Source: a virus
IMG/VR virus record: IMGVR_UViG_3300037042_004723
Location: 64,001-128,000 of that record
Direction: 5' to 3' (one strand)
Length of the DNA stretch: 64,000 nucleotides
This document shows positions 1 through 64,000 of the stretch, piece by piece. How positions within the stretch are numbered: the first letter of the stretch is position 1; every line of letters begins with the position of its first letter. Made by a program: the position numbers and the translations under genes. The notes under the pieces are model-generated. The model made no database searches and was not told where the DNA came from. It saw only the letters and a program-made list of their open reading frames with translations.

Positions 1-82
1 TCTCCCGCGCTTCTGCGCGGAGGCGCTCGTTGCGCGAGAGGGTGGCGGTCGCGGGGGGGGTGGTCGCGGTGTTCTTGAGCAT
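1..82 (-). CDS. hypothetical protein, 5' part only (runs off window start)
   Basis: ATG at 82 gives MLKNTATTPPATATLSRNERLRAEARE; TTGACA lies 35 nt upstream (117-112). Confidence 0.4.
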   Translation of the reverse strand, partial: MLKNTATTPPATATLSRNERLRAEARE

Positions 83-109
83 TCATCAGTTGTAGCCTAT
101 CGAGAGCCC

Positions 110-141
110 ATTGTCAAGGTATCCTTTTCCATGCAATGCAG
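110..141. repeat. direct repeat copy 1 (CATTGTCAAGGTATC...CCATGCAATGCAG), promoter cassette
   Basis: near-identical to 833-863; contains minus-strand TTGACA. Confidence 0.8.
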
Positions 142-157
142 ATAGTTTGCACGGTCT

Positions 158-232
158 TTGACAATGCATTTGACAGACCGGAAAACTCTGTTTAGTCATT
201 AAGCATTAGCTTAAGTGGAGTTTTCCTGACCA
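158..232. repeat. duplicated hairpin element copy 1
   Basis: TTGACAATGCA...CAGACCGGAAAACTCT...GGAGTTTTCCTGACC; similar to 1086-1160. Confidence 0.7.
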
Positions 233-240
233 CCTTTGGC

Positions 241-267
241 AAAAAAGGCGCCCCGGTGAGGGGGCGC
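241..267 (-). terminator. intrinsic terminator downstream of the sigma-like gene
   Basis: minus strand GCGCCCC-CTCACC-GGGGCGC followed by C-TTTTTT. Confidence 0.75.
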
Positions 268-277
268 ACTCCTTTCT

Positions 278-808
278 TCAGGCTGCCATCGCAGCGGTGA
301 TCGTGGCGATCGATCGCTGTTTGGCACGAGTGACGCCAGCGTTTGACGTACGGCAGGCGATGGCTACGACCTTCGCCGGGGTACCGGCGAGCAGCATCTC
401 AAGCACGCGACGGTCGGACGCTTCGATAGACGCCATGGCAAGGGCCAGGCGCGCTTCATCGGCGCCGGACTTGCTCGGCATAGGGGCCGCAACGCTCTCG
501 ACGTTGCGAGCGTAGGACGTGAACCGTGGGGCTTCGAAACCGGTCTTGATCACGTTGATCGTGCAACGGGTCACGACCTTCCGGATGAAGCGGGCAAGGC
601 CCGTCATGCCCGAGCGGTTAAAGTCCCGCAGGGCCACGATGAGGCGGATCGTAGCGGTCGAGATCAGATCATCGATCATGCCCCACACCCGGGTGTCGCT
701 GTCCTCGATCACTCCCATCACGGCAAGCTCGATCAGGTTCGCGTGCTCCACGACAACGGTGTTGATCTCAGAGGCGGTTAGCTTGGGTTGGTTCGTCATC
801 TGTTCCAA
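278..808 (-). CDS. sigma-70/ECF-like RNA polymerase sigma factor (divergent)
   Basis: region-2-like DDLISTATIRLIVALRDFN...ARFIRKVV and region-4 HTH-like DRRVLEMLLAGTPAKVVAIACRTSNAGVTRAKQRSI. Confidence 0.55.
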   Translation of the reverse strand: MEQMTNQPKLTASEINTVVVEHANLIELAVMGVIEDSDTRVWGMIDDLISTATIRLIVALRDFNRSGMTGLARFIRKVVTRCTINVIKTGFEAPRFTSYARNVESVAAPMPSKSGADEARLALAMASIEASDRRVLEMLLAGTPAKVVAIACRTSNAGVTRAKQRSIATITAAMAA

Positions 809-832
809 CCACCCTACACCCGTTGGCCGTGC

Positions 833-863
833 ATTGTCAAGGTATCATTGCCATGCAATGCAG
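833..863. repeat. direct repeat copy 2, promoter cassette of the sigma-like gene
   Basis: matches 110-141; minus-strand TTGACA 840-835 with TAGGGT at 816-811. Confidence 0.8.
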
Positions 864-1085
864 TGCAGATCCCTGGCGAATGACGCTTGACAATCGCACT
901 GATACATGGTATCGTGGTCTGTTACGTCTAGATGCGTCACACGTCGATCAAGCTGCGAAGCATACCACGTATTCGATGAATTGTCAATCACGCAATGCAT
1001 CGAAGTTTCAGCGAAAGCGCCGGATAGCACCACGACCGAGCACGCATTGTCAAGCACAATCGACATGGAGATCTTGGCACAATCC

Positions 1086-1160
1086 TTGACAATGCACTGG
1101 TCAGACCGGAAAGCTCTATTTAACCATATGCACTGTGGCCATAAGGAGTTTTCTTGACCC
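1086..1160. repeat. duplicated hairpin element copy 2
   Basis: TTGACAATGCA...CAGACCGGAAAGCTCT...GGAGTTTTCTTGACC. Confidence 0.7.
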
Positions 1161-1500
1161 CTTGGGCAAGTGATTACAATGGCTTGGGCTGTCAGAACAA
1201 AAGCTCTCCGCGCCCTAGGCTTTTATAACCCTATAGAGCGTGCCGACCCATTTCCATATTCGTCCTATGAAAACAGCCAATATGGGTTATGAAGTGCATT
1301 GTCAATTGAACAATGCTGTCGGGACGCGCACTTGCGCATCTGTCCACTTGCGTTGATGTCCATCTCGTGGAACGCAAGTGGTATTGAGGGGTCCTGAGGT
1401 TGAGATCCACTTGCCGAGGTCATTGGGGGCCAATAGGTAAATCGAAAATTTGGGAGGTATTTTTTCACCTCCGGATTGACAGTTCTGATAATAGGTAACA

Positions 1501-2469
1501 ATGCACTGGTACGGACGTGAGCTGATCACCGAGGACGATCTATGTACAGCCGTTCACTCGATTCGCATTTTCCCGGAGGCTGAGCGATTCACGGCGGCTT
1601 GCCTGGAATCAGGCATCGACCTGCAGGCCATTCTCAAGCGGATATCCTCCTATTCAGGGCGCATGGAGATGCACAGGATCAGCGGACTCTTTGGGCCGTC
1701 CTTCCATTTGCGAGACCTCCTTATCGAGACCATTGGGCCGAAACAAATCACCCTCGTAGGTCGGCGCTATGGGGCGCTCAAGGTTGAACATGCCGTCCTG
1801 AACGCAGAGGGGCGTAGCGCATACGCCTGTCTATGTGACTGCGGTGAGCGGCCTGTCTTCACAGGCGACCATCTCAGATTCAAAAAGAGCTGCGGCCACC
1901 ACATACTCACAAACGGCAAGGGGCGCTCGAAAGACTCGAATCGGTACACGATGGTTTCCTGGAAAGGCCTATGGGACCGCACCACGAACCCGAATTCACA
2001 ACACTGGAAACACTACGGAGGCAGGGGAATCCGGGTATGCGAGCGTTGGCGCCGATTTGAAAATTTTTTCGCTGACATGGGTCCTAGGCCTCCGGGCACG
2101 TCTATTGATCGCTTTCCGGACAACGATGGGAATTACGAACCTGGGAATTGCCGGTGGGCCACGCCCAGGCAGCAGGCAAACAACAAGCGTTGGAATGGTC
2201 GACCCAAGGGATTCAAGGCTGCCAAGCCGTACAAGCTCAGCACCCATTGCAAGAACGGTCATGAGTTCATCGAAGGCTCGTTCAAGACCGTATTCAACAG
2301 GCAGAAAGGGAAGGAGCAGCGACAATGTATTGCTTGCGTTGAAGGCAGGAAGCCAAGGAACGCAATCAAAGCGAAAGCCTACAAGCTTCTCAACATGGAG
2401 AAACGCCGGGCATGGCAACGCGAATACGATCGCAAGCGGCGGCATAAGTCACCGCAACCACAGACTTGA
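1501..2469 (+). CDS. HNH homing endonuclease-like protein
   Basis: CLCDCG; [23 protein letters not shown]; [21 protein letters not shown]; C-terminal THCKNGH...CIAC. Confidence 0.85.
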
Positions 2470-2500
2470 CAATGGCGGTCTTTACCGGGAAGTTGGGCCC

Positions 2501-2707
2501 ATGTCGCAAGTACTGTTCTCGGTGATTGGCGGGTCCCTGGTGAACCTGGCGAAGGTGAACTCCATCGAGAATTCGACCTTGGACAAGGGGAAGGTCATCG
2601 TCTCCTTCGAGTGCGGCCAGAAGCTGGTGTTGGATGGAACCGTGGAGACGGTCATCCTGAAGATTGGCGGCTCCAGGGATGACTTGAGCGAGAAGAAGAG
2701 GGCCTAG
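2501..2707 (+). CDS. small hypothetical protein (leaderless)
   Basis: ATG 35 nt after TTGACA (2466); MSQVLFSVIGGSLVNLAKVNSIE. Confidence 0.6.
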   Translation: MSQVLFSVIGGSLVNLAKVNSIENSTLDKGKVIVSFECGQKLVLDGTVETVILKIGGSRDDLSEKKRA

Positions 2708-2844
2708 CGGTAGCGTCCTCTCCTCGTTCTTTCTGCCCGTAACCGATTACCTGTATGGGGGCGGCCTTGATGCCTCCCCCTATCGGGAGCGCCGAATTCG
2801 AAAGCCGTCTAGACAATCAGCGGTATAGGCGATACGGGTTAGGC

Positions 2845-3156
2845 ATGGACGAGCCCGTGTTGGTCAATAAATTGGCGTTGGAGGTCACGCCGTATGAGCA
2901 TGGCATCTGGTGCGCGATTGCGGACGGGCGGCCGTTCGTGAACACCATCGTCCTGCGGCGGTGGTCGGAGAACGGGGAGAAGATCCACTTCATGCTCGAT
3001 ACGCACAATTTCTTGATCATGGCGCCCGACGAGGAGATGGAGGTCGTCGAGAAGCCGGAGCCCTTCTACACCGCAGCCTTTCAGGCCGAACGCCTGGTAA
3101 AGGATGCCGAGAAGATGAGGACCCGGCCTGGAGGTGACCGATGGAGGGCGCCATGA
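2845..3156 (+). CDS. hypothetical protein
   Basis: ORF 2755-3156; start reassigned to the ATG 35 nt after TAGACA (2810). Confidence 0.6.
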   Translation: MDEPVLVNKLALEVTPYEHGIWCAIADGRPFVNTIVLRRWSENGEKIHFMLDTHNFLIMAPDEEMEVVEKPEPFYTAAFQAERLVKDAEKMRTRPGGDRWRAP

Positions 3157-3368
3157 TCACAAATGGAGCCTACGCCAAGCACCGACGTGATGCGCTCGCC
3201 GCCGAGGGCAACTGCATCAACGGCGGGCACCACCCGAAGCCGGCGCGAGGCACCAAGTGCGACTGGTGCCGGGTCGTCCACAGGATAGGCGTCAAGCAGG
3301 CCTTGGCGATGGCATCGGCGTCGCTGCTGGCGCCTCAGCCGCCTATCAGCAAGAGGATTTACCGATGA
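3153..3368 (+). CDS. small Cys/His-rich hypothetical protein
   Basis: ATGA overlap with the previous gene; CINGGHH...CDWC. Confidence 0.55.
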   Translation: MITNGAYAKHRRDALAAEGNCINGGHHPKPARGTKCDWCRVVHRIGVKQALAMASASLLAPQPPISKRIYR

Positions 3369-3819
3369 ACGAGAGCAGTTTCGTGACCTGATGGAGCGCC
3401 TCCGCGATGGGCGGAAGGTGGGCTACGAGCAGCCGTTGCTGGCTTCGCTGGCAGCGTGCGTGGCTTGAGCGGTTCCGATCAATAAAGGCGCAGGCTGTCA
3501 TGAACAAGACCTAGCCTACGTCGTCGCTTGGAGGCATCGCCGCCCCACATGTCAGGCTCAGCGGCTATCGTGCGCCTCATGTGGAGATCTCCGGTGACCG
3601 GCGTCAGGGCCTTGGAGTATAAGAACGGGCGATGATTAAAAACACGTGCCGGTGGTGCAAGTCCGCAGACTGCACCCCAGCTACGTCGCCGCATTGCTAT
3701 TGCCTGGATTGCGAGACGCCGCTGGAACCATGCCGGTGTCGTCCCGATTGTACGGGCTGCCGTCGCTGACAATCGGATTGCCACTGACTAATGAAAAATT
3801 GTCCACACCGTAGTCAGAG

Positions 3820-4317
3820 GTGGTCAAAAGTGAAAAATTTGCGGTTGACCAGAGAAAAGACACCTCGAAAATGAACCGACAGGACGAACGCGAATGGGTG
3901 GAGTTGAGCGTGGACGACGACGATGACGGTGACATGGACGCCGACGAGAACTTGGCGACGGAGATGCATCGTTACGTTCAGTTTCGGCTGAATAGCATGA
4001 TCCGGACCCCCGGCTCCTACGGCAAGACCAGGGAGGCGGTGATTCTGCAGTTGATGCTCATCGTCGAATTTGCGTTGCTCACGCATCCTCTCCATGAGGA
4101 CGAGCCGGATGCGTCCTTCGAGGAGTTGTTGGCGATGTTTCCTGATGCCAAGGTGAAACCGCAGCGCGTGCCTGCGCACGACTGGATTCGGGCGTGTGCT
4201 TCGGCGACGGGCGCGTACATCTCCATGAAGGTGCTGGCGGCGCAATTGGCGCATCGGGCGTCGTGTCCGCACTGCGGGCCGGAGTCCGAGGGTGAGGCCG
4301 AGAGCCTGAAGAACTAG
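3820..4317 (+). CDS. hypothetical protein, acidic N-terminus, C-terminal CPHC
   Basis: ORF track; coherent composition. Confidence 0.6.
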   Translation: MVKSEKFAVDQRKDTSKMNRQDEREWVELSVDDDDDGDMDADENLATEMHRYVQFRLNSMIRTPGSYGKTREAVILQLMLIVEFALLTHPLHEDEPDASFEELLAMFPDAKVKPQRVPAHDWIRACASATGAYISMKVLAAQLAHRASCPHCGPESEGEAESLKN

Positions 4318-4355
4318 GGGTCAGTTGCGCTGGCATCTATTGGGATGATAGTTGG

Positions 4356-4691
4356 GTGATGATCGAGCTGTACGGGACGGTCTGGACCGAGACCATGCTC
4401 CAAAACCTGATCGAGGATGTTGCCCGGCAGCGGACTCATCTCGACGACCTGCGCCTGAGGGTTACGCAGCAGGCAGCGGAGGTCGTGCGAATCAAGATCG
4501 AACTATCCGGCCGCAACGAGCGGGTCAAGCAGCTTACGGCCGAGACCCAGGCCCTCAGGCAATTGTCGGCCATCGATCGCAAGCGGGCCCAGGAAGCCGT
4601 CAGCAGCGAGCGGTCGTGGCATGGTCAGGCTGTGCAGTTTCGCTACGAACTGGAGGCGCTGAAAGAATCTCTGAAAAAATCAGCGCCCTGA
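4356..4691 (+). CDS. coiled-coil hypothetical protein
   Basis: ORF track; heptad-like LDDLRLRVTQQ...VKQLTAETQAL. Confidence 0.55.
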   Translation: MMIELYGTVWTETMLQNLIEDVARQRTHLDDLRLRVTQQAAEVVRIKIELSGRNERVKQLTAETQALRQLSAIDRKRAQEAVSSERSWHGQAVQFRYELEALKESLKKSAP

Positions 4692-4705
4692 GTTGTAGTA
4701 AGGGC

Positions 4706-4999
4706 ATGACCAAGGAAGACCTCGATAAGGCCAAGCGGAACGCCGAAAGCTGGCTGAACCGCTCGGACGAAGACAAGGCGTACCTGGGAGCCGCCATGCG
4801 CGAGGCGCAGGCCAACGAAATGGCCCAGACAATGCTCAAGCTGTTGGCGTACGTCCAGCAGCTGACCGAGGGGCTGTGCGACGTTGCCCGGGATGAGGTC
4901 GCCCGGTGCTGCGATGAGGCCCACGACATCGACAAAGATGCCGTTCGGCTCATCACGCGCCTCCTGGCGACCGTGGCTCAGGGTATTAAGAAGGTATGA
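4706..4999 (+). CDS. hypothetical protein
   Basis: ATG at 4706 within ORF 4352-4999. Confidence 0.55.
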   Translation: MTKEDLDKAKRNAESWLNRSDEDKAYLGAAMREAQANEMAQTMLKLLAYVQQLTEGLCDVARDEVARCCDEAHDIDKDAVRLITRLLATVAQGIKKV

Positions 5000-5166
5000 A
5001 TCGCTGCACCAGAGCCGCCTGCCGGGTCGAAATCGACGCTCGCCACACCGCCTACCATCGGGACACCAACGCGCCCTACTGCATCAAGTGCGCGCGGATG
5101 ATCAACGACGCCGCTGGCGAAAAAGTCGTGCCCTGGTCGGTTTTGCCGAAAAAGAAGCCGGCTTGA
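4996..5166 (+). CDS. small zinc-finger-like protein (not in ORF track)
   Basis: manual translation MNRCTRAACRVEID...YCIKCARMIN; ATGA overlap. Confidence 0.5.
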   Translation: MNRCTRAACRVEIDARHTAYHRDTNAPYCIKCARMINDAAGEKVVPWSVLPKKKPA

Positions 5167-5259
5167 ATTGTAGGTAGCGCATGAAGAAGACCATCAAAGA
5201 ATTTACGATTTCACGCCGCCCCCATGGGGCCTTGACGGCTTTCTATGGCCACAGCCTAG

Positions 5260-5670
5260 ATGGACACTTTGAACGAGACCACTGAGCGCGAGGACGTCGA
5301 CTTCTACAACCTCATCACGGCCGAGCGTGGCATGCCTGCGGGATGGCGGTGGTTCGAGCTGAAGTGTGTCGGTGAGCTGGCCGACGATGGTTCTGGCGTG
5401 CTTGTGACTGGCGCAGTTTGTACGGCGACGTTTTCTCGTGGGAAGCGTAAGGGCGAGACGAACTGGGCCAAGCGAGACTGGAGCACCCAGCGGGATCTGT
5501 TCATCTCGCGCAACGAATACGACAAGCGGCGCAAGCGGTGGCAGGCCGACACCGGCAAATGCGTCGAGTGTCTTGGCTCTGGCCAGCGATTTGCCAGCTC
5601 TAGCATCCACACAGGAACGACGTACAAGCCGTGCAGCAAATGCGGCGCTACGGGGAGGATTGCACCATGA
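5260..5670 (+). CDS. hypothetical protein with DnaJ-type CxxCxGxG zinc motifs
   Basis: CVECLGSG and CSKCGATG. Confidence 0.65.
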   Translation: MDTLNETTEREDVDFYNLITAERGMPAGWRWFELKCVGELADDGSGVLVTGAVCTATFSRGKRKGETNWAKRDWSTQRDLFISRNEYDKRRKRWQADTGKCVECLGSGQRFASSSIHTGTTYKPCSKCGATGRIAP

Positions 5671-5975
5671 GCGACAAGAAGGACGATCAGAACGAACCGC
5701 TGACGGAGGGTAGCTTCTCGGTCAATCTGGCGGAGTTGAGGCCGGTTGATCGGGTGTTTCCGGAGGCGCATCGCCCCGTGGCCATCGCAACAGGGAACTG
5801 CGTCGCTTCGCCGCTGGGCTGCGGCCGGAAGGTTCAGGGCTTCCTGGATGAAATTTCCGCCAAGGAATATCAGATCACCGGGCACTGCCAAAAATGCCAA
5901 GATCGCATCTACGCCGAGCTGGCCGAAGATGCGGAGGAGGCCATGTCTCAGGTTAGAACGCATCCTGTGGATTAA
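5667..5975 (+). CDS. small Cys-rich phage protein
   Basis: CVASPLGCG...SAKEYQITGHCQKCQDRIY. Confidence 0.6.
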   Translation: MSDKKDDQNEPLTEGSFSVNLAELRPVDRVFPEAHRPVAIATGNCVASPLGCGRKVQGFLDEISAKEYQITGHCQKCQDRIYAELAEDAEEAMSQVRTHPVD

Positions 5976-6081
5976 GGACGGAATTCTGTGAGTGAACTCT
6001 TGATGTCGTTAGCGACGAACATCGTCCCGGTGGTCGCCGTCGCGATCTTGGTCAAAATCAAGATGCGAGAGGCGCGTCGGT

Positions 6082-6582
6082 GTGCCTGCTACGACCCACG
6101 CATCGGTCGGCTGGGCGAAATCGCACGAGATGATTGAGGATTTGACTCCCGTCGAGCTGGCCTGCCAGCACATTCGTGGCGCCACCGACGAGGAGGATCC
6201 TCAGTGCAGGGTGTGCCATGGGGAAATTCATGTAACGCAGGGCAATGAGCCGACGGCGTTTTGTGACTCTTGTGCCTGGAAGGCGTTGGACGCGCTTGCC
6301 GATGAAATCGTTCGTCTCGATGACAAGTCCGACTTGCTGAACGCTCAGCGTAGGGCCCTCGTGGCTGAGCAAGCTCTTGCGGTTAGCGCCGATGAGATTC
6401 GTCACCTGAAGATGCTCATGACGTTCATCAGCGAGCACGCGATGACGGTTTCTCAGACGGCCCTGGGTCCGCTTAGTGAGATTCAGCGGACGATGCTCAG
6501 GGAGATCAAGCAGGCTGCTCGTGGCACTGCGCCCGACTGGTTCCTGGAGGATTGGGGCGAGCGAACCAAGGGCGAAGAATGA
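6082..6582 (+). CDS. hypothetical protein
   Basis: ORF track; CRVC...CDSC. Confidence 0.55.
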   Translation: MPATTHASVGWAKSHEMIEDLTPVELACQHIRGATDEEDPQCRVCHGEIHVTQGNEPTAFCDSCAWKALDALADEIVRLDDKSDLLNAQRRALVAEQALAVSADEIRHLKMLMTFISEHAMTVSQTALGPLSEIQRTMLREIKQAARGTAPDWFLEDWGERTKGEE

Positions 6583-6639
6583 ACAAGTAATTTGTTTATA
6601 TTTTGTGAAAATCCGAGTAATATCAGTTGTAGTTAAACC

Positions 6640-8700
6640 ATGAGCATCAGCGTTCAAAACGGTGTCTGGGTAGCCACATATCCATACGAGCAGCGTAACG
6701 TGCCGAAGGAGGCAGGCTTCTGGTGGCACGGCGGCGACTGCAAGGACAGCTGCATCGGCTGCAAGAACGGGCTCCGGCTCAAGGTCTGGTGGACGCCCAA
6801 GTCGGAGTGCGCCGCCCGCCTGTTGTCGCAGTGCGACCAGGAGGCGAAGGACCTGCTTGCCGGCCACATCAAGACCATCCAGGCGTCCCGGGCGACTGAT
6901 GCGGATATCGAGATTCCCTGCAACGAGGGCCTCGCTTATCTGCCTTACCAGAAGGGTGGAATTGCATATGCCGTGGCGCGAAAGAACACGCTCATTGGCG
7001 ACGAAATGGGCCTAGGTAAGAGTATCGAGGCCTTAGGCGTAATCAACGCCGTAAATGAAGTAAAGTCAGTGCTCCTGGTCTGCCCGGCGTCGTTGCGTCT
7101 CAATTGGAAGCGCGAGGCAACTAAGTGGCTGACTCGGCCGTTTGAGATCTTCGTTGTTGAGAAGATGAAGGATGTTATTCCAGAGACGGCAGCCTTCGTC
7201 ATCGTGAACTATGAGTTGGTCCGTGGGAGGCGTATTGATGACCCGAATGGAGCGATGGCGCCGAATGGGAATGTGCTGAAGATTGTTCAGTCTTCGCCCA
7301 TTCACGCCCAGCTCATGGCCCGTAACTGGGACGTGATGGTCGTGGACGAATGCCATCGCCTCAAGGACACCAAGGCCCTCCAGTCAATCGCCGTGCTTGG
7401 GTCGACGGGAAATAAAAAGAAGGGTGATCTGCCGGTCCACGGCCTCAAGGACCAGGCTGCGCGTAACGTCTTCCTGACCGGCACGCCGTTCCTGAATCGC
7501 CCCATCGAGCTGCAGCCAATCCTCGCGGCGCTTGCTCCGGCCGAGTTCGGCAACTTCTTTGCCTTCGCCAAGCGCTACGCCGCAGCGCATCAGGATGAGC
7601 GCGGGCACTGGGATTTCAGCGGGTCGTCAAATCTCGGAGAGCTTCAAGAACGCCTTAGATCGACGGTGCTCGTTAGACGCCTGAAGCGTGATGTTTTGCG
7701 CGAGCTTCCGCCCAAGCGCCGGCAGGTCATCGTCCTCCCCACGGATGGCGCTGCCAAGGCAGTGGCTGCTGAGGCGAAGGCCTGGGCAGCACACGAGGAG
7801 CGTCTGGCGACCCTCAGAGGCGATGCCGACTTCGCCCACGCCTCCGGCGACCCGAGCGCCTACAAAGCAGCCGTAGAGGCCCTGAAGGCAGCCTCGAATA
7901 TTGGATTCCAGGAGATCTCCCAAGAGCGTAAGAACGTCGCCGTCGCCAAGATTCCAAAAGTCATCGAGCACGTCGAGGACATGTACGAGCAAGGAATCGA
8001 GAAGCTGGTTTTATTTTGTCACCACCACGACGTCGCGAACGCTATCTCTGCGCATTTTGGGGCTGCTTGCGTCAAGCTGACCGGAGAGGTGACGTCGAAC
8101 AAGGAGCGCCAGGACGCGGTCGATCGATTCCAGAACGATCCAAGTATCAAGCTGTTCGTCGGCTCCATCGGAGCGGCCGGCGTCGGCCATACGCTGACGG
8201 CATCATCAACGGTCGTGTTTGCAGAGCTGGACTGGGTCCCGGCGAATGTGAGCCAGGCTGAAGACAGAACGCATCGACTCGGGCAAGCCAACAGCGTCCT
8301 CGTTCAGCATCTAGTGCTTGATGGTTCGCTCGATGCGCGGATGGCTGCGATCTTGGTCGAGAAGCAGGATATCGCAGACAAGGCGCTGGACAAGGACACG
8401 GAGATTGACGTACCGGCGCCTGCTGCCGTGGCCCGCCGTCCGCATGGATACCCCATCGCGACGGATATCAAGCGTGCGGCTGCCCACCAGGCGATGAAGA
8501 CGCTGGCCAGCATGTGTGACGGCGCAGTCGTTGAAGATGGCGCCGGATTTAACAAGACCGACACGTCCGTTGGACACAAGCTCGCTGCTGCGGTTGAGCT
8601 GACCGATGGGCAGGTCTGGCTCGCGGCTTCCTTCGCTCGTAAATATCGCCGCCAGCTCCCGGAGGCCACGTTGGTTGGTTGCGGTCTTGAGCCCTTCTAG
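6640..8700 (+). CDS. SNF2-family (SF2) helicase/ATPase
   Basis: IGDEMGLGKS (motif I), VVDECH (II), LTGTPFLN (III), QAEDRTHRLGQ (VI). Confidence 0.95.
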   Translation: MSISVQNGVWVATYPYEQRNVPKEAGFWWHGGDCKDSCIGCKNGLRLKVWWTPKSECAARLLSQCDQEAKDLLAGHIKTIQASRATDADIEIPCNEGLAYLPYQKGGIAYAVARKNTLIGDEMGLGKSIEALGVINAVNEVKSVLLVCPASLRLNWKREATKWLTRPFEIFVVEKMKDVIPETAAFVIVNYELVRGRRIDDPNGAMAPNGNVLKIVQSSPIHAQLMARNWDVMVVDECHRLKDTKALQSIAVLGSTGNKKKGDLPVHGLKDQAARNVFLTGTPFLNRPIELQPILAALAPAEFGNFFAFAKRYAAAHQDERGHWDFSGSSNLGELQERLRSTVLVRRLKRDVLRELPPKRRQVIVLPTDGAAKAVAAEAKAWAAHEERLATLRGDADFAHASGDPSAYKAAVEALKAASNIGFQEISQERKNVAVAKIPKVIEHVEDMYEQGIEKLVLFCHHHDVANAISAHFGAACVKLTGEVTSNKERQDAVDRFQNDPSIKLFVGSIGAAGVGHTLTASSTVVFAELDWVPANVSQAEDRTHRLGQANSVLVQHLVLDGSLDARMAAILVEKQDIADKALDKDTEIDVPAPAAVARRPHGYPIATDIKRAAAHQAMKTLASMCDGAVVEDGAGFNKTDTSVGHKLAAAVELTDGQVWLAASFARKYRRQLPEATLVGCGLEPF

Positions 8701-8742
8701 CACCTAGACAATCGACGATACGGGTGAGAAGGTCTGCGGCGA

Positions 8743-8973
8743 ATGTCAGCGCTCATCGAAGGACTGCTTGCCCAAGCGGTCGATAAGTCGGACGAGGATT
8801 CCATCTTGGTGCGAGCGGCAGATCTAAGACTGGTGTGCCAGCAGGCGACCGCACGGGCGCAGATGATTGCTATCTACGAGGAGCTGCTTGCGCATGCAGC
8901 TGAGGCGATCACTACCGGCAAGCCGAACCTTGATTTGGCCAACGTTATCCTGCGCGCAATCGCCGCGAGGTAA
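8743..8973 (+). CDS. hypothetical protein
   Basis: ORF track; TAGACA/GAAGGT promoter-like pair upstream. Confidence 0.55.
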   Translation: MSALIEGLLAQAVDKSDEDSILVRAADLRLVCQQATARAQMIAIYEELLAHAAEAITTGKPNLDLANVILRAIAAR

Positions 8974-8976
8974 TCC

Positions 8977-9423
8977 ATGATTTACGAAATCGCAAACCCA
9001 TCAGATGCCTGCACCATCGAAGCCGACGACAGCGTCCTGGCAGCCATCGCCGTTCTTATCCTGAGCAATGGCGCCTATGGCCTGTACGATGAGGATGGGC
9101 GCACGGTCCTTCCGATCTTTGCCTTCTCAGGCCCGGAGAGGCTCATCGAGTGGCTCAAGGACCACGGCATCGAAGACGGCAAGATCGACGAGTTCTACGC
9201 CAAGAACGGCGACGAAATGGCGAAGATCCTGGAGTCTGTCGCCTACGGTAAAATCGACGACCGTAAGGGCATTACGGCGTTGACCGACAAGATGTCCGCC
9301 GCCGATCGACTTGAGGCCCTTTCCAAGTGGAACGAATCCAGGCGGTCATCAGTGACGGACATCAGCGCGGCTTGCCTTGGGTTAGCCAAGGTTTTTCGCG
9401 AGAAGGCTACCGGCAATGGGTAG
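8977..9423 (+). CDS. hypothetical protein
   Basis: ORF track; MIYEIANPSDACTIEA. Confidence 0.65.
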   Translation: MIYEIANPSDACTIEADDSVLAAIAVLILSNGAYGLYDEDGRTVLPIFAFSGPERLIEWLKDHGIEDGKIDEFYAKNGDEMAKILESVAYGKIDDRKGITALTDKMSAADRLEALSKWNESRRSSVTDISAACLGLAKVFREKATGNG

Positions 9424-9724
9424 GTCGATGACGTTCGACGATCTCATGGGGCTGGCAAGCATCGCCGTTTCCCCTCATGCCGTGGGCACCATTTTGAGGA
9501 CGGACCGTGAGGTCTGCGAGATGATGTCCAAGGCGTTGCTGAACCTGTTCGGCGAGGCTCAGCCGTGTGGCTGGCCGGAACCACTCATTGCCGATGATGG
9601 CGAGGGTGCCGCCGTTGACATCGGGATAGGGGATCCAATTTCAACTGGAGAGCTTCGCGCGCTCTGCGCAATATGGATGCGCGCATGCGACGAGGCGGAG
9701 GCCAAGGAACATGCCGGAGACTAA
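9416..9724 (+). CDS. hypothetical protein
   Basis: ORF track; operon packing. Confidence 0.55.
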   Translation: MGRSMTFDDLMGLASIAVSPHAVGTILRTDREVCEMMSKALLNLFGEAQPCGWPEPLIADDGEGAAVDIGIGDPISTGELRALCAIWMRACDEAEAKEHAGD

Positions 9725-10106
9725 GACCCTGATGGAAATCCTGGCAGGCGTGAAGTCGGAGCAGTCTGGCAGTCCTGGCAAGGTTCAGTCGGCCGCGCTG
9801 GTCTGTAACGGCCAGTACGGCGGGATGCTCGTTCAGGTCAAGCCTGGCTGTTGCCTTGAGACGGATTCCAGCGAAGGAGAAACGTTCATGCTTGGCGATT
9901 TCGGCTTGGACGATGCCCCGAATGGGCTGTCAGTCTGGGAGGGGTACGACCATTGGCAGCCCGGCGGCTATGAGTACCCGCAGGACGGCGAACTCTACTA
10001 CACCGGAAAATTCAGGCCGCTGACCGCCGGAGAAGTTGCGGTGCTGGCATCCGGTGGGTCGTTGTGGCCGATTCAAGAGGATCGCGGGGAGGAAGACGGT
10101 GGGTGA
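9711..10106 (+). CDS. hypothetical protein
   Basis: ORF track; operon packing. Confidence 0.6.
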   Translation: MPETKTLMEILAGVKSEQSGSPGKVQSAALVCNGQYGGMLVQVKPGCCLETDSSEGETFMLGDFGLDDAPNGLSVWEGYDHWQPGGYEYPQDGELYYTGKFRPLTAGEVAVLASGGSLWPIQEDRGEEDGG

Positions 10107-10290
10107 CGAGCCCGTCAAGCTGCCGACGCGCGAGGAGATGCTCGCCGCTGTGCTTCCAGTTGAATGGAGCAGCTTAGCGAGGGCAGGCGACCGCACGTTC
10201 GGTCCTGTCGTCTATCGGTTTGCTACCGAAGCAGACAGGGATAATTTTGGAAAGGCCGGGACCCGCGCCTTAGCATTTCGGAGCAAGTAA
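10099..10290 (+). CDS. hypothetical protein
   Basis: GTG start after GGAGGAAG, overlapping the previous stop. Confidence 0.45.
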   Translation: MGDEPVKLPTREEMLAAVLPVEWSSLARAGDRTFGPVVYRFATEADRDNFGKAGTRALAFRSK

Positions 10291-10314
10291 TGGCTGTTTA
10301 TTGATGCCGGTGCC

Positions 10315-10617
10315 TTGACGACGAAGAAGATCCGGAGCCAGGCATCCTGGGTTGGTCGCAGGTATTATCCTGGTCCGGAAGATCAGGAACGTGCGGCCGA
10401 GCTGAAGGCGCAGCGCTCCCTGCCGACGTCGTTTCCCGGCAGGCGTGCCGAGAAGGACAAGAACGAACAGTATTGGTGGTGGGTGACTCAGGAGCTTCCG
10501 AGCAAGCAGAGCGTGTCCAGTTCGTTCAAGGCCACGTCAGCCGAAGATGCTATCGAAGCATCTCGATATTCGCTACCTTACGTGCCTGCGGAGGATCTGG
10601 AGCCAAATGGGAAGTAG
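10315..10617 (+). CDS. hypothetical protein
   Basis: ORF track. Confidence 0.5.
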   Translation: MTTKKIRSQASWVGRRYYPGPEDQERAAELKAQRSLPTSFPGRRAEKDKNEQYWWWVTQELPSKQSVSSSFKATSAEDAIEASRYSLPYVPAEDLEPNGK

Positions 10618-10972
10618 AGATCACAGCATCGAGTGCGAGAAATGCGGTGCCTGCAAGGGCGGGATGAACGACCTCAAGTGTCTCTGCGAGACCGGCCAGT
10701 TCGAGCGGGAGGCTCCGCTTGCCTGGGTTGGGACGCCTGAGCAGGCCGACGCCGCACGAGCCCTGATCGATGCGCTGATTTATCCCAACCGGGACTTCGA
10801 GCACGCCTGGGAGCAGGCCAGCCTGCACTGGGGCAGGTTTGGCGAAGTTCCGGCCAGGATCGCCCTGCTGGAGGTTGCCCTAATAGAGGCATGCGAGATC
10901 GCGATAGCGTCAGGGCGCTGTGATAAAGACCGGATCGGGACCCTGCTTGCCATGGCCGTCGCCAAATGTTGA
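10607..10972 (+). CDS. hypothetical protein with Cys cluster
   Basis: ATG 10607; CEKCGACKGG...CLC. Confidence 0.55.
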   Translation: MGSRDHSIECEKCGACKGGMNDLKCLCETGQFEREAPLAWVGTPEQADAARALIDALIYPNRDFEHAWEQASLHWGRFGEVPARIALLEVALIEACEIAIASGRCDKDRIGTLLAMAVAKC

Positions 10973-10980
10973 GTAAATAG

Positions 10981-11196
10981 ATGGAAGACCACAAGTGGGA
11001 AGATGCAGCCACGGAATGGCAGAAGAACTATCTTAGGATAAAGGCAGATCGAGATGCGCTTGAAGCAAAACTGCGGAATATCTGCGAAGCTGGTATGAAG
11101 GTTCAGCGAGGATGTGACTGCGAGTACGATTACCGCTGTGGTAACTGCTCGCATGTAGTGGCACTGCATAACGTTATACAGGAAATGATGAAATGA
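10981..11196 (+). CDS. small Cys-rich protein
   Basis: CDCEYDYRCGNC. Confidence 0.5.
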   Translation: MEDHKWEDAATEWQKNYLRIKADRDALEAKLRNICEAGMKVQRGCDCEYDYRCGNCSHVVALHNVIQEMMK

Positions 11197-12185
11197 CGCT
11201 AAAGCCTGGTGATAAGGGTCCGGAAGTTGAACAACTGCAGCTTCGTCTCAAGGCTGCCGGATATGACCCCGGAGAGATTGACGGCGACTACGGCAAGAAG
11301 ACTGAAGCCGCAGTGCTTGCCTTCCAGGTGGATCGTCCAGACATCGACGACGACGGCATGGCCGGGCCCCAGACCATGGGCTCGCTGAATGCTGCCATCC
11401 TGAAGATCAGCCTGGCTCCGCCCAGGCCGCCTGTCGAGAGCGATATCGTCCCATGCGATGATGCGACGTGGGCGCATTTTCAGTTCCTTGTTGATTCGAT
11501 TACGAACAAGCCGGTCAGGTATGGTCCAGGGCGCGGGCTCTGGATTGACGACAAGTTCGTCATCACCTACGGGGCCGGGAAGCTTGGAGGGACCACCAGG
11601 CAGTGGCCGAACGTCCTCGGAAAGACGTATCCGGCGTTCCACTGCACGTCATGGTGCAATTTCTTCATCAGCTGGCTGTGCCGTCGGAACCAGGACTATA
11701 CGCACGCCGGCAACATCCCGGCGATCTGGGATCTTCTCCTGAAGAGCCCCGACGTCCACCAGAACCCGGGCGCTGGCCCCTATCGTGGCTTCGGCGATGT
11801 TTGCTATCAGATTCCGCAGGACGGTTCGGCCGTCAAGCGCAGCGGAATTCCAAAGGTTATGGACGCGCGAGAGCTGTACGATCGTCGTTCGGACCTGCCG
11901 ACGTTCATGCTGTTCGGTCAGTCAACCAAGCGGAGCACCGGATGGAGCTGGTGGCACCACACGGGCGTGTACGTGGCTCGCGACGGAAAGCTGTTCCGGA
12001 TCGCCGCAGACGGCTCGAAGGGGTCGAACGGCTACTCGGGAAGCCCGATGAAGTACACGGAGATCACCGACAAGAACCTCGCCAATTATAGCAACGTGGT
12101 CTACCGCGTCTATGGCGTCAGGACGACCAACGGAACGTACGGCGATACCTCTCGGCCAATCGCCCGAGTAGAGTTCGAGCAGTAG
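11193..12185 (+). CDS. peptidoglycan-binding domain protein, putative endolysin/cell-wall hydrolase
   Basis: N-terminal PG-binding signature LKPGDKGPEVEQLQLRL...IDGDYGKKTEAAVLAFQ...DGMAGPQT; C-terminal FHCTSWC and WHHTGVY. Confidence 0.8.
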   Translation: MTLKPGDKGPEVEQLQLRLKAAGYDPGEIDGDYGKKTEAAVLAFQVDRPDIDDDGMAGPQTMGSLNAAILKISLAPPRPPVESDIVPCDDATWAHFQFLVDSITNKPVRYGPGRGLWIDDKFVITYGAGKLGGTTRQWPNVLGKTYPAFHCTSWCNFFISWLCRRNQDYTHAGNIPAIWDLLLKSPDVHQNPGAGPYRGFGDVCYQIPQDGSAVKRSGIPKVMDARELYDRRSDLPTFMLFGQSTKRSTGWSWWHHTGVYVARDGKLFRIAADGSKGSNGYSGSPMKYTEITDKNLANYSNVVYRVYGVRTTNGTYGDTSRPIARVEFEQ

Positions 12186-12188
12186 GCC

Positions 12189-12449
12189 GTGACTGCTGGC
12201 GAGCTAAAAGACGAATGCGAGCGAGCCCGTCAGCAGGGACTGAAGTTCGTTGTCATTCGGATCGAGCGTCATGGCGGCGCCCGTATTCAAATCGTCAAGG
12301 GACTGCTTGGCAGCGTCGTGGGATCCGATAAGCATGGGTCCTTCGTTGCGCTTGAAATCGCCAAGGCCGAAGCGAAGCTTGCTGGGATGGATCCGGCGAC
12401 GAATATCCCGAAGGTATTCGCTCACAGAGCCAAGGTTATTCTCCCATGA
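12189..12449 (+). CDS. hypothetical protein
   Basis: ORF track. Confidence 0.5.
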   Translation: MTAGELKDECERARQQGLKFVVIRIERHGGARIQIVKGLLGSVVGSDKHGSFVALEIAKAEAKLAGMDPATNIPKVFAHRAKVILP

Positions 12450-12690
12450 CAATTACATCATGCATCTCATGCAATCAGATGTATGCGCCAAGGCTGGGTC
12501 GCGGCAAGTCGCTCATGACAATCCGCCTGCGTCTGCCGGTCTCCGCAGGGCTTCAGGCGAACCACTAGCTGGCCAAGGCAACGCTTCTCGACAGGAAGCC
12601 GTGGTGGTATTGGAGGAGATACCGATGTTCTCCTGTCCAAACCGCGCGAGCGCTTGCGCGGGAGTCTGCGAAGGCTGCCCCAGGAAGAAG

Positions 12691-12993
12691 CTAGAACCGG
12701 CGCTCGGACTTGATGTGGTCGCTGAGTCGCTCCAGGGCGTCAATCTCATCAGGAGAGACGACCTTGCGTCGTGCGGGGAAGCAGATGTCGTCGATGACGG
12801 CGAGCGGTTCGTATCTGAGATCGAGCGGAGTTCTGTCAGGAACGTCCAGCGGGGCGATGTCGGCGGGTGTCTCGTCGAACCTGCGGACAGCGGGAGGAGT
12901 CCCCATGGTGCGGCCAGCGATAAGCACTACGAGTGCTGCGACCGCAACGATGACGATGACGAGAGCTAACATTTCTATCCTAGGACTATTCAT
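12691..12993 (-). CDS. predicted membrane-anchored protein
   Basis: hydrophobic N-terminus LALVIVIVAVAALVVLIAG. Confidence 0.55.
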   Translation of the reverse strand: MNSPRIEMLALVIVIVAVAALVVLIAGRTMGTPPAVRRFDETPADIAPLDVPDRTPLDLRYEPLAVIDDICFPARRKVVSPDEIDALERLSDHIKSERRF

Positions 12994-13198
12994 CGTGCTG
13001 TCGGCTGGCGATCAGCGGGAGCACGTGCATTGCGGGCACCCGGCAGATCGGGGTTGACGGGTCCCTTCCACAATAGCTGCAGAGGCCCTTCTCAGCAAGG
13101 TCAGACCTTTGGTTGATCTCCCTGATGATGTCTATTTTTGGGGGCCCGGATCCGTCGCTCATTGCGGCGGATCTACATCTAATGGCTGATAATTTCCA

Positions 13199-13666
13199 CT
13201 ACTTTTTGTCCAGCATAATCTCGTGAGCCATCTTTATCAAGCGGGCCCGGTCGGCATCTCGCTGTCTGCGAATCGCCTCCCTGGCGACCGGATTCCCCCA
13301 GAAGCGCAGGTCGTCTTCCATTTCCTCCCGCCTGCGACCATGGAATCCCAACGGATCGAAGTTGTCGGCGCCGAGTTGTGTACGGCTGCGTGCGGGTCCT
13401 CGATAGCGAGACTTCAGGAAGGAGTCATGGACGGACCTGAGCCCCTTGAACCGCTCCTCCTTGAGCTTGATCTCCTCTGCTGGGAGGTGCTGGTTGTGGT
13501 CAGGGTGATAGCTGGAGGCGATGGCGCGGAAGCCTTTGCGGCAGACCTCCTTGGCTTCCTCAAGCAACCTGGTGCCGTCCGTGTGATTGGAGGCAGCCCT
13601 GATGGTGGCGAATACCTCTTCGGTGACGCCCATCTCGGCAAGGCATTCGCGCACCTCGTCGGTCAT
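13199..13666 (-). CDS. J-domain (DnaJ-like) co-chaperone
   Basis: EAKEVCRKGFRAIASSYHPDHNQ...KEERFKGL; HPD motif. Confidence 0.7.
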   Translation of the reverse strand: MTDEVRECLAEMGVTEEVFATIRAASNHTDGTRLLEEAKEVCRKGFRAIASSYHPDHNQHLPAEEIKLKEERFKGLRSVHDSFLKSRYRGPARSRTQLGADNFDPLGFHGRRREEMEDDLRFWGNPVAREAIRRQRDADRARLIKMAHEIMLDKK

Positions 13667-13802
13667 GCCAGTGACCCTGCGCATCAGAATAATCCCTTAG
13701 GCCAATGGGAATTCTCTTTCTCGTGCATGACGGCTTTGATGAACCGTCGAGCCTGTTCGTTGGTTATCTTGAACTCAGCGGCTGCGGCGTAGATCGCCAA
13801 GG

Positions 13803-14174
13803 CTAGACAGTCGCCAGATGGATTGTTCCTGTTGGCATAACGGTCGCCACCCCCGAGTACGGCAGATGGCACTTGAATAGCGAGATCGCCGCATCGGGTT
13901 GGGCCGTCACCGCATTGGAGGCGTGCTCCAAGAAGTCGTTGCACAGCTCCGCGTCGTCTTCCAGGACGATGTGATGGGTCGCCTGCAGATCTCTTGCGTG
14001 CCAAGCGCGGGATGCAATAGGCCACGGGCCCGTTCGCCCCGCGACCGTCAAGGTTCCGTCCCGTTTGTCATCGGATACCACAGTGGCCTGTGGAATTTGT
14101 TCGAGGATGCACCGAAGGGAGTCGACTCTGTCTGAACGCCATGGGGCGTGCATAACAGAAACAGAGATCTTCAT
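13803..14174 (-). CDS. glycosyltransferase-like fragment (GT-A; possibly truncated)
   Basis: THHIVLEDDAELCNDF DxD-type motif; only 123 aa. Confidence 0.5.
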   Translation of the reverse strand: MKISVSVMHAPWRSDRVDSLRCILEQIPQATVVSDDKRDGTLTVAGRTGPWPIASRAWHARDLQATHHIVLEDDAELCNDFLEHASNAVTAQPDAAISLFKCHLPYSGVATVMPTGTIHLATV

Positions 14175-14175
14175 A

Positions 14176-17100
14176 TCATTGACCGATTACGTTTTGAACA
14201 ACAACATCTGTGATTGGTCCTGGTCCGGTGTAATCGGCGCCGAGGGTATCGATCGTGTCAGAAGTCCAGAAGACGATTCTCGTGAGAGTCGAGTCGTACG
14301 CGCGCATGCGATACTGCGCACCAGACACAGGGGGCGCCTGCACAATTTCCAGCGGTTCCTGCGTTTGGATGTCATCCAAGATCACCTGTGCCTGCGTAGC
14401 GCCGGGCAAGATGAATCCAGGCGCGTCCAGGCGCGTCGCAAAGAGATTTGTCATGGCAGGAACGGCCTGACTGAACGACTCATCGTTTCCTGAGTACGGT
14501 CCGTAATTGACGTCTACGCTAAAGGTTGGAACCGTTAACGAATTCCACGGCAGCACGATAGATCTCTTCGCTGCCTGATACCCCTGAACATCTCCCGCCT
14601 TTAACATGATCTTGTCACGGGACAGAAACCCGGCAGTCGAGACGGCAACCGGGGCGAATCCGAACGTGTTCGCCGGGAGCAAGCATAGGCTTGACTCCCC
14701 CTTCAGACCCCTGTCCTGAGTCATCCAGTACAACGGAAACAGTGGCACGCCGGTCGTCGGCATCAATGCGGGGTCGTTGCTGAGACCGCCGGGAACGTCA
14801 AATCCAAAGTTGGATTCGTCATAATTCGATGGAAATACATTTAGAGCTATTTGGCCGGGAAGTCCCTGCCTGAGGTTCGCACGAGCCGAGCCGCTCCACA
14901 TGCTTGACAGCCCACTATCGGAATCCTGAGCAATGCCGAGATTCTTACTGAAGAAGTAGACATACGGATCTGCGTCATCGACCGACGCATTTTTAATCGG
15001 GTCAAACATCATGAACCCGGATCCATACCCATCAAACTTCCCAGAGATGGACATGTACGAGTTGCTGAGATGGACGATGCGAGTTCCGCACCATGCTGCC
15101 GATCCGCTCACTACGGAAGATGAAATCTGGCTTGGTCCATATCCTGGACCGAAATGCTGCGGCTCCTCGGTCCAGCTCGACCCGTCCCATAGCCATGTCT
15201 TGCCGTCGTTGACTGGCGACTGGTTTTGGGCGTTGCCACCGATCAGGACGATTCGCTGACGAACCGGATCCCACACCAAGTCGGCCTGCTGGCGCGGGTC
15301 TGGGGAGGTTCCTGGGGTTACATTCGTCCAAGTGGTGCCGTCATAGGTCCACGTCTCGTTTGATACCGTTCCAGCGACTCGACCGCCGAAGATCACACAG
15401 ACGTTGTTCACCTCGTCGTAGGCCATCGCAGGGTACAGCCGAGCAGATGGCGAGGTGGTTGGAGCCTTCAGGACCCAGGTGACACCTCCATCGCTGGTTT
15501 CGTGGGTCATGTTCGTTGCGGTAAGCGAGAACGCACCGCCGCTATTCCCGCCGAACATGACCACCTGCCCACGCGAGATGTCATAGGCCATGCCCATGTC
15601 CTTGCGCGGCCCAAAACCCGTAAAATTTGTTTGAGTCCAGGTGACGTTGTTGTATGTCCACGTATCAGAAAGTCGACTATCGGCGGTGGTTTGCCCGCCA
15701 GCCATAACGACAACATTCAACGTGGAGTCGAACGCCATGCCATGGTTGTAGCGAAACCCAGGCGTCAGCGCGGGATATCTCAGCTGCCATTCGTAGTCGG
15801 TGTAGACCCACGTGTAATTCGAAGCGATCGTCGGAGATACGCCTGCTTGTCCTGCGTACAGAAGAAGATCGTTATGCGTCGAGCGGTAGACTGCGCGCTG
15901 GCCTCCCCAAAGCCGTGGCCACTGTGTTTTGGTTGTCCAGACTGCGCCGTCCCATAGCCAAGTCCAATTGCTGCCGTAGGCTGAGCTATTGGGTTCGTTT
16001 AGTTCGTCGCCGTCGCTGCCCCACATGACGATCTCGCTGCGAATCGTGTCGTAGGTGAGAGCGCCCATCTGACGTTGACCTGGTCGCTGGCCTGACAGGG
16101 CAACTTGAAGCCATGTAGTCCCGTCCCATAGCCAGGTTTCGCGACTTGGCGATCCGGCATAGCCTCCAAACAAAACGACGCGCGCATTGACGGCGTCCAG
16201 TGCCATGTGGTTGTGGATCTGATCTCTGGCCGTTGGCGATGTTCCTGGCGACAGCATCGCCCAAGTGTTTCCAACGGTATCGAATTGCCACGTCTGGTTA
16301 TTGGGGGCGCCGGCATCCTGACCGCCAAAGATCAGAACTTGACCGTTGACTGGATCGATCGAAATACCAAACGAATCCCTTGGCCCAGGCGCTCCACTCA
16401 CTCCGTCATGGAGGAGAACCCAGTCAGTGCCATCCCACGTCCACGTGTCGTTAAGCGTTGATGCCGTTGATCCAGTAGTGCGACCGCCGAACATGACGAC
16501 TGCGCCAAGTGTCGGCGAGTACACCATGCCGTGGTTCGCGCGCTGCGACGGGATCGTGGCGGGGAACAGCTGAGTCCACTTGCTGCCGTCAAACGACCAT
16601 GTCTCGTCGCTGGTCTCTGCCGGATCGTCGATAAAGCCACCGAACAGAATAGTTCGCTGAAGCGTCTCGTCGTACGCCATCGAGAGGCCGCCGCGCTTGG
16701 ACGGGAATTTAGTGGTCGTAACCGCCCGCCAGGCATCGCCGTCCCATGTCCAGGTCTCGTCGGCTCCCTCGTATCCGCCAACACCGGCCGGGGTGCCACC
16801 GAACAGGACGACAACCTCGTTGTTGACGTCGAACGTCATTGCGTGTCCGGCTCTATTGGCCGGCGTGTGATCGTACCACATCGGTCCAGGATTCGGCCCC
16901 ACCAGCCAGTCCTGGAGATTGTACCCATGTCCACCGGCCCACCACCCATGCGGAGCGGCATCGTCGGCTACGATGTTGAATGTTTGCTGCCCATCCGGAT
17001 AAAGCGGGATCGCCTCGAACGTGGGTCCAGCATCAGGTCCGAGGCCGACCAGAACGATTTCGTCGGTCGCTGATGGAACCTCGGTCGCTGATGGTGTGCC

Positions 17101-17406
17101 TCCAGTAAACCCCGCAGAGACTGATAGCTTGATATACCAGGTCGTCGTTGTGTCTATCTGAAAGCAGAACTGGCGCGTCCCGCCTGGTTGCTGGAGCACA
17201 AACCACGCGAGCGAGTTCTCCATGCCGCCTGCGCCGATGCCAGCAGACGTGATTGCGTCGTTGACGTTGCCTGGAGTCGTCGTGAACGTCGTGCCGTCGC
17301 TGGACGCCTGATGGATCCATCCAGCAGTCTTAAGCAGCTGTTTGAGTCTGAAGATCGCTTCAGCAAACGTAGCCGGGATAAAGTTGACATCATATTGCAT
17401 CGTCAT
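14176..17406 (-). CDS. large putative virion/receptor-binding protein with about 11-12 kelch-like repeats inserted in a conserved scaffold domain
   Basis: repeats of P..R..H.M.YD....VVLFGG.....DTW.WDG..W; N- and C-terminal parts homologous to the two upstream paralogs. Confidence 0.8.
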   Translation of the reverse strand: MTMQYDVNFIPATFAEAIFRLKQLLKTAGWIHQASSDGTTFTTTPGNVNDAITSAGIGAGGMENSLAWFVLQQPGGTRQFCFQIDTTTTWYIKLSVSAGFTGGTPSATEVPSATDEIVLVGLGPDAGPTFEAIPLYPDGQQTFNIVADDAAPHGWWAGGHGYNLQDWLVGPNPGPMWYDHTPANRAGHAMTFDVNNEVVVLFGGTPAGVGGYEGADETWTWDGDAWRAVTTTKFPSKRGGLSMAYDETLQRTILFGGFIDDPAETSDETWSFDGSKWTQLFPATIPSQRANHGMVYSPTLGAVVMFGGRTTGSTASTLNDTWTWDGTDWVLLHDGVSGAPGPRDSFGISIDPVNGQVLIFGGQDAGAPNNQTWQFDTVGNTWAMLSPGTSPTARDQIHNHMALDAVNARVVLFGGYAGSPSRETWLWDGTTWLQVALSGQRPGQRQMGALTYDTIRSEIVMWGSDGDELNEPNSSAYGSNWTWLWDGAVWTTKTQWPRLWGGQRAVYRSTHNDLLLYAGQAGVSPTIASNYTWVYTDYEWQLRYPALTPGFRYNHGMAFDSTLNVVVMAGGQTTADSRLSDTWTYNNVTWTQTNFTGFGPRKDMGMAYDISRGQVVMFGGNSGGAFSLTATNMTHETSDGGVTWVLKAPTTSPSARLYPAMAYDEVNNVCVIFGGRVAGTVSNETWTYDGTTWTNVTPGTSPDPRQQADLVWDPVRQRIVLIGGNAQNQSPVNDGKTWLWDGSSWTEEPQHFGPGYGPSQISSSVVSGSAAWCGTRIVHLSNSYMSISGKFDGYGSGFMMFDPIKNASVDDADPYVYFFSKNLGIAQDSDSGLSSMWSGSARANLRQGLPGQIALNVFPSNYDESNFGFDVPGGLSNDPALMPTTGVPLFPLYWMTQDRGLKGESSLCLLPANTFGFAPVAVSTAGFLSRDKIMLKAGDVQGYQAAKRSIVLPWNSLTVPTFSVDVNYGPYSGNDESFSQAVPAMTNLFATRLDAPGFILPGATQAQVILDDIQTQEPLEIVQAPPVSGAQYRMRAYDSTLTRIVFWTSDTIDTLGADYTGPGPITDVVVQNVIGQ

Positions 17407-17409
17407 GGT

Positions 17410-18474
17410 TCAGACCCTCGGCAGCGTTCCGTTCCATGGCAGCGACGCCCACCCGATGACGATCGCATCACGTGGCGTGCTTACCTGGAGAACTTGTCCA
17501 TAGGGGAGCTTTTGTGCGACCCAGTGCATCATCGTTGAGCGCCCCTTGTAGCCGGTCGCGAACCTGCCCGTCGCCGGACTTCTGGAGTAGTCTATGCTCC
17601 ATCCGGCATTAACCATATAGACCATTGGGAATCGATCTATTTTGTTGTTTGCAGGATTAAATGGACCGACGTCGGTTGCCCCGCTGAGCGGGGCGATGGC
17701 AAACCCTTGCCAGGCTTCGTTGGGTCCGCCCTTGTCGAACCATCCATGAGCGGATGCCTGATCATTCGGTGTGCTGCCAGAGAATTGGTAAAATTCCTCG
17801 CTCCACGGCTCGTGTGTGTTTCGAGAGAAATAAAATCCAAATGGGTCAGGATCGGCTGGATCTGTATCGACGAGTGGATCGAACACGGCTGCCATGCGCG
17901 GGCTTGTTCCGATCCCGACAATCGGGTAGCCAGCAAGCCAGAATCCGTACGGCGCCGCGTTGTCGGCTGCCATGTGACAGATCGATCCAACCTTATTGCT
18001 GCCATACGGATAGGAAAGCCATGGCTCGAACACTGGAGCTGCATCGGTCCCGCCGCCCATCAGGAACTGCTGATCGGTGGCGCTGCTAGTCTCGAATTCC
18101 GACGGGGTTCCACCCGTAAATCCAGCATTGAACGAATACTTTATGCGCCACCAGGACATGTTGTTCGCCTGGCCCTGGATCTGAAACTGAAGCTGGCGTG
18201 CAGATCCGGGGTGCTTGAGCACAAACCACGCAAGGTCATTGTTCATGCCGTTAGGGCCAGACAGCTCGTGCGTAATAACGTCATTGACGTTGCCTAGCGT
18301 TGTAGAGAACACGCCATCCCCATCGCCCGATGCTTGATGGATCCATCCTGCGGACTTAAGAAGTGCCTTGAGGCGAAATCCGACCCGGGCGCCCTGGAAC
18401 GACTTGTTCGGAGGCGGCGTGTTGCTGCTGTTGCCTTCGTCTTCCAGTAGAATATTGGTGTCAAAAACAAGCAT
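17410..18474 (-). CDS. putative virion protein, paralog of 14176-17406 and 18474-19397
   Basis: FRLKALLKSAGWIHQASGDG; SATDQQFL; LPWNGTLP; TGATG overlap at 18472-18476. Confidence 0.75.
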   Translation of the reverse strand: MLVFDTNILLEDEGNSSNTPPPNKSFQGARVGFRLKALLKSAGWIHQASGDGDGVFSTTLGNVNDVITHELSGPNGMNNDLAWFVLKHPGSARQLQFQIQGQANNMSWWRIKYSFNAGFTGGTPSEFETSSATDQQFLMGGGTDAAPVFEPWLSYPYGSNKVGSICHMAADNAAPYGFWLAGYPIVGIGTSPRMAAVFDPLVDTDPADPDPFGFYFSRNTHEPWSEEFYQFSGSTPNDQASAHGWFDKGGPNEAWQGFAIAPLSGATDVGPFNPANNKIDRFPMVYMVNAGWSIDYSRSPATGRFATGYKGRSTMMHWVAQKLPYGQVLQVSTPRDAIVIGWASLPWNGTLPRV

Positions 18475-19397
18475 CAGACATCCCTCTTTGGGAGAGACCC
18501 ATTCCATGGGGCGATGAGGCTTGAACCGATTGTTATAAGGTCGCCCGGCGTGGTCTTGGTCAGCACGGTCCCTGGGTTTCGATTATTGCTAGTGTAGCGA
18601 AGCATTGTCGATATCCCCTTGGAGCCCTGTCCTCGATTCGAAATAGCCCCGTAGACTACTGCAGCCAGATCGTCTTTCCCGTTGTATTGATTAGAACCAG
18701 ATCCCGCAGCGTAGGCGTACTGAGGTAATCCGGGCCACAATGCTTGGCCTGATATTTCACCATACGCAAGCATGTTTAAGCGTGCAAATCTCTCATCGGT
18801 AGTGTCGGTGCGAGTATACCCAAACGGAATAATTTCGCCGCCGCTGCAGAGAACATAGACGAACGGATCCGGGTCGAGCGCTGCGCCCACGGTTGGTGCG
18901 AGAGTATCCATCATGACGACGCAGCCTGTGTTAACAACGTCATCCGAATGAAGAGGCGAAGCCCAGAATCGGTATTGGTCAGTGTCTTCTGCTCCAATGT
19001 TATACCTGAGCGCGTTGCCGCTTAAGCCGCTGGACAGCGTTCCTTCATCCGTGGCGGACGGCGGAGTATTCGCATCGGGTGACCCGCCGGTGAATCCGGC
19101 GCGAGACACTCGGACAGTCCATATTGTTTCGGTAGCGTATGGCGGAATGTTGTCCCAAAACATCCACGCATGGCCTTCGGGGGATTGCACGACAAACCAC
19201 GCCGTGAAGTTGATGCCGCCCGGTACGTCTCGTGTTTCTACTGTGATCTGATCGCCGGTCGGGTTGTACGTAATCCCGTCCGACGACTGAGGGACGGTCC
19301 AGCCGGCCAACTTGAGCTGTTCCTTAAGGTGGAACAGCGCAGAGCTGACATCACCGGCGTTGCCTAGCCAGATATTGGTTTCAAAGATGAATGCCAT
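18474..19397 (-). CDS. putative virion protein, paralog
   Basis: FHLKEQLKLAGWTVPQSSDG; PPSATDEG; APWNGSLP. Confidence 0.75.
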   Translation of the reverse strand: MAFIFETNIWLGNAGDVSSALFHLKEQLKLAGWTVPQSSDGITYNPTGDQITVETRDVPGGINFTAWFVVQSPEGHAWMFWDNIPPYATETIWTVRVSRAGFTGGSPDANTPPSATDEGTLSSGLSGNALRYNIGAEDTDQYRFWASPLHSDDVVNTGCVVMMDTLAPTVGAALDPDPFVYVLCSGGEIIPFGYTRTDTTDERFARLNMLAYGEISGQALWPGLPQYAYAAGSGSNQYNGKDDLAAVVYGAISNRGQGSKGISTMLRYTSNNRNPGTVLTKTTPGDLITIGSSLIAPWNGSLPKRDV

Positions 19398-19680
19398 GGG
19401 CAGGGACTCCTGTCATACGCTGGCAGATCTCTAAAGACAATCCCCAGTCATTCTTAGATCTTCAGCAGTAACCAGTATCATAGTCGGCCATCGGCAACAA
19501 CGCTCCGGACCAGGCACGCCAGGGCGCCATGGACGGTGAGTCGAACTGCCTGTGGAAAACCTGTGAGTAGTTGAAATTCTTGACAATGGCGGAAGCTGGA
19601 GGTACTTCAACTTCGAATAAGCGGCAGTCTGGGTCTCCGCCAAGGGGGTGGAGCATGATCGACGGCCAAGGGAGACCGTG

Positions 19681-20040
19681 ATGCAAGAGATGAGAAGCGA
19701 ATTGAAGAATTTTGCAGTCCTACAGGAGCAGGTACTGCGCAGCCATGACGAGACCAAAGGCGAGGCCAGCTGGAAGCACAACAGCGCGCAAGCGCTTGCG
19801 TCGCGCCTGACTGAGGAGTTCGGCGAGGTGTTGACGCACCTGTTCGGCCAGGACCCGGTCTGCGACTTCCTGATCGCCTCGCTCAGGGACCACGTGGAGG
19901 AATCCGGAGTGAGCCTGGACTACAAGCCGGAGACCATGCAAAGGGAGCTGGCCGACGTAGCCAACTTCTGCATGATGCTGCACGATGTGGCCGGCGGGAT
20001 TGACCCGCGCCACTCCGACACTTCAACCATCAAGGCCTAG
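19681..20040 (+). CDS. MazG-like (all-alpha) NTP pyrophosphohydrolase
   Basis: RLTEEFGEV ... RELADVANFCMML. Confidence 0.65.
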   Translation: MQEMRSELKNFAVLQEQVLRSHDETKGEASWKHNSAQALASRLTEEFGEVLTHLFGQDPVCDFLIASLRDHVEESGVSLDYKPETMQRELADVANFCMMLHDVAGGIDPRHSDTSTIKA

Positions 20041-20044
20041 ACGC

Positions 20045-20284
20045 ATGTCATTTCGTTGCGACTTCTGCTCCGTGCCCCAGCCTGCCGGTACTGTCCCGAA
20101 TGTAGTTGTTACCAAGACCCGTCCACGGGACTACAATGGCATCCCAGGGAGCGAGATTGCCCAGGAAAAGCGCTCCTGCGCCGATTGTTTCCCGGCAGCT
20201 CAAGGCAATGTAGAGGTTCTAGCGCCGAAGCCATCGCTCTACACTGCAGTCGATTCCCGATTCGACGAATCGACTGATCACTGA
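20045..20284 (+). CDS. small zinc-ribbon protein
   Basis: MSFRCDFC...SCADC. Confidence 0.55.
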   Translation: MSFRCDFCSVPQPAGTVPNVVVTKTRPRDYNGIPGSEIAQEKRSCADCFPAAQGNVEVLAPKPSLYTAVDSRFDESTDH

Positions 20285-20713
20285 ATCCAGTTGGAAGTTG
20301 TCCTCGTAGCGGGGGAAGAAAACGTCGCAGTCGAAGGACTTGTCGACCTTCGTTACGATGAGTTCCGTGCAGGCTGGGTGATCGATGGCCTCAGCGTAGA
20401 TTTGCCCTCCGCCGATCACGAACTTCCTGTCTGCTGGGACCTCAAGCGCAGCGTCAAGGCTGCCCAGAGTAATCGCCCCGGCTGGTACCGAGCTGCGCGA
20501 TAGCACGATGTTGGTGCGCCCCGGCAGCGGCCTGAACTTCTCAGGAATCGACTCCCACGTCTTCCTGCCCATGATGACGGAGTTGGCCCCTCCTCCGCTG
20601 GTAGTCAGCTCACGGAAGTGCTTCATGTCTTCCTTGAGGCGCCATGGCAGCGCTCCGGTCTTGCCAATTCCAAGCTCGGAGTCCGTGGCCACGACGATCG
20701 TGAAGTTTTTCAT
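20219..20713 (-). CDS. folA: dihydrofolate reductase
   Basis: GIGKTGALPWRLKEDMKHFRELT; VIMGRKTWESIP; RPLPGRTNIVLSR; FVIGGGQIY; CDVFFP. Confidence 0.95.
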   Translation of the reverse strand: MKNFTIVVATDSELGIGKTGALPWRLKEDMKHFRELTTSGGGANSVIMGRKTWESIPEKFRPLPGRTNIVLSRSSVPAGAITLGSLDAALEVPADRKFVIGGGQIYAEAIDHPACTELIVTKVDKSFDCDVFFPRYEDNFQLDSVISRFVESGIDCSVERWLRR

Positions 20714-20757
20714 CGCATACTGGATGCAGGTCATGCCTCCGATTGTCAACCTTCCGG

Positions 20758-21405
20758 ATGAGGTTTGACAGGCGATTATCTAGTAGTATCAAGGTCGTGT
20801 ATCGTCTGACACCAGACTCTCGATACTTCATCAGGTACGGCATCGAGTCGTGCCTTGGTGACGTCGATGATGATGGGAAGTACTCCATCCAGGTTGAAGG
20901 AATAGTCCTTTGTTCTTCATCGGATGATGATGACGGAACCGTATGTGGCAGGTTGCGCGCCTACATCCTCAAGACTGAGGACATGATCGAGGCCGAAGGG
21001 TTCGACATCGATGCGTGGGAGGGGGAGGACGAGCTGGACGATGTTGCCAGGTCGATTTACACGACATCCGGCACATGGTCCGATGATGTCAGGTCCGTGT
21101 GGCCCGACGTTACGAGCATGGATGTGCTTGTAATAGAAGACATATTCCTTGAAAAGCCGCACCGAAGGATGGGCATAGGGCTGGCGATTGCCGATCGCAC
21201 CATCTCTGTGTTTGGACGTGGTTGCGGATTGGCTGCCATCAGCCCATGGCCGTCCGAGGTCGAGAACAGAGACGACGAGGATGAAGCCAAGCAGGCCCAT
21301 CGCAAGATAGGCAAGTATTCTCAGAGACTTGGGTTCAAGATCGTTCCAGGGACTGACCTCTGGGTCATGTCTCTTGAGCATGTGATCGATCGTGATAGCA
21401 ACTAG
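20758..21405 (+). CDS. GNAT-fold acetyltransferase-like protein
   Basis: LVIEDIFLEKPHRRMGIGLAIA (acetyl-CoA motif A); YSQRLGFK. Confidence 0.55.
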   Translation: MRFDRRLSSSIKVVYRLTPDSRYFIRYGIESCLGDVDDDGKYSIQVEGIVLCSSSDDDDGTVCGRLRAYILKTEDMIEAEGFDIDAWEGEDELDDVARSIYTTSGTWSDDVRSVWPDVTSMDVLVIEDIFLEKPHRRMGIGLAIADRTISVFGRGCGLAAISPWPSEVENRDDEDEAKQAHRKIGKYSQRLGFKIVPGTDLWVMSLEHVIDRDSN

Positions 21406-21486
21406 CCCTGCTATTCGTAACTTTTCCGTGGAGAGACTTTTGTAATTCACCATTGGCTGCTGAGGCCAACGACAGGGGGTTCGTGC

Positions 21487-21768
21487 ATGAGGGCAGAGAT
21501 TCTCTCCGTAATCAGACCGTTCCTGTTCCAGGATACAGTCTCCAAGGTATCCGTCATGCTTGATCAATATCGGTCGGAGATTGAGTCTGGGATGGCCACA
21601 AAGAAGGATAAGCCTGGAGATATTCGCCTGCTTGAAGATCAGGTCGATCATCTGCTGAAGGCTATGACGATGATCTTGAAGGTGTCGACAAATTCAGACG
21701 GCGCTATGATGGCGAGGGGAATTGCCGAAGAGGCAATCTCAACGACCGCCGCCAATGACCGACCATAA
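21487..21768 (+). CDS. hypothetical protein
   Basis: ORF track. Confidence 0.5.
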   Translation: MRAEILSVIRPFLFQDTVSKVSVMLDQYRSEIESGMATKKDKPGDIRLLEDQVDHLLKAMTMILKVSTNSDGAMMARGIAEEAISTTAANDRP

Positions 21769-21943
21769 ACTCCATGAGTTGTTAGAGCGCATAGCCGTTC
21801 AGCTTGAACGGCTAGCCTCCGCCATGGAAAAAACGAATGCTTTGTCAGAAAAGCTGATGAAGTGCCCTGGGTGCATGGGCGACGGCAAGGCGTACGGAAG
21901 TGGTAGATGTATACGCTGCGCTGGTACGGGCGTTAAGCAGTAG
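21755..21943 (+). CDS. small protein with CxxCxGxG motifs
   Basis: CPGCMGDG...CIRCAGTG. Confidence 0.55.
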   Translation: MTDHKLHELLERIAVQLERLASAMEKTNALSEKLMKCPGCMGDGKAYGSGRCIRCAGTGVKQ

Positions 21944-21961
21944 TCGCCAGCGCTCTTTTTC

Positions 21962-22450
21962 GTGATGGGCTATTCTGGATCCTGGGGGTACAGGTCCATG
22001 GACGTAGCTAAATCTCGCAAAACGACGCGGGTACTCTACCTGTATCTGACCATTCCGTTGATAATCCTGACGGCAGTCTTTGGGATGATCGCCCTGATGA
22101 CTCGCACGAAGGACGCTGCGGCGCCTAGACCTGAGTCTGCGGCCCCTGTCAGACCTGATGCCGGACCGGAAGCCGCTGGCAGCTCATGGGCCGGCAGGAG
22201 ACCATCTGTTGAACTGGCGCCGCTTGACGAGCATGCCAGCGGCAAGGACGAGGTCAAGTCCAGCGGATCTAAGGAGTCCACGGCCGGTAATGCGGCCATT
22301 GTAACTGCAATTATGGGCGGGCTCACCGGCTTGATGGGGGCCATGACTCAGACGTTCATGGCGTTCCTGAAGATGCGGGACCGGCGGAGGCATAGATCTA
22401 ACGACGAAGAAACAGGCGAAACGCTACCGGACGATCAGGAACACGGCTAG
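21962..22450 (+). CDS. predicted membrane protein (two hydrophobic segments)
   Basis: LYLYLTIPLIILTAVFGMIALM; AAIVTAIMGGLTGLMGAM. Confidence 0.55.
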   Translation: MMGYSGSWGYRSMDVAKSRKTTRVLYLYLTIPLIILTAVFGMIALMTRTKDAAAPRPESAAPVRPDAGPEAAGSSWAGRRPSVELAPLDEHASGKDEVKSSGSKESTAGNAAIVTAIMGGLTGLMGAMTQTFMAFLKMRDRRRHRSNDEETGETLPDDQEHG

Positions 22451-22475
22451 AATCACTGCAGGTAGCGTAGCGATC

Positions 22476-22796
22476 ATGGGCCTTTGCGTGGGATACCTCG
22501 GCTGGAGAGCGCCGGCCATACGGCGCCACACCGGAGAGCCAGCCATGGAATCACTTGATACGGATGGGTCGGAAGTTATTTGGCCCAAGCCTTCCAATAG
22601 GCAACGGCTAGTTCACGTCGGCGAGCGAACCGAACGCGAACCTGCCCTGCTCACCTGCCAGGGCGCATGCAGCAAGCCCCACGTGAAGTGGACCACGCAT
22701 CACATCGTTAACTCGTCATCGTTTCAGTGCGGCGCGTGTGGAACGACAAGACGGTGGGGCCTGGGCTTCGGATTTGACGGCCGTACAGATAAATAG
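22476..22796 (+). CDS. zinc-ribbon hypothetical protein
   Basis: CQGAC...FQCGACG. Confidence 0.55.
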   Translation: MGLCVGYLGWRAPAIRRHTGEPAMESLDTDGSEVIWPKPSNRQRLVHVGERTEREPALLTCQGACSKPHVKWTTHHIVNSSSFQCGACGTTRRWGLGFGFDGRTDK

Positions 22797-22936
22797 ACGT
22801 CCCATATCCTCGAAATTAAAGGACGCCGCAACGGCTCTACGGAATTTGGTTTTTGATAAAACCCCAATCTTGACAATGCGTCGATGGCGCGGTCTTATGT
22901 CAGCTATACGAGCATGTGTTCGCTCGGTGAGGCTGA

Positions 22937-23365
22937 ATGTCCGACGACGTCAAAAAGAAAAGCTGCAAGCGCTGTCATAGGTCCAAGCTGCTGAAGGAAT
23001 TCGTGCCTTCGGCTATGTCGAAGGATGGCACGCTTGGCTACTGTAGGACCTGCTGGTCGGCCAAGATGGAGGAGGCGGCCCAGGTTCGCTCTAACAATGC
23101 AAAGCCAAGGAAGGCCAAGATTGGTCGCCCCGAGGGAGGCAAGACCAAGAACAAGTCGCCAGACATTCAGGCCGCTAACGATGCCCTCATGGCCTCCGGC
23201 TCCGTCAAGGAGAAGTTCCTCGTTCGCGCAAACGACGGGGACGTCTCTGAGTTCACCCATGAAGGCAAGGCGCTGCGTCAGGCCATGGAGTGGAAGATGG
23301 CTGGGTTCGTCGTGACCGTGTGGCGCCAGTGCGAGTTCGAAATGGTTCTGCGGATTATCGGATAG
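22937..23365 (+). CDS. hypothetical protein with N-terminal zinc ribbon
   Basis: KSCKRCHRSKLLKEF...SKDGTLGYCRTC. Confidence 0.65.
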   Translation: MSDDVKKKSCKRCHRSKLLKEFVPSAMSKDGTLGYCRTCWSAKMEEAAQVRSNNAKPRKAKIGRPEGGKTKNKSPDIQAANDALMASGSVKEKFLVRANDGDVSEFTHEGKALRQAMEWKMAGFVVTVWRQCEFEMVLRIIG

Positions 23366-23373
23366 GAAGAAAC

Positions 23374-23745
23374 ATGAAAGAGCTGAAGCTAAAGACTTTC
23401 ATCCATGCTGACTTTCGCAAGTCGGAGGAGACGCTGTTCAACGAGTTCCTCAAGACTGATTACGGCGCGTCCATCAAAAATGGCGAGCACGTGATGTTCA
23501 TCAGCATGAGCGACAATCTGTATCAATTCGTCGAGGCCCCTGACGAATTCGACACCATCAACCGCCGTGGACAGAAGGTCCGCGTCAAGGTGCTGGCATC
23601 GCAGCGGTTCAGAATTCGTGGCGGCAAATGGGATCCGCTGATGCTGTCCGTGTACGCCGAAAGGGCAGGCTACCGTATCACGGGGATCAAGCGCTTCGAG
23701 TGGTATCTCAAGGAGCGCGTCCTGGAGCTAAAGAAGGCCGCATAG
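23374..23745 (+). CDS. hypothetical protein
   Basis: ATG 23374 after AGGAAG. Confidence 0.6.
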   Translation: MKELKLKTFIHADFRKSEETLFNEFLKTDYGASIKNGEHVMFISMSDNLYQFVEAPDEFDTINRRGQKVRVKVLASQRFRIRGGKWDPLMLSVYAERAGYRITGIKRFEWYLKERVLELKKAA

Positions 23746-23843
23746 CCGCGCAAGCGCTTTCGTCTCCGACGTTCTTGACAATTAGCTCTTGTGGCAGCAT
23801 CGTTTTTGGGGTTTATCGATCCCGATGGAAGCGATGGTGACGA

Positions 23844-24362
23844 ATGCCAGGACCTGATTTTGAACCGCTTGAAGGGCTGTCAGAGGAAGATAAGTCTTAC
23901 CTGGACAGCCACAAGAATGCTTTCCAGCGCCAGGCAGCGGCTCGCGCCGGGGATGAGGCGCGGAAAAAGGCTGCGGAGGAGCACATGAGGTCTGTGCGGA
24001 CTGCCGCCGGGTTTCCGCCGGATGCTCCTGTTTCTGCCCCTTCGATAAACGGAACGTCGGCGCATCATGCTGCTCCGCTGGTTCCGGCTGGCCGGATTTC
24101 CATCATGGTAGCCGTCCCCGACGCTAACGGTGGGCTCCCTTCGACGACCGAGAAGTTCGCTCCTGACTGGAACGCCATAAAGGACAGGATTTCCAAGTTC
24201 AACGGAACCTGGGTGGTGTCCAGGCATGAGTTCTCTGGGCAGGTTGCGGACATACTTGGATTCTTCGGCAAGGACGGCTGGCCCAAGCCGGAGGATTCCG
24301 AGAAGGAAGTTTTCGAGGCCATCGTGAAGAATGGTCGAGTATTCAGAACGGATCCGGAATAG
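23844..24362 (+). CDS. hypothetical protein
   Basis: ORF track. Confidence 0.6.
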   Translation: MPGPDFEPLEGLSEEDKSYLDSHKNAFQRQAAARAGDEARKKAAEEHMRSVRTAAGFPPDAPVSAPSINGTSAHHAAPLVPAGRISIMVAVPDANGGLPSTTEKFAPDWNAIKDRISKFNGTWVVSRHEFSGQVADILGFFGKDGWPKPEDSEKEVFEAIVKNGRVFRTDPE

Positions 24363-24409
24363 ATCTGGACGTGTGGACTCTTGCTTTGGTTAGGCTATAA
24401 GATCTATCC

Positions 24410-24802
24410 TTGGCTTACATTGGCCAGGGAAAGTTCACGATGCCAACCAAGAATGGCCTGAAGCGAATCTCCGATGCCATTTCCAGGAAGCAAGGCATCG
24501 CGGCGGTCCTTGTTCCCAGGCGTGTTGCTCTTGATCTTGTCGAGGAGATGTATCCGCACTCCGACTTTGACGGCGTGACAGGCGATGCTCTCGATATTGT
24601 CGTCGATAGAGCACGGGACAAGTACATCAAGCTCGTGACCCAGGGTGGCTATATCGGGACCGTGATGTCTGTTCCGATGGTGGTCGCCGATGATGTCGTT
24701 GTCTGCTCACTGACCGAGCAGGAGCTTGTGGATTCAGCTGGCAGGCTTGGTGTCGACATGAACGAGCTGTACCGTGATCGTCGTCGGGCAGGGGCTGCCT
24801 GA
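24410..24802 (+). CDS. hypothetical protein
   Basis: ORF track. Confidence 0.55.
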   Translation: MAYIGQGKFTMPTKNGLKRISDAISRKQGIAAVLVPRRVALDLVEEMYPHSDFDGVTGDALDIVVDRARDKYIKLVTQGGYIGTVMSVPMVVADDVVVCSLTEQELVDSAGRLGVDMNELYRDRRRAGAA

Positions 24803-25284
24803 TGTTCTCCAGAGGTACTCCGGCCATACAGCGAGTTGAGGTTACCAGCAGCACCCTGCCTGTGCGAGGTAGCAATCACGCCGCCTTTGTGGACATGCGT
24901 TTCCTCTGGGGGGCTCCGCTTGAAGCGGACCCTGGGTTCCGCTCGGTGGTTCTTCCATCCGGGTTCTCTTTGGTGCCGGCCCTGGGGTCCCGATGGGATG
25001 TCATGGATCTCAACGGGTTTCCACGCGCCGTTGTTCTCGCCTCCGGCGACAGGGGCTCGGTCCCGTCAATTGCTCCGGTCAAGAGATTTCACATGGGAGC
25101 CGACCCATTACGCGCTGGATTTCGAGGGTTTGTGAGCGATTGGGATTCGATTGTTTATCGGACGACCGTGCGTGGAACGCAGGAAGATGCGCTGTGCCTG
25201 GCGAAAAAATGGCTTGATGACAACAAGCCAAGATGGGATAGCTATACGTCTGCGATAAATTTCGAGCGCAGGCCGGCTGGGTGA
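24802..25284 (+). CDS. hypothetical protein
   Basis: ORF track; TGATG overlap. Confidence 0.5.
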   Translation: MFSRGTPAIQRVEVTSSTLPVRGSNHAAFVDMRFLWGAPLEADPGFRSVVLPSGFSLVPALGSRWDVMDLNGFPRAVVLASGDRGSVPSIAPVKRFHMGADPLRAGFRGFVSDWDSIVYRTTVRGTQEDALCLAKKWLDDNKPRWDSYTSAINFERRPAG

Positions 25285-25308
25285 TAGTTTCTGGATCAGA
25301 AAATCACT

Positions 25309-25674
25309 ATGAGGGTTGCTATCGTAGGCTCCAGAGGTTATCTAGACCTCAATTCAGTGGCTAGTTTCATCGATTCACTCCCGGCCAATACGGTTGTGAT
25401 AACCGGCGAAACCAAAGGCGTTGATGCCGCTGCTGCGGCTGCGGCTAAACAGCGCGGCCTTGAGGTTGTGGTTCACCTTGCCGATTGGGTTCAGTACGGT
25501 AAGGCTGCCGGTCAGATCAGAAACCAAAAAGTGGTTGACGACTGTGATCGCCTGGTTGCTTTCTGGGATGGGACCAGTCCAGGCACCAAGGGTACAATTT
25601 CGATCGCCTCCAAGGCCGGCAAGCTTGAAAAAGTGTTCAAGGACAGAAATCCAACTCAGGGCAATCTCTTTTAG
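25309..25674 (+). CDS. SLOG-superfamily protein (DUF2493/YspA-like)
   Basis: MRVAIVGSRG; ITGETKGVDA; YGKAAGQIRN; LVAFWDGTSPGT. Confidence 0.8.
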   Translation: MRVAIVGSRGYLDLNSVASFIDSLPANTVVITGETKGVDAAAAAAAKQRGLEVVVHLADWVQYGKAAGQIRNQKVVDDCDRLVAFWDGTSPGTKGTISIASKAGKLEKVFKDRNPTQGNLF

Positions 25675-25712
25675 AGATTGACAATTTCTTGAACTCGCAA
25701 AATAATAAAGAA

Positions 25713-25931
25713 ATGAACTATAGCAAGCGAGACATGAAGATGATGGCGTACGGGGAGTACGCAGCTTTTCTTCTTGGTCCGGCTGCAGCAATCAGGACGG
25801 CCATGGCCCTTGACGGCTTTGGATTTGTCTTTAGGTTCGTCTGGTTCCTGCTTGCGTGGTATTTCGCGACCAGCATGGGGCTCAGATTGGTTCATCTTGG
25901 TTACGTACCTGTGAAGGCAGGTAAGGCGTAG
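25713..25931 (+). CDS. small membrane protein (leaderless)
   Basis: TTGACA 25678, AATAAT 25701, ATG 25713; hydrophobic. Confidence 0.55.
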   Translation: MNYSKRDMKMMAYGEYAAFLLGPAAAIRTAMALDGFGFVFRFVWFLLAWYFATSMGLRLVHLGYVPVKAGKA

Positions 25932-26008
25932 CTAATTACGTATGCTCTCGTCGGTGGTCGATTTGGCTATCGACTCATTATATGGTAGAGATCTAGAAGG
26001 AGACAGAT

Positions 26009-26446
26009 ATGAGTTCGAACGTTGATAAGATTGTTGGTGACATCATCGAGCGGTTCCGTCCTTTGGTTCGTGAGGCGGTCCAGAGGGCTGACGCTGACGC
26101 CAGAGGTGAGCTGCTCGCGCAGTTCAATAAGGCCGTCGGCGGAGCGAACGGCTCCACCAAGGCGCCGACGGCAGCCGTGGGCGCCTTGGTGAAGCGCAAG
26201 GTCGGTCGCCCCAGGAAGAACCCGCAGCCGGAGACGGCGCAGGCTGCTCCGGCTGCTGAGAAGCCGAAGAAGAAGGCCAAGGCCAAGCGCGTGGTTTCCG
26301 ACGAGGTTCGCCAGAAGCTCGCTGACAACCTCAAGAAGGCTCGCGAGGCGAAGTCGGACAAGGCGAGGCCGGAGGGCGTCAAGCGCAAGCCTGGTCGTCC
26401 CCGGAAGGTTCAGCCCGACGCCGTCGCTGCCGCTCCATCGGCCTAA
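26009..26446 (+). CDS. basic histone-like protein with two AT-hook motifs
   Basis: KRKVGRPRK and KRKPGRPRK; Ala/Lys-rich. Confidence 0.7.
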   Translation: MSSNVDKIVGDIIERFRPLVREAVQRADADARGELLAQFNKAVGGANGSTKAPTAAVGALVKRKVGRPRKNPQPETAQAAPAAEKPKKKAKAKRVVSDEVRQKLADNLKKAREAKSDKARPEGVKRKPGRPRKVQPDAVAAAPSA

Positions 26447-26449
26447 CCA

Positions 26450-26644
26450 ATGGGACGGCGGCCTAGTCCAGTTGCGCAGCAGCAGGACGACGTCGTCACC
26501 TATCGCCAGGTGGCGGAGTTCGTCTCCAACGCCAGGAGTAGAATTCCAGGACTGAAGTCCCTCAAGATCGAGGTGGCCGAAGACGGAACTGTCTCCTTCG
26601 AATTTGAAGTCTCCCGCATCATCGGTGGCAGGGGGAAGGTCTAA
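26450..26644 (+). CDS. hypothetical protein
   Basis: ORF track. Confidence 0.5.
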   Translation: MGRRPSPVAQQQDDVVTYRQVAEFVSNARSRIPGLKSLKIEVAEDGTVSFEFEVSRIIGGRGKV

Positions 26645-26700
26645 ACGCCTGGCGATCGGAAGGTAAGCCGTCTTCTAGGTCATCGAAATGCAAGGAGTAG

Positions 26701-26886
26701 TCAAGGCTGGCCGGTCGCGCTTGGCTGGGGGTCGTGAAACGCTGCCACGGACTGCTTCCTGTGTGGAATGCAGAGGATCGTCCGGCCAGTCCTCAGAGCT
26801 TGATCAGCGACGAAAATAAAACCGGCCTTGCACCAATGACAAGGCCGGTCGTCCGACGCGGGATGAAGCAGTACGTCATTTTCCAT
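26701..26886 (-). CDS. small Cys/His protein
   Basis: CHWC...CIPH. Confidence 0.4.
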   Translation of the reverse strand: MENDVLLHPASDDRPCHWCKAGFIFVADQALRTGRTILCIPHRKQSVAAFHDPQPSATGQP

Positions 26887-26889
26887 TCG

Positions 26890-26963
26890 TGACCCAGGCA
26901 GGAATCGAACCTGCGACCTATTCTTTAGGAAAGAATTGCTCTATCCAACTGAGCTACTTGGTC
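26890..26963 (-). tRNA. tRNA-Arg(CCT)
   Basis: GACCAAG/CTGGGTC acceptor; ATTCT-TTCCTAA-AGAAT anticodon arm; GCAGG-TTCGATT-CCTGC T arm. Confidence 0.9.
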
Positions 26964-26964
26964 T

Positions 26965-27040
26965 TGGTGCATCCGGTTGGATTCGAACCAACGTAATTTC
27001 GCTTAGAAGGCGAACGCATAATCCACTAGACTACGGATGC
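26965..27040 (-). tRNA. tRNA-Arg(TCT), CCA encoded
   Basis: GCATCCG/CGGATGC; TTCGC-CTTCTAA-GCGAA; GTTGG-TTCGAAT-CCAAC; ACCA end. Confidence 0.92.
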
Positions 27041-28855
27041 AGTAACAGGCTTGGAGCGTACATCATCGTCAGATGAGTCCTCATTGTCAAAGGCCAATAC
27101 ACCCTTCGTCGCCCTGCGAGTCGACGGGATATACGGGCCGTCGTCGGGTCCCTTGACGTACGAGTTCTTCCAGAACCGCTTGATGGCGATCCACTCGTTT
27201 TCTTGACGCGGGGGCTGTCCACGCTCACGGAGCGCTTCGATAGTCACATCATCGAGGGGCTTGGTCTTGAAGATGTTATAGTTCAACTTCTCCAGGTCTA
27301 GCTCCATCTCGGCGTCCATGGGCATCTGCCCACGGTAGATCTTGAAGCACCAGTGGCCACGGACATCGAATCGATGGGCGTACTTCGCGCGGAGGGCGCC
27401 GGCTCCGTAGCCCCTGACGATTTCCCTGATGACCTTGTCACGCAGGTGGACCGTGTAAAACGGCGGCGGGACGGGCTTCTTGAGGCCAAGGTCCAGCATG
27501 CCCTTTCTGATTTTGCTCTGGCTGTGGATGCTGAGCTTGCGCTGGGCAACGATAGTGGTCTGGTGATCGTTGACGCAGTCGATCATGCTGTGAAGGATGA
27601 ACGGCGCTAAGCTCATCGGGCGGAGCCACTCTGGCTTCTCCTCGACTCGGTGCGTGACGATGTTGAGGTTCGTGTCAACATCGTCGCCACGGCGGTTGGT
27701 GCCCTGGGACAGCAGCAGCTCGTGGTGCTCGCCATCTTCTCCGACGAGAATTCCCGCCAGGAGGTAGGCGCCTGTCGGACCCGTGAGACCACGGGTCCGG
27801 ATTTGATGCTCGGAGAGGGCAACCCCCTCGGAGATTGCAAACCAGCAGACGTTGAACGGGAACTTATCCGGGAACGGAAGTTCTTCGCACGCCTTCAGCT
27901 GGCGCTTGTAGAGGATGAATCCTTCATTGTCCAGCACCTCCTGGTCGACCTTAGGGTCATTTGGATGATGGAACGGAATCTGGGCGATTTCTTCGGTGAC
28001 GTAGCGGTCCACCTGCATGTGCAGCTCGACGTAGGACTCCGGGGCGACTTCGAAGATCTTGGCCTGCCGAAGCAAGACGTACATCTTGCCGCACTCGCGC
28101 CGGAACTTTTCGTTGATTTGCTTGCTGTCGTAGTTCCGCTTCAGCACATTCAGAATGGTGAGGTACACGTTGATGACGTTGTCGTGGGTCCTGTTGCTGG
28201 GCTTGCCCCAGTGCGGAAGGTCATTGACCACCCACGGCAGCGGACCGCCACCCAGTTCCTCCAGGATGGCGGGAATCTTCGAGAAGGCGATGGCGCGCTT
28301 GTGCAGAACGTCCTCGGACGCCGGAAGTAGATGGGGTGCCTGCTCCATCGTCATCTTGACGGTCTCCTGCCACGCCTCCAAGATCTTCCGCTGAAGCTCC
28401 TGTGCGTTACCCTGCTGGACGTATTCATCCATGCGCATCGCAATGGCCCCAGCCTGCCAGCCGCCATCGTTGAAGAAGGTGAGATATATATCTTTCCCCT
28501 CGCCCTGGCGACGAACGCGCATGAACCACATCCCCCACTTCTTGCGCAACCTCTCGAAAAGCTCACGGTCCTTGTCGGTCACGCGATAGCCAATCCACTG
28601 CTGGCCCTCGTCGGTCATCAAGCCGATGTACTTTGGGGTCGGAGATTTGCTGGGCTTGGCAGCGTCAAGCTTGTCCTGCCAGCGAACCGTCAGGTTGCCC
28701 TGAGGATTGGGATATCCCTCTGTGGACGGCCAGATAAGCTGGATGACCGGGTAGATGTAATGTTCTGCGCCGTTGGGGCACGGAATATGATCGGCACCCA
28801 CGCGGACGATGACATTGCCTTCGTGGATAGGGGTTCCCGGGTCGATCTTCGCCAT
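27026..28855 (-). CDS. large hypothetical phage protein
   Basis: 609-aa ORF; C-terminal HRFDVRGHW...FWKNSYVKGP motif. Confidence 0.75.
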   Translation of the reverse strand: MAKIDPGTPIHEGNVIVRVGADHIPCPNGAEHYIYPVIQLIWPSTEGYPNPQGNLTVRWQDKLDAAKPSKSPTPKYIGLMTDEGQQWIGYRVTDKDRELFERLRKKWGMWFMRVRRQGEGKDIYLTFFNDGGWQAGAIAMRMDEYVQQGNAQELQRKILEAWQETVKMTMEQAPHLLPASEDVLHKRAIAFSKIPAILEELGGGPLPWVVNDLPHWGKPSNRTHDNVINVYLTILNVLKRNYDSKQINEKFRRECGKMYVLLRQAKIFEVAPESYVELHMQVDRYVTEEIAQIPFHHPNDPKVDQEVLDNEGFILYKRQLKACEELPFPDKFPFNVCWFAISEGVALSEHQIRTRGLTGPTGAYLLAGILVGEDGEHHELLLSQGTNRRGDDVDTNLNIVTHRVEEKPEWLRPMSLAPFILHSMIDCVNDHQTTIVAQRKLSIHSQSKIRKGMLDLGLKKPVPPPFYTVHLRDKVIREIVRGYGAGALRAKYAHRFDVRGHWCFKIYRGQMPMDAEMELDLEKLNYNIFKTKPLDDVTIEALRERGQPPRQENEWIAIKRFWKNSYVKGPDDGPYIPSTRRATKGVLAFDNEDSSDDDVRSKPVTASVV

Positions 28856-28894
28856 GCCCTAACTACAACTGGGCTGGTTGAAACTTTCGAACAA

Positions 28895-29392
28895 TTATTG
28901 GTTGGCCATCAGTTCGTTATAGTTGAAGTCTTCTCCGAGCGATTCCTGAATTGATGTAGTTTCCTCATCGCGTCGCTTCACTGGCTCTTGGTTGTACAGG
29001 AAAACATGCCTTGGGACGCGGGTCAGGCCCTGCACGAACTTCTTTCCTTCTTCGGTGATTCGGTAGTTACCAACGCGCTCGCTGCCGTCATCCCGGGTGC
29101 CTTTCTGGTCTTCGATCAGTCCCCAGTAGCGAAGCTTGGACCAGTCACCGCCGCGAACAGTGGCCCCACTAATAATTCGTGACAGGTACGATGGGACGTG
29201 TAGCCATTGTTCAGCTGGATTGGATTCGAAGTATTTGTAAATGTAGATCAAGGCAAGCGACATGGAACCGTTTAGCTTGCGCTTATAGAGCTTCACGAAC
29301 TGGTTGCAGCAAGGGCAGTCGGCGCCCTCACTGAATCGCTCACGAAGCCATCGCTTGGCTTCCTCTAGGGTGCGCGTGTCAGCTTCAGCCAT
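28895..29392 (-). CDS. hypothetical protein with CPCC and winged-helix-like region
   Basis: CPCCNQ; GGDWSKLRYWGLIE...YRITEEGKKF. Confidence 0.7.
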   Translation of the reverse strand: MAEADTRTLEEAKRWLRERFSEGADCPCCNQFVKLYKRKLNGSMSLALIYIYKYFESNPAEQWLHVPSYLSRIISGATVRGGDWSKLRYWGLIEDQKGTRDDGSERVGNYRITEEGKKFVQGLTRVPRHVFLYNQEPVKRRDEETTSIQESLGEDFNYNELMANQ

Positions 29393-29448
29393 TGATACGA
29401 CGGTCGCAACCAGCCAGCCAATTGTCAACATCGGCGCAAGCGCTTGCG

Positions 29449-29536
29449 TGGTGGAAGACAGAGGACTCGAACCTCAAGCCCGTCAGGGCTCCAACCGCCT
29501 TCCGGGCAGGTCAGGACCATGGCCTGTTTATCTTCC
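29449..29536 (-). tRNA. non-canonical 8/4 long-variable-arm tRNA, anticodon GGA (Ser-like)
   Basis: 8-bp acceptor GGAAGATA/TGTCTTCC; 4-bp T stem GAGG/CCTC; variable arm GAGCCC-TGAC-GGGCTT; A-CCA end. Confidence 0.8.
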
Positions 29537-29752
29537 ATGACGACGTTTTTTATCTGGGAGCGGGATGAGCTTGGCGATGGCTCCGCCTTTGATCGGCTTG
29601 CCGGCGGGGGGGTGGCGGATATGCGCCCATCTCTCTCTGGGCGGATCTCTTTTCACTTCCGTCGTGTGACCACATTGCTGGCAGTAGGTGATCATCGCTT
29701 CACCGGTCCGGTGAACATCGACGTGTTCGTATCCGCATTTGTCGCAAATCAA
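29528..29752 (-). CDS. small zinc-ribbon protein
   Basis: MICDKCG...YCQQCG. Confidence 0.55.
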   Translation of the reverse strand: MICDKCGYEHVDVHRTGEAMITYCQQCGHTTEVKRDPPRERWAHIRHPPAGKPIKGGAIAKLIPLPDKKRRHGR

Positions 29753-30406
29753 TCCCAGTCACCCCGCAGGTACTTTTTTAGCTGCCACTGTTTCCCGAGG
29801 ACGTGATCTGTCACGACTCCATCCTGGGATCTGATGGTCCGGCGCTTGTCTGCCCGCATTCCCGACCCCACTTGCTCTCTGCGTGACGACGACAGGGCTG
29901 ACGACCTTTGCTCGTTTGCAGCATCCCATATTCTTGCTCGCAATATCTCCAGGGCGGTTTCTTTGTTGCTGTGCTGAGAGCGCTCAGATTCACAGCGTAC
30001 AGAGATTCCGGTGGGGACATGAGTCAGTTGCACGGCACTGTTGGTGACGTTGCGGTGCTGCCCTCCGGCGCCAGATCCACGGCAGAAGTTCCACTCCAGA
30101 TCGTCGTCTCGAACGACTACTTGGGTAGCAGTTGGCTCAGGAAGAACGGCCACCGTAATCGTGGAAGTTTGCATTCTTCCACCGGATTTCTCCTGCCAGC
30201 GGTGTCCACCCGATTCGTTGGCAAACGCTACATTAGCGCCCTTGCCAGATACCCTGAAGACGATGAGTCCAGGGCGCTCGGTCAGAAGTTCGACGCTAAA
30301 GACACCTCCGGCTCCCCATCTTTGCGTAAATGGAGAACTGGTCTTGAACGAGGCGCTTCGAGTGATCTCCGCCCTCACCACTTCGGATTTCTACTATTGC
30401 CGACAC
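29749..30406 (-). CDS. miniature class-I peptide chain release factor expressed through a programmed +1 frameshift (about 218 aa)
   Basis: frame 0 (30406-30299) VSAIVEIRSGEGGDHSKRLVQDQFSIYAKMGSRRCL; +1 frame (30297-29749) SVELLTERPG...NESGGHRWQ...TSTITVAVLPE...GSGAGGQHRNVTNSAVQLTHVPTG...ERSQHSNK. Confidence 0.9.
30295..30309 (-). promoter_or_regulatory. prfB-type +1 ribosomal frameshift signal with a UAG stop
   Basis: GGAGG (30309-30305), TGT, CTT (30301-30299), TAG (30298-30296), C. Confidence 0.88.
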
Positions 30407-30427
30407 TGTGGGACGAGCCTAGCATAG

Positions 30428-30598
30428 TTAGAATTCGATAACTATGACTGTAGACTTCGCGGGCTCATCCTGCTGCATCGGGCGCTCTTCTTCGTAGAAT
30501 GGCGCTTCAATCTGCAGTGGTTGCTGAATGTTCTTCTGAGGGCAACTGGGACAGAAGCGCCAAGCTGGCCTTGCGTGGGGGCACAGTGGAATCTGCAT
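30428..30598 (-). CDS. small hypothetical protein (not in ORF track)
   Basis: manual translation MQIPLCPHARPAWRFCPSCPQKN...VIEF; GAGG upstream. Confidence 0.55.
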   Translation of the reverse strand: MQIPLCPHARPAWRFCPSCPQKNIQQPLQIEAPFYEEERPMQQDEPAKSTVIVIEF

Positions 30599-30637
30599 GC
30601 CTCAAGTATACCCCTGGCTAACTTGGCGTGCCTCAGT

Positions 30638-30671
30638 AAGCTAGTGCGTCTACCAACTCCGCCACGATGGC
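30638..30671 (-). pseudogene. 5' half of a tRNA-Leu-like gene
   Basis: GCCATCG-TG-GCGGAGTTGGTAGACGC-A-CTAGC-TT; no matching 3' half found. Confidence 0.6.
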
Positions 30672-30878
30672 TTAAGACTCGTATCCCTTGGTGCCACGAC
30701 GTGGAATATTCTCCTCGCCTGGCGCCTTGGTCTTCAGCTGAAGCTTGGCCTGATTACGCAGGTACCTGTTGGCGCCCTTCTTGGCCAGCTTCACGCCCTC
30801 GCCCGGCTGGCTCCATTTATCAATGGCTCCACGCTGAGCGCCTTCGAGTCGGATGGCTTCGATAAGTTCACGGAACAT
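30672..30878 (-). CDS. small basic protein with MFRELIE N-terminal motif (leaderless)
   Basis: TTGACT 30913, TAGTTT 30890, ATG 30878. Confidence 0.65.
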   Translation of the reverse strand: MFRELIEAIRLEGAQRGAIDKWSQPGEGVKLAKKGANRYLRNQAKLQLKTKAPGEENIPRRGTKGYES

Positions 30879-30919
30879 GAACTGAAACTATGCCATCAGA
30901 TCTACGAAGTCAAACACGG

Positions 30920-30992
30920 TGCGTGGGAAGGGATTCGAACCCTCAAACATCTGACCCTAAATCAGACCGCTCACCAGCTGGCGTACCCACGA
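30920..30992 (-). tRNA. tRNA-Leu(TAG), short variable loop, overlapping the upstream tRNA
   Basis: TCGTGGG/CCCACGC; TCTGA-TTTAGGG-TCAGA; GAGGG-TTCGAAT-CCCTT. Confidence 0.8.
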
Positions 30993-31058
30993 CCGGATTC
31001 GAACCGGCACTTTACCCGTCTTAAGCGGGTTGCTTCTACCAAATTGAGCTACGCGGGC
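30984..31058 (-). tRNA. tRNA-Leu(TAA), short variable loop
   Basis: GCCCGCG/CGTGGGT; ACCCG-CTTAAGA-CGGGT; GCCGG-TTCGAAT-CCGGT. Confidence 0.85.
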
Positions 31059-31063
31059 GTCTG

Positions 31064-31267
31064 CTAGTTCCAGCGGCTCACGGATAAGGCGGTCTTCTTG
31101 ACCATAATCCGTGCGCCATGACGAAAGAACGTCGTCTCTCCATCGTAAGAGTCGGCATCAGCCAAAGCGCGAGCAGCTGCGGATTTGGGGCCCATGACCC
31201 GCGCCGTAGCCTCAAGGACGCTGCGAGGAATCTCGGTCATGTGCTTTTCCTTGGCCATTCTGCTCAA
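31064..31267 (-). CDS. hypothetical protein
   Basis: ORF track. Confidence 0.5.
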   Translation of the reverse strand: MSRMAKEKHMTEIPRSVLEATARVMGPKSAAARALADADSYDGETTFFRHGARIMVKKTALSVSRWN

Positions 31268-31530
31268 TTGACTGGGGTCGTATTGAAGCCCATGGCCATG
31301 AGCTTATCACGAAGCATCCGGTCGTTTATGTCTGGCTCTGAGACCGTACGGGCGGCCAATTCGATGAACCCGATGAGCGAATCGTTGTTCAGGTTGTCAA
31401 TGCGAGGCCCTGTATGAACGATAGTATCATGCAAGAGTCCAAAACAACGCGCCTTGCGCTCGCTGCTTGCGTTGTCCCGCATCTCCGCCATGTGGAGATG
31501 CATCGTCTTGACTTTTTCCTGAATCGTCAT
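31264..31530 (-). CDS. hypothetical protein
   Basis: ORF track; starts just after tRNA-Val. Confidence 0.55.
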   Translation of the reverse strand: MTIQEKVKTMHLHMAEMRDNASSERKARCFGLLHDTIVHTGPRIDNLNNDSLIGFIELAARTVSEPDINDRMLRDKLMAMGFNTTPVN

Positions 31531-31535
31531 CTCGG

Positions 31536-31606
31536 TACTCCCAGAAGGAATCGAACCATCGTCAACGGCATGTAAAACCGTCGCACTACCATTGTGCTAT
31601 GGGAGC
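31536..31606 (-). tRNA. tRNA-Val(TAC)
   Basis: GCTCCCA/TGGGAGT; ACGGT-TTTACAT-GCCGT; GATGG-TTCGATT-CCTTC. Confidence 0.88.
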
Positions 31607-31706
31607 AGATTCTCAGGCTTTCGCCTGATTGTCTAATTTTTAGCGCGTAACGTAAAGCAAATCACTGATATTATAGCTGATCAGTTCTAGCCACTTGATT
31701 TCCGCC

Positions 31707-32015
31707 TTAGTCAAATTCTTGTGGGCCCGCCAGGTCTGAGATTGGTTCAAAAGTATTTAGAAACATCGGCGTCTTCTCGCCCACCCAGGCGTCATCGACG
31801 TTGAAGCTGAAGAACTCCTCGGCGTCCTCTTCGGTCATGCCGTCCCTGGCGATCAGGATGGCGATGCATTTCTCGCGGTCGTAGCAAGCGACCGGTTCGC
31901 GCATCTTTCCGTAGACGACGCCGATAAAGGCGTTCTCGAATCCATCGGCAAGCATAAATTCCTCTTCGCCATGGAATTCTTCGAAATAGGACTGAATCTG
32001 TTCTTTGGTAGCCAT
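31707..32015 (-). CDS. conserved phage hypothetical protein
   Basis: LADGFENAFIG...ACYDREKCIAIL..RDGMTEEDAEEFFSFNV..AWVGEKTP motif familiar from phage genomes. Confidence 0.75.
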   Translation of the reverse strand: MATKEQIQSYFEEFHGEEEFMLADGFENAFIGVVYGKMREPVACYDREKCIAILIARDGMTEEDAEEFFSFNVDDAWVGEKTPMFLNTFEPISDLAGPQEFD

Positions 32016-32017
32016 CG

Positions 32018-32090
32018 TGGCAGCGGGGAGTTCCGACCTCCTGCACCGTACGCCTTATGAGAGCGTCGTCCTGACCCGCAGGTCGCTGCC
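32018..32090 (-). tRNA. atypical tRNA-like element with CAT anticodon
   Basis: perfect 7-bp acceptor GGCAGCG/CGCTGCC; ACGCT-CTCATAA-GGCGT; aberrant T loop GTCGGAA and D arm. Confidence 0.55.
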
Positions 32091-32101
32091 AAAGTCTGTC
32101 G

Positions 32102-32175
32102 TGGGCCTGCTTGGAATCGAACCAAGCTTATTCATCGATTATGAGTCAAGTGCCATACCACTAGGCGACAGGCCC
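32102..32175 (-). tRNA. tRNA with CAT anticodon (Ile2 or elongator Met)
   Basis: GGGCCTG/CAGGCCC; CTCATAA loop; CTTGG-TTCGATT-CCAAG. Confidence 0.85.
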
Positions 32176-32263
32176 ATCGCCGGATCACGGGTACCTTGCA
32201 GCCTGCCCATTGTCAAGAACCGTCGGTTGTCAGGTTGGTCCGACTTGTAGTACTACATAGATC

Positions 32264-32581
32264 ATGTTCAGGCTGCTGATCAGCGAGTGCCGCGCCTCCC
32301 TCTCGGAGTCGATCGAGAAGTCAGGTGAGACCTTCGCCGGATTCAACAAGCCCAAGCGGACACCTGAACACCCCAAGAAGTCTCATGCCGTCCTCGCCAA
32401 GGACGGCCATGGTACGAAGCTAATCCGATTCGGCCAGCAGGGCGTCTCAGGCTCTCCCAAGAAGCAGGGCGAGTCAGACGCCTACCGCAGTCGCCGAGAG
32501 TCATTTAAGGCCCGACACGCGAAGAACATCAGCAAGGGCAAGACGTCAGCTGCTTACTGGGCCGACAAGGTGAAGTGGTAA
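32264..32581 (+). CDS. conserved basic phage protein with MFRLLISE N-terminal motif
   Basis: KLIRFGQQGVSGS...SFKARHAKN...SAAYWADKVKW. Confidence 0.8.
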   Translation: MFRLLISECRASLSESIEKSGETFAGFNKPKRTPEHPKKSHAVLAKDGHGTKLIRFGQQGVSGSPKKQGESDAYRSRRESFKARHAKNISKGKTSAAYWADKVKW

Positions 32582-32602
32582 CCGCTATGATTCGAGGAAA
32601 TC

Positions 32603-33106
32603 ATGTTTAAGTCTCTCATCTCCGAGTGCCTCGCCTACCTCTCCGAAGCAGGCGAGGAGAACCAGCCCGTCAAGGCGCCCAGGAAGCACAAGCATGATCG
32701 AGCCGCCGAGCGGACTGGTCACCTCTTGAACACACCACTTTCGAGCATGTCTCGCAGGAAGATGCTCAAGACGATCCCCCACCTGCACCACCACTTCGAG
32801 AAGGGGCACGGCAAGGGCGAGGGAGACTACCGAACGGTAGACCTGGATGACCTGAATACCCTTAGCAAGCATGCTGAGCAGATCTCCAACGACGCGAATG
32901 CAATCATGCGGATGCCTGGACCGGCGCACCACCTGGCTGGTCACCTCTGCAAGCATGTTGCGAGCGCTCACGAGCGGATGAGCAAGTACTGGACTGACAA
33001 CAGTGACAACGAGTCCGCCGAGCTTCACGGAAGCGAGAGCGCCAAGTATGGCGACATGGCCAAGCACCATCACAAGGTTTCCAAGCGCCACGGGTACGGT
33101 TACTAG
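32603..33106 (+). CDS. His-rich protein with MFKSLISE N-terminal motif
   Basis: ORF track; shared N-terminus with 32264-32581. Confidence 0.7.
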   Translation: MFKSLISECLAYLSEAGEENQPVKAPRKHKHDRAAERTGHLLNTPLSSMSRRKMLKTIPHLHHHFEKGHGKGEGDYRTVDLDDLNTLSKHAEQISNDANAIMRMPGPAHHLAGHLCKHVASAHERMSKYWTDNSDNESAELHGSESAKYGDMAKHHHKVSKRHGYGY

Positions 33107-33179
33107 TCCGCCGAGATGGACTTGAACCAGCAACCTATCGCTTATAGGGCAGCCGCTATATCCATTGAGCTATGGGATC
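33107..33179 (-). pseudogene. degenerate/chimeric tRNA (TAT loop)
   Basis: D arm and TTCAAGT loop are present, but acceptor and anticodon stems do not pair. Confidence 0.55.
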
Positions 33180-33187
33180 AGAAAGGT

Positions 33188-33299
33188 GACTCTCCACGTC
33201 CGAAGTGTTTATCGGCCGCTGGCTTGCGCCAACCATGCCCGGTCGACCAAGCCTTGCGGCTCACCGACTCCGGGATCTACCCTCGCCTGGTAAAGAGTC
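33188..33299 (-). ncRNA. unassigned structured RNA candidate
   Basis: closing stem GACTCTTT/GGAGAGTC; two GCAA-tetraloop hairpins (33249-33262, 33218-33233). Confidence 0.5.
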
Positions 33300-33442
33300 T
33301 AAAAAGAGGGGCCGCCGCCCCGGATGTTTAATGTGCGCGGGACCCTAGGTTCGACCGACGCAAGCGCTTGCGCTGCTATTGCGTGAGAAGTGCTCGATGC
33401 TGTTTTGGATGATAACCATCGGACTCCGGCTCACCTAAAATG

Positions 33443-33715
33443 TCAGGCCTCTGCGGTTCCGATCGGAATCTGGAAGGAGAGTCCCTCCCCTTCCAGGAAT
33501 CTCGCGTGGAGGCGGTTGATCAGCTGGTCGAAGGTGAAGCTGTCATCTGACGAGCCAACGTGCGTGTGGTCCTCGCCGATGTAGAGGGTGATGGCATTCC
33601 CTCCCCAGTCTGGCCCGAACGAGACAACTGGAGCCGTTGGATCTTTGCCGGCTGCGGCATCGCAGAGCCGGACAATCTCTTTCAGTATCTCTTCGCATTT
33701 CTCAGCTGTCGTCAT
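33443..33715 (-). CDS. hypothetical protein
   Basis: ATG 33715 just after tRNA-Glu. Confidence 0.6.
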   Translation of the reverse strand: MTTAEKCEEILKEIVRLCDAAAGKDPTAPVVSFGPDWGGNAITLYIGEDHTHVGSSDDSFTFDQLINRLHARFLEGEGLSFQIPIGTAEA

Positions 33716-33717
33716 CG

Positions 33718-33790
33718 TGACCCCGGTGAGAATTGAACTCAACGTCTTCGCTGTGAAAGAGCGACGTACTAACCATTATACGACGGGGCC
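33718..33790 (-). tRNA. tRNA-Glu(TTC)
   Basis: GGCCCCG/CGGGGTC; TCGCT-CTTTCAC-AGCGA; TTCAATT T loop. Confidence 0.85.
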
Positions 33791-33802
33791 GTGATTGTCA
33801 CG

Positions 33803-33873
33803 AGCGTACCGAGGGAGTTCAACCGAGGTCGATCGCTTACAAGGCGATCATTCCGCCACCGAACTACTCCACA
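33803..33873 (-). pseudogene. degenerate/chimeric tRNA-Thr(TGT)
   Basis: intact ATCGC-CTTGTAA-GCGAT arm and D arm; T stem and acceptor unpaired. Confidence 0.55.
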
Positions 33874-34074
33874 GTAAGATCGTGTATATTCAAGTCTATG
33901 AACGACAAGCGAAAGCAAAGCCTCTACTTCCCAGAAGACATGCTGGCGGAGGTCCAGGCCGAAGCCACTCGCCTGGACCGCTCGCTCTCTTGGGTGGTCC
34001 AGCGCGCCTGGACCCTCTCAAGGGAGAAGCTGAAGGAGATCCCTTCAATCAACCAGCCAACAGAGACAGACTAG

Positions 34075-34148
<74 letters not shown>

Positions 34149-34353
34149 GGTCAGACTCTGCGCAAAAATCTGCGAATAGTCAAGGCCGAGGTGATGTCCA
34201 GCTGTAAGTATATGAATTCATAATATACACCGTAGCGTAGGGCGCGGTGTCTTACACGTGGTTGATAGGTGAACGGACCGTTACATTACTGACAACACTT
34301 GCTTTACCCTGCATTGTTGGCATAATCAAGGTCATCCCAACAGGGAGGCCCCT

Positions 34354-34680
34354 ATGAAGTACACACGAGTTCTCATCGCGAAGGTTGCCCTTCGAGTCGC
34401 TTCGGAAGACGAGGTCTTCTGGGTGGAGAAGTGCATCAAGGAAGGCTGCGGCTGTGCGGAGGAGATCAAGAACATCCGTGCGCTCTCCAGCCTGCCCAGG
34501 ACGCACTCCTGCGTCGAGGATGCGGCCCTGATCGTTATCGCTGACAAGAACAAGATGTCCATGTCCGACGAGGACCACATCTTGTCCTGTGGGCGCTGCG
34601 CAAGGATTGGTCAGTACATCGCCAGCATGCCGTTCCCGGCCACCCCCGCCCAGACGAGGTCGCTAGCCCTGGCCGGGTAA
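34354..34680 (+). CDS. Cys-rich hypothetical protein
   Basis: ORF track; GGGAGG RBS. Confidence 0.6.
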   Translation: MKYTRVLIAKVALRVASEDEVFWVEKCIKEGCGCAEEIKNIRALSSLPRTHSCVEDAALIVIADKNKMSMSDEDHILSCGRCARIGQYIASMPFPATPAQTRSLALAG

Positions 34681-34703
34681 CGCTTCCACGACCAGTGGCC
34701 GAC

Positions 34704-34742
34704 GGCCAGCAAGCCTAGAGATAGTCCTGCTGGCCTTTTTTG
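34704..34742 (+). terminator. intrinsic terminator
   Basis: GGCCAGCA...TGCTGGCC followed by a T run. Confidence 0.65.
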
Positions 34743-34794
34743 TTTTCTACAATGTCTCTAGACAATTGGATCTGTTATCGATAGCGTGGCTGCG

Positions 34795-35067
34795 ATGAAG
34801 GCTCTGCTAGCGCTAGCAATGGCTGGGTTACTAGTCGTTGCGACGATCGGGCTATCCGGCGAGGGGGCCGTCTGGACCAGATACGTTGGCGCAGGGATGG
34901 TGTTCGCTCTGCTGATGCTGATCTTGACCGGGGTATCGAACATCCCAAGCACGACAGATCTCAAGAAAATGATGATGGGCGCTGATCCTACTATGGCTCC
35001 GAAGTCCATGCCGGTCGTTCCCGACGACGATGACGAGCTTCCTAGCCGGCGCAGCGCCCGCAACTGA
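34795..35067 (+). CDS. small membrane protein (leaderless)
   Basis: TAGACA 34759, TAGCGT 34782, ATG 34795; two hydrophobic segments. Confidence 0.6.
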   Translation: MKALLALAMAGLLVVATIGLSGEGAVWTRYVGAGMVFALLMLILTGVSNIPSTTDLKKMMMGADPTMAPKSMPVVPDDDDELPSRRSARN

Positions 35068-35687
35068 TGTCGAGTCGCATTCTTATACTTGACGTCGATG
35101 CTGACAAATACGACGGCATCGTAGAGGCGCTTCGCAAGAAGCCTTCGGTCCGCGTCGTGTCCATGGACCGCGAGGCCCGCAGGCACCTTCGTGAGTGCCC
35201 GGCGTGCTGTCGGAAGCTGTCCAAGGAATCGGCATTTACGATCGACGAGAAGATCATCGACGCCCTGATCAAGGTCACGCAGCGGATGCGGGTCGCCAAG
35301 ACCGTCGTCTTGGTGAACGAGGACAATCCGCAATCCGCCTTGTCATCCATGGAGCACGAGCGATGCGTCGAGGTAGACGCTGTGGTTGCTCAGCGTGCGG
35401 TAACCCTGGGCCTCCTGAAGCCGTTTATGGACGGCGCCCGGCTGACTCACTACGTCAGTGCGTCCGGGCTGGAATTCCTGTCGGGTAACAAGCCAGCCTC
35501 GCCCTGCACGATGCATGTGCTCGATGGCGAGGTCGTGGAGACCAGCGGAGAGATGATGATCGAGAACGTAAAATTCAAGGATGTCCACCGAGCGACATCC
35601 GTAGCCAGAGATGGGGCCAGGGCTGTGAAGGCCATCCCCCAGCACGTGACGAACTTCGTAATTAACGGCCAGATGAGCCTTATTTAA
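35067..35687 (+). CDS. hypothetical protein
   Basis: ORF track; TGATG overlap; CPACC. Confidence 0.65.
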   Translation: MSSRILILDVDADKYDGIVEALRKKPSVRVVSMDREARRHLRECPACCRKLSKESAFTIDEKIIDALIKVTQRMRVAKTVVLVNEDNPQSALSSMEHERCVEVDAVVAQRAVTLGLLKPFMDGARLTHYVSASGLEFLSGNKPASPCTMHVLDGEVVETSGEMMIENVKFKDVHRATSVARDGARAVKAIPQHVTNFVINGQMSLI

Positions 35688-35691
35688 GAGG

Positions 35692-35973
35692 ATGGCGATG
35701 ACGAAATCAGATTTGATCCGATGGGTTTCCGTGAAGACCGAGATTTCTTACCCCGAGGCAGAGGTGGCGGTTAACGCCTTCTTTGATACAATGACAACCG
35801 CTCTTAAGGAGAACCGGCGCGTCGAGCTTCGTGGATTTGGATCGTTCTCCGTCAGGGACTACGACGGCTACATGGGCCGCAACCCACGCACCGGGGAGAC
35901 GGTCAACGTCGCCCCCAAGAAGATGCCGTTCTTCAAGGTCGGCAAGGAACTACGCGAAGCGGTCAACGGCTAA
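35692..35973 (+). CDS. ihfB: integration host factor beta-like
   Basis: MTKSDLI; VELRGFGSFSVR; GRNPRTGETV; PFFKVGKELREAVN. Confidence 0.9.
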   Translation: MAMTKSDLIRWVSVKTEISYPEAEVAVNAFFDTMTTALKENRRVELRGFGSFSVRDYDGYMGRNPRTGETVNVAPKKMPFFKVGKELREAVNG

Positions 35974-35984
35974 GGAGAATTCAG

Positions 35985-36308
35985 ATGGAAGAAGAAAAGA
36001 CTGACAGCGTTACCAAGGCCGTGCTTGCTGAGAAAATTGGCGAGGCCGTGCCATCTGCTAGCATCAAAAAAGCGAACGACATCGTCGAGAGCATCATCCT
36101 TGGCATCAAGGAGGCCCTCGTGAAGAAGGAGGGCGTCAAGATTTCCGGTTTCGGAAAGTTCTCGACCAGCGAGAAGGCCGCCCGCAAGGGCCGGAATCCT
36201 CAGACGGGCGCCGAAATTACCATCGCCGACCGATGCGTTATCAAGTTCAAGGTCAGCGACTGCCTCAAGGCTGAGCTGAACGGGAAGCCATTCTCCGGTT
36301 CGGACTGA
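35985..36308 (+). CDS. ihfA: integration host factor alpha-like
   Basis: VTKAVLAEKI; VKISGFGKF; RKGRNPQTGAEITI; FKVSDCLKAELN. Confidence 0.85.
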   Translation: MEEEKTDSVTKAVLAEKIGEAVPSASIKKANDIVESIILGIKEALVKKEGVKISGFGKFSTSEKAARKGRNPQTGAEITIADRCVIKFKVSDCLKAELNGKPFSGSD

Positions 36309-36368
36309 TATTTTTGATCAAGGAAATTATACTTTGACAATGCAGCCATGACCTATTAGCTTTAGGTC

Positions 36369-36818
36369 ATGGCAAACGCAGTTCTCAAAATGACCGGACC
36401 CACCAAAATCATCGAGCTTGACGGAATTCCGTCCAAGAACTGGAAGTTGAACGATACCGCCGTTCATCTCTGGAAGGGCAAGCTGTGGCGCAAGGAGAAG
36501 GTTGGCTGCGTCCTTTGCGTCGATAAGGAGGGGCCCGAGCACGCGACCCTTTGTCATGCCGACGATGATGGCGTTGAGCACTTCCACTGCATGGAGCACA
36601 ACGAGCTTATCGCGGTGCCCTACTCGATGAAGAAGGTCTACACGATCACCATCGGTGACGTTCTGCGCGAGGGGCAGGAGCTTCTCGAAGACACGATGCT
36701 CTTCCCGTCGGAGATGACGCTGGCCTCGCGCAACGAGCTGATCAACCGCCTCCTCGATGACGCCGCCAACGAAGAGAAGGAGTCTGGCCCGGCTCCCACC
36801 TCGACGGATGATGAGTAG
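36369..36818 (+). CDS. hypothetical protein (leaderless)
   Basis: TTGACA 36334, TAGCTT 36357, ATG 36369. Confidence 0.7.
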   Translation: MANAVLKMTGPTKIIELDGIPSKNWKLNDTAVHLWKGKLWRKEKVGCVLCVDKEGPEHATLCHADDDGVEHFHCMEHNELIAVPYSMKKVYTITIGDVLREGQELLEDTMLFPSEMTLASRNELINRLLDDAANEEKESGPAPTSTDDE

Positions 36819-36883
36819 TCCTAAAGGATTAGCTCTTTTTACGCAGTAGACAATCACGTGCAGGCCGGTGCATCTATAGCGCC

Positions 36884-37072
36884 ATGTTAGATGCACCGGT
36901 TTGCCATGAGCCGACGAGTCGACAGGTAGAGGCTGCTGCCAAAGCCTGGATGACGTGGCAGTTCCCGGGCAGATCCTGGGACGATGCAGTTCCAGAACTG
37001 CAGGACAAGTTCCGGGATGGGGCTCGCCGCGCCTTGGTCGCAGCTGCCAATGTTTCGAGCGAGTTCGATTAG
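36884..37072 (+). CDS. hypothetical protein
   Basis: ORF track. Confidence 0.5.
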   Translation: MLDAPVCHEPTSRQVEAAAKAWMTWQFPGRSWDDAVPELQDKFRDGARRALVAAANVSSEFD

Positions 37073-37125
37073 TCGAAAGAATCCAGATGGCGGTTCACGA
37101 ATTTAACCGAAAGGGCAAGCGATAA

Positions 37126-38466
37126 ATGGCCAAGATTGCACTAACTATCAGCGAAGATTACTGTCCGGAATGGGATCTGTTTTGCGGAATTCGCGAGTTC
37201 ATGCAGAACGCGCGTGACGCTACCAGGGTGGGCTGTACGTTCGATGCAGTCTACCTGGCCGATGCCAACGTCGTTCGAATCAAGACGACTGGCGCGGTTC
37301 TAGAGCATCGCACGCTGCTTCTGGGCGAGTCCTCGAAGCGGGGCCGCTCGGACATGCTGGGGCAGCAGGGGGAGGGCTACAAGATTGGCTCCCTGGTCCT
37401 CTGCCGGCTTGGCAAGGGCGTCAAGATTCGGACCGGTGACGAGGTCTGGATTCCGGTCATCGAGTACTCGAAGCAGTTCGGCGCCAAGGTGCTGCACTTC
37501 GATATCTCCAAGGGCCGCAAGAACGTCAACGAGGTCGTCGTCGACATCTCCGGCGTGACCGAGGAGGAGTGGCGCTCGATCAAGAACAAGTTCTTGTTCA
37601 TCGAGGACGAAGGCCAGACGGTGGTTGAGTCGCCCGCCGGCTCAGTGATCATCGATGGCGTGGGTCACATCTTTGTCGACGGCATCTGGGTGTGCCGCCT
37701 GGCGAAGCTCAAGCACGGCTATGATTTCCGTCCGGCCGATACCAAGCTGGACCGTGATCGTCGCTTGATGGAGTCGTGGGAGGCCCACACCCTTACGGCC
37801 AGGGCGTGGGAGGCGCTGTACATGCGGTCCACGCGCGAGTACTGCGAGCGGGTTGATGCCATGCTGGCTGACGCCACTCCCGATGTGGAGCACTTCCGCT
37901 ACGACTGGTGCGTGGGCATGAACACGCGCAAGCAGGTCGCCAGCCGGTTCAAGGAGAAGTTCGGCGAGAAGGCCATCCCGGTCAAGACCGAGAGCGAGGT
38001 CCGAGAGGCAGAGTTCTACGGTCGCCATGCGGCCGTTGTCGATGCGGCCCCGCTCAGAGATATCTTGGAGCGAGAAATCGGCACCATCGAGTCCGTGAAG
38101 CGAGACTTGGCCGATGAGGTTGTGGCCGAGCATACTGCCATCAGCCTGGAGCCGTTGGAGTCCAAGAATTTCATGATGGCGATGGAGTTCGTGTCCAAGG
38201 CCATCAAGAAGTCTGGGCTCACGTTGGCCAAGGACATTACGATCGTCGAGTTCCGTAGTCCTTCGGTGATGGGCATGCGGAAGGGCGACAAGATCTACCT
38301 GAGCCGCAACACGCTTGGCTCATTCGAGGAGGCCCTCAAGACTCTTGTTGAAGAGGTGGCTCACGAGTTCGGTGCAGATGGAACGCACAATCACGTCGAA
38401 AGAATGCATGAGATCTACGCCAACGGCGTGGCGATGCTTTTGACAGAAGGACCAGGTAGTGCCTAA
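37126..38466 (+). CDS. GHKL-type ATPase with C-terminal zincin-like EEVAH motif
   Basis: IREFMQNARDA; LLLGESSK; GQQGEGYKIG; TLVEEVAHEFG. Confidence 0.75.
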   Translation: MAKIALTISEDYCPEWDLFCGIREFMQNARDATRVGCTFDAVYLADANVVRIKTTGAVLEHRTLLLGESSKRGRSDMLGQQGEGYKIGSLVLCRLGKGVKIRTGDEVWIPVIEYSKQFGAKVLHFDISKGRKNVNEVVVDISGVTEEEWRSIKNKFLFIEDEGQTVVESPAGSVIIDGVGHIFVDGIWVCRLAKLKHGYDFRPADTKLDRDRRLMESWEAHTLTARAWEALYMRSTREYCERVDAMLADATPDVEHFRYDWCVGMNTRKQVASRFKEKFGEKAIPVKTESEVREAEFYGRHAAVVDAAPLRDILEREIGTIESVKRDLADEVVAEHTAISLEPLESKNFMMAMEFVSKAIKKSGLTLAKDITIVEFRSPSVMGMRKGDKIYLSRNTLGSFEEALKTLVEEVAHEFGADGTHNHVERMHEIYANGVAMLLTEGPGSA

Positions 38467-38749
38467 AGCCGCTCCCGAAGACATTGTTTGTGCTGGATGT
38501 GGACGACCGATCGATAAGTATCGGTCGTCTCGCTATCCAGGTGACCGCGCTGTCGAGGTCAGGGTTGGCAAGTTCCTGCAGAGCCAGGTTGTTGATGGCA
38601 AGCGGAAACCAGGTCGGCCACGCACCAAGAACGAAAAATTCAAGGCGGAGTCCGTCTGGGGTGTGATGCACCTTGGATGCTTTGTGCGTTCGCTCGAATC
38701 GCCGGACGACGTTTTCGCTGAATTGAGCGTGCAGCATGTCGCTCGATGA
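38459..38749 (+). CDS. zinc-binding hypothetical protein
   Basis: CAGCG...HLGC. Confidence 0.55.
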   Translation: MPKAAPEDIVCAGCGRPIDKYRSSRYPGDRAVEVRVGKFLQSQVVDGKRKPGRPRTKNEKFKAESVWGVMHLGCFVRSLESPDDVFAELSVQHVAR

Positions 38750-38963
38750 CGACGACAACTCGGTCATCGGTGGCCTCAAGAAAATGGCCGTGCTTGAGGG
38801 ATATGAGCCGGGAACCGATCGGTTTGAGATGCGAGTTCGTCAGCTCCAGGTCACCAAATGCCGAGAGATGAAGGGCGTTAACTCTTGTCATGAGTGCAAT
38901 TTTTTTGACTACTGCGACCTGGTCAAGAAAGTGATGCGAGAGCGGCGTGGCCACGACGAATAG
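38736..38963 (+). CDS. small Cys-rich protein
   Basis: CRE...CHECNFFDYC. Confidence 0.55.
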   Translation: MSLDDDDNSVIGGLKKMAVLEGYEPGTDRFEMRVRQLQVTKCREMKGVNSCHECNFFDYCDLVKKVMRERRGHDE

Positions 38964-38979
38964 ACTTTCTGGAGAAAAT

Positions 38980-39255
38980 ATGACCGCAGAGCGCAGTAAA
39001 CCAGAAAATATCAAGGAAGTTAAGGGGTCTGCCAGCAATCCTGAACGGGATGAGGTAGAAGGGTCCTCCGAAGACACCAATACAGGGATGCGCAGCACAT
39101 CAGGCAGGATCGTTCGCCCGTCTACGGCGGAAGTCAGGCACGAGGTTATGCGGCTCTCCAAAGAAACTGGACAGTCAGAATTTGAGCGTGGCATCAAGGT
39201 CGCATTGGAATGGATCTTGGGAGACAGGAAGACGCTCAGACGTCCCGACAAATAA
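38980..39255 (+). CDS. hypothetical protein
   Basis: ORF 38947-39255; ATG after GGAG. Confidence 0.5.
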   Translation: MTAERSKPENIKEVKGSASNPERDEVEGSSEDTNTGMRSTSGRIVRPSTAEVRHEVMRLSKETGQSEFERGIKVALEWILGDRKTLRRPDK

Positions 39256-39267
39256 TGCGGAGGACTT

Positions 39268-39921
39268 ATGTTTGAATGGCTCTATTATCCGGTGATTGCG
39301 AAGCTGTGGTACCTGGTCGCGCTGTTCGCATGGACATCTCCTCATGCGGAGGCGGACGCAACCGCACCTATTCCTGAACTAACGGCGAGCTACGCGAGCG
39401 TCGTGGCATCAAGCTCCCATATACCGCTCCCGCCCACGCCGGACGAGCACGGGATTGCTGCTCGCTATGGGGCCCCAGGCGACAAGTTCGCTCAGCAGGG
39501 AACGGCCTGCGCGCCGCACGCCAAGATCAACGACGTTGATCATGTCTGCGCGCATCGACGGTATCCGTGTGGCACGATTCTGATCGTCGAGAACCAGAAG
39601 ACCAAGGACCGCAACTGGTGCGTGGTTCTCGATCGCGGTCCGTTCGGCGCAAGTGTTTTCGCGGCCGACGGCACCAAGGTGATGGTCAAGCCCAAGAAGG
39701 CTGCCTGGTACATTAAGATTCGTGAGGGAGACCTTCCTCCCGATAGCCTGTGTCCCGACGGTGAATGCGTTGGAAAGTGGCGTGGCGTCCTGGATGTGAG
39801 TCCAGCGGTCAGCAGGGGCATGAACCACACTGGATGGGGTAACGTTAAAGTGTGGAAGCTTAGGCGCGTCGTGGATCTCCAGAGATATCTTGCGAAGAAG
39901 GCTTCCCGTCCGGTTATCTGA
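39268..39921 (+). CDS. secreted RlpA-like double-psi beta-barrel (lytic transglycosylase-like)
   Basis: signal-like N-terminus; CAHRRYPCGTILIVEN...VVLDRGPF...RGVLDVSPAV. Confidence 0.7.
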   Translation: MFEWLYYPVIAKLWYLVALFAWTSPHAEADATAPIPELTASYASVVASSSHIPLPPTPDEHGIAARYGAPGDKFAQQGTACAPHAKINDVDHVCAHRRYPCGTILIVENQKTKDRNWCVVLDRGPFGASVFAADGTKVMVKPKKAAWYIKIREGDLPPDSLCPDGECVGKWRGVLDVSPAVSRGMNHTGWGNVKVWKLRRVVDLQRYLAKKASRPVI

Positions 39922-39944
39922 AGCTTGAACGGTAGTCGGCTCCG

Positions 39945-40340
39945 ATGTACGTTCCGGTCCTCGTGCCGGATTCCAGTCATCGAAGCGAAAGCCTGGCTAT
40001 CATCACCGCCATGCTCAGCGAGTCCAGCGGGTTGTGGAAGATCTCCGATGCTCGCACCGGCTTGTTGCGAAAGCATATGGACGCTCTGTCGAGCAGATCT
40101 AAGTCATCGATTGGGGAGATGATTTCCATCGCCGAGAGGGGAGATCTGTTTTGGCCAACCAAGGCCGAGTACTACGCCGCTCTCCACGAGATTAAAATTG
40201 CACCGGCATCTGTAGGCCGGAAACAGGTCGACATCGTCATCTCTGACATGATCAAAGGTGCCAGGTTGGACAACGTGTCCGACAGGGCCTGGGTTAAACA
40301 GGCAATCGAAATTCTAAGAAAAATCTCCGCTGATGTTTAG
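39945..40340 (+). CDS. hypothetical protein
   Basis: ORF track. Confidence 0.5.
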   Translation: MYVPVLVPDSSHRSESLAIITAMLSESSGLWKISDARTGLLRKHMDALSSRSKSSIGEMISIAERGDLFWPTKAEYYAALHEIKIAPASVGRKQVDIVISDMIKGARLDNVSDRAWVKQAIEILRKISADV

Positions 40341-40381
40341 CGGCGCGGGACACGTTGACAATGCATGTGCGTGGTAGTTCG

Positions 40382-40612
40382 ATGGTATCAAGGAAGCAGA
40401 TAAAGCAGGAGCATGTACGTCATCCGTACACCAAGAAGAAGCTTCGCGTTATCGACACGTTTGAGCCGATCGACGCTCCGTTGTGTCCTGGCTGCAATGG
40501 CGGCATAATCAAGCAGATAAAGGTAGTTGAGTCTGAGTACCCGGGCGGCGTCCGGTACAATATTATTACTTGTGAAACTTGCGATCAGCCTATCTGGGTG
40601 ATCCCGAGTTAG
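40382..40612 (+). CDS. small zinc-ribbon protein
   Basis: CPGC...CETC. Confidence 0.55.
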   Translation: MVSRKQIKQEHVRHPYTKKKLRVIDTFEPIDAPLCPGCNGGIIKQIKVVESEYPGGVRYNIITCETCDQPIWVIPS

Positions 40613-40635
40613 CCGATAAGAAAGGTCAGTGATCG

Positions 40636-41238
40636 ATGGGCGCCCTCCTCTCTTTCCATTCCGTTTTCCGTGACTACACCGACAACTTCACCGAGTGGAA
40701 GCAGCAGACCTTTAAGTCGCTGTCAGCTTTGATGAAGCAGGTGATTACGGTTCACGAGAAGGCATGGACGGCCAAGTTGGAGGAGAACCTTACCCTGCCG
40801 CTCTCCATCTTTGAGAAGGCAGACGAGGTCCATCCTGGCGTCTGGATTGGGAGCTACTCGTCGGTTGTTGACGACGAGCTGAGCAAGGAGATCGACGTCG
40901 TTCTGAACATGGCCATCGAATGCGATTACACGCTGAAGGCCAAGACGCAGCTCGTCAAGATAGGCATCGAGGATGGTCGCCTCACGAACGTAGGCGTCTT
41001 CAGGAAGGCCGCAGAGGTCATTCACCATGCCAGGGAGTCTGATAAGACGGTCCTGGTGCATTGCGCGGCAGGCGTCAGCAGGAGCAGCACGGCGGTTCTG
41101 GCGTACCTGATGCTGCATGAGGGCATGGGCTGGGTGGAGGCGCTAGGGTACGTGCAGAAGAGCAGATCTTGCGTAAACCCTCATCCACTGCTCGTCAGAT
41201 CCATGATCAGAGATCTCGGCTCGGACTTCCTTCCGTAG
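40636..41238 (+). CDS. dual-specificity protein phosphatase
   Basis: VLVHCAAGVSRSST (CX5R); GIED general-acid loop; RSCVNPHP. Confidence 0.9.
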   Translation: MGALLSFHSVFRDYTDNFTEWKQQTFKSLSALMKQVITVHEKAWTAKLEENLTLPLSIFEKADEVHPGVWIGSYSSVVDDELSKEIDVVLNMAIECDYTLKAKTQLVKIGIEDGRLTNVGVFRKAAEVIHHARESDKTVLVHCAAGVSRSSTAVLAYLMLHEGMGWVEALGYVQKSRSCVNPHPLLVRSMIRDLGSDFLP

Positions 41239-41336
41239 CGTGATCTTTTTTCGGAGGCACTAGGGCGCCGATCCACTAGATGTAGTGGTCGGCTTGGTGG
41301 CGAGCACTACTGGTCAAGTGCTCGCCATTCTTCGTT

Positions 41337-41822
41337 TTGTTGACATTGAAAGATCTGGCCGATAGCTTGCGCGACCTACTGCGACACCAGGACGAGGAGC
41401 GCGCGATGACGATGATGGTTGCTGGGAACTCTTACTATTCGGTTCCTGATCTTCGCAAGCGCAGGTGGTCTTCTGCTGCGATTAGGAAATTTCTTCCTGA
41501 AATCCCGGACCATGTTCAGAAGAAGCCGCCCTGGTTTCCGCAGTCCCAGAAGTCATCCAACGAAATGAAGTTCTGGCGCACGGACAGGGTACACAACGCT
41601 GAGAAGTCCAGCGAGTTCATCGAGTGGATGTCCGGCGAGGCTATTCGTGCCGAAGCGTATCAGCGCACCAACGAAGCACGGCTAAGGAATATTGCCCAAC
41701 GTCAAATCCCTGACCCTCCGCAGGGACATGTCTCGCTGGAAGATCAGTACAAAAACATTCGCGAGGAGAGATCTTCCAAGTCAGCATCGTCGGCTGCCAG
41801 AAAAAACAGGATGCGGCCATGA
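41337..41822 (+). CDS. hypothetical protein
   Basis: ORF track. Confidence 0.5.
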   Translation: MLTLKDLADSLRDLLRHQDEERAMTMMVAGNSYYSVPDLRKRRWSSAAIRKFLPEIPDHVQKKPPWFPQSQKSSNEMKFWRTDRVHNAEKSSEFIEWMSGEAIRAEAYQRTNEARLRNIAQRQIPDPPQGHVSLEDQYKNIREERSSKSASSAARKNRMRP

Positions 41823-43090
41823 CTGATCCTCGAAGTGAATTATCTGAGGTCGTCAACGAGGATTGGACCTTTGACGTTGTTCGCACATACGTGCTGGGCG
41901 TTGAGGCCTTTGATCTGAACATCTCCGCGATGGAATTGCGGCTCCTGATTATGCTGAGAATCCGCGCTTCCGGCGGGCGGAATAATCACGTTTCAAACGA
42001 GACCTTAGCCAAAGACCTTGGCGTGCAGAAGAACGCCATCGCTGGCTACATGACGAACCTGGTCAAGCAGGGATACGTCGTGTGCAAGTCGCGAGGATAT
42101 GGGTCTCCGACGCTCAAGACCATCAAGTCTATGGTCACGAGATACGATGACGACATTCTGAAGATGACCAGGAGGGACCTGTTCGGGGCAGGTCGTTCTG
42201 ATGAACTTCTCGAACGCCTTCATCACCCAACGGCTGGCCGGAAACCGGTTGACAGTGCCTCCAAGTCCAGTAACACCCGAACGGGTGCTACTGGTGGAGG
42301 GGCGTCCAGTAGCACGCGATCGGATACCATGGAGGCACGCGATCGGGTGACTCTAGAAGCACGCGATCGAGTGACTGAAGTAGATAAAGAGATAAATCAA
42401 AATGAATTAGATTCCGCGACCTGTGGTCGCGACGCGACTGAAAATTCCGGAAGAAGATTCCGGAAGATTGGTCATACCAGATCAGGAGAGTCCTATGACA
42501 AAGACACTGGTGAGGTATTAGATTCTGTCGTTCTTCCTACTCAAGATCCGGAGAAACTTCGCGCCATGGGGTTGGACGAAGGCGACGTCCGGCAGGCGAG
42601 GGCCATGGCGGCTGCGGTCCAGGCTGTCACCAGGAACGCCAAGGTGGCCCATGAGCGCGATGAGATGCTCCTAGCGAGAAAGGCCCAGGACGAGCGTTCC
42701 GGGCTCGCCAAGACGCGCAGGCTGGCTCGTGAGGAGGAGCGCCTGGCCAACAAGACGGCCGGCGGCAGGTTCTACGAATGGGCACAGGTCGAGTACGACC
42801 GCTTCTTCCCGACGATTAGGATGACCAAGTGGATGAAGACCGAGTTCTCGCAGCTTAAGACGTTGCGCGAGGCTTGCCATAACGACGACGTGCTTGTTCG
42901 GAAGTCCTGGTCGTATCTGTGCGAGCACTGGGACGAACTGACAAAAAAGTTGAAATTAGCCGACTCTGCCCCGACTATCGGCCTGCTCCTGGCGATACGG
43001 GCTCGGATCGTTCCGCTCGTGCAGGAGAGGCAGACCGATCGGCAGTACGCCGAACGCTCTGCGACACCTGGGAAGCTTGGAGAATGGTGA
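41819..43090 (+). CDS. replication initiator protein with N-terminal winged HTH
   Basis: SNETLAKDLGVQKNAIAGYMTNLVKQGYV; sits upstream of loader and helicase; internal iterons. Confidence 0.75.
   Translation: MTDPRSELSEVVNEDWTFDVVRTYVLGVEAFDLNISAMELRLLIMLRIRASGGRNNHVSNETLAKDLGVQKNAIAGYMTNLVKQGYVVCKSRGYGSPTLKTIKSMVTRYDDDILKMTRRDLFGAGRSDELLERLHHPTAGRKPVDSASKSSNTRTGATGGGASSSTRSDTMEARDRVTLEARDRVTEVDKEINQNELDSATCGRDATENSGRRFRKIGHTRSGESYDKDTGEVLDSVVLPTQDPEKLRAMGLDEGDVRQARAMAAAVQAVTRNAKVAHERDEMLLARKAQDERSGLAKTRRLAREEERLANKTAGGRFYEWAQVEYDRFFPTIRMTKWMKTEFSQLKTLREACHNDDVLVRKSWSYLCEHWDELTKKLKLADSAPTIGLLLAIRARIVPLVQERQTDRQYAERSATPGKLGEW
42268..42410. other. putative replication origin: iterons plus AT-rich tract inside the initiator gene
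   Basis: GCACGCGATCG at 42312, 42335, 42359; inverted repeat 42268-42293; AT-rich 42381-42410. Confidence 0.65.
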
Positions 43091-43782
43091 GCGGCGCAAG
43101 TGCTTGCGCGGCAGAGATGGCCAAGATGACAGACGACAGCCCAGCGTCCAGCGATAACCGACGGAAGGTTACCCATGCCGATCTGTCCAGGGTGAACCTG
43201 GGCAAGGAGTTCTGGGGGGTCCGCACCGATCGGATCCAGATGTCACAGGTCCGCGAACTGGTGCTTCGGTTTAGGAAGAACATCAGGGAGATGATCTCTA
43301 CGGGTAGTGGTTTGGTATTCAGCGGTCCACCAGGGGTGGGCAAGACGGCTGCTGCGGCTTGCATCCTGAAGGAGACCATCAGCGCGGGGTACGGGGCTTA
43401 CTTCGTGACTCACAGTGAGCTTAAGGACCTCAGGTTCGAGAAACATCCGTCACTGTTCGGCAGCGGGGCGGACGGCGTTACGGTTCGTCGGAAGATAGAC
43501 ATCGTTTCGCTTCTGGTTCTCGATGGGTTCAATGATCCGTTCTTCACGGACAATGTGTTTGGACCCCTTCAGCTCGAAGAGCTTCTGGTTCGCAGAAACT
43601 CCCAGAAGCTATCTACGATCATGACGGTCAGATCGCGCCTGACTCTGAAGCAGGAGAAGTTCTCTGATCTGCTCGATGTCATCAGTCAGGTCATGTTCTC
43701 TGTTCCCATGTCTGGGAAGAACATGAGGGACGCTGACCGAGAGAAACTGGGCAAGCGCATGCTTGGGGGCGGTGATTCTTGA
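43084..43782 (+). CDS. DnaC/IstB-like AAA+ helicase loader
   Basis: FSGPPGVGKT Walker A; LLVLDG Walker B; position between initiator and DnaB. Confidence 0.8.
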   Translation: MVSGASACAAEMAKMTDDSPASSDNRRKVTHADLSRVNLGKEFWGVRTDRIQMSQVRELVLRFRKNIREMISTGSGLVFSGPPGVGKTAAAACILKETISAGYGAYFVTHSELKDLRFEKHPSLFGSGADGVTVRRKIDIVSLLVLDGFNDPFFTDNVFGPLQLEELLVRRNSQKLSTIMTVRSRLTLKQEKFSDLLDVISQVMFSVPMSGKNMRDADREKLGKRMLGGGDS

Positions 43783-44039
43783 TCAACTCGGATCTTGGCT
43801 TCACCTGCGAGGTCTGCGGCCAGGCTGTTTCTGCTGGTGATCGTGCCACTCGCGTCCTAGCGGAAACCTGCGTGATTGATCATGGCGGCGGTGCAATCAG
43901 GTCGAGAGGGGATCAGGAAGTGGTTTTTGCGGTGTTCCACGAGGAGTGCGTCTCCGGCACGTATGCCGCCCGCGAGTGCGACGTCGTTGCCTATATTTCC
44001 GAGGCCCGTGAAGTGGTCGAAACAAGTGGGGCCATGTAA
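43779..44039 (+). CDS. small zinc-binding protein
   Basis: CEVCG...FHEEC. Confidence 0.55.
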   Translation: MINSDLGFTCEVCGQAVSAGDRATRVLAETCVIDHGGGAIRSRGDQEVVFAVFHEECVSGTYAARECDVVAYISEAREVVETSGAM

Positions 44040-46645
44040 TGGATATCGATAGGGAGTTCATCAGGGCCGTTATTCGCGGTGGCAAGCCAGCCGTCCTTGC
44101 GGCGATCGATAGGGATATCGACAAGGAATTCGCGGTCGGCAAGGACGGCAAAGAGAAGGGGTCCTATCTGGCCGGCGATGGCAAGAAGGCGTGGGCCTTC
44201 CTGCGGACTCACTTCGGAAATTACGACGAGGTTCCATCGGTCGAGGCAATCGAGAGCAGCACCGGCATAGATCTGTCCGGCTCGATGAGCGAGTCCTACC
44301 AGTTCTTCCTGGATGAGATTTTCAAACGTCGATTGTGGCAGCTGCAGCGTCACGGGACGAAAGACGTCAGCGAAAAGCTGGAGGCCAAGGACCCCAACGG
44401 CGCCGCCGAGATCTGGATTGAGATCAATCGCAAGATTCAAGAGGAGGCGCTTACCGTCCGCAAGGTTGAGTCCCTGCTGTCGCTGGGCAGGGGCGTCATC
44501 GCAGATTACAAGGACGCGAAGGCTGGTAAGCGAGGCATCCCGACGCCATGGGCGTCGATGGACAACCAGACACTTGGATGGTGGCCGGAAGATCTTATCT
44601 TGTTCGTTGGCCGCCTCGGCGTTGGCAAATGTCTAGAAACTAACAGCATTCTTCAAGATCCGATTACCGGTGTTCAGCGGACTATTGGCGAGGTATTCGA
44701 CGACCCAGGCGCATCCATGGTCATGACATGGAGCAAGGAAGGCGGAGTTCATTCGGCCCCGATCACGGCCAAGATTGACACGGGCCGCAAGGAGTGCCTG
44801 AAGTTTACGCTGGGCACGGGTAGGACGATTGAAGTCACGCCAGAGCATCCGTTTCTCACGCCTGATGGATGGAAGCGCGCGGATGAGATTGCCAAGACGG
44901 ACTCGGTTGCGTTGCCCATGAGCATGCCATTCCCGCTCGCCCCAGCGGCGATGGAGGATGCCGAAGTTGACATCCTTGCGGTGATGCTGGCTGACGGATG
45001 CGTGGTCAATGAGAATTGCGAGTTCACGAAGGGCGATCCGGAGGTTGTTAGAATCGTCAGCGAGGCTGCCTTGACCATGGGCGTCGAGGTGGTCGCAAGG
45101 CCTGCCGAGTATCAGTATGGCTTCAGGAGCGCGTTCGGCGATGGCGTGAATCGCGTGCGCGACCTCATGCGCGAGCATGGCGTTTGGGGCAAGAAGTCGA
45201 CTGAAAAGACGATTCCGGACGCTGTGTTCAAGCTTGGACGGGAGCAGCTTGCTAGGTTCCTGTCGCTGTTTTGGATGTGCGACGGATACGTGAGCACTGG
45301 CGGCCCTGAGATTGTGCTGGCGTCTGAGAAGATGCTGATGCAGGTTCAGAGTCTACTGCTTCGCTTTGGCATCCAGAGCCGAATCAGCAAGAAGCCATCT
45401 CGCTGCAATGGGAAGACGTTTCCGGCCTGGAGGCTTCGGGTCTATTCTTTCTGTCAGGATTCTTTCTTGAAGTCGTTTCCGCTGTGGGGTCATCGTCTTG
45501 ATAACCTTAAGCATATGGCGTCATTGAAGAAGAACTCAAATGTTGGGTTCCCGAAACTATCCAAGAGTCTTCGGAGTGAGATTGAAGAACTATCCCGGGC
45601 TCGGGCTGGCAGATGGAGTGGTGGGCTTCTCAAGGAGGTTGGAAATCGCCTCGGATGGAAGTCTAGGTTCATGACGAGGTCATTGTTCGGCAAGCATGAT
45701 TCCCTGCTGATCGATCGCTTTAAGGTTTTCTGTGAAGTCTATGGCTGTACTGAAAAGTACAGTTGGCTTTGGGGTTCAGGCATTTTCTGGGATCTCGTCT
45801 CATCCATCGAGAATGTTGGCGAAAAGAAGATCTACGATTTGACCGTAGACCCAACGAGCTGCTTCATTGCGAACGATATCGTTGTTCATAATACCTGGAC
45901 GCTGGTCATTTGCGCTCACAAGGCATGGAAGGCCGGTCACAAGGTCTTGGTGGTCTCGACGGAGATGAACAAGATGCAGATGGCGCGGCGGTTCTTTGCC
46001 CTCCATTTGCGGTTGCCATACGACGAGATTCGGCGCGGCAAGTTAGGCGAGTTCGTCGAGAACAAGTTCTTCCAGGGCGTCGAGGAGATCCTGAGCGACC
46101 AGGGCATCGATATCGTTGCCGGTGATTTCGATTATTCGATCGACAATATCGCTACAGTTATCGCAGATATTAAGCCGCAGTTGATGTGTCTCGACGGTCC
46201 GTATCTGATCAAGAACGTCGGCAAGGACAGGCACGAGAAGGTGTCGAACACGTTCGACGACTTCAAGAAAATCGGCAAGCGGACCGGCGTTGCCACGATT
46301 ACCAATCTCCAGTTTAACCGCTCGGCCAAGACTGGGCAGTCCCAGACCATCGCCGCCGACAACATCGGAATCACCGACGTCGCCGGTTGGAATGCCGATG
46401 CCGCATATGGTCTCAATCAGAGCGATGAGATGAGGGCGAACTGGCAGATGGGCATCAAGGGTCTCAAGATTCGCGAAGGCATGCCTGACGAGTTCCTGAT
46501 CAACTGGAACCACGCAGCCATGGACTTCTCTGAGATCGGCGGCAGCCCCCAGCCTTCGCCGGCTGGCGCTGCACCCAAGAACATGGGCGGCGGCGATAGC
46601 TCGTTTGCCATCGAAGAGGAAGGCTTTGACGATGTTCCATTCTGA
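44039..46645 (+). CDS. dnaB: DnaB-like replicative helicase with intein
   Basis: FVGRLGVGK|TWTL after splicing; VSTEM; CLDGPYL; QFNRSAK; IRE. Confidence 0.88.
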   Translation: MDIDREFIRAVIRGGKPAVLAAIDRDIDKEFAVGKDGKEKGSYLAGDGKKAWAFLRTHFGNYDEVPSVEAIESSTGIDLSGSMSESYQFFLDEIFKRRLWQLQRHGTKDVSEKLEAKDPNGAAEIWIEINRKIQEEALTVRKVESLLSLGRGVIADYKDAKAGKRGIPTPWASMDNQTLGWWPEDLILFVGRLGVGKCLETNSILQDPITGVQRTIGEVFDDPGASMVMTWSKEGGVHSAPITAKIDTGRKECLKFTLGTGRTIEVTPEHPFLTPDGWKRADEIAKTDSVALPMSMPFPLAPAAMEDAEVDILAVMLADGCVVNENCEFTKGDPEVVRIVSEAALTMGVEVVARPAEYQYGFRSAFGDGVNRVRDLMREHGVWGKKSTEKTIPDAVFKLGREQLARFLSLFWMCDGYVSTGGPEIVLASEKMLMQVQSLLLRFGIQSRISKKPSRCNGKTFPAWRLRVYSFCQDSFLKSFPLWGHRLDNLKHMASLKKNSNVGFPKLSKSLRSEIEELSRARAGRWSGGLLKEVGNRLGWKSRFMTRSLFGKHDSLLIDRFKVFCEVYGCTEKYSWLWGSGIFWDLVSSIENVGEKKIYDLTVDPTSCFIANDIVVHNTWTLVICAHKAWKAGHKVLVVSTEMNKMQMARRFFALHLRLPYDEIRRGKLGEFVENKFFQGVEEILSDQGIDIVAGDFDYSIDNIATVIADIKPQLMCLDGPYLIKNVGKDRHEKVSNTFDDFKKIGKRTGVATITNLQFNRSAKTGQSQTIAADNIGITDVAGWNADAAYGLNQSDEMRANWQMGIKGLKIREGMPDEFLINWNHAAMDFSEIGGSPQPSPAGAAPKNMGGGDSSFAIEEEGFDDVPF
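44630..45892 (+). mobile_element. intein with LAGLIDADG (DOD) endonuclease in the DnaB P-loop, 421 aa
   Basis: starts CLETNS; TPEHPF block B; MLADG and MCDG motifs; ends IVVHN followed by T. Confidence 0.92.
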
Positions 46646-46901
46646 GCACGCCCAGCGCATGTGCCCTCGTTGCGATGGCGTGGTAACGGCCAAGTCCGCA
46701 TTTGCCGTCCACATATGGGCAGATGGTGGGCGACTTATTTACGATGTAGTTTCGACGAAAAACAACCACCATGGCGGGGTGCTGATGCATATGTCAGCGG
46801 ACCGAGAGTGCAAGGTCGTGGTTTCCGGTTATCTTAGCAAAATGCTTAGAAAGCTAGAGCTTACGATTGATTGCGATACCTCCGCCCTGGACGCCTTCTA
46901 G
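46632..46901 (+). CDS. hypothetical protein
   Basis: CPRCDG; ATG overlapping the DnaB end. Confidence 0.45.
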   Translation: MFHSEHAQRMCPRCDGVVTAKSAFAVHIWADGGRLIYDVVSTKNNHHGGVLMHMSADRECKVVVSGYLSKMLRKLELTIDCDTSALDAF

Positions 46902-46987
46902 TTCCTTGACAATTCCGTTGTTACCTATTAGATTTGATTTGTAAATGGCGCTATACTTGGCGCTGGTTCAAGGCGAAGAGGTACAAC

Positions 46988-47542
46988 ATGGTGTCCAAGC
47001 GAGTTCAGGAAGTGGTTGATCGGTTTGTTGTGGAGTTGATTGCCGTTGCCAAGGTGGACGCGGCTGAGGAGATCAGCAATCGGCTGCGCGGTGTCTTCGG
47101 TGGTGAGGCTCCGGCGCGCGAGGTGTCTCCGGCCAAGGACAGGAAGACGACGAAGGGCTATAAGGTTACCAGGCCGTGTCCGATCGAGGGGTGCGGCGAG
47201 ATTGCGGTGTCCCGTTTCGGGATGGTCTGCAAGGGGCATAGCGAGACGCTGTCCCGTGAGGAAGTCTTGGTTGCGCGTGACAACGCCAAGAAGCCTGGCG
47301 GTGTTTGGGCTGCGGCGGATGATCCTGTCCCGGTCAAGACCCGAAGGACCACGAAGGGTTACACAGTGCTCAGGCCATGCCCGATTGCTGGATGCCAGGA
47401 GAATGCGGCACCCCGCTTCGGAATGGTCTGCAAGGCGCATGGCGCTGCGCTCTCCAGGGAGGAGATCTTGGTCGCCAGGGACAATGCTGTGAAGCCTGGC
47501 GGCATCTGGTTCGGCCTGAAGGCAAGCAAGAAGGTCGCGTAG
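46988..47542 (+). CDS. protein with two tandem CCCH zinc-finger-like repeats
   Basis: TTKGY.V.RPCPI.GC.E.A..RFGMVCK.H...LSREE.LVARDNA.KPGG.W twice. Confidence 0.75.
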   Translation: MVSKRVQEVVDRFVVELIAVAKVDAAEEISNRLRGVFGGEAPAREVSPAKDRKTTKGYKVTRPCPIEGCGEIAVSRFGMVCKGHSETLSREEVLVARDNAKKPGGVWAAADDPVPVKTRRTTKGYTVLRPCPIAGCQENAAPRFGMVCKAHGAALSREEILVARDNAVKPGGIWFGLKASKKVA

Positions 47543-47576
47543 GAAGCTTCAGTGGTGGCTGTGCTATTCTGCCTGC

Positions 47577-48017
47577 ATGCCAAGCTGGCAAGACATTCCC
47601 GCACTGGTTCGTCATTCAACCTTGGCGATTTACGGTAAGTCGACTGGTGGCGGCGCCGATGGATTCATCAAGGCGCTTCGTATTTCCAGAGATACGCTTG
47701 CCAAGCAGGGGTATCTCTATAACGGCGAGGGGCTCGCCGTTCTTCAGGACATCCAGCTGACCGGCAAGGGATGGCTTCGCAATCGGAGGCACGATGCCGA
47801 AGGCAGGTCGGGAGATGCGAAAGATCGCCAATTTGCTCAGCTATGGAAGCTAATCGAGTCAAAGCTGGCCGACCTGGACGGCCCCAGCGGCAAGAAGTCG
47901 GAGGCGCCCAAGAACTCCGAGGAGGCAGCCGCTCGCGAAAAGATGGTCGGAACCAAGCCGTTAGAGAAGGGAAAATTTGACGATAGCGCCGGCCCCGTCT
48001 ACCCTCCGCCCAAGTAG
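47577..48017 (+). CDS. hypothetical protein
   Basis: ORF track. Confidence 0.6.
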   Translation: MPSWQDIPALVRHSTLAIYGKSTGGGADGFIKALRISRDTLAKQGYLYNGEGLAVLQDIQLTGKGWLRNRRHDAEGRSGDAKDRQFAQLWKLIESKLADLDGPSGKKSEAPKNSEEAAAREKMVGTKPLEKGKFDDSAGPVYPPPK

Positions 48018-48033
48018 CTTCCGCTACTGAGCG

Positions 48034-49110
48034 ATGAAGATCGAACATATCGAGAAGCTCCTGAATATGCTCGGGTGCGATAAGGTTAGATTAGCTGGTC
48101 CCAAAATTCGCAGCACATGTCCACTCGCGCCCTGGAAGCATGGCGGCGGCGTTGACAAGAACCCATCGCTGGCCGTCTACGTCTCTGACGATGACACTGG
48201 TGGGGTTAATTGCATGAGCGGTGGGTGTAATTTTAAGGGTAGCCTCACTGAGTTGATCTACAAGTTGCAGTACCTCTCGAAGAGGGACCTGTCGGCTCAT
48301 CTCGCGTTCGTGTCTGAGCGCAGTGTGGTTAACCTGGATAAGCGCATGTCTCGTATCGATGCGAAGGCTGGGCATTACGCCATGCCGTCGGAGACGCGAG
48401 AGCCTGCGGTGGTTCTCGGCGGCAAGGATTATTCAGATCCATTGATCCGAGCATCCATGAGCGCCGCGCTGCCGGAATCTGCCGTTGAGATGATGGAGAA
48501 GATGCGGTCCTGGATCGACCAGGAGGCTGCAGCCTATCTTCATGGCCCTGATCGCAGGCTCACGGACGAAACCATCAATAAGTGGAAAATCGGGTGGCAC
48601 CCGCAGGCGAGGCGCGTGTCGCTGCCGCAGTTCGACAGGTTAGGCAGGCTCGTTAATCTCTCGGGGAGGCACGTTCCGTATTGGCCGAAGTGCTTGCCGC
48701 CATCAGACCGGGAGGCCAAGGCGCCCAAGTGGATGCACTCGAACGGGTTCGACCGAGAGATGTTCTTGTTTGGAGAGGACTGGTTCGAGGTTTCCGATAG
48801 CGGGCGCGGAACCGTGTTCCTCGTGGAGGGCGGTTTCGACGTTGTTTACCTGGATCAGTGCGGGCTGAAGAATGTTGCCGGCATCAACGGATCTCACATC
48901 AACAAGACCCAGGTGGACAAGATTCTGAAGTGGTTCGACTCGGTCGTTATCTTGATGGACGGGGATCAGGCTGGAATCGAGGCGGCTCATCGGATCGAGT
49001 CGATGCTGTCTCGAAGGATCCACACGATAACGCACATGATTCCTGACGGGAGAGATCCAAATCAGATGGAAGTAGAGGAGGTTGAGGATCTCAAGACGAG
49101 GTTCCGCTGA
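48034..49110 (+). CDS. DNA primase (zinc finger plus TOPRIM)
   Basis: CPLAPWKH...NCMSGGC; FLVEGGFDV; ILMDGDQAG. Confidence 0.88.
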   Translation: MKIEHIEKLLNMLGCDKVRLAGPKIRSTCPLAPWKHGGGVDKNPSLAVYVSDDDTGGVNCMSGGCNFKGSLTELIYKLQYLSKRDLSAHLAFVSERSVVNLDKRMSRIDAKAGHYAMPSETREPAVVLGGKDYSDPLIRASMSAALPESAVEMMEKMRSWIDQEAAAYLHGPDRRLTDETINKWKIGWHPQARRVSLPQFDRLGRLVNLSGRHVPYWPKCLPPSDREAKAPKWMHSNGFDREMFLFGEDWFEVSDSGRGTVFLVEGGFDVVYLDQCGLKNVAGINGSHINKTQVDKILKWFDSVVILMDGDQAGIEAAHRIESMLSRRIHTITHMIPDGRDPNQMEVEEVEDLKTRFR

Positions 49111-49217
49111 TGGACGCTGCCGGGATCTTGGACGACATCCGTTGACTATGTCAGACCCCCCTGGTAGTGCTGACGGGTCGCCGAGAATGGCGTCGCAAGG
49201 TACCGACAAGGTCCAAC

Positions 49218-49770
49218 ATGAGCAAGTCACCGGAACAGCTTGGCGAGTACGCCGCAGGTCTCTTCGATGGAGAGGGATCCTTTGTGGCGTTCTGGCAGAA
49301 GAATAGCGCCGGTCGTCCAGGCAACGCGCTTGCGTGCTCGATCAGCTTGCACATGAGACTGGACGACGAGCCAGTGGCGAAGGCTGTGATGGATCGGAGC
49401 CGTAGGCTCAAGATCTGAAACGAGAGCGCGCTCGGCAAATCGCGCCCCGTGTGTGATCTTTACCGTGCGCAGGATCGCGGAGTTGCACGATGTCGTTATT
49501 CAATTTTTTAGACAATTCAAGCTTCTCGGTAAGAAGCAATACGACTTTGAGGTTTGGTCGGAGATCGTGGAGGCTGGGTTTCATAAAAGCAAACGATGGG
49601 ATCCAGAGGCCAAAGAGAGAACCTCCAATTTGATAGATTTGCTGCAGTCTTCGCGGAAATATGGATTCTTTTCTGAGGCGATAGCGCCTCGGATTATGCG
49701 CACCACACATCGTGGATGTGCAAATGGGCAGAATGGCCCAGCATTAGTCCTAGTAGGACGAGGAGAGTAG
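49218..49770 (+). pseudogene. frameshifted single-motif LAGLIDADG homing endonuclease
   Basis: YAAGLFDGEGSF in frame 0; continuation ...VIQFFRQFKLLGKKQYDFEVW in +1 frame; break near 49390-49400. Confidence 0.75.
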
Positions 49771-49772
49771 TC

Positions 49773-50564
49773 ATGGGAAATAATCGTTCGTGGTACGAGA
49801 CCGGATACGAGGGCGCGGAGAAAGAGGGCGAGAAGAAGGCGCTAGGATATCCGCCTGATCGCCTCTGGCAGCGCGCCGGATCAAGCAAGGAGATCATCTT
49901 CATCGGAGATGACCCCTTTTGCATCCGCGAGCACCAGTGGCGCGATACGAGCGACCACTGGCACTACGCCACCTGCACGTCGAAGATTCACGATGCTGGC
50001 TGCGGCGCCTGTGGCGCTCCCGGCGTCGGTCGCGCCGACTACGTCGGGCACTATACGATCGTCGATGTGACTGGGTACACGACGAAGGAAGGCGTCGAGA
50101 ACAAGAATCGGTTGATCTTGCTCCCGGCCAAGACGAAGGTTTTGAACAAGTTCAAGATGAAGAAGGAGAATCGCGGATCTCTCCTTGGTCAGCTTTGGAC
50201 TCTTGCCAGGGCAGATTCGAACGCTCCGAATACTGGCGATGATCTCGATCATGTTCGCGAGATCAAGTTGGAGGCCCTTCTGGGCGCTGTCACCTACAAG
50301 GGCAAGCCTTTGAAGGAGATGATCGAGCGAGCCAACGGTAGCGGTGGGGATGCTGAGAAGACCAGGAAGTATCTGGCGTATCACTTCCAGATCCCGGCGA
50401 CCGGTCCAATTCCGATGAAGGTTCCGCAGTTCCACTACCCGGAGCTGATGGCGCCGCTGGACTACGGCGTTCTCAAGTCGATGGTGGCTGATGCGCAGCC
50501 CTTCAACAAGGATGGCGCCAGCAGCAAGAGCAAGAGCACGGCCGACGACGACGTGCCCTTTTGA
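49773..50564 (+). CDS. phage single-stranded DNA-binding protein (gp32-like)
   Basis: His/Cys cluster REHQW...TC...GCGAC; acidic tail TADDDVPF. Confidence 0.65.
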   Translation: MGNNRSWYETGYEGAEKEGEKKALGYPPDRLWQRAGSSKEIIFIGDDPFCIREHQWRDTSDHWHYATCTSKIHDAGCGACGAPGVGRADYVGHYTIVDVTGYTTKEGVENKNRLILLPAKTKVLNKFKMKKENRGSLLGQLWTLARADSNAPNTGDDLDHVREIKLEALLGAVTYKGKPLKEMIERANGSGGDAEKTRKYLAYHFQIPATGPIPMKVPQFHYPELMAPLDYGVLKSMVADAQPFNKDGASSKSKSTADDDVPF

Positions 50565-50573
50565 GATAAGCAA

Positions 50574-51011
50574 TTGGAATTACTGCGGGATTATATCCGC
50601 GACAGATCGATTCCAATTCCATTTGTAGGCTGCTGGCTGTGGCTTCTTTCATTTGGAAGTCACGGCTACGGCAATGCTACGACAAAATGGAGACGGGTCG
50701 AGGTTGCGCATCGGGCGTCATTTATGGCGTTCAAGGGAGATATTCCTGCGGGGATGCTTGTGCAGCATAGCTGCGACAACAAATGGTGCGTTAATCCAGA
50801 CCATCTGAGCCTTGGCACCGATGCGACAAATGCATGGGACAAGCAGATCAAGGCCAGATCGGCACATCATAAATTAACCGACGCCGACGTTATCGCAATC
50901 AAGTGCGCAATCAAGTCCGGATCTCCACTGAGGGCTATCGCAAGAGCCAATGGCATCAGCCAAAAATTGGTTCAGAAAATCGCCAACGGGGAGATTTGGC
51001 AGCACGTTTAA
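50574..51011 (+). CDS. HNH homing endonuclease
   Basis: CWLW...GYG...AHRAS...VQHSCDNKWCVNPDHL..GT...N. Confidence 0.88.
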   Translation: MELLRDYIRDRSIPIPFVGCWLWLLSFGSHGYGNATTKWRRVEVAHRASFMAFKGDIPAGMLVQHSCDNKWCVNPDHLSLGTDATNAWDKQIKARSAHHKLTDADVIAIKCAIKSGSPLRAIARANGISQKLVQKIANGEIWQHV

Positions 51012-51024
51012 GGCTGGGGAACTG

Positions 51025-52446
51025 ATGAAGATTGATGTCGATGGGTGGTCATGGATAAGTCTTGATGATCTAGGTGAGGTCAACGCGAGCATTCTTCGCA
51101 GGAAGTTGACGCTTGTTGATTCGATCAAGAAGTCACCCATCACCCATCGCGCATACCAGGAGAAGGACGGGCTGCTGGGGATCCCCCGGGCATTCCTGAG
51201 AACCTCAGTCACGAACAAGCACGATATGTCGTTCTCGGCGTCGAGCGGTTTTCCGTGGCCTGAGAGGATCAAGGCAGACCCGGCCGATCCATGGGCGGCA
51301 GCTCAAGACGGTGACGTCGACGAGCTTGTCTTGGTTGATGCGTTCACCGGTGCCAAGTCGGAGGATTTCTTCTCCAAGGATCAAAAGACTGGCATCGGCG
51401 AGATACTGAAGGCCCTTGGTGGAGATCGGGTCGGGGATGGCATGGCCATCTTTTCGTCGGAGCAGGCCGGGGCTAAGGTCTGCCTGTCCTTGATCAGGAC
51501 TCTCAGGGTGCGGACGTTGGTGTTGGTGCCGCCTGGAGCGTCGTTGGCCATGTGGCGCACGGTGATTGGAAGATACCTTCCAGACGCCAGGCTTGGCACC
51601 ATACGTCGTGGGGAGCGCGACGTGGTTGATGCTCACGTGACGCTGAGTACCCTTGAAGACATCAAGGATTTTCTGTCGCAGGGCAGGGTGGCGCCGAACG
51701 AATTTGGATTCGTGATCTGCCATCAAATAGACAAGATGGATCCCATGGCATGGGCCAGGGTTGTGCCTTTCCTTTCGGCAGCTAAGCGGCTGGGATTGGT
51801 CAGCCCAGGGGCGTCCTTCACTACCGGGCTCTCTAGGGTATATCGGTACCATCTGGGCGAGCCGGTGTTTTGCGCGGACCCTGATTACGATCTGCCCAAG
51901 ATCCGCAGGGTGTGGTCCAGCTGGAAAATCAGCAATTGGGTCAGGGTGAATCCTCAGTTCGTGTCTAAGGAAAACCTGCTTGATCACATGTGTTCGAGCA
52001 CGACGTACAACCAACACGTCGTCGAGCAGGTCGTCCTGGCTATGGCAGCCGACAGGAAGATTGTCGTGGTGAGCGATCGGGTGCCCCACCTCAGGACCCT
52101 GAAGCTTCAGATCGAGACAGAGTGGGCCGGCAACAGCAGGGTCGTCGACTTCGCTGTTGATGGCATGACTTCGGATGATTTGACGGTTGCCATAGGTGCA
52201 GACGTTATCTTGACAACGTTTTCGTTTGTCAAATCTTTGCCAGAGATCGAGACCGTTGACACGGTCGTGCTGGCTACCCCAGTGAGGGATCCGGGGGCCG
52301 CCGCAAGGGTCTGTTTATCCAAGTGTCCGTCCAAGAAGCCCCCTGTTATCGTAGACATGAGATGCGACGCAATCCCTGTTTGCAGGGACTACGGTAAGTC
52401 CAGGGACTCCTTATATCATTCATCATTTGGAGCAGATAGCGGTTAG
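51025..52446 (+). CDS. SF2 helicase-like protein with degenerate ATPase motifs
   Basis: scaffold RTLVLVP / FGFVIC / VDTVVLATP retained; no GKT, DExH or SAT. Confidence 0.7.
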   Translation: MKIDVDGWSWISLDDLGEVNASILRRKLTLVDSIKKSPITHRAYQEKDGLLGIPRAFLRTSVTNKHDMSFSASSGFPWPERIKADPADPWAAAQDGDVDELVLVDAFTGAKSEDFFSKDQKTGIGEILKALGGDRVGDGMAIFSSEQAGAKVCLSLIRTLRVRTLVLVPPGASLAMWRTVIGRYLPDARLGTIRRGERDVVDAHVTLSTLEDIKDFLSQGRVAPNEFGFVICHQIDKMDPMAWARVVPFLSAAKRLGLVSPGASFTTGLSRVYRYHLGEPVFCADPDYDLPKIRRVWSSWKISNWVRVNPQFVSKENLLDHMCSSTTYNQHVVEQVVLAMAADRKIVVVSDRVPHLRTLKLQIETEWAGNSRVVDFAVDGMTSDDLTVAIGADVILTTFSFVKSLPEIETVDTVVLATPVRDPGAAARVCLSKCPSKKPPVIVDMRCDAIPVCRDYGKSRDSLYHSSFGADSG

Positions 52447-52506
52447 CAACTGATTGACAGTGGAGGATCTATTAGGTAGTTTGATGACGATTTGATGGGG
52501 GAGCAG

Positions 52507-53112
52507 ATGAGCGAAAATGAAAAGGTGACTAGCGGCCGACGTAACGGGAAGGCCGCCAAGCCACCGTCAGTCGCTGCTCCTGCTGTTGATCCGGCCGTGG
52601 AGCCAGAGTGGACGTACCGTGGATGGTACGAGAAGAACAAGGCAGCGCTTTCCCAGCGAAGGAAAGATCGATACCACAAAGATCAAGAGTATCGAGGCAA
52701 GGTCCTTGAACAGAACAAGGACTATCGAGCGAAGAAGTCTCAGGAGAAGCCAGCTCAACCCAAGGTTAAGGTTAGGACTCCAAAGCATCGCAAGCCAGTC
52801 AGCCTGAAGGTGAAGATTGGCGGTCAGATGCAGGAGGTCAACATGGTTCATGTTGGAGCCTTTGCCAGGGCGATAGGTCGCAGCGTGCCTACGATCCACC
52901 AGTGGGAGCGCGTCGGTTTACTCCCACGGACGCCCTTCATGTTGGAGGGCAAGAACAAACAAGAGCGCCTCTACACAGCCGAGATGATTGGGGTGGTTCG
53001 CACCGTATTGAGCACCAGAGGTGCGACCATCTCAGCGTCCGATAGCAGGTTTCGTCAGGAGATTACCGAAGGATGGAATTCCGTCGGCGTATCTATCGGA
53101 GATGAAAGATGA
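52507..53112 (+). CDS. MerR-type HTH DNA-binding protein
   Basis: VGAFARAIGRSVPTIHQWERVGLLP...RLYT. Confidence 0.75.
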   Translation: MSENEKVTSGRRNGKAAKPPSVAAPAVDPAVEPEWTYRGWYEKNKAALSQRRKDRYHKDQEYRGKVLEQNKDYRAKKSQEKPAQPKVKVRTPKHRKPVSLKVKIGGQMQEVNMVHVGAFARAIGRSVPTIHQWERVGLLPRTPFMLEGKNKQERLYTAEMIGVVRTVLSTRGATISASDSRFRQEITEGWNSVGVSIGDER

Positions 53113-53426
53113 AAGCGAAGAATTCTGTCGTTTATGTCACCAGGACAGTCGGGCCAAATCGTGGCCCCACGACTGGGAGCGAAGCTGAAGACGTTATCGC
53201 AGTCCACAAGTTCGAGACTGAGCCTGCAAGGGTGACGGTGGACTATGCGCTGACGATCAATCTTGGGAATTTTGAGTCGGCCAAGATTGGCGTTTCCGTG
53301 AGCGTGCCTTGCTATGCGGAGGAGCTTGACCAGGCTTATGAATTTGCCCAGGCATGGGCAGAGGAACGGCTGACGCGCGAGCGGGACATGATCACGGCTG
53401 GCCGCGTTGGGCAGTCTTCACTCTAG
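53109..53426 (+). CDS. conserved phage hypothetical protein
   Basis: TINLGNFESAKIGV motif. Confidence 0.65.
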   Translation: MKAKNSVVYVTRTVGPNRGPTTGSEAEDVIAVHKFETEPARVTVDYALTINLGNFESAKIGVSVSVPCYAEELDQAYEFAQAWAEERLTRERDMITAGRVGQSSL

Positions 53427-53434
53427 GAATATTC

Positions 53435-55471
53435 ATGGCGAAGAAAACCAAAGAAGACGACAAGCCCAAGGTCGCGGATGACCGCGATGAGCAGCTCAGC
53501 GCCTATTTCAAGCAGGCTGAGAAGAACTACGGCAAAGGGGCCGTCCAGTTCGCTATGGATCATGGCCACGAGAACATGCCCAGGATTACTACGGGGATCT
53601 TGCCGCTCGATGTGAGCCTTGGCGGTGGGCTGCCAGTTGGTCGGGTTTCGATGTTCTACGGGCCGAAGTCTTGCCTCGATGCTGGTACATTTATTCAGTA
53701 CGAGGTTCGCGCTAAGGATGGTCGCAGGCAGAATCATAAAGGAGGGACAATTGAGCGACTATTTGCTCGATTCAATGGAGCCCAGGTTGGTGGGAAGGGA
53801 AGCTATCAGCGCAAGGCCTCTGCTGATTCTGAATTCTATGCCAAGTCAGTTGATGAAGACGGACGCATCCTCACGAATAAAATCGAAGGGGTCGTTGATT
53901 CTGGTGACAAAGAATGCTTTGAGCTGGCGTTGACGACTGGCGAAAGCATCATTGCTACAGCAGATCATCGGTTCTTTACAGGATCTGGGTACGTCAGACT
54001 CGGTGACATATCAGTAGGTGACACTGTAACAGTCCAGAAAAGAACCAAGCCGTCATCGGATGCGGAACAGGCTGCATCTCGTCGTTATATGACTGTGAAG
54101 CACCATCCGTTTGCGGCCTCGTATGAGGTTACCCCGGTTAACGAACGGACCAAGACGGTTAGAACTTACAGCTACAAGAAGCTGGCCAAGTCCAGGGCCG
54201 TCGTTGAGGCTGAGATAAATCGTCTTCCGTTTGATCAGTACATTGACGCGCTGAACAATGGAAAGTTCGATGGGTTTGTTTTTCTTGCTCAATCTCAGCA
54301 CGTTCACCACATTGATGAGAACTTTCTTAACGATAGTCTATCCAATCTGATGGTCATCGATAGTTCTTCTCATGGCTTGCTTCATGCCAGGGAAAGTAAG
54401 CTAGGCCTTGGGTATGCTCACGAAGTCAAGGTGGCTTCCATTCGTAGCGTCGGGATCAGGCATACGTATGACATCCAGATGCGAGCGCCGTACAATAACT
54501 TTGTGGCAGATGGGTTTATTGTCCACAATTCGTCCAAGACGACGTGTTTCTTGCGGGCCGTGGGCAGGGCGCAGCGCATGTGTTCGTCGTGCTGGACTCC
54601 GGCATTCCCAATCTGGAAGGTCGATGTATCCGGGTTGAAGCCGAACTGCGAGTGCGGGGACTACCGCAAGGTCAACGTTGCCTGGCTTGATGTTGAGGGC
54701 GTCTGGGATAGCACGTGGTCCCGGAAATTTCTGGACGTGAATCGACTGGTATTTTCGTCTCCTGAGACTGGTGAGCAGGCGTGCGATGTGGCCGATTCCC
54801 TGCTTCGGTCAGGGGCCGTCGATATCATCGTGATCGACTCCGTTGCGTTTATGACGCCCGTCGCCGAGATCGAGCGCTCTTCCTCGGAACCGACCATGGG
54901 CACCCAGGCGAGGCTTCTCGGCAACATGTTCCGTAAGCTGGTCTCCGGCACCAACGCCGTGTCTCAGCGCGACGGCAGGCGTCCGACGGTCTGGTTCACG
55001 AACCAGATCCGCATGAAGATCGGCGTGATGTTTGGCAACCCGGAAACCGTTCCAGGAGGAATGGCCCAGGGCTTTGCGACCTCTACTGAGACTCGGATGT
55101 CGCCGAGCAAGTATCAGGAAGACAAAGAGACCAAAATCATCACGAGCGTGGACATGAAGTTCCGCAACGAGAAGAACAAGACTGGCGTTGCGAAGATGGA
55201 AGGCGAGTACAGGCTTGTCCTCCACGACACCGAGGTAAAGAAAGTCGGCGACGTAATCGACGAGGACTACGCCATGAAAATGGGCCAGCAAACTGGCCTG
55301 ATTCAGCTTGGGCGCGGTCGGGCGTCAACCATCTGGGAAGGTCAGGAGTTCGACGGTCGATCTCTTCTGGAGCGCCACTGGATGATCAACCGAGACGAGT
55401 ATGAGGCGTTTAAGCTCAAGCTGATGAATCACATCAGGACCATCAGCATCGAGCATGAGGCGACCCTTTGA
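53435..55471 (+). CDS. recA: RecA recombinase with intein
   Basis: TGILPLDVSLGGGLPVGR; DVEG; IIVIDSVA; QARL; FTNQIRMKIGVMFGNPETVPGG. Confidence 0.92.
   Translation: MAKKTKEDDKPKVADDRDEQLSAYFKQAEKNYGKGAVQFAMDHGHENMPRITTGILPLDVSLGGGLPVGRVSMFYGPKSCLDAGTFIQYEVRAKDGRRQNHKGGTIERLFARFNGAQVGGKGSYQRKASADSEFYAKSVDEDGRILTNKIEGVVDSGDKECFELALTTGESIIATADHRFFTGSGYVRLGDISVGDTVTVQKRTKPSSDAEQAASRRYMTVKHHPFAASYEVTPVNERTKTVRTYSYKKLAKSRAVVEAEINRLPFDQYIDALNNGKFDGFVFLAQSQHVHHIDENFLNDSLSNLMVIDSSSHGLLHARESKLGLGYAHEVKVASIRSVGIRHTYDIQMRAPYNNFVADGFIVHNSSKTTCFLRAVGRAQRMCSSCWTPAFPIWKVDVSGLKPNCECGDYRKVNVAWLDVEGVWDSTWSRKFLDVNRLVFSSPETGEQACDVADSLLRSGAVDIIVIDSVAFMTPVAEIERSSSEPTMGTQARLLGNMFRKLVSGTNAVSQRDGRRPTVWFTNQIRMKIGVMFGNPETVPGGMAQGFATSTETRMSPSKYQEDKETKIITSVDMKFRNEKNKTGVAKMEGEYRLVLHDTEVKKVGDVIDEDYAMKMGQQTGLIQLGRGRASTIWEGQEFDGRSLLERHWMINRDEYEAFKLKLMNHIRTISIEHEATL
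53672..54529 (+). mobile_element. intein with HNH endonuclease in the RecA P-loop, 286 aa
   Basis: starts CLDAGT; TADHRF; HVHHIDENFLNDSLSNL...H; ends FIVHN followed by S. Confidence 0.9.
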
Positions 55472-55851
55472 GCGAAGACAGGCCCAAGATGCCGTCGTAT
55501 TTCACTGGCCGCGAGCAGAAGAAGCAGCGGGCGAAATCGATGGCTCAAGAGAATCGGGTCGCCAAGAGCGTTGGCGGCAAGCGTCAAAAGGCGTCCGGTG
55601 CTCTGCCTGGTGTGCGCGGTGACGTGAAGTCGGTTGAGCTTCTCGGCGAGTGCAAGAGGACGGACAAGAAGTCGATATCGATTACGCTGGATTACTTGGA
55701 GAAAATCACCAAGGAGGCCAGCTTCTATAACAAGATTCCATGCGTGGCGATTGAAATCCAGTCGCCCCCGAAGTTCGTCAACAGGGACTGGGTTCTCCTG
55801 CCTGCCGGGTTCGTGCAGGAACTCTTGGAGGTTTATCGTGGAAGGAACTAG
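55468..55851 (+). CDS. PD-(D/E)XK Holliday junction resolvase-like (Hjc-type)
   Basis: E NRVAK...SGA...RGDV...ECKRT pattern. Confidence 0.7.
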   Translation: MSEDRPKMPSYFTGREQKKQRAKSMAQENRVAKSVGGKRQKASGALPGVRGDVKSVELLGECKRTDKKSISITLDYLEKITKEASFYNKIPCVAIEIQSPPKFVNRDWVLLPAGFVQELLEVYRGRN

Positions 55852-56293
55852 CGCAGATCAGCAGGAGTTCGCTCCGCATCCTCCACTCCCGGTGTCGGAT
55901 GCCGAGATTCGCTTTATCGATTCTGCCATTTCTCAGATGGCCAAGCTTGGCAAGCGCAGGGGCGTGACCTGTATCAGTCTAAGCGAGGTCGGAGTCGACG
56001 ACGCCCTGTGCAAGAGGACGGATGAGTTGATCTCAGAGACCCTCACTTCCATGAGGAAGGACGTTTCGGATGATGCGGCTGAGAAGCTTTTTGAGCGGCT
56101 CGCTAGGGTCGTCGATGGGTGGGTCGGTCTGGACGAGCAGATGACGCTGGGCGTCGTATTCATCAGGTTCATGGATACGATGAGGTATTTTATCGCTTAC
56201 AAGCAGAAGTTCAGGGGAGTGGCCAGAGATTCTTCCATTTCCAAGAGCGATGCACTAATCGAGTTGAAGATTCGTGGACTCACCAAGAGGTAA
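55838..56293 (+). CDS. hypothetical protein
   Basis: GTG start after GGAGG. Confidence 0.55.
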   Translation: MEGTSADQQEFAPHPPLPVSDAEIRFIDSAISQMAKLGKRRGVTCISLSEVGVDDALCKRTDELISETLTSMRKDVSDDAAEKLFERLARVVDGWVGLDEQMTLGVVFIRFMDTMRYFIAYKQKFRGVARDSSISKSDALIELKIRGLTKR

Positions 56294-56295
56294 TT

Positions 56296-56556
56296 ATGAA
56301 GAGCAGAATTCAGATGGCGGGCGTGGCCCACGGATCGCAGGAGAAGGTTCTCTGGAAGGGCGATCTTCCGGTCGTCTCTGGAATTCCCGGAATGCGAGTC
56401 GTTCTCCACGATCCTGGCAAGGATAGCGCGGAGGCGTTTTCGTTCAAGCAGATGTGCCTTGAGATCAACGTCAACACCAACGAGTCCGAGCAGGTCATCT
56501 ACGTGTCTAACGTCGATCGATCTGCCTATTCCAAGCCAGCTGAGCTTGTTGAATAG
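56296..56556 (+). CDS. hypothetical protein
   Basis: ATG after GAGG. Confidence 0.55.
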   Translation: MKSRIQMAGVAHGSQEKVLWKGDLPVVSGIPGMRVVLHDPGKDSAEAFSFKQMCLEINVNTNESEQVIYVSNVDRSAYSKPAELVE

Positions 56557-56561
56557 TCCAT

Positions 56562-56855
56562 GTGTTTGGATGGCTTCGCGAAAGAAAGATGAGCAGGCGC
56601 AGAACCTCCATTGAGGAGGCTCTGCTTGAGCAGGCTTGCGTGTCGCTGCGTGGCGGTAGTAGGTTTCAATTTCGCGTAGATGAGATCGGCGGAGAAGATC
56701 AGATCCGCCGGTTCATCGTAAAGTTGTCCATGATGTTCGGTAGTAATGTTCGGGCGAATTGTGGACATGGCCTGATCACCATCTATGATGACGGGAGCCC
56801 TGACGGCACTACAGTCGTTGTGGCAATGATTAAGCATGGACCCACTTCTCAATAG
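56562..56855 (+). CDS. hypothetical protein
   Basis: ORF track. Confidence 0.5.
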   Translation: MFGWLRERKMSRRRTSIEEALLEQACVSLRGGSRFQFRVDEIGGEDQIRRFIVKLSMMFGSNVRANCGHGLITIYDDGSPDGTTVVVAMIKHGPTSQ

Positions 56856-57627
56856 GTCGGCAGGTAGGGAGATGATCGCTCCTGCCATTGCAAAAACGAT
56901 CTCCGTGGCCAGCGGCAGGTTTATTGGGCTGTTCTGTGGAGCAGCTGATGTTTTCTTCATGGCCGAGCCTGATAGCGGAGTCCTGGTTGACTCCAGGAAG
57001 CCCATCATTGCTTTCTATGAGGCAATCCAGAGAGAACCAGATGCGGTTCACGACGAGTTGCAGCGCTTGTTGAAGCTTTCGTTTAGCGAGAGGACGTTTA
57101 ATCAGATTCGCTCCAAGTGGAATGGCAAGGACTTCGGTGTGCTGTTTGCCGCCAAGCTGCTGTATCTAAATAGGATCTGCGTCCCAGGCACGTTTTCCGT
57201 GGACCAGGGCCAGCGCTTCTCTGCCCTCTGGGGAGGCATGTCATCGCCACCTGGTGTCCCAAGCCTTGACGACATTCGCTTGGCGTCTGCTGCTTTGAAG
57301 CGGATGCGGCTGTACACGAAAGATTACGCATACGTCCTGCGTGCCGCCAGGAAGGGCGATGTTATCTATGTCGACGCCCCCGACTGGGGTGTCGACATCT
57401 CCTATGGTGGCGCCATGTTCACCGAGACCGATCATGTCAGGCTGTCGCGCCTCCTTCGTAAGGCGTCAGAACGCGGTGTTAGTGTTTTGGTATCAAACGT
57501 CGACTGCGATGCGGTGCAGCTTCTCTACGGCGGATGGGCGGACACGGAAGTATTCGACGGTGGCAGGCTTTTGATTTCTGCGATTGGGTCCGCGATTGAC
57601 CGTAGGCAGATGAGCCTATTCGGATAA
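56836..57627 (+). CDS. Dam-like DNA adenine methyltransferase homolog with degenerate catalytic motifs
   Basis: FCGAADVFF; AAKLLYLNRIC; VIYVDAPD in place of DPPY; FTETDHVRL. Confidence 0.75.
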   Translation: MDPLLNRSAGREMIAPAIAKTISVASGRFIGLFCGAADVFFMAEPDSGVLVDSRKPIIAFYEAIQREPDAVHDELQRLLKLSFSERTFNQIRSKWNGKDFGVLFAAKLLYLNRICVPGTFSVDQGQRFSALWGGMSSPPGVPSLDDIRLASAALKRMRLYTKDYAYVLRAARKGDVIYVDAPDWGVDISYGGAMFTETDHVRLSRLLRKASERGVSVLVSNVDCDAVQLLYGGWADTEVFDGGRLLISAIGSAIDRRQMSLFG

Positions 57628-57630
57628 AAA

Positions 57631-57975
57631 ATGTCCTACTTAGCCTCCAACAGAAACAAGCTCACGGTGCCTGCTGATGGCGTCGTTGATATCCGCATAG
57701 AGCTGGTCGCAGACGCCATGCCTCGTGTCAGGGTTTGGTTGCAGTGCATCCCCTGTGGCGATGAACTCCAGGAAAATCCTGAGAGGCATCTGTTCGAGTG
57801 CCCGGAGTGCGGGTACGAAATGACGTTCCATGAGGCCGAGATGCTGGCAGGGCGTCATGTAGAGGCGATTCGTGGGCGATTCGCTATCCCGGCCCAAACG
57901 CCCAAGAGAGGTTTGATATGGCGCTTTCTAGGCTTATTCGTAAGCAAAAAAAGACTGTCAGCGCCAAGGAGCTGA
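57631..57975 (+). CDS. zinc-ribbon protein
   Basis: CIPCG...FECPECG. Confidence 0.6.
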   Translation: MSYLASNRNKLTVPADGVVDIRIELVADAMPRVRVWLQCIPCGDELQENPERHLFECPECGYEMTFHEAEMLAGRHVEAIRGRFAIPAQTPKRGLIWRFLGLFVSKKRLSAPRS

Positions 57976-58820
57976 TCGAGCAGGCGATGCGTCAGGATAT
58001 CGGGGAGACGGCCCCGATGCGTCCTGATGACTGGATTCGCATTTCTTCGATCGGTGGACTGTGCCCACGCGAAGAGGTCCTTAGGTTTCGCTTGGACGTG
58101 CCTAGAACCAAAGGGATCGATCCGAATCTTGGCTTGGTGTTTGAGTTCGGGCACTCGATCCACTGGATCATGCAGAACAAGGTGATGGCAGCCACTGGCA
58201 AGATCGTTGGATCTTGGCGGTGTACTTGGTGCGGCGAGGTGTACGGTTCATTCAAGGAGGGTCTGCAGCCTCGCCCTGATAGCTGCGTTCGCTGTGGTGG
58301 TCTGGCCGGAGAATCTCAACGGGTTAACAATAAGCCAATCCTCTCTGCCAGGTCTGAGTCGTTCGTGTTTGCCGAGGAGTGGCTTGGCAACGCCGAGTAC
58401 ATGGTTGGCGGTAGTCCGGATGGGTATCTGGTTGACGGAGACCCGCTGAATTTTACGATCAATGACTTGGTGGTGCTTGAATTCAAGAGTGCGTCTGACT
58501 CGAACTTTGTAAAATACGAGAAGGCGCCCGACTTCATGCATGTCATCCAGTGTCAATGTTACATGTGGCTTACCGGGTTCAAGAGAGCCAAGATTCTGTA
58601 CGTCAATAAGGGTAAGTTCGGAATGGACGGCATTGCCGAGCATGACATCTTGTATGATCAGGAGACCGTGTCGATGGTCCAGAAGGCTATCAAGGAGATC
58701 AGGGCTGGACTGGTTGGCGGGCCTGTCCCGCAGAGAGTCGCCTGTGATTCGTCGGGCTGCCCCAGGGCGAACGCCTGCGACGTGTCCAAGCAGTGTTTTT
58801 CTGGAGGATTCGACAAATGA
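57918..58820 (+). CDS. Cas4-like PD-(D/E)XK exonuclease
   Basis: LCPRE; GSPDG; LEFKS; HVIQCQCYM; C-terminal three-Cys cluster. Confidence 0.8.
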   Translation: MALSRLIRKQKKTVSAKELIEQAMRQDIGETAPMRPDDWIRISSIGGLCPREEVLRFRLDVPRTKGIDPNLGLVFEFGHSIHWIMQNKVMAATGKIVGSWRCTWCGEVYGSFKEGLQPRPDSCVRCGGLAGESQRVNNKPILSARSESFVFAEEWLGNAEYMVGGSPDGYLVDGDPLNFTINDLVVLEFKSASDSNFVKYEKAPDFMHVIQCQCYMWLTGFKRAKILYVNKGKFGMDGIAEHDILYDQETVSMVQKAIKEIRAGLVGGPVPQRVACDSSGCPRANACDVSKQCFSGGFDK

Positions 58821-59179
58821 ATAGGCCTCTTATTATCGATACGGAATGGATTCGTCCATTCGACGCGGGTGCGTCGCCCATGCCGTGCATGACGTGCTCC
58901 ACGGATTCTAGGTGGATCGTTGGCAAGCCTCCCAACGGCTATTTTTCGTGTGCGCGGTGCTTCCTTTACTCAAGCCCTTGGGGCAAGGAGAACAAGGCGA
59001 GGATCGGCGAGCTGGTCGTGGAGGTGGAGGGCGTTCTAAATAAGAAGATTTCAGACGATGGGATCGTCTGGTCAACAGAGGCTGACAGGATTCTATCGTC
59101 GATAGTTTCGATCTCTGGAATAGCCAGGGCTCGTGCGCAGAGAAGGCTCAGAGATGAAGGTTCTGGGTCTAGATCTTAG
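58817..59179 (+). CDS. zinc-binding hypothetical protein
   Basis: CMTC...CARC. Confidence 0.55.
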   Translation: MNRPLIIDTEWIRPFDAGASPMPCMTCSTDSRWIVGKPPNGYFSCARCFLYSSPWGKENKARIGELVVEVEGVLNKKISDDGIVWSTEADRILSSIVSISGIARARAQRRLRDEGSGSRS

Positions 59180-59780
59180 CCTCAAGGGGACTGGCATCTG
59201 TGTGCTGGATGGCGATCCGGGTGATCAGACGCCGGCCATTCGCACGGAACTCGTTCCCCAGCCAGAGGCGAAGACAGTGGAGGCCAGGGTTCTCAGGCTT
59301 GTGGCAATCACTGAGCGCATTGTTCAGTTGATCAACGGCGAGCGTCCAGATCACATCATTATCGAGGCGGCTGCCAAGAACCAAGTATGGCAGGCGGCTG
59401 CCATTGGTGAGATTCATGGCGTTGTCAAGGTTCAGATCTACCTAGCGAGCGGCATGTTCCCGATGGTCAAGGAGGCCACGGAGATGCGTAAGGTCGTGGT
59501 TGGGAAGATCGAGAGGGTGATGGTCGCCACGACCGACGCCAAGGGCAAGGTGACCAAGCGAGCGTCATACGGTGACATCCCAAGCGCCAGGAAGGGGAAG
59601 GTGAAGAGGGCGACGGTGAAGGATGTGATCGAGGGTCGCCTGGCGGCGCAGGGATTGACGTTCCCGACACAGGATGAAATGGACGCCTATGTCGCGGCTA
59701 AGTACTGTTGGGGTAAGGTGACGGCTCCCCCAACAGGCACTCCCGATGACTCCAAAAAGGCGAAGACCAGGCGGACATAA
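59154..59780 (+). CDS. RuvC-like Holliday junction resolvase
   Basis: MKVLGLDLSLKGTG; IIIE; DEMDA. Confidence 0.8.
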   Translation: MKVLGLDLSLKGTGICVLDGDPGDQTPAIRTELVPQPEAKTVEARVLRLVAITERIVQLINGERPDHIIIEAAAKNQVWQAAAIGEIHGVVKVQIYLASGMFPMVKEATEMRKVVVGKIERVMVATTDAKGKVTKRASYGDIPSARKGKVKRATVKDVIEGRLAAQGLTFPTQDEMDAYVAAKYCWGKVTAPPTGTPDDSKKAKTRRT

Positions 59781-59802
59781 CCAGGTGTTGATCAGCGGCC
59801 AT

Positions 59803-60102
59803 ATGGAAGGCCGCGTTCTTGCTGGAACTACTGGAGATGGCGGGGAAGCATGCTCCTTCCTTGTTGCATCCAGCGATGGCGGGCAGAAGATCACGATGGT
59901 CAGGGTGAACGCATACGGATCCGTTGCAGCTCAGTGCATGCAGGAGAGTGGCGTTGGAACATACTGCGTAATCACAGGGGAATTGATGAATCGCCCTGGA
60001 AAGTATGGGAAGCTCACGGAGATTAGGGTGAAGAAAGTGGAATTTTTTCACGATATTGACAATGACGAACAAGGAGCATTAGATGCCGGACAAGAAGACT
60101 GA
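59803..60102 (+). CDS. short OB-fold SSB-like protein
   Basis: VRVNAYG..A..C.....G.YCVITGEL; acidic tail. Confidence 0.6.
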   Translation: MEGRVLAGTTGDGGEACSFLVASSDGGQKITMVRVNAYGSVAAQCMQESGVGTYCVITGELMNRPGKYGKLTEIRVKKVEFFHDIDNDEQGALDAGQED

Positions 60103-60229
60103 AAAGAAGACCGAGAGATCGGGGTGCGGGTCTTGTGGTGATAGCCGCGTGCTCCTTTCTGAGGAGCGAGACTCTCCCCCAAAGTGCGCCGGCTGTGGTA
60201 AGGCTGTCAACCGGCCTAAGACGAACTAA
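60083..60229 (+). CDS. small zinc-ribbon protein (not in ORF track)
   Basis: manual translation MPDKK...GCGSCG...KCAGCG; AGGAG upstream. Confidence 0.45.
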   Translation: MPDKKTEKKTERSGCGSCGDSRVLLSEERDSPPKCAGCGKAVNRPKTN

Positions 60230-60247
60230 TTCGCAGGGAGAATTCAA

Positions 60248-61213
60248 ATGGGAACGACGCTTCGCATAGTTGGCAATGGCGAGAAGAAGATTGTTGGGTC
60301 GAGCACCCAGAAGGTGTCCGAGGAAGATCTTCTGAAAGCAGAGAATCAACTGCGGAGCGAGGCCAAGACGCTTGTTCGGGAGATCTCTCATAAGTACTGG
60401 GATCTTGGCAGGGTTCTCTATGATGTGTACGACGGCGTTCCTGGTGGGTATCGCGGCCTCATGGTTGGTGATGGTTCGATTAGGGATCGGACGGCGTTGT
60501 TCACGAAGTGGGGATATAAGAATTTTGGTGAGTACTGCGAGCAGGAGGTTGGTCTTCAGAAGAGGACCGGTGAAAACCTCCGGTTTGCCTACTACTGGTT
60601 CACGATCCAGCAGCCGATGCCTGAGTCGGTCATTGACGAGTTGATGGCAATTGGTCGGTCGAAGGTCTATTTGCTGTCAGGTATCGCCACCCGAGACAGC
60701 ATTGGGATCTGGATGGAGAAGGCCAAGGAGCTGACCTTCGAGGAGCTAAAGAAGGCGATCAAGACGTCCAAGGCTGTTTCCGCTGGGAGGAACGTTGATA
60801 ACGAAGAGAGGGAGATGCCGGACGAGGCTCCTTCTGCCTTCATTCCTACTGCCGATGCCGGTGGCGGCAGTGGCGGATCCAAGCAGCTGCAGAAGCCAGA
60901 GGCTCTTCATACGAGGCAGGTTGGCCTATATGACGCCCAGCTTGAGACCTGGGACACGGCCCTCAGCAGGGCTCAGGGTTTGACTGGGTCTGAAAAGATT
61001 GGCCACAACATGGAGCTGATCTGCCAGGACTTCTTGGCCAACAATGATTTCTCGAAGGCCAAGGACAAGGATAAGAGCGGCTACATCTCTAAGATGGAGC
61101 GTCGTCTTGGGGTTCTGATCATTGCAATCGATCCCAACAGCGGCAAGCCGGTCCATGGGCGCGACCTCCTTTGGCGGATGATCAGCGAGTCTAAGGAGCA
61201 GACGGAGTCGTAG
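60248..61213 (+). CDS. hypothetical protein
   Basis: 321-aa ORF; helical LGRVL...F.EYCE.E.GL..RT region. Confidence 0.7.
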   Translation: MGTTLRIVGNGEKKIVGSSTQKVSEEDLLKAENQLRSEAKTLVREISHKYWDLGRVLYDVYDGVPGGYRGLMVGDGSIRDRTALFTKWGYKNFGEYCEQEVGLQKRTGENLRFAYYWFTIQQPMPESVIDELMAIGRSKVYLLSGIATRDSIGIWMEKAKELTFEELKKAIKTSKAVSAGRNVDNEEREMPDEAPSAFIPTADAGGGSGGSKQLQKPEALHTRQVGLYDAQLETWDTALSRAQGLTGSEKIGHNMELICQDFLANNDFSKAKDKDKSGYISKMERRLGVLIIAIDPNSGKPVHGRDLLWRMISESKEQTES

Positions 61214-61687
61214 ATGGGTTTCGGCAAGAAGAAGCGACAGATCCGAGAGGCGCTTGCGAAGTGGGATTGCTTTGGTCACCTTGGCTATGGTCAGGGACGA
61301 GCGGTGGCTCAGTTCGGCGAGCGTGATCTGCATGGCAGGTCTGCGTGCTTGGACGTCTGTACCCGCGCAAGCGCTTGCAGGGCTTTGCATCGTGACAGGA
61401 TGAATGAGCGGTATCCCCAGCTTGGGCAGCTCGTTGAATCGACATCCAGGCTGGCTCAGGCACGTGGCCTTGATGTCGTTACTGAAGTGGTGTCGGCGAT
61501 GGGGCACGCCGCCGAGCTTGGTCTTGATGAGGCTGTCGATGTCAGGAGAATCCTTGGCCTATTCAAGGTCGACGAGATGACAGACCATTACCGCTGCGGT
61601 CAATTTGAAAACATCCAGGATGGCCTCAGTAAGGCGCTGCCAGGTTCGCGTGTCGCTCTCGATGAGGCCAAGAAGAAGGCTTCCTAG
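61214..61687 (+). CDS. hypothetical protein with Cys/His cluster
   Basis: ORF track. Confidence 0.6.
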   Translation: MGFGKKKRQIREALAKWDCFGHLGYGQGRAVAQFGERDLHGRSACLDVCTRASACRALHRDRMNERYPQLGQLVESTSRLAQARGLDVVTEVVSAMGHAAELGLDEAVDVRRILGLFKVDEMTDHYRCGQFENIQDGLSKALPGSRVALDEAKKKAS

Positions 61688-61703
61688 TTCGTAGTCAACA
61701 CTG

Positions 61704-62303
61704 ATGGAGATGATGATGTCGTCGTTGCTAGGCCCAGATGGATTTCCGGTAGGTCAGGTTGGCAGGAGCCAACGCCCAGATCGCCCTGATGGCGAGAAGA
61801 AGGGAATTGACCCAATTGCGATGGAACGTCTCTATGAGATGGTCCAGCAGAGCATGAAGTCCCAAGATGGCCATGCAGTCATCGAGAAGCGCGTGTCGGT
61901 ACATGCTCGAAAGATTGAGCAGGCGCTGCTGTTTTGGAAGCCAATCTATTTCGGTCACTCCAGAGAGGGCCGGCTGCTCAACGGTATTGAGGCGTTTGAG
62001 CTGGGCGACGAGAATCGGACTCCTGACTCTTGCTGGGACAAGGCACCCTACATCGCCATGTGCAACCTTATGGCGCTGGAGGCTATCAAGATGATGGGCA
62101 ACCAGATGCCCACGTCGGAGAAGGGGATCCTCCTCGCTTACGCCTCGGACCGGGAGAAGGGAATCGCCGACTTCTGGAAGAGGATGTTCGCTCCCACAGA
62201 GTTCCAGGCGGAGTGGGCCTGGAAGGCGGTCCTGGCGGTCCTCGCCGGCAACCCTGCTGCATCAGCCGAACTTCTGGATAACTACAGACAGCAGCTGCCG
62301 TAA
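61704..62303 (+). CDS. hypothetical protein
   Basis: ORF track. Confidence 0.6.
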   Translation: MEMMMSSLLGPDGFPVGQVGRSQRPDRPDGEKKGIDPIAMERLYEMVQQSMKSQDGHAVIEKRVSVHARKIEQALLFWKPIYFGHSREGRLLNGIEAFELGDENRTPDSCWDKAPYIAMCNLMALEAIKMMGNQMPTSEKGILLAYASDREKGIADFWKRMFAPTEFQAEWAWKAVLAVLAGNPAASAELLDNYRQQLP

Positions 62304-62328
62304 TCTGAATTAACCAGCAATATCAGTT

Positions 62329-62360
62329 AACAAGCCCGCGCTCATGCGGGCTTTGTTTTG
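62329..62360 (+). terminator. intrinsic terminator
   Basis: AAGCCCGC...GCGGGCTT followed by TGTTTTG. Confidence 0.75.
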
Positions 62361-62418
62361 TCCAGATCTTTGCGTAAAAATTTGCGCGTTTGATCTGTTG
62401 GCAATAGTATCCGACGGT

Positions 62419-64000
62419 ATGGCAGACGCTATCCCTGGAAAGAAGTCTCGGTGGACCTCTGAACAGGAGGATCTATTGCGTAAGCTATGGGGAACGCAGC
62501 GAGATATCGAACTTGCTAATGTCCTGGGCAAGACGATCAAATCGGTGCGGTCCAAGGCGACCGAGATGAACATTCGCGCCGAGAAGGGCCTCAGGACAGC
62601 ATGCAGGTCTGGTCGCGTATCTTATCCGTGGAGGGCAGACGAAGACCTTGTTCTTGTTAAGAATGTCGGGCACCTCAGCATATTCGAGTTGATGAACCTG
62701 TTGCCTCGCAGGAATCGCTTGGCCATCGAACGCCGTTGCTATGAGCTTGGCTTCTCTCCGACGCAGGGTACTCACACGCGCCTCCAGATAGAACGAGAGA
62801 CCGGATACGACTGGAGACAGATCCAGCGGGCCCGGGACGCTCTGGGTCAGGCTTGGAAGCGATACGGCACCCGCAAGTACATGATAACCTTTGATCAAGT
62901 TCAGGATATCATTGAGTATTTGCGGACCGAGACGAGAAAGTGGTCTCTCCACTACGACTTAGATCGGTGCATTCTTTGTGGAGTCTCTGGAGCTGAAGAG
63001 CGAACCAGGCATTCCGGCGATGGGCTTTGCAAACGATGCGTGAGTGGAGACACCAGGATTATGGTCCGGGGGCGCGGCCTTTTGCGCATTGATGAGATGA
63101 CTGACAGTGGAGAGTTCGAGGTGTGGTCAGGTAAGGCATGGAGGACTACTACGGCGGTGGAGTCTGGCGTTCAACCAGTCGTTGAGGTTCTATTGAATAA
63201 TGGTTCGAGGATCAAACTTACTGGCGATCATCCGATTTTGACTGATTCTGGAATGATTCACGCCCACGTAATCGATAACGAAAGACTTCCATTAGAATTG
63301 CCATCCGATGTCTGCTTTCCGGAAGTTGCCATGATTTCAAGCGTTAATTGGCATAGTGGTGGTCCGCATGAACAATTCCCACGTGAGTGGACTCGTGACG
63401 TAGGAATGTTCCTTGGTGTCGTCCTTGGTGATGGAGCAATGTCAGGTGGAGAATATCCAACGATTATAATTGGCCTCGGCCGGCAGGACAGAGACGACTT
63501 GATTCATCTCCGAGATGTCGTGGGTGGATGGTGCGGATCAAAGTCTCAAGTTGTTGATTTTGAAAGCAGTCCTAACAAATTTTGCGATGAGCATAGGCCG
63601 ATGTCACGCATTCAGTGGAGGGTCAAGTCTCTGATTGAATTCGTTGGGCAGCTTGGATTAGACAAAAGTCTGCCCATCGAGGAACGTCGGGTTCCTTCTT
63701 CTATTTGGACCGCCAGCGCATCAGGCGTTTCCGGTTTCTTGGCAGGACTGTTTGGTACCGACGGTGCTGTCAGTGTTAACGGTGCTGGCAAGATCGAGAT
63801 ATCAATGTCCTCCGTGAGCGCAGGATTGTTGGAAGACGTTCAAAATCTCTTATGTGCTTTTGGGATCAAATCATCGATGTGGTCGTACCCGAAGAAAGAG
63901 CAATATAAGCAACTATTTGCACTTAGTGTCTTTGGTAAGAAGAACGTTGATTTATTTACACGGCGTATAGGCTTTTCTTGTCGGAGGAAGCGGGATGCCT
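62419..64000 (+). CDS. Myb/SANT-like repeat and zinc-finger protein containing an intein (3' end outside window; absent from ORF track)
   Basis: manual translation SRWTSEQEDLLRKLWG...ELANVLGKTIKSVRSKA; YPWRADEDLVL; DRCILCG...HSGDGLCKR|C. Confidence 0.8.
   Translation, partial: MADAIPGKKSRWTSEQEDLLRKLWGTQRDIELANVLGKTIKSVRSKATEMNIRAEKGLRTACRSGRVSYPWRADEDLVLVKNVGHLSIFELMNLLPRRNRLAIERRCYELGFSPTQGTHTRLQIERETGYDWRQIQRARDALGQAWKRYGTRKYMITFDQVQDIIEYLRTETRKWSLHYDLDRCILCGVSGAEERTRHSGDGLCKRCVSGDTRIMVRGRGLLRIDEMTDSGEFEVWSGKAWRTTTAVESGVQPVVEVLLNNGSRIKLTGDHPILTDSGMIHAHVIDNERLPLELPSDVCFPEVAMISSVNWHSGGPHEQFPREWTRDVGMFLGVVLGDGAMSGGEYPTIIIGLGRQDRDDLIHLRDVVGGWCGSKSQVVDFESSPNKFCDEHRPMSRIQWRVKSLIEFVGQLGLDKSLPIEERRVPSSIWTASASGVSGFLAGLFGTDGAVSVNGAGKIEISMSSVSAGLLEDVQNLLCAFGIKSSMWSYPKKEQYKQLFALSVFGKKNVDLFTRRIGFSCRRKRDA
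63037..64000 (+). mobile_element. intein with LAGLIDADG endonuclease (partial)
   Basis: CVSGDTRI block A; LTGDHPI block B; FLGVVLGDG and FLAGLFGTDG motifs. Confidence 0.88.

Follow-up and report, generated by a model that had tools for sequence, protein, structure and literature searches.

The window analyzed here is a stretch of 64,000 nucleotides, bases 64001-128000 of an IMG/VR virus record that measures 197,279 bp and is rated as complete. The phage has a GC content of 57%, and all 8 of its tRNA genes lie within the window; no suppressor tRNA was found among the tRNA genes of the whole genome. The long ORFs of the phage genome end in TAG (39%), TGA (38%), or TAA (23%), and all eight gene ends that an initial annotation of this DNA had listed as TAG do carry this stop. 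TAG is an ordinary and frequent stop in this genome; amber usage is unusually rich for a phage of 57% GC. On the minus strand, the window contains a short gene for an RF1-type release factor that is divided between two reading frames. The locus comprises the following features.

30299-30406, minus strand: ORF1, 36 codons from GTG 30406 to CTT 30301-30299, encoding the first strand and helix alpha5 of release-factor domain 2, including the EGG tip motif
30305-30309, minus strand: internal SD-like GGAGG, situated inside CGG AGG (Arg-Arg), 3 nt before the putative slippery codon
30295-30301, minus strand: putative shift site CTT TAG C (CTT 30301-30299, TAG 30298-30296, C 30295); its stop is referred to below as the gate
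29749-30297, minus strand: ORF2 in the +1 frame, 182 codons plus TGA (AGC 30297 to TGA 29751-29749), encoding the remainder of domain 2, domain 3 with GGQ, and domain 4
30058-30066, minus strand: GGQ catalytic motif (GGA GGG CAG), invariant in family alignments
30184-30195, minus strand: site of a 4-residue deletion that removes the RF1 PxT tripeptide, with the gap over VPVT of Thermotoga maritima RF1
29528-29752, minus strand: downstream zinc-ribbon ORF of 74 aa with weak Zn_ribbon matches, whose TTG start overlaps the stop of the release-factor gene

The 3′ end of ORF1 reads AGC CGG AGG TGT CTT TAG C, and relatives carry ATG at the position of GTG 30406. The initial annotation had placed the true N-terminus in another frame, starting at GTG 30406 and ending at GGAGG-TGT-CTT-TAG-C, and had regarded the start given by the ORF track (GTG 30381) as non-homologous. 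Both statements were confirmed: ORF1 matches the RF1 profile (see below), and GTG 30381 sits in the +1 frame and adds 28 residues without homology. Readthrough of the TAG reaches a TAA after 20 codons, as had also been pointed out. The motif GGAGG-N3-CTTT-RR-C occurred once in the window and in none of 100 shuffles. A blastn search of the locus against GenBank phages gave no match. Directly upstream of the release-factor gene, we found neither a sigma-70-like promoter nor a copy of the leaderless promoter motif of the phage. A downstream partner gene kept across the family was not found; the zinc-ribbon ORF was present in 4 of 56 loci, which belonged to the closest relatives only.

Just 3′ of the zinc-ribbon ORF, a tRNA-like sequence (29453-29536, minus strand) displays an acceptor stem of 7 bp and a long variable arm, together with a T-arm that reads GGTTCGAGTCC; its CCA end is encoded. 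Its match to the Rfam tRNA-Sec model was sub-threshold (28 bits; E 0.028), and ARAGORN made no call; it may represent a degenerate class II tRNA with a Ser-like anticodon GGA, as judged by eye. About 500 bp upstream of the release-factor gene, ARAGORN called two Leu tRNAs with the anticodons tag and taa (30918-30992 and 30983-31058, minus strand) that overlap by 10 bases, and Rfam confirmed the taa one only. A phage tRNA-Leu(UAG), if real, would wobble-read the CUU of the shift site; the ARAGORN call is doubtful. A sister phage with a UGA gate (G001, IMGVR_UViG_3300015360_000024, loci L178-L187) has a genome of 194 kb and carries 44 tRNA genes compared to 8 here, and one ARAGORN call among its Leu tRNAs has the four-base anticodon 'taag'. 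The window phage seems to have lost most of the tRNA array present in this sister.

In a profile search, ORF1 corresponded to positions 114-144 and ORF2 to positions 165-340 of RF1, in the order in which these segments follow each other in RF1. The RF-1 domain (PF00472) was matched at 1e-30. When the two parts were joined, the 218-aa product gave a single unbroken alignment to residues 88-314 of T. maritima RF1 (E 4e-46) and also aligned in one stretch to phrog_19918. Judged from the alignment to RF1, the product consists of RF1 domains 2-4 with an intact GGQ and without domain 1. The score against TIGR00019 (prfA) was 178 bits, which lies under the equivalog cutoff of 423, with coverage of positions 114-340 of the 361 profile positions. 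The fold was modelled on a naturally unsplit relative standing in for the window protein (L046; 51% identical). For alignment depth, cellular RF1 segments replaced ORF1-only rows, which misaligned onto the GGQ region. The resulting AlphaFold model (pLDDT 90.9) superimposed on domains 2-4 of ribosome-bound RF1 with a TM score of 0.91 and an rmsd of 1.9 Å, and its residues 1-36 formed an integral strand and helix of domain 2. RF1 truncated to lack domain 1 showed peptide release in vitro and function in vivo according to work cited in PMC1586002, so that a factor consisting of domains 2-4 is plausible as an active enzyme.

Scans of viral contigs, metagenomes, and species genomes yielded 63 distinct complete relatives, which come from phages, metagenomes, and Myxococcota genomes and display the same layout down to 37% identity. 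CTT followed by a stop occupied the junction codon in all 63 relatives; elsewhere in the family genes, CTT accounts for 14.6% of Leu codons. A C directly followed the gate in 51 of 63 genes. CGGAGG was located 3 nt upstream in 36 of 63, that is, in 36 of the 37 relatives with Arg-Arg at this position, compared to about 1.5% expected from the Arg codon use of the same genes. The initial annotation had proposed a test of whether SD-N3-CTT-stop-C is conserved among homologs, which these counts address. A good SD was missing in about a third of the relatives, and the stimulator is therefore dispensable or replaced there. No stimulatory RNA structure was found at the shift site (z = -1.75); to our knowledge, the prfB frameshift needs none. 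Cellular RF1 genes recovered by the same scans showed no frame break and were full length. The best 120 matches in an independent protein database were all short, ORF2-only calls.

Both halves of the gene evolve as coding sequence. In its own frame, ORF1 showed dN/dS values of 0.07 to 0.22 against relatives, and ORF2 showed a value of about 0.1 in its own frame; both frames are under purifying selection, also between two copies that lack the PxT loop. Over the 108 nt of ORF1, the window (30299-30406) is identical to its 97% relative L007 (2392-2499), and the two ORF2 sequences differ at 30 of 546 nt; about 6 differences would be expected in ORF1. This identity could reflect recombination or an extra constraint on ORF1, and it was not seen against more distant relatives. 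Some rare variants of the cassette were also recorded. The unsplit relative L046 (313-987) has no gate and a continuous ORF, L045 (about 1390-1420) carries CTC TGA ATG in a single frame, which resembles a stop-start or readthrough arrangement and not a shift, and L040 (about 1320-1340) carries CCT TGA C. The terminal stop of the family genes is TAA in 31 of 63.

From the anatomy of the locus, its conservation, the selection acting on both frames, and the fold of the unsplit relative, we infer that the synthesis of a short RF1-derived factor, one protein of 218 residues, is gated by a real and conserved programmed +1 frameshift of the prfB type (probability roughly 0.85). Translation would begin at GTG 30406 and run for 36 codons. 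Once CUU occupies the P site and UAG the A site, the ribosome would pause, and during this pause the internal GGAGG would pair with the tail of the 16S rRNA. A fraction of the peptidyl-tRNA-Leu would slip from CUU to UUU, and reading would restart at AGC; the remaining ribosomes would terminate and free a 36-residue peptide. For prfB, it is established that the shift and termination compete at the stop in the A site. The rate of UAG termination in ordinary bacteria depends on RF1 alone. By the same mechanism, the slip would compete kinetically with termination, with a full-length yield inverse to the rate of UAG termination, and output should therefore rise when UAG termination by RF1 is slow. 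The initial annotation had likewise tied the phage factor to slow UAG termination, which the prfB mechanism supports; no result links the gate to host defense or to RF1 inactivation, and this part of the proposal is speculation. Where normal genes of this phage end in TAG, a C follows more often than any other base (24 of 84 TAG ends), and thus the stop context alone is not leaky.

Next to the invariant CTT, the identity of the gate varied. Among the 63 relatives, it was TGA in 42, TAG in 20, and TAA in 1, and the gates inferred from the residue after the junction in the best 120 matches of the protein database were TGA in 62, TAG in 29, and TAA in 3 cases. The gate of prfB is UGA, the codon read by RF2, and the near absence of TAA from the phage family fits, as it does in prfB, the need for a stop with a single cognate release factor. 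On the ORF2 tree, well-supported branches carried at least 8 to 9 gate changes, and parsimony counted 17, compared to a mean of 18.6 for shuffled labels. Within the window clade, this phage and L007 have a TAG gate, and the nearest relatives (85% and 78% identical) have a TGA gate. The gate showed no relation to local GC (p = 0.87), to the terminal stop of the gene itself, or to SD presence or PxT state. Among five phages, it did not track genome stop usage: this phage uses 39% TAG, its TGA-gated sister 31% TAG, and another TAG-gated phage 71% TGA. Since gate stops are swapped at a near-random level, amber sensing is an interchangeable local state and not a conserved purpose of the family. The proposal of the initial annotation thus holds for the presence of a prfB-type +1 cassette in a short RF1-derived gene, with UAG in this copy, but not for amber sensing as a conserved design. 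The free swapping of UGA and UAG speaks against a role that depends on a specific release factor.

The behavior of the gate would also suit a fixed attenuator, in which the shift is real but only keeps the factor scarce or sets the ratio of short peptide to full protein, with no selected RF1 sensor. The at least 8 random-looking swaps between UGA and UAG on the tree speak for it, as do the lack of a relation to GC, to the gene's own stop, and to genome stop usage and the complete loss of the gate in L046. However, the family, like prfB, almost never uses TAA (1 of 63 relatives; 3 of 94 matches from the protein database), which fits the selection of a single-factor stop, and a shift that competes with termination responds to the release-factor level by construction. 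We consider a pure attenuator unlikely, while rating it above the other alternatives.

A +1 frameshift at a CUU-stop is the textbook example of a gene that senses its own product. A true prfB-like autoregulatory loop, in which the phage factor terminates at its own UAG gate, has slightly lower odds than the attenuator. The family is of the RF1 type, and most relatives keep the residues for reading UAA and UAG, namely, the PPT (or PPN), the Gln, and the Thr. Where PxT is present, as in L012 and L021, a UAG gate could thus be self-limiting. Two thirds of the family, however, use UGA, a codon that is not read by RF1-type readers, and the window copy itself lacks the PxT loop. An RF1-type family with mostly UGA gates implies that autoregulation by codon recognition cannot be the general rationale.

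The PxT tripeptide of RF1 reads the second base of the stop codon. The stretch from HRWQ to GR comprises 4 residues in the window protein (HRWQ-EKSG-GR) and 8 in relatives (HRWQ-R(I/V)PPTEKR-GR), and in the alignment the 4-residue gap coincides exactly with VPVT of T. maritima RF1. The UAG feedback circuit envisaged by the initial annotation had left this loss unweighed. The elements for the first and third bases are kept, namely, the EGG tip encoded by ORF1 and the Gln and the Thr of QTS. The same 4-residue deletion was found in 5 of 165 family members at no fewer than three separate positions of the tree (4 by parsimony). Two loop-less, TAG-gated genes differed by 22 synonymous and 8 nonsynonymous changes (dN/dS 0.10), and the loop-less form is therefore still kept by selection. 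The loop-less protein possibly performs relaxed or codon-independent release. We tentatively suggest, as a reading with rather low odds, that it is a rescue factor of this kind, not specific for UAG and UAA, which would be made only when ribosomes linger at UAG. If true, the phage would possess a backup for times when termination fails, either late in infection or when the translation apparatus is attacked, and the recurrent exact loss of PxT (at least three times) under purifying selection would mark a repeated functional shift in a family that is always stop gated.

The production of two separate products, a 36-residue peptide and an ORF2 protein that is started independently (e.g., at GTG 30381) or by termination-reinitiation, is very improbable. 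Gene callers do annotate ORF2 alone, and the single-frame CTC TGA ATG of L045 is stop-start-like. Against this, there is no conserved start: 25 of 63 genes have no ATG, GTG, or TTG upstream of the junction in the ORF2 frame, and the first internal start of ORF2 lies anywhere from codon 2 to codon 71 in the 63 genes. Moreover, the SD is just 3 nt from CTT and thus too near for initiation, the invariant CTT would be useless for reinitiation, and residues 1-36 contribute a strand and a helix that are integral to domain 2 in the L046 model. Still less credible is an assembly indel, a pseudogene, or RNA polymerase slippage on the T run: sequencing errors do typically appear as a single-base frame break within a short stretch of T, but the identical break recurs at the same codon in 63 independent assemblies, which removes the concern of the initial annotation that CTTT might be an assembly insertion, dN/dS is about 0.1 in both halves, and three consecutive T do not suffice for productive transcriptional slippage.

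Our literature searches brought up no frameshifted RF1-type gene from phages or bacteria, and a +1 switch at a CUU-stop was found described only for bacterial RF2 and for a giant-virus factor. Public databases misannotate the genes reported here as 'release factor 1' fragments with a wrong N-terminus. Several known systems share parts of the arrangement. PrfH (RF-H, paired with RtcB2) is likewise a class I release-factor homolog that lacks domain 1, has a GGQ, and has an altered decoding region (PMC1586002; bioRxiv 10.1101/2025.01.09.632186), and it is a possible functional analogy for the loop-less copy. However, the window protein scores 178 bits against RF1 compared to 81 bits against the PrfH model TIGR03072 (cutoff, 166.65), the L046 fold has a TM score of 0.65 to PrfH compared to 0.91 to RF1, and no frameshift has been reported for prfH. 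RtcB (PF01139) had no match anywhere in the 197-kb phage genome, and no such domain was present in the neighboring ORFs. The recoded phages Lak, Jade, and Agate also carry class I release factors (RF1/RF2) near tRNA genes; these are full length, serve in genomes with a reassigned stop codon, and have no frameshift described (bioRxiv 10.1101/2021.08.26.457843), whereas in the window phage all three stop codons keep their meaning and a suppressor tRNA is absent.

The closest viral precedents are Mimivirus R726 (CUU UAG C) and Megavirus mg280 (CUU UAA C), viral release-factor genes that require a +1 shift; experiments in E. coli demonstrated this shift (Jeudy et al. 2012; PMC3521657). The statement of the initial annotation that no equivalent had been described is thus too strong. 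Unlike the phage gene, R726 and mg280 encode factors of the eRF1/aRF1 type, belong to viruses of amoebae, also need readthrough, and have no SD-based stimulator. Autoregulation is straightforward there, as eRF1 reads all three stops.

In mechanism, bacterial prfB is the closest system. It shares with the phage gene the SD-like element 3 nt upstream, CUU in the P site, a stop followed by C, and the rarity of TAA (PMC12421855), and in both cases the +1 shift leads into the frame that encodes the remainder of a class I release factor. The differences concern the factor and the position of the junction. The gene is of the RF1 type here, whereas prfB encodes RF2; the junction follows helix alpha5 of domain 2, near residue 122 in the numbering of T. 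maritima RF1, whereas prfB shifts at codon 26, in domain 1, and domain 1 is absent from the phage protein. The stop in the window is UAG, and the phage family interchanges UGA and UAG, so self-regulation via codon recognition is impossible for most of its members. In a 2025 survey covering over 12,000 bacterial genomes, TAG occurred in 0 of 8,164 prfB motifs and prfA showed no frameshifting, and the device has been held to be peculiar to RF2 (PMC12421855). Here, the same device occurs at a different codon position in an RF1-derived factor without domain 1, in large phages and Myxococcota, and with UGA and UAG as interchangeable gates, which points to a convergent or transplanted evolution of the cassette. 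The family thereby uncouples the CUU-stop device from simple autoregulation, and its UGA, UAG, TAA, ungated, and loop-less variants constitute a natural test set for what the gate senses.

What the first reader, a model, noticed from the sequence alone, without database searches (positions are those of the whole stretch)
30100..30260. The mini release factor lacks the stop-codon-reading tripeptide
Seen: ESGGHRWQEKSGGRMQTSTITVAVLPE. Established: RF1 has HRVQRVPATESQGRIHTS (PxT) and RF2 has HRLVRKSPFDSGGRRHTS (SPF). This loop is 4 residues shorter and has neither motif. The helix-5 tip is GEGG rather than GTGG/GSGG, domain 1 is absent, and the catalytic GGQ loop is intact. It does not resemble E. 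coli PrfH in domain 2. Inference: it is a codon-independent rescue factor, a factor with altered specificity, or a dominant modulator of host termination.
Basis: partly seen in the sequence, partly recalled or inferred. Interest (0 to 1): 0.75.

Follow-up and report, generated by a model that had tools for sequence, protein, structure and literature searches.

The report
Phage release factor without PxT loop
A 197-kb sediment phage encodes a shortened RF1-type translation-termination factor whose stop-codon-reading loop has been replaced by a tight serine-glycine turn, together with matching changes in the neighbouring helix; the same rebuild has arisen repeatedly in related phages, so it looks like a working factor with a different way of reading the codon, not a broken gene.

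Summary
The peptide lies at window 30136-30216 (-). Against E. coli and T. maritima RF1, exactly the four residues holding PxT are missing, and GGQ is intact. The called 210-aa ORF is not the whole gene. The first strand and helix alpha5 (GEGG tip) lie one frame back and join by a prfB-like +1 frameshift (GGAGG-UGU-CUU-UAG-C), giving 218 aa without domain 1. This scan had already noted that frameshift-gated family on other DNA. New here: about 90% of relatives keep the loop as R-[IV]-P-P-[TN]-E-K, so this copy is a minority form. The short loop co-occurs with changes in alpha5 (Asp to His in 9/9 against 0/43, Leu to Arg) and Arg to Glu at the loop base. The residues of RF1's third-base pocket, the switch loop and GGQ stay conserved. 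This 'H-type' head is polyphyletic (one clade rejected, AU p=1e-13; about 8 changes). The gene is under purifying selection (dN/dS 0.10). It recurs in independent sediment assemblies. An AlphaFold model of an in-frame H-type relative superposes on ribosome-bound RF1 (TM 0.92). Best reading: an active, codon-dependent release factor with rebuilt first/second-base recognition; the codon set is unknown. ArfB- or PrfH-style rescue is not supported.

The parts
29749..30406 (-). Whole release-factor gene: GTG start at 30406-30404, +1 shift after codon 36, TGA stop at 29751-29749. The joined product is 218 aa (P0272).
   Evidence: The joined product scores 199 bits on NCBIfam prfA (positions 114-340 of 361); Pfam PCRF scores 40 bits (over its cut-off) and RF-1 scores 106 bits.
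30299..30406 (-). Zero-frame part (36 codons): first strand of domain 2 plus helix alpha5, MSAIVEIRSGEGGDHSKRLVQDQFSIYAKMGSRRCL.
   Evidence: It aligns without gaps to E. coli RF1 residues 109-145 and to the in-frame relative P0013.
30350..30379 (-). Helix alpha5 tip GEGGDHSKRL. His15 stands where RF1 has Glu123 (E. coli numbering) and most relatives have Asp. Arg18 stands where relatives have Leu.
30295..30309 (-). Frameshift cassette GGAGG-TGT-CTT-TAG-C: SD-like GGAGG at 30309-30305, spacer at 30304-30302, slippery CTT at 30301-30299, gate TAG at 30298-30296, C at 30295.
   Evidence: E. coli prfB reads AGGGGG-TAT-CTT-TGA-C. The same site sits at the homologous codon in 49 related loci: 38 TGA, 9 TAG, 2 TAA.
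29752..30297 (-). +1-frame part (182 codons): the rest of domain 2, GGQ domain 3 and the switch loop, with domain 4 truncated (no C-terminal helix).
30175..30195 (-). Remodelled recognition loop Q-E-K-S-G-G-R. It replaces RF1's Q-R-V-P-A-T-E-S-Q-G-R, and Q-R-I-P-P-T-E-K-R-G-R of the closest PPT-type relative L012.
30163..30204 (-). Flanks of the loop kept from RF1: HRWQ (Q = E. coli Q185 / T. thermophilus Q181) and M-Q-T-S (T = E. coli T198). The stacking His197 is Gln here, as in PPT-type relatives of the same clade.
30058..30066 (-). Catalytic GGQ motif.
   Evidence: invariant in alignment A2.
26889..34149 (-). Phage tRNA array around the gene: Arg-CCT, Arg-TCT, Leu-TAG, Leu-TAA, Val-TAC, Met, Glu-TTC, Met. 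These are the only tRNA genes of the genome and none is a suppressor.

Best explanation
The gene encodes an active, ribosome-binding class-I release factor of RF1 descent. It lacks domain 1 and the C-terminal helix. It is made only when a ribosome slips +1 at CUU-UAG-C, a gate that competes with termination at UAG. In this copy the codon-reading head has been rebuilt. The PxT recognition loop is replaced by a tight turn carrying a conserved Ser-Gly. The base of the loop changes Arg to Glu. The facing tip of helix alpha5 changes Asp to His and Leu to Arg. I infer that these changes form one structural unit, a charge swap that staples the short loop to the helix. I also infer that the factor still docks on an A-site codon, because the third-base pocket, switch loop and GGQ are kept. 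On this reading it recognises codon positions 1-2 differently from RF1, either more broadly or for another codon set. Shown here: the anatomy, the co-variation, the recurrence, the purifying selection and the RF1-like fold. Inferred: ribosome binding, catalysis, and any change of codon specificity.
For: The 4-residue gap falls exactly at PxT. The joined 218-aa product is collinear with RF1 domains 2-4, and prfA is the best model at 199 bits, against prfB 123, PrfH 86 and ArfB 45. In alignment A2, E64, G66, G67, H68, R69, Q71, S81, T84 and G114-G115-Q116 are invariant. Alpha5 position 15 is His in 9/9 sequences that lack the family's usual PP[TN]-type loop, or carry a variant of it. It is Asp in all 43 scored PPT-type sequences. 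The full table is D+full 47, H+short 8, D+short 4, H+full 2. The columns that best separate the two types are 15 (D>H), 72 (R>E), 18 (L>R), 16, 22 and 74, all in the alpha5 tip or the loop. H-type rows are not one clade: AU p=1.3e-13, 8 changes; 4 of 5 well-supported independent pairs change in the same direction and none in the opposite. The short loop needs 13 changes on a 68-row ML tree, at least 8 of them forced by supported branches. The rest of domain 2 in the window's gene is 86% identical to the PPT-type L012, so no domain swap occurred. dN/dS between the window and L010, both short-loop, is 0.10 (22.3 synonymous, 7.7 non-synonymous differences). The AlphaFold model of the natural in-frame H-type relative P0013 has pLDDT 94.6. 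It matches ribosome-bound RF1 at TM 0.92 and rmsd 1.8 A. Strands 67-75 and 78-90 are joined by a 2-residue turn. The PPT-type P0152 has a 10-residue loop there. Published work shows that domain 1 is not needed for codon specificity or for in vitro release (PMC1586002, citing Mora et al.).
Against: The sign test on independent pairs has too few pairs to reach significance (median p=0.125). According to PMC3418547, RF1 reads U1 through the backbone of the alpha5 tip. The Asp-to-His change may therefore be structural rather than base-reading. The stacking His of RF1 (E. coli H197) is Gln here, but it is also Gln in PPT-type relatives, so the whole family may already decode unconventionally. Four short-loop sequences (L002, L019, L041, L052) keep Asp, so the coupling is not absolute.
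Confidence: 0.5

Rival explanations
1. Same job, different loop. The short Ser-Gly turn is functionally equivalent to the PPT loop, with Ser taking the place of Thr. The factor then reads the same codons as its PPT-type relatives, so the variant is a near-neutral structural alternative.
For: Nearly all short loops keep a Ser (KSGG, TSNG, YSGA, VSGR, QSNG, DSDG, KSQG, ISGN). The gate codon of the window's gene is UAG, an RF1 codon. Everything else in the protein is unchanged and under the same dN/dS (0.08-0.11) as PPT-type pairs.
Against: A near-neutral alternative would not be expected to arise about 8 times together with the same alpha5 substitutions (D>H, L>R) and the same R>E swap. In RF1 the Thr of PxT sits at the tip of a protruding loop. 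The model of the short form has only a 2-residue turn there.
Confidence: 0.2
2. Codon-independent ribosome rescue factor. Having lost PxT, the protein releases peptides from ribosomes stalled without a stop codon, for example after tRNA or mRNA cleavage by host defences, as ArfB, ICT1 or PrfH do.
For: PxT is lost, domain 1 is absent and GGQ is intact. The gene sits in the phage's tRNA array, a translation-support module. Four of the nine H-type sequences are in frame and lack the stop-codon gate (P0013, P0140, P0153, L140).
Against: There is no basic C-terminal tail; the protein ends ...LKKYLRGDWD. PrfH-CT (PMC12829566) uses such a tail to sense an empty mRNA channel, and from my own knowledge so does ArfB. 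The PrfH and ArfB models score far below their cut-offs (86 against 167 bits; 45 against 100 bits). No RtcB was found in the genome. The residues of RF1's third-base pocket and the GxGG alpha5 tip remain invariant, which a codon-blind factor would not need. The fold matches RF1 at TM 0.92 and PrfH at 0.65.
Confidence: 0.15
3. Modulator rather than terminator. The protein occupies the A site or competes with host RF1/RF2, with or without slow catalysis, and so retunes host termination or read-through during infection.
For: Domain 1 is absent. Published work on RF1/RF2 says this domain is needed for RF3-driven recycling (PMC1586002), so a domain-1-less factor may dwell on the ribosome. The phage ends many ORFs in TAG (39% in a crude ORF count).
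Against: GGQ and its surroundings are invariant across the family, so catalysis is under selection. The frameshift gate limits synthesis, which suits an enzyme better than a stoichiometric competitor.
Confidence: 0.08
4. Decaying or artefactual gene. The deletion and the frame break are damage or assembly errors in a gene on its way out.
For: The gene needs a frameshift and lacks a canonical motif. Database proteins of the family are mis-called from an internal start.
Against: dN/dS is 0.10 between two short-loop copies. The same loop and frame break occur in independent assemblies and samples. The frameshift cassette is conserved at the same codon in 49 loci. The short loop recurs in many lineages.
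Confidence: 0.03

Closest known systems
Bacterial release factor 1 (PrfA; TIGR00019; ribosome-bound structures such as 4V63, 5J30, 9MTR)
   Same: Best sequence model (199 bits) and best fold match (TM 0.92 to ribosome-bound RF1). It keeps the GxGG alpha5 tip, HRxQ, the xTS strand, GGQ and the switch loop, and is collinear with RF1 domains 2-4.
   Different: It lacks domain 1, the C-terminal helix and a 6-residue hairpin (E. coli 157-162), and PxT is deleted. Glu123 is His, Arg186 is Glu and His197 is Gln. The score is far below the equivalog cut-off (199 against 423 bits). It is expressed through a +1 frameshift, which a 2025 survey of 12,753 genomes did not find for prfA (PMC12421855).
Frameshift-gated short RF1-type factors of large phages. 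These are the PPT/PPN-loop majority of this same family, noted earlier by this scan on other DNA; I found no description in the papers searched.
   Same: Same architecture, the same frameshift cassette at the same codon, the same place in a tRNA array, and 82-86% identity to the nearest PPT-type member L012.
   Different: The window's copy has the 4-residue-shorter Ser-Gly loop plus the alpha5 substitutions His15, Ser16 and Arg18, and Glu72. Among the 120 best database hits about 7 have such a loop.
prfB (RF2) autoregulatory +1 programmed frameshift, SD-N3-CUU-UGA-C
   Same: SD-like GGAGG, a 3-nt spacer, CUU, an in-frame stop, then C.
   Different: The cassette sits at codon 36 at the end of helix alpha5, not at codon 25-26 of domain 1. 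The gate here is UAG, which PMC12421855 did not detect in prfB. The factor is of RF1 type.
Vertebrate mitochondrial mtRF1
   Same: An RF1 paralogue in which the alpha5 tip and the recognition loop changed together (an RT and a GLS insertion, with the PxT Thr replaced), and which was therefore predicted not to read standard stop codons (PMC3418547). It is the precedent for coupled change of these two elements.
   Different: mtRF1 lengthens both elements and keeps domain 1. The phage factor shortens the loop and changes side chains without changing the length of alpha5.
PrfH (RF-H) and ArfB/ICT1 rescue factors
   Same: Small GGQ proteins without domain 1, and PrfH has a comparable length. In PrfH too, the residues facing the mRNA and decoding centre differ from those of RF1/RF2 (PMC1586002).
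   Different: The PrfH HMM scores 86 against 167 bits and the ArfB HMM 45 against 100 bits. There is no RtcB partner and no basic C-terminal tail (PMC12829566). phmmer aligns only the GGQ domain to PrfH. The fold matches PrfH at TM 0.65.

Membership tests
RF1 (PrfA, TIGR00019 / NF001859 equivalog) | Whole-protein score over the curated cut-off (423 / 400 bits) | tested here: not met
   199 and 195 bits for the joined product; 178 and 174 bits for the called ORF.
RF1 (PrfA, TIGR00019 / NF001859 equivalog) | PxT tripeptide in the loop between the two recognition strands | tested here: not met
   4-residue gap opposite VPAT/VPVT. The loop reads QEKSGGR.
RF1 (PrfA, TIGR00019 / NF001859 equivalog) | GGQ motif and RF-1 (PF00472) domain | tested here: met
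   PF00472 at 106 bits against a cut-off of 35. GGQ lies at 30058-30066.
RF1 (PrfA, TIGR00019 / NF001859 equivalog) | N-terminal domain 1 | tested here: not met
   The match to the prfA model starts at position 114 of 361. An in-frame stop lies just upstream of the GTG start.
RF1 (PrfA, TIGR00019 / NF001859 equivalog) | Release at UAA/UAG only | not testable with these tools
   Needs in vitro release assays.
Class-I bacterial RF fold (domains 2-3-4, open ribosome-bound form) | Structural superposition on solved RF1/RF2 | tested here: met
   The model of the in-frame H-type relative P0013 (78% identical to the joined product) matches 9mtr, 8akn and 4v63 at TM 0.90-0.92. The window's own joined protein could not be folded.
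prfB-type programmed +1 frameshift cassette | SD-like element, 3-nt spacer, CUU, in-frame stop, C; the two frames join into one collinear protein | tested here: met
   GGAGG-TGT-CTT-TAG-C. The joined product aligns without gaps to in-frame P0013 and to RF1. The site is conserved in 49 loci. Frameshifting itself was not measured.
PrfH (TIGR03072) | Score over the cut-off (166.65 bits) | tested here: not met
   86 bits.
PrfH (TIGR03072) | Adjacent rtcB-type ligase gene | tested here: not met
   No PF01139 match anywhere in the 197-kb genome. The neighbours match only PHROGs families of unknown function, or nothing.
ArfB / PrfH-CT type non-stop rescue factors | Basic C-terminal tail that probes the empty mRNA channel | tested here: not met
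   The protein ends LKKYLRGDWD at a point equivalent to about residue 337 of E. coli RF1, with no extension. The ArfB model scores 45 bits against a cut-off of 100. The feature is as described in PMC12829566.

The most novel reading that the evidence does not exclude
Large phages toggle their own release factor between two discrete decoding-head architectures: the PPT loop with Asp/Leu on alpha5, and the Ser-Gly turn with His/Arg. The H-type head would read a different codon set, for example all three stop codons or a codon that RF1 and RF2 do not read. Phages could then re-programme where translation ends, or escape a host that manipulates RF1/RF2 during infection. The repeated independent origin would make it a natural experiment in how a protein 'anticodon' can be redesigned.
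Probability: 0.25. Interest if true: 0.85.

Novelty: new variant of a known kind. Interest (0 to 1): 0.62.

Why it matters
The textbook account of how bacterial release factors read stop codons rests on the PxT and SPF tripeptides. Here nature has deleted that tripeptide repeatedly in an otherwise intact, selected and RF1-folded factor. Each time it made the same compensating changes in helix alpha5. That gives a compact 218-aa, assay-ready set of matched pairs: the window's protein against the 86%-identical PPT-type relative from L012. Such pairs can test which contacts set codon specificity. They can also test whether an RF can work, or become omnipotent, without the tripeptide. Further, the finding corrects the annotation of a large family whose database entries start in the wrong frame. 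It also bears on why large phages with tRNA arrays carry their own stop-codon-gated termination factor.

Tried and rejected
I did not resend them, and folded the natural in-frame relatives P0013 and P0152 instead.

DNA for the short-loop proteins P0004, P0044, P0060, P0081 and P0130 was therefore not obtained. Their alpha5 tips and gate codons remain unknown.

3. A degenerate-pattern scan of viral contigs for GGHRWQE gave only the window's near-twin; the other 29 stretches were chance matches. The metagenome scan gave 47 stretches. Eleven of them encode members of this release-factor family.

4. Domain-swap or recombination origin of the H-type head. A tree of domain 2 alone does not group the H-type rows, though it has only 73 columns and is poorly resolved. 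The window's domain 2 is 86% identical to PPT-type L012. Rejected for this lineage. P0013 has an unusually diverged domain 2 (64-71% against 88-92% for domains 3-4), so recombination is not excluded there.

5. Recoding. No suppressor tRNA was found, and long ORFs read normally under code 11. Rejected.

6. A link between loop type and stop-codon usage. Crude ORF counts (TAG/TGA/TAA) are 94/93/54 for the window's genome, 74/106/57 for G001 (PPT loop, TGA gate) and 97/124/80 for G003 (PPT loop, TAG gate). No clear difference emerged.

7. A link between loop type and gate codon. H-type lineages use TAG three times and TGA once. D-type loci use TAG in 8 of 48. Fisher p=0.026, but the lineages are not fully independent and the sampling was uneven. 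Suggestive only.

8. E. coli RF2 E167K, the known omnipotence mutation. It aligns to Thr42 of the joined product and does not bear on the loop or the alpha5 tip.

9. Neighbouring genes match only PHROGs families of unknown function, or nothing.

10. RNA evidence. Contigs from two metatranscriptome runs cover 29696-30230 and 29889-30103. DNA carry-over cannot be excluded, and parts without cover mean nothing, so I do not count this as proof of expression.

11. Literature searches for a phage-encoded short or PxT-less release factor found no description.

Full report
**Where the window lies.** The window is bases 64001-128000 of a 197,279-bp IMG/VR virus record that CheckV rates complete. GC content is 57%. 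The genome holds eight tRNA genes, all in the window around the gene in question, and none is a suppressor. Long ORFs read normally under the bacterial code.

**Checking the observation.** The ORF at 29749-30381 (-) encodes 210 aa. The quoted peptide lies at 30136-30216. Pfam finds the RF-1 (GGQ) domain at 106 bits and only a weak tail of PCRF. The best NCBIfam model is prfA (178 bits), ahead of prfB, PrfH and ArfB, and all four score below their cut-offs. phmmer against PDB chains aligns residues 40-210 to RF1 of T. maritima and E. coli. A four-residue gap falls exactly opposite VPVT/VPAT, and MAFFT against E. coli RF1 agrees. So the loop is four residues shorter and has neither PxT nor SPF.

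**The gene is longer than the called ORF.** Upstream, one base behind in frame, the sequence reads MSAIVEIRSGEGGDHSKRLVQDQFSIYAKMGSRRCL and then a stop. The two frames meet at GGAGG-TGT-CTT-TAG-C. That is the architecture of the E. coli prfB site AGGGGG-TAT-CTT-TGA-C, but with UAG. Reading CTT-T as one step gives a 218-aa product, P0272.
- P0272 aligns without gaps to RF1 residues 109-337 and to P0013, a natural in-frame relative.
- The prfA score rises to 199 bits and PCRF passes its cut-off.
- The same cassette sits at the homologous codon in 49 related loci, with TGA in 38, TAG in 9 and TAA in 2.
- The serine/threonine-rich 'N-termini' of database proteins in this family are the out-of-frame reading of alpha5.

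I found this before consulting the scan's notes. Those notes show that the frameshift-gated family was already reported on other DNA and on this stretch. A 2025 survey states that programmed frameshifting is not known for prfA and that TAG was not seen in prfB cassettes (PMC12421855).

**The family context changes the meaning of the missing PxT.** The word-index search found 6,740 proteins at E<=0.001, including ordinary cellular RF1s; the 120 best are about 140-240 aa, many on contigs of 100-300 kb. About 103 of those 120 carry a full-length loop, R-[IV]-P-P-[TN]-E-K-[RK]-G-R. About 7 carry a loop four residues shorter. The nearest full-loop relative is L012, from a syntenic 194-kb phage. Its product is 86% identical to the joined product and reads QRIPPTEKRGR where the window reads QEKSGGR. 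The window's gene is therefore a minority variant of a family that normally keeps a PxT-like motif.

**The variant is real and under selection.** The short loop and the frame break recur in L010/L080, L121, L109 and P0002. Contigs from other sediment samples also carry them. One 4.2-kb contig spans 29522-30613 with 55 substitutions and no indel inside the gene. Between the window and L010 there are 22.3 synonymous and 7.7 non-synonymous differences, giving dN/dS 0.10. Pairs of PPT-type genes give the same range.

**Other changes go with the short loop.** For 61 family members I had the whole protein, either joined across the frameshift or naturally in frame. The residue two places after the GG of the alpha5 tip corresponds to E. 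coli RF1 Glu123. It is Asp in all 47 sequences with a full PPT-type loop. It is His in eight sequences with short loops and in two with odd full-length loops: ETRSSHGSDK (L140), which has no PxT, and TVSPTDKKGR (P0153), an SPT variant. Four short-loop sequences keep Asp.

A column scan shows that the positions best separating the 'H-type' from the PPT-type all lie in the alpha5 tip or the loop:

| Position | Change | H-type | PPT-type |
|---|---|---|---|
| 15 | Asp>His | 9/9 | 0/43 |
| 72 | Arg>Glu | 7/9 | 0/43 |
| 18 | Leu>Arg | 7/9 | 0/43 |
| 16 | Ala>Ser | 6/9 | 2/43 |
| 22 | Asp/Glu>Lys | 5/9 | 0/43 |
| 74 | loop Ser | 5/9 | 0/43 |

By contrast, E64, G66, G67, H68, R69 and Q71 (the Q of HRxQ), S81, T84 and GGQ are invariant. 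The switch-loop region aligns to RF1. Only the parts that face codon bases 1-2 in RF1 are rebuilt (roles as summarised in PMC3418547). The third-base pocket is untouched.

**One origin or many.** On a 68-row maximum-likelihood tree with the loop columns removed, the short loop needs 13 changes. At least 8 are forced by well-supported branches, and no bootstrap tree made it a single clade. For the H-type as defined by His15, holding the nine rows together costs 178 log-likelihood units (AU p=1.3e-13). Eight changes are needed. In 4 of 5 well-supported independent pairs the loop state changes in the same direction, and in none the opposite. That is too few pairs for significance, with median p=0.125.

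A tree of domain 2 alone does not group the H-type rows, although it is short and poorly resolved. Outside the tip and loop, the window's domain 2 is 86% identical to L012. So this lineage did not import a foreign domain. The same coordinated rebuild seems to have arisen repeatedly. P0013 has an unusually diverged domain 2, so recombination may play a part elsewhere.

**Structure.** I therefore folded P0013, a natural in-frame H-type protein 78% identical to the joined product. The alignment used unaltered translations.
- The P0013 model has pLDDT 94.6. It takes the open form and matches ribosome-bound RF1 at TM 0.90-0.92 (rmsd about 1.8-2.1 A). It matches the closed crystal forms at about 0.55 and PrfH at 0.65.
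- The two recognition strands (67-75 and 78-90) are joined by a two-residue turn, with the conserved Ser at the end of the first strand.
- In the PPT-type P0152 model (pLDDT 94.2) the strands (69-75 and 86-94) are joined by a ten-residue loop.

The contact between Glu72 and His15/Arg18 is therefore an inference from the charge-swap pattern.

**What it most likely does.** The anatomy, selection and fold argue for an active class-I release factor that still docks on an A-site codon. Published work holds that domain 1 is dispensable for codon specificity and in vitro release (PMC1586002). In RF1, U1 is read by the backbone of the alpha5 tip and by the Thr of PxT, which also reads A2 (PMC3418547). 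The GxGG tip is kept here and the Thr is gone. I therefore expect recognition of position 2, and partly of position 1, to differ from RF1. It could be broadened, or re-targeted. A conserved Ser in nearly all short loops may take over a reading role. The codon set cannot be derived from sequence.

The gate is UAG in three of four independent H-type lineages that keep a gate, against 8 of 48 PPT-type loci. Four of the nine H-type sequences have no gate at all. Sampling was uneven, so this is only a lead.

mtRF1 is the known precedent for coupled change of the alpha5 tip and the recognition loop in an RF1 paralogue, though there by insertions (PMC3418547).

**Rivals.**
- Codon-independent rescue is weakened by several points. 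There is no basic C-terminal tail of the kind PrfH-CT uses (PMC12829566). The genome has no RtcB. The PrfH and ArfB models score below their cut-offs. The third-base pocket is conserved.
- Functional equivalence of the two loop forms is possible, but it does not explain the repeated, coordinated substitutions.
- A stoichiometric modulator cannot be excluded, but it does not fit the invariant GGQ.
- Decay or artefact is refuted by selection and recurrence.

**Novelty.** I found no paper describing a phage-encoded short RF1-type factor, its frameshift, or a natural PxT-less RF1 with compensating alpha5 changes. The scan had already noted the frameshift-gated family. The PxT-less H-type head, its co-variation and its repeated origin are what this report adds. 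It is a new variant of a known kind (class-I RF), not a new kind.

Noticed in passing
window 26889-34149; G001 (L156-L165) 33653-54982; G003 (L166-L175) 122228-149837: The window's phage has only 8 tRNA genes. Two syntenic relatives carry 44 and 40 in the same array next to the release-factor gene. Window 30.4-34.3 kb corresponds to 19 kb in G001. The 97%-identical relative L006/L080 still has at least 12 tRNAs nearby. The array contraction is therefore recent and not tied to the short loop.
   Followed up: partly
L006:4426-4500, L080:5798-5872, G001:C1:38823-38900, G003:C1:133535-133612: ARAGORN calls tRNA-like genes with 8-nt anticodon loops ('taag' and 'ctcg') in relatives; in L006/L080 the 'taag' gene lies about 1.5 kb from the frameshift-gated RF gene, in G001 about 2.4 kb. 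Their anticodon stems have mismatches. Such loops are typical of +1 frameshift-suppressor tRNAs, but 'taag' would pair with CUUA, not the CUUU at the slip site. The window has no such gene.
   Followed up: partly
window 30918-31058 (-): The predicted tRNA-Leu(taa) at 30983-31058 and tRNA-Leu(tag) at 30918-30992 overlap by 10 nt. The second has a mismatch at the top of its acceptor stem. One of the two calls, or their ends, may be wrong.
   Followed up: no
whole genome G000: In a crude count, 241 non-overlapping ORFs of at least 80 codons end in TAG 39%, TGA 39% and TAA 22%. To my knowledge TAG is usually the rarest stop codon in bacteria, so 39% is high. Two relatives show 31-32% TAG.
   Followed up: partly
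P0013 (database protein, 219 aa), P0140, P0153, L140: Some family members are naturally in frame, without the frameshift gate. Among the in-frame proteins seen, the H-type is over-represented (P0013, P0140, P0153, L140 against P0152, P0156, P0228, P0264). Sampling was biased, because alpha5 is only visible in database proteins that are in frame.
   Followed up: partly
window 29528-29752 (-) and 30428-30598 (-): Two small ORFs flank the RF gene tightly. One is a 74-aa protein with two CxxC pairs whose start overlaps the RF stop. The other is a 56-aa Cys-rich protein that ends 21 nt before the RF start. Neither has a PHROGs match.
   Followed up: no
window 29696-30230: Contigs from two sediment metatranscriptome runs cover parts of the RF gene with 1-6% differences. 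This is a hint of transcription in nature but not proof, because DNA carry-over is possible.
   Followed up: partly
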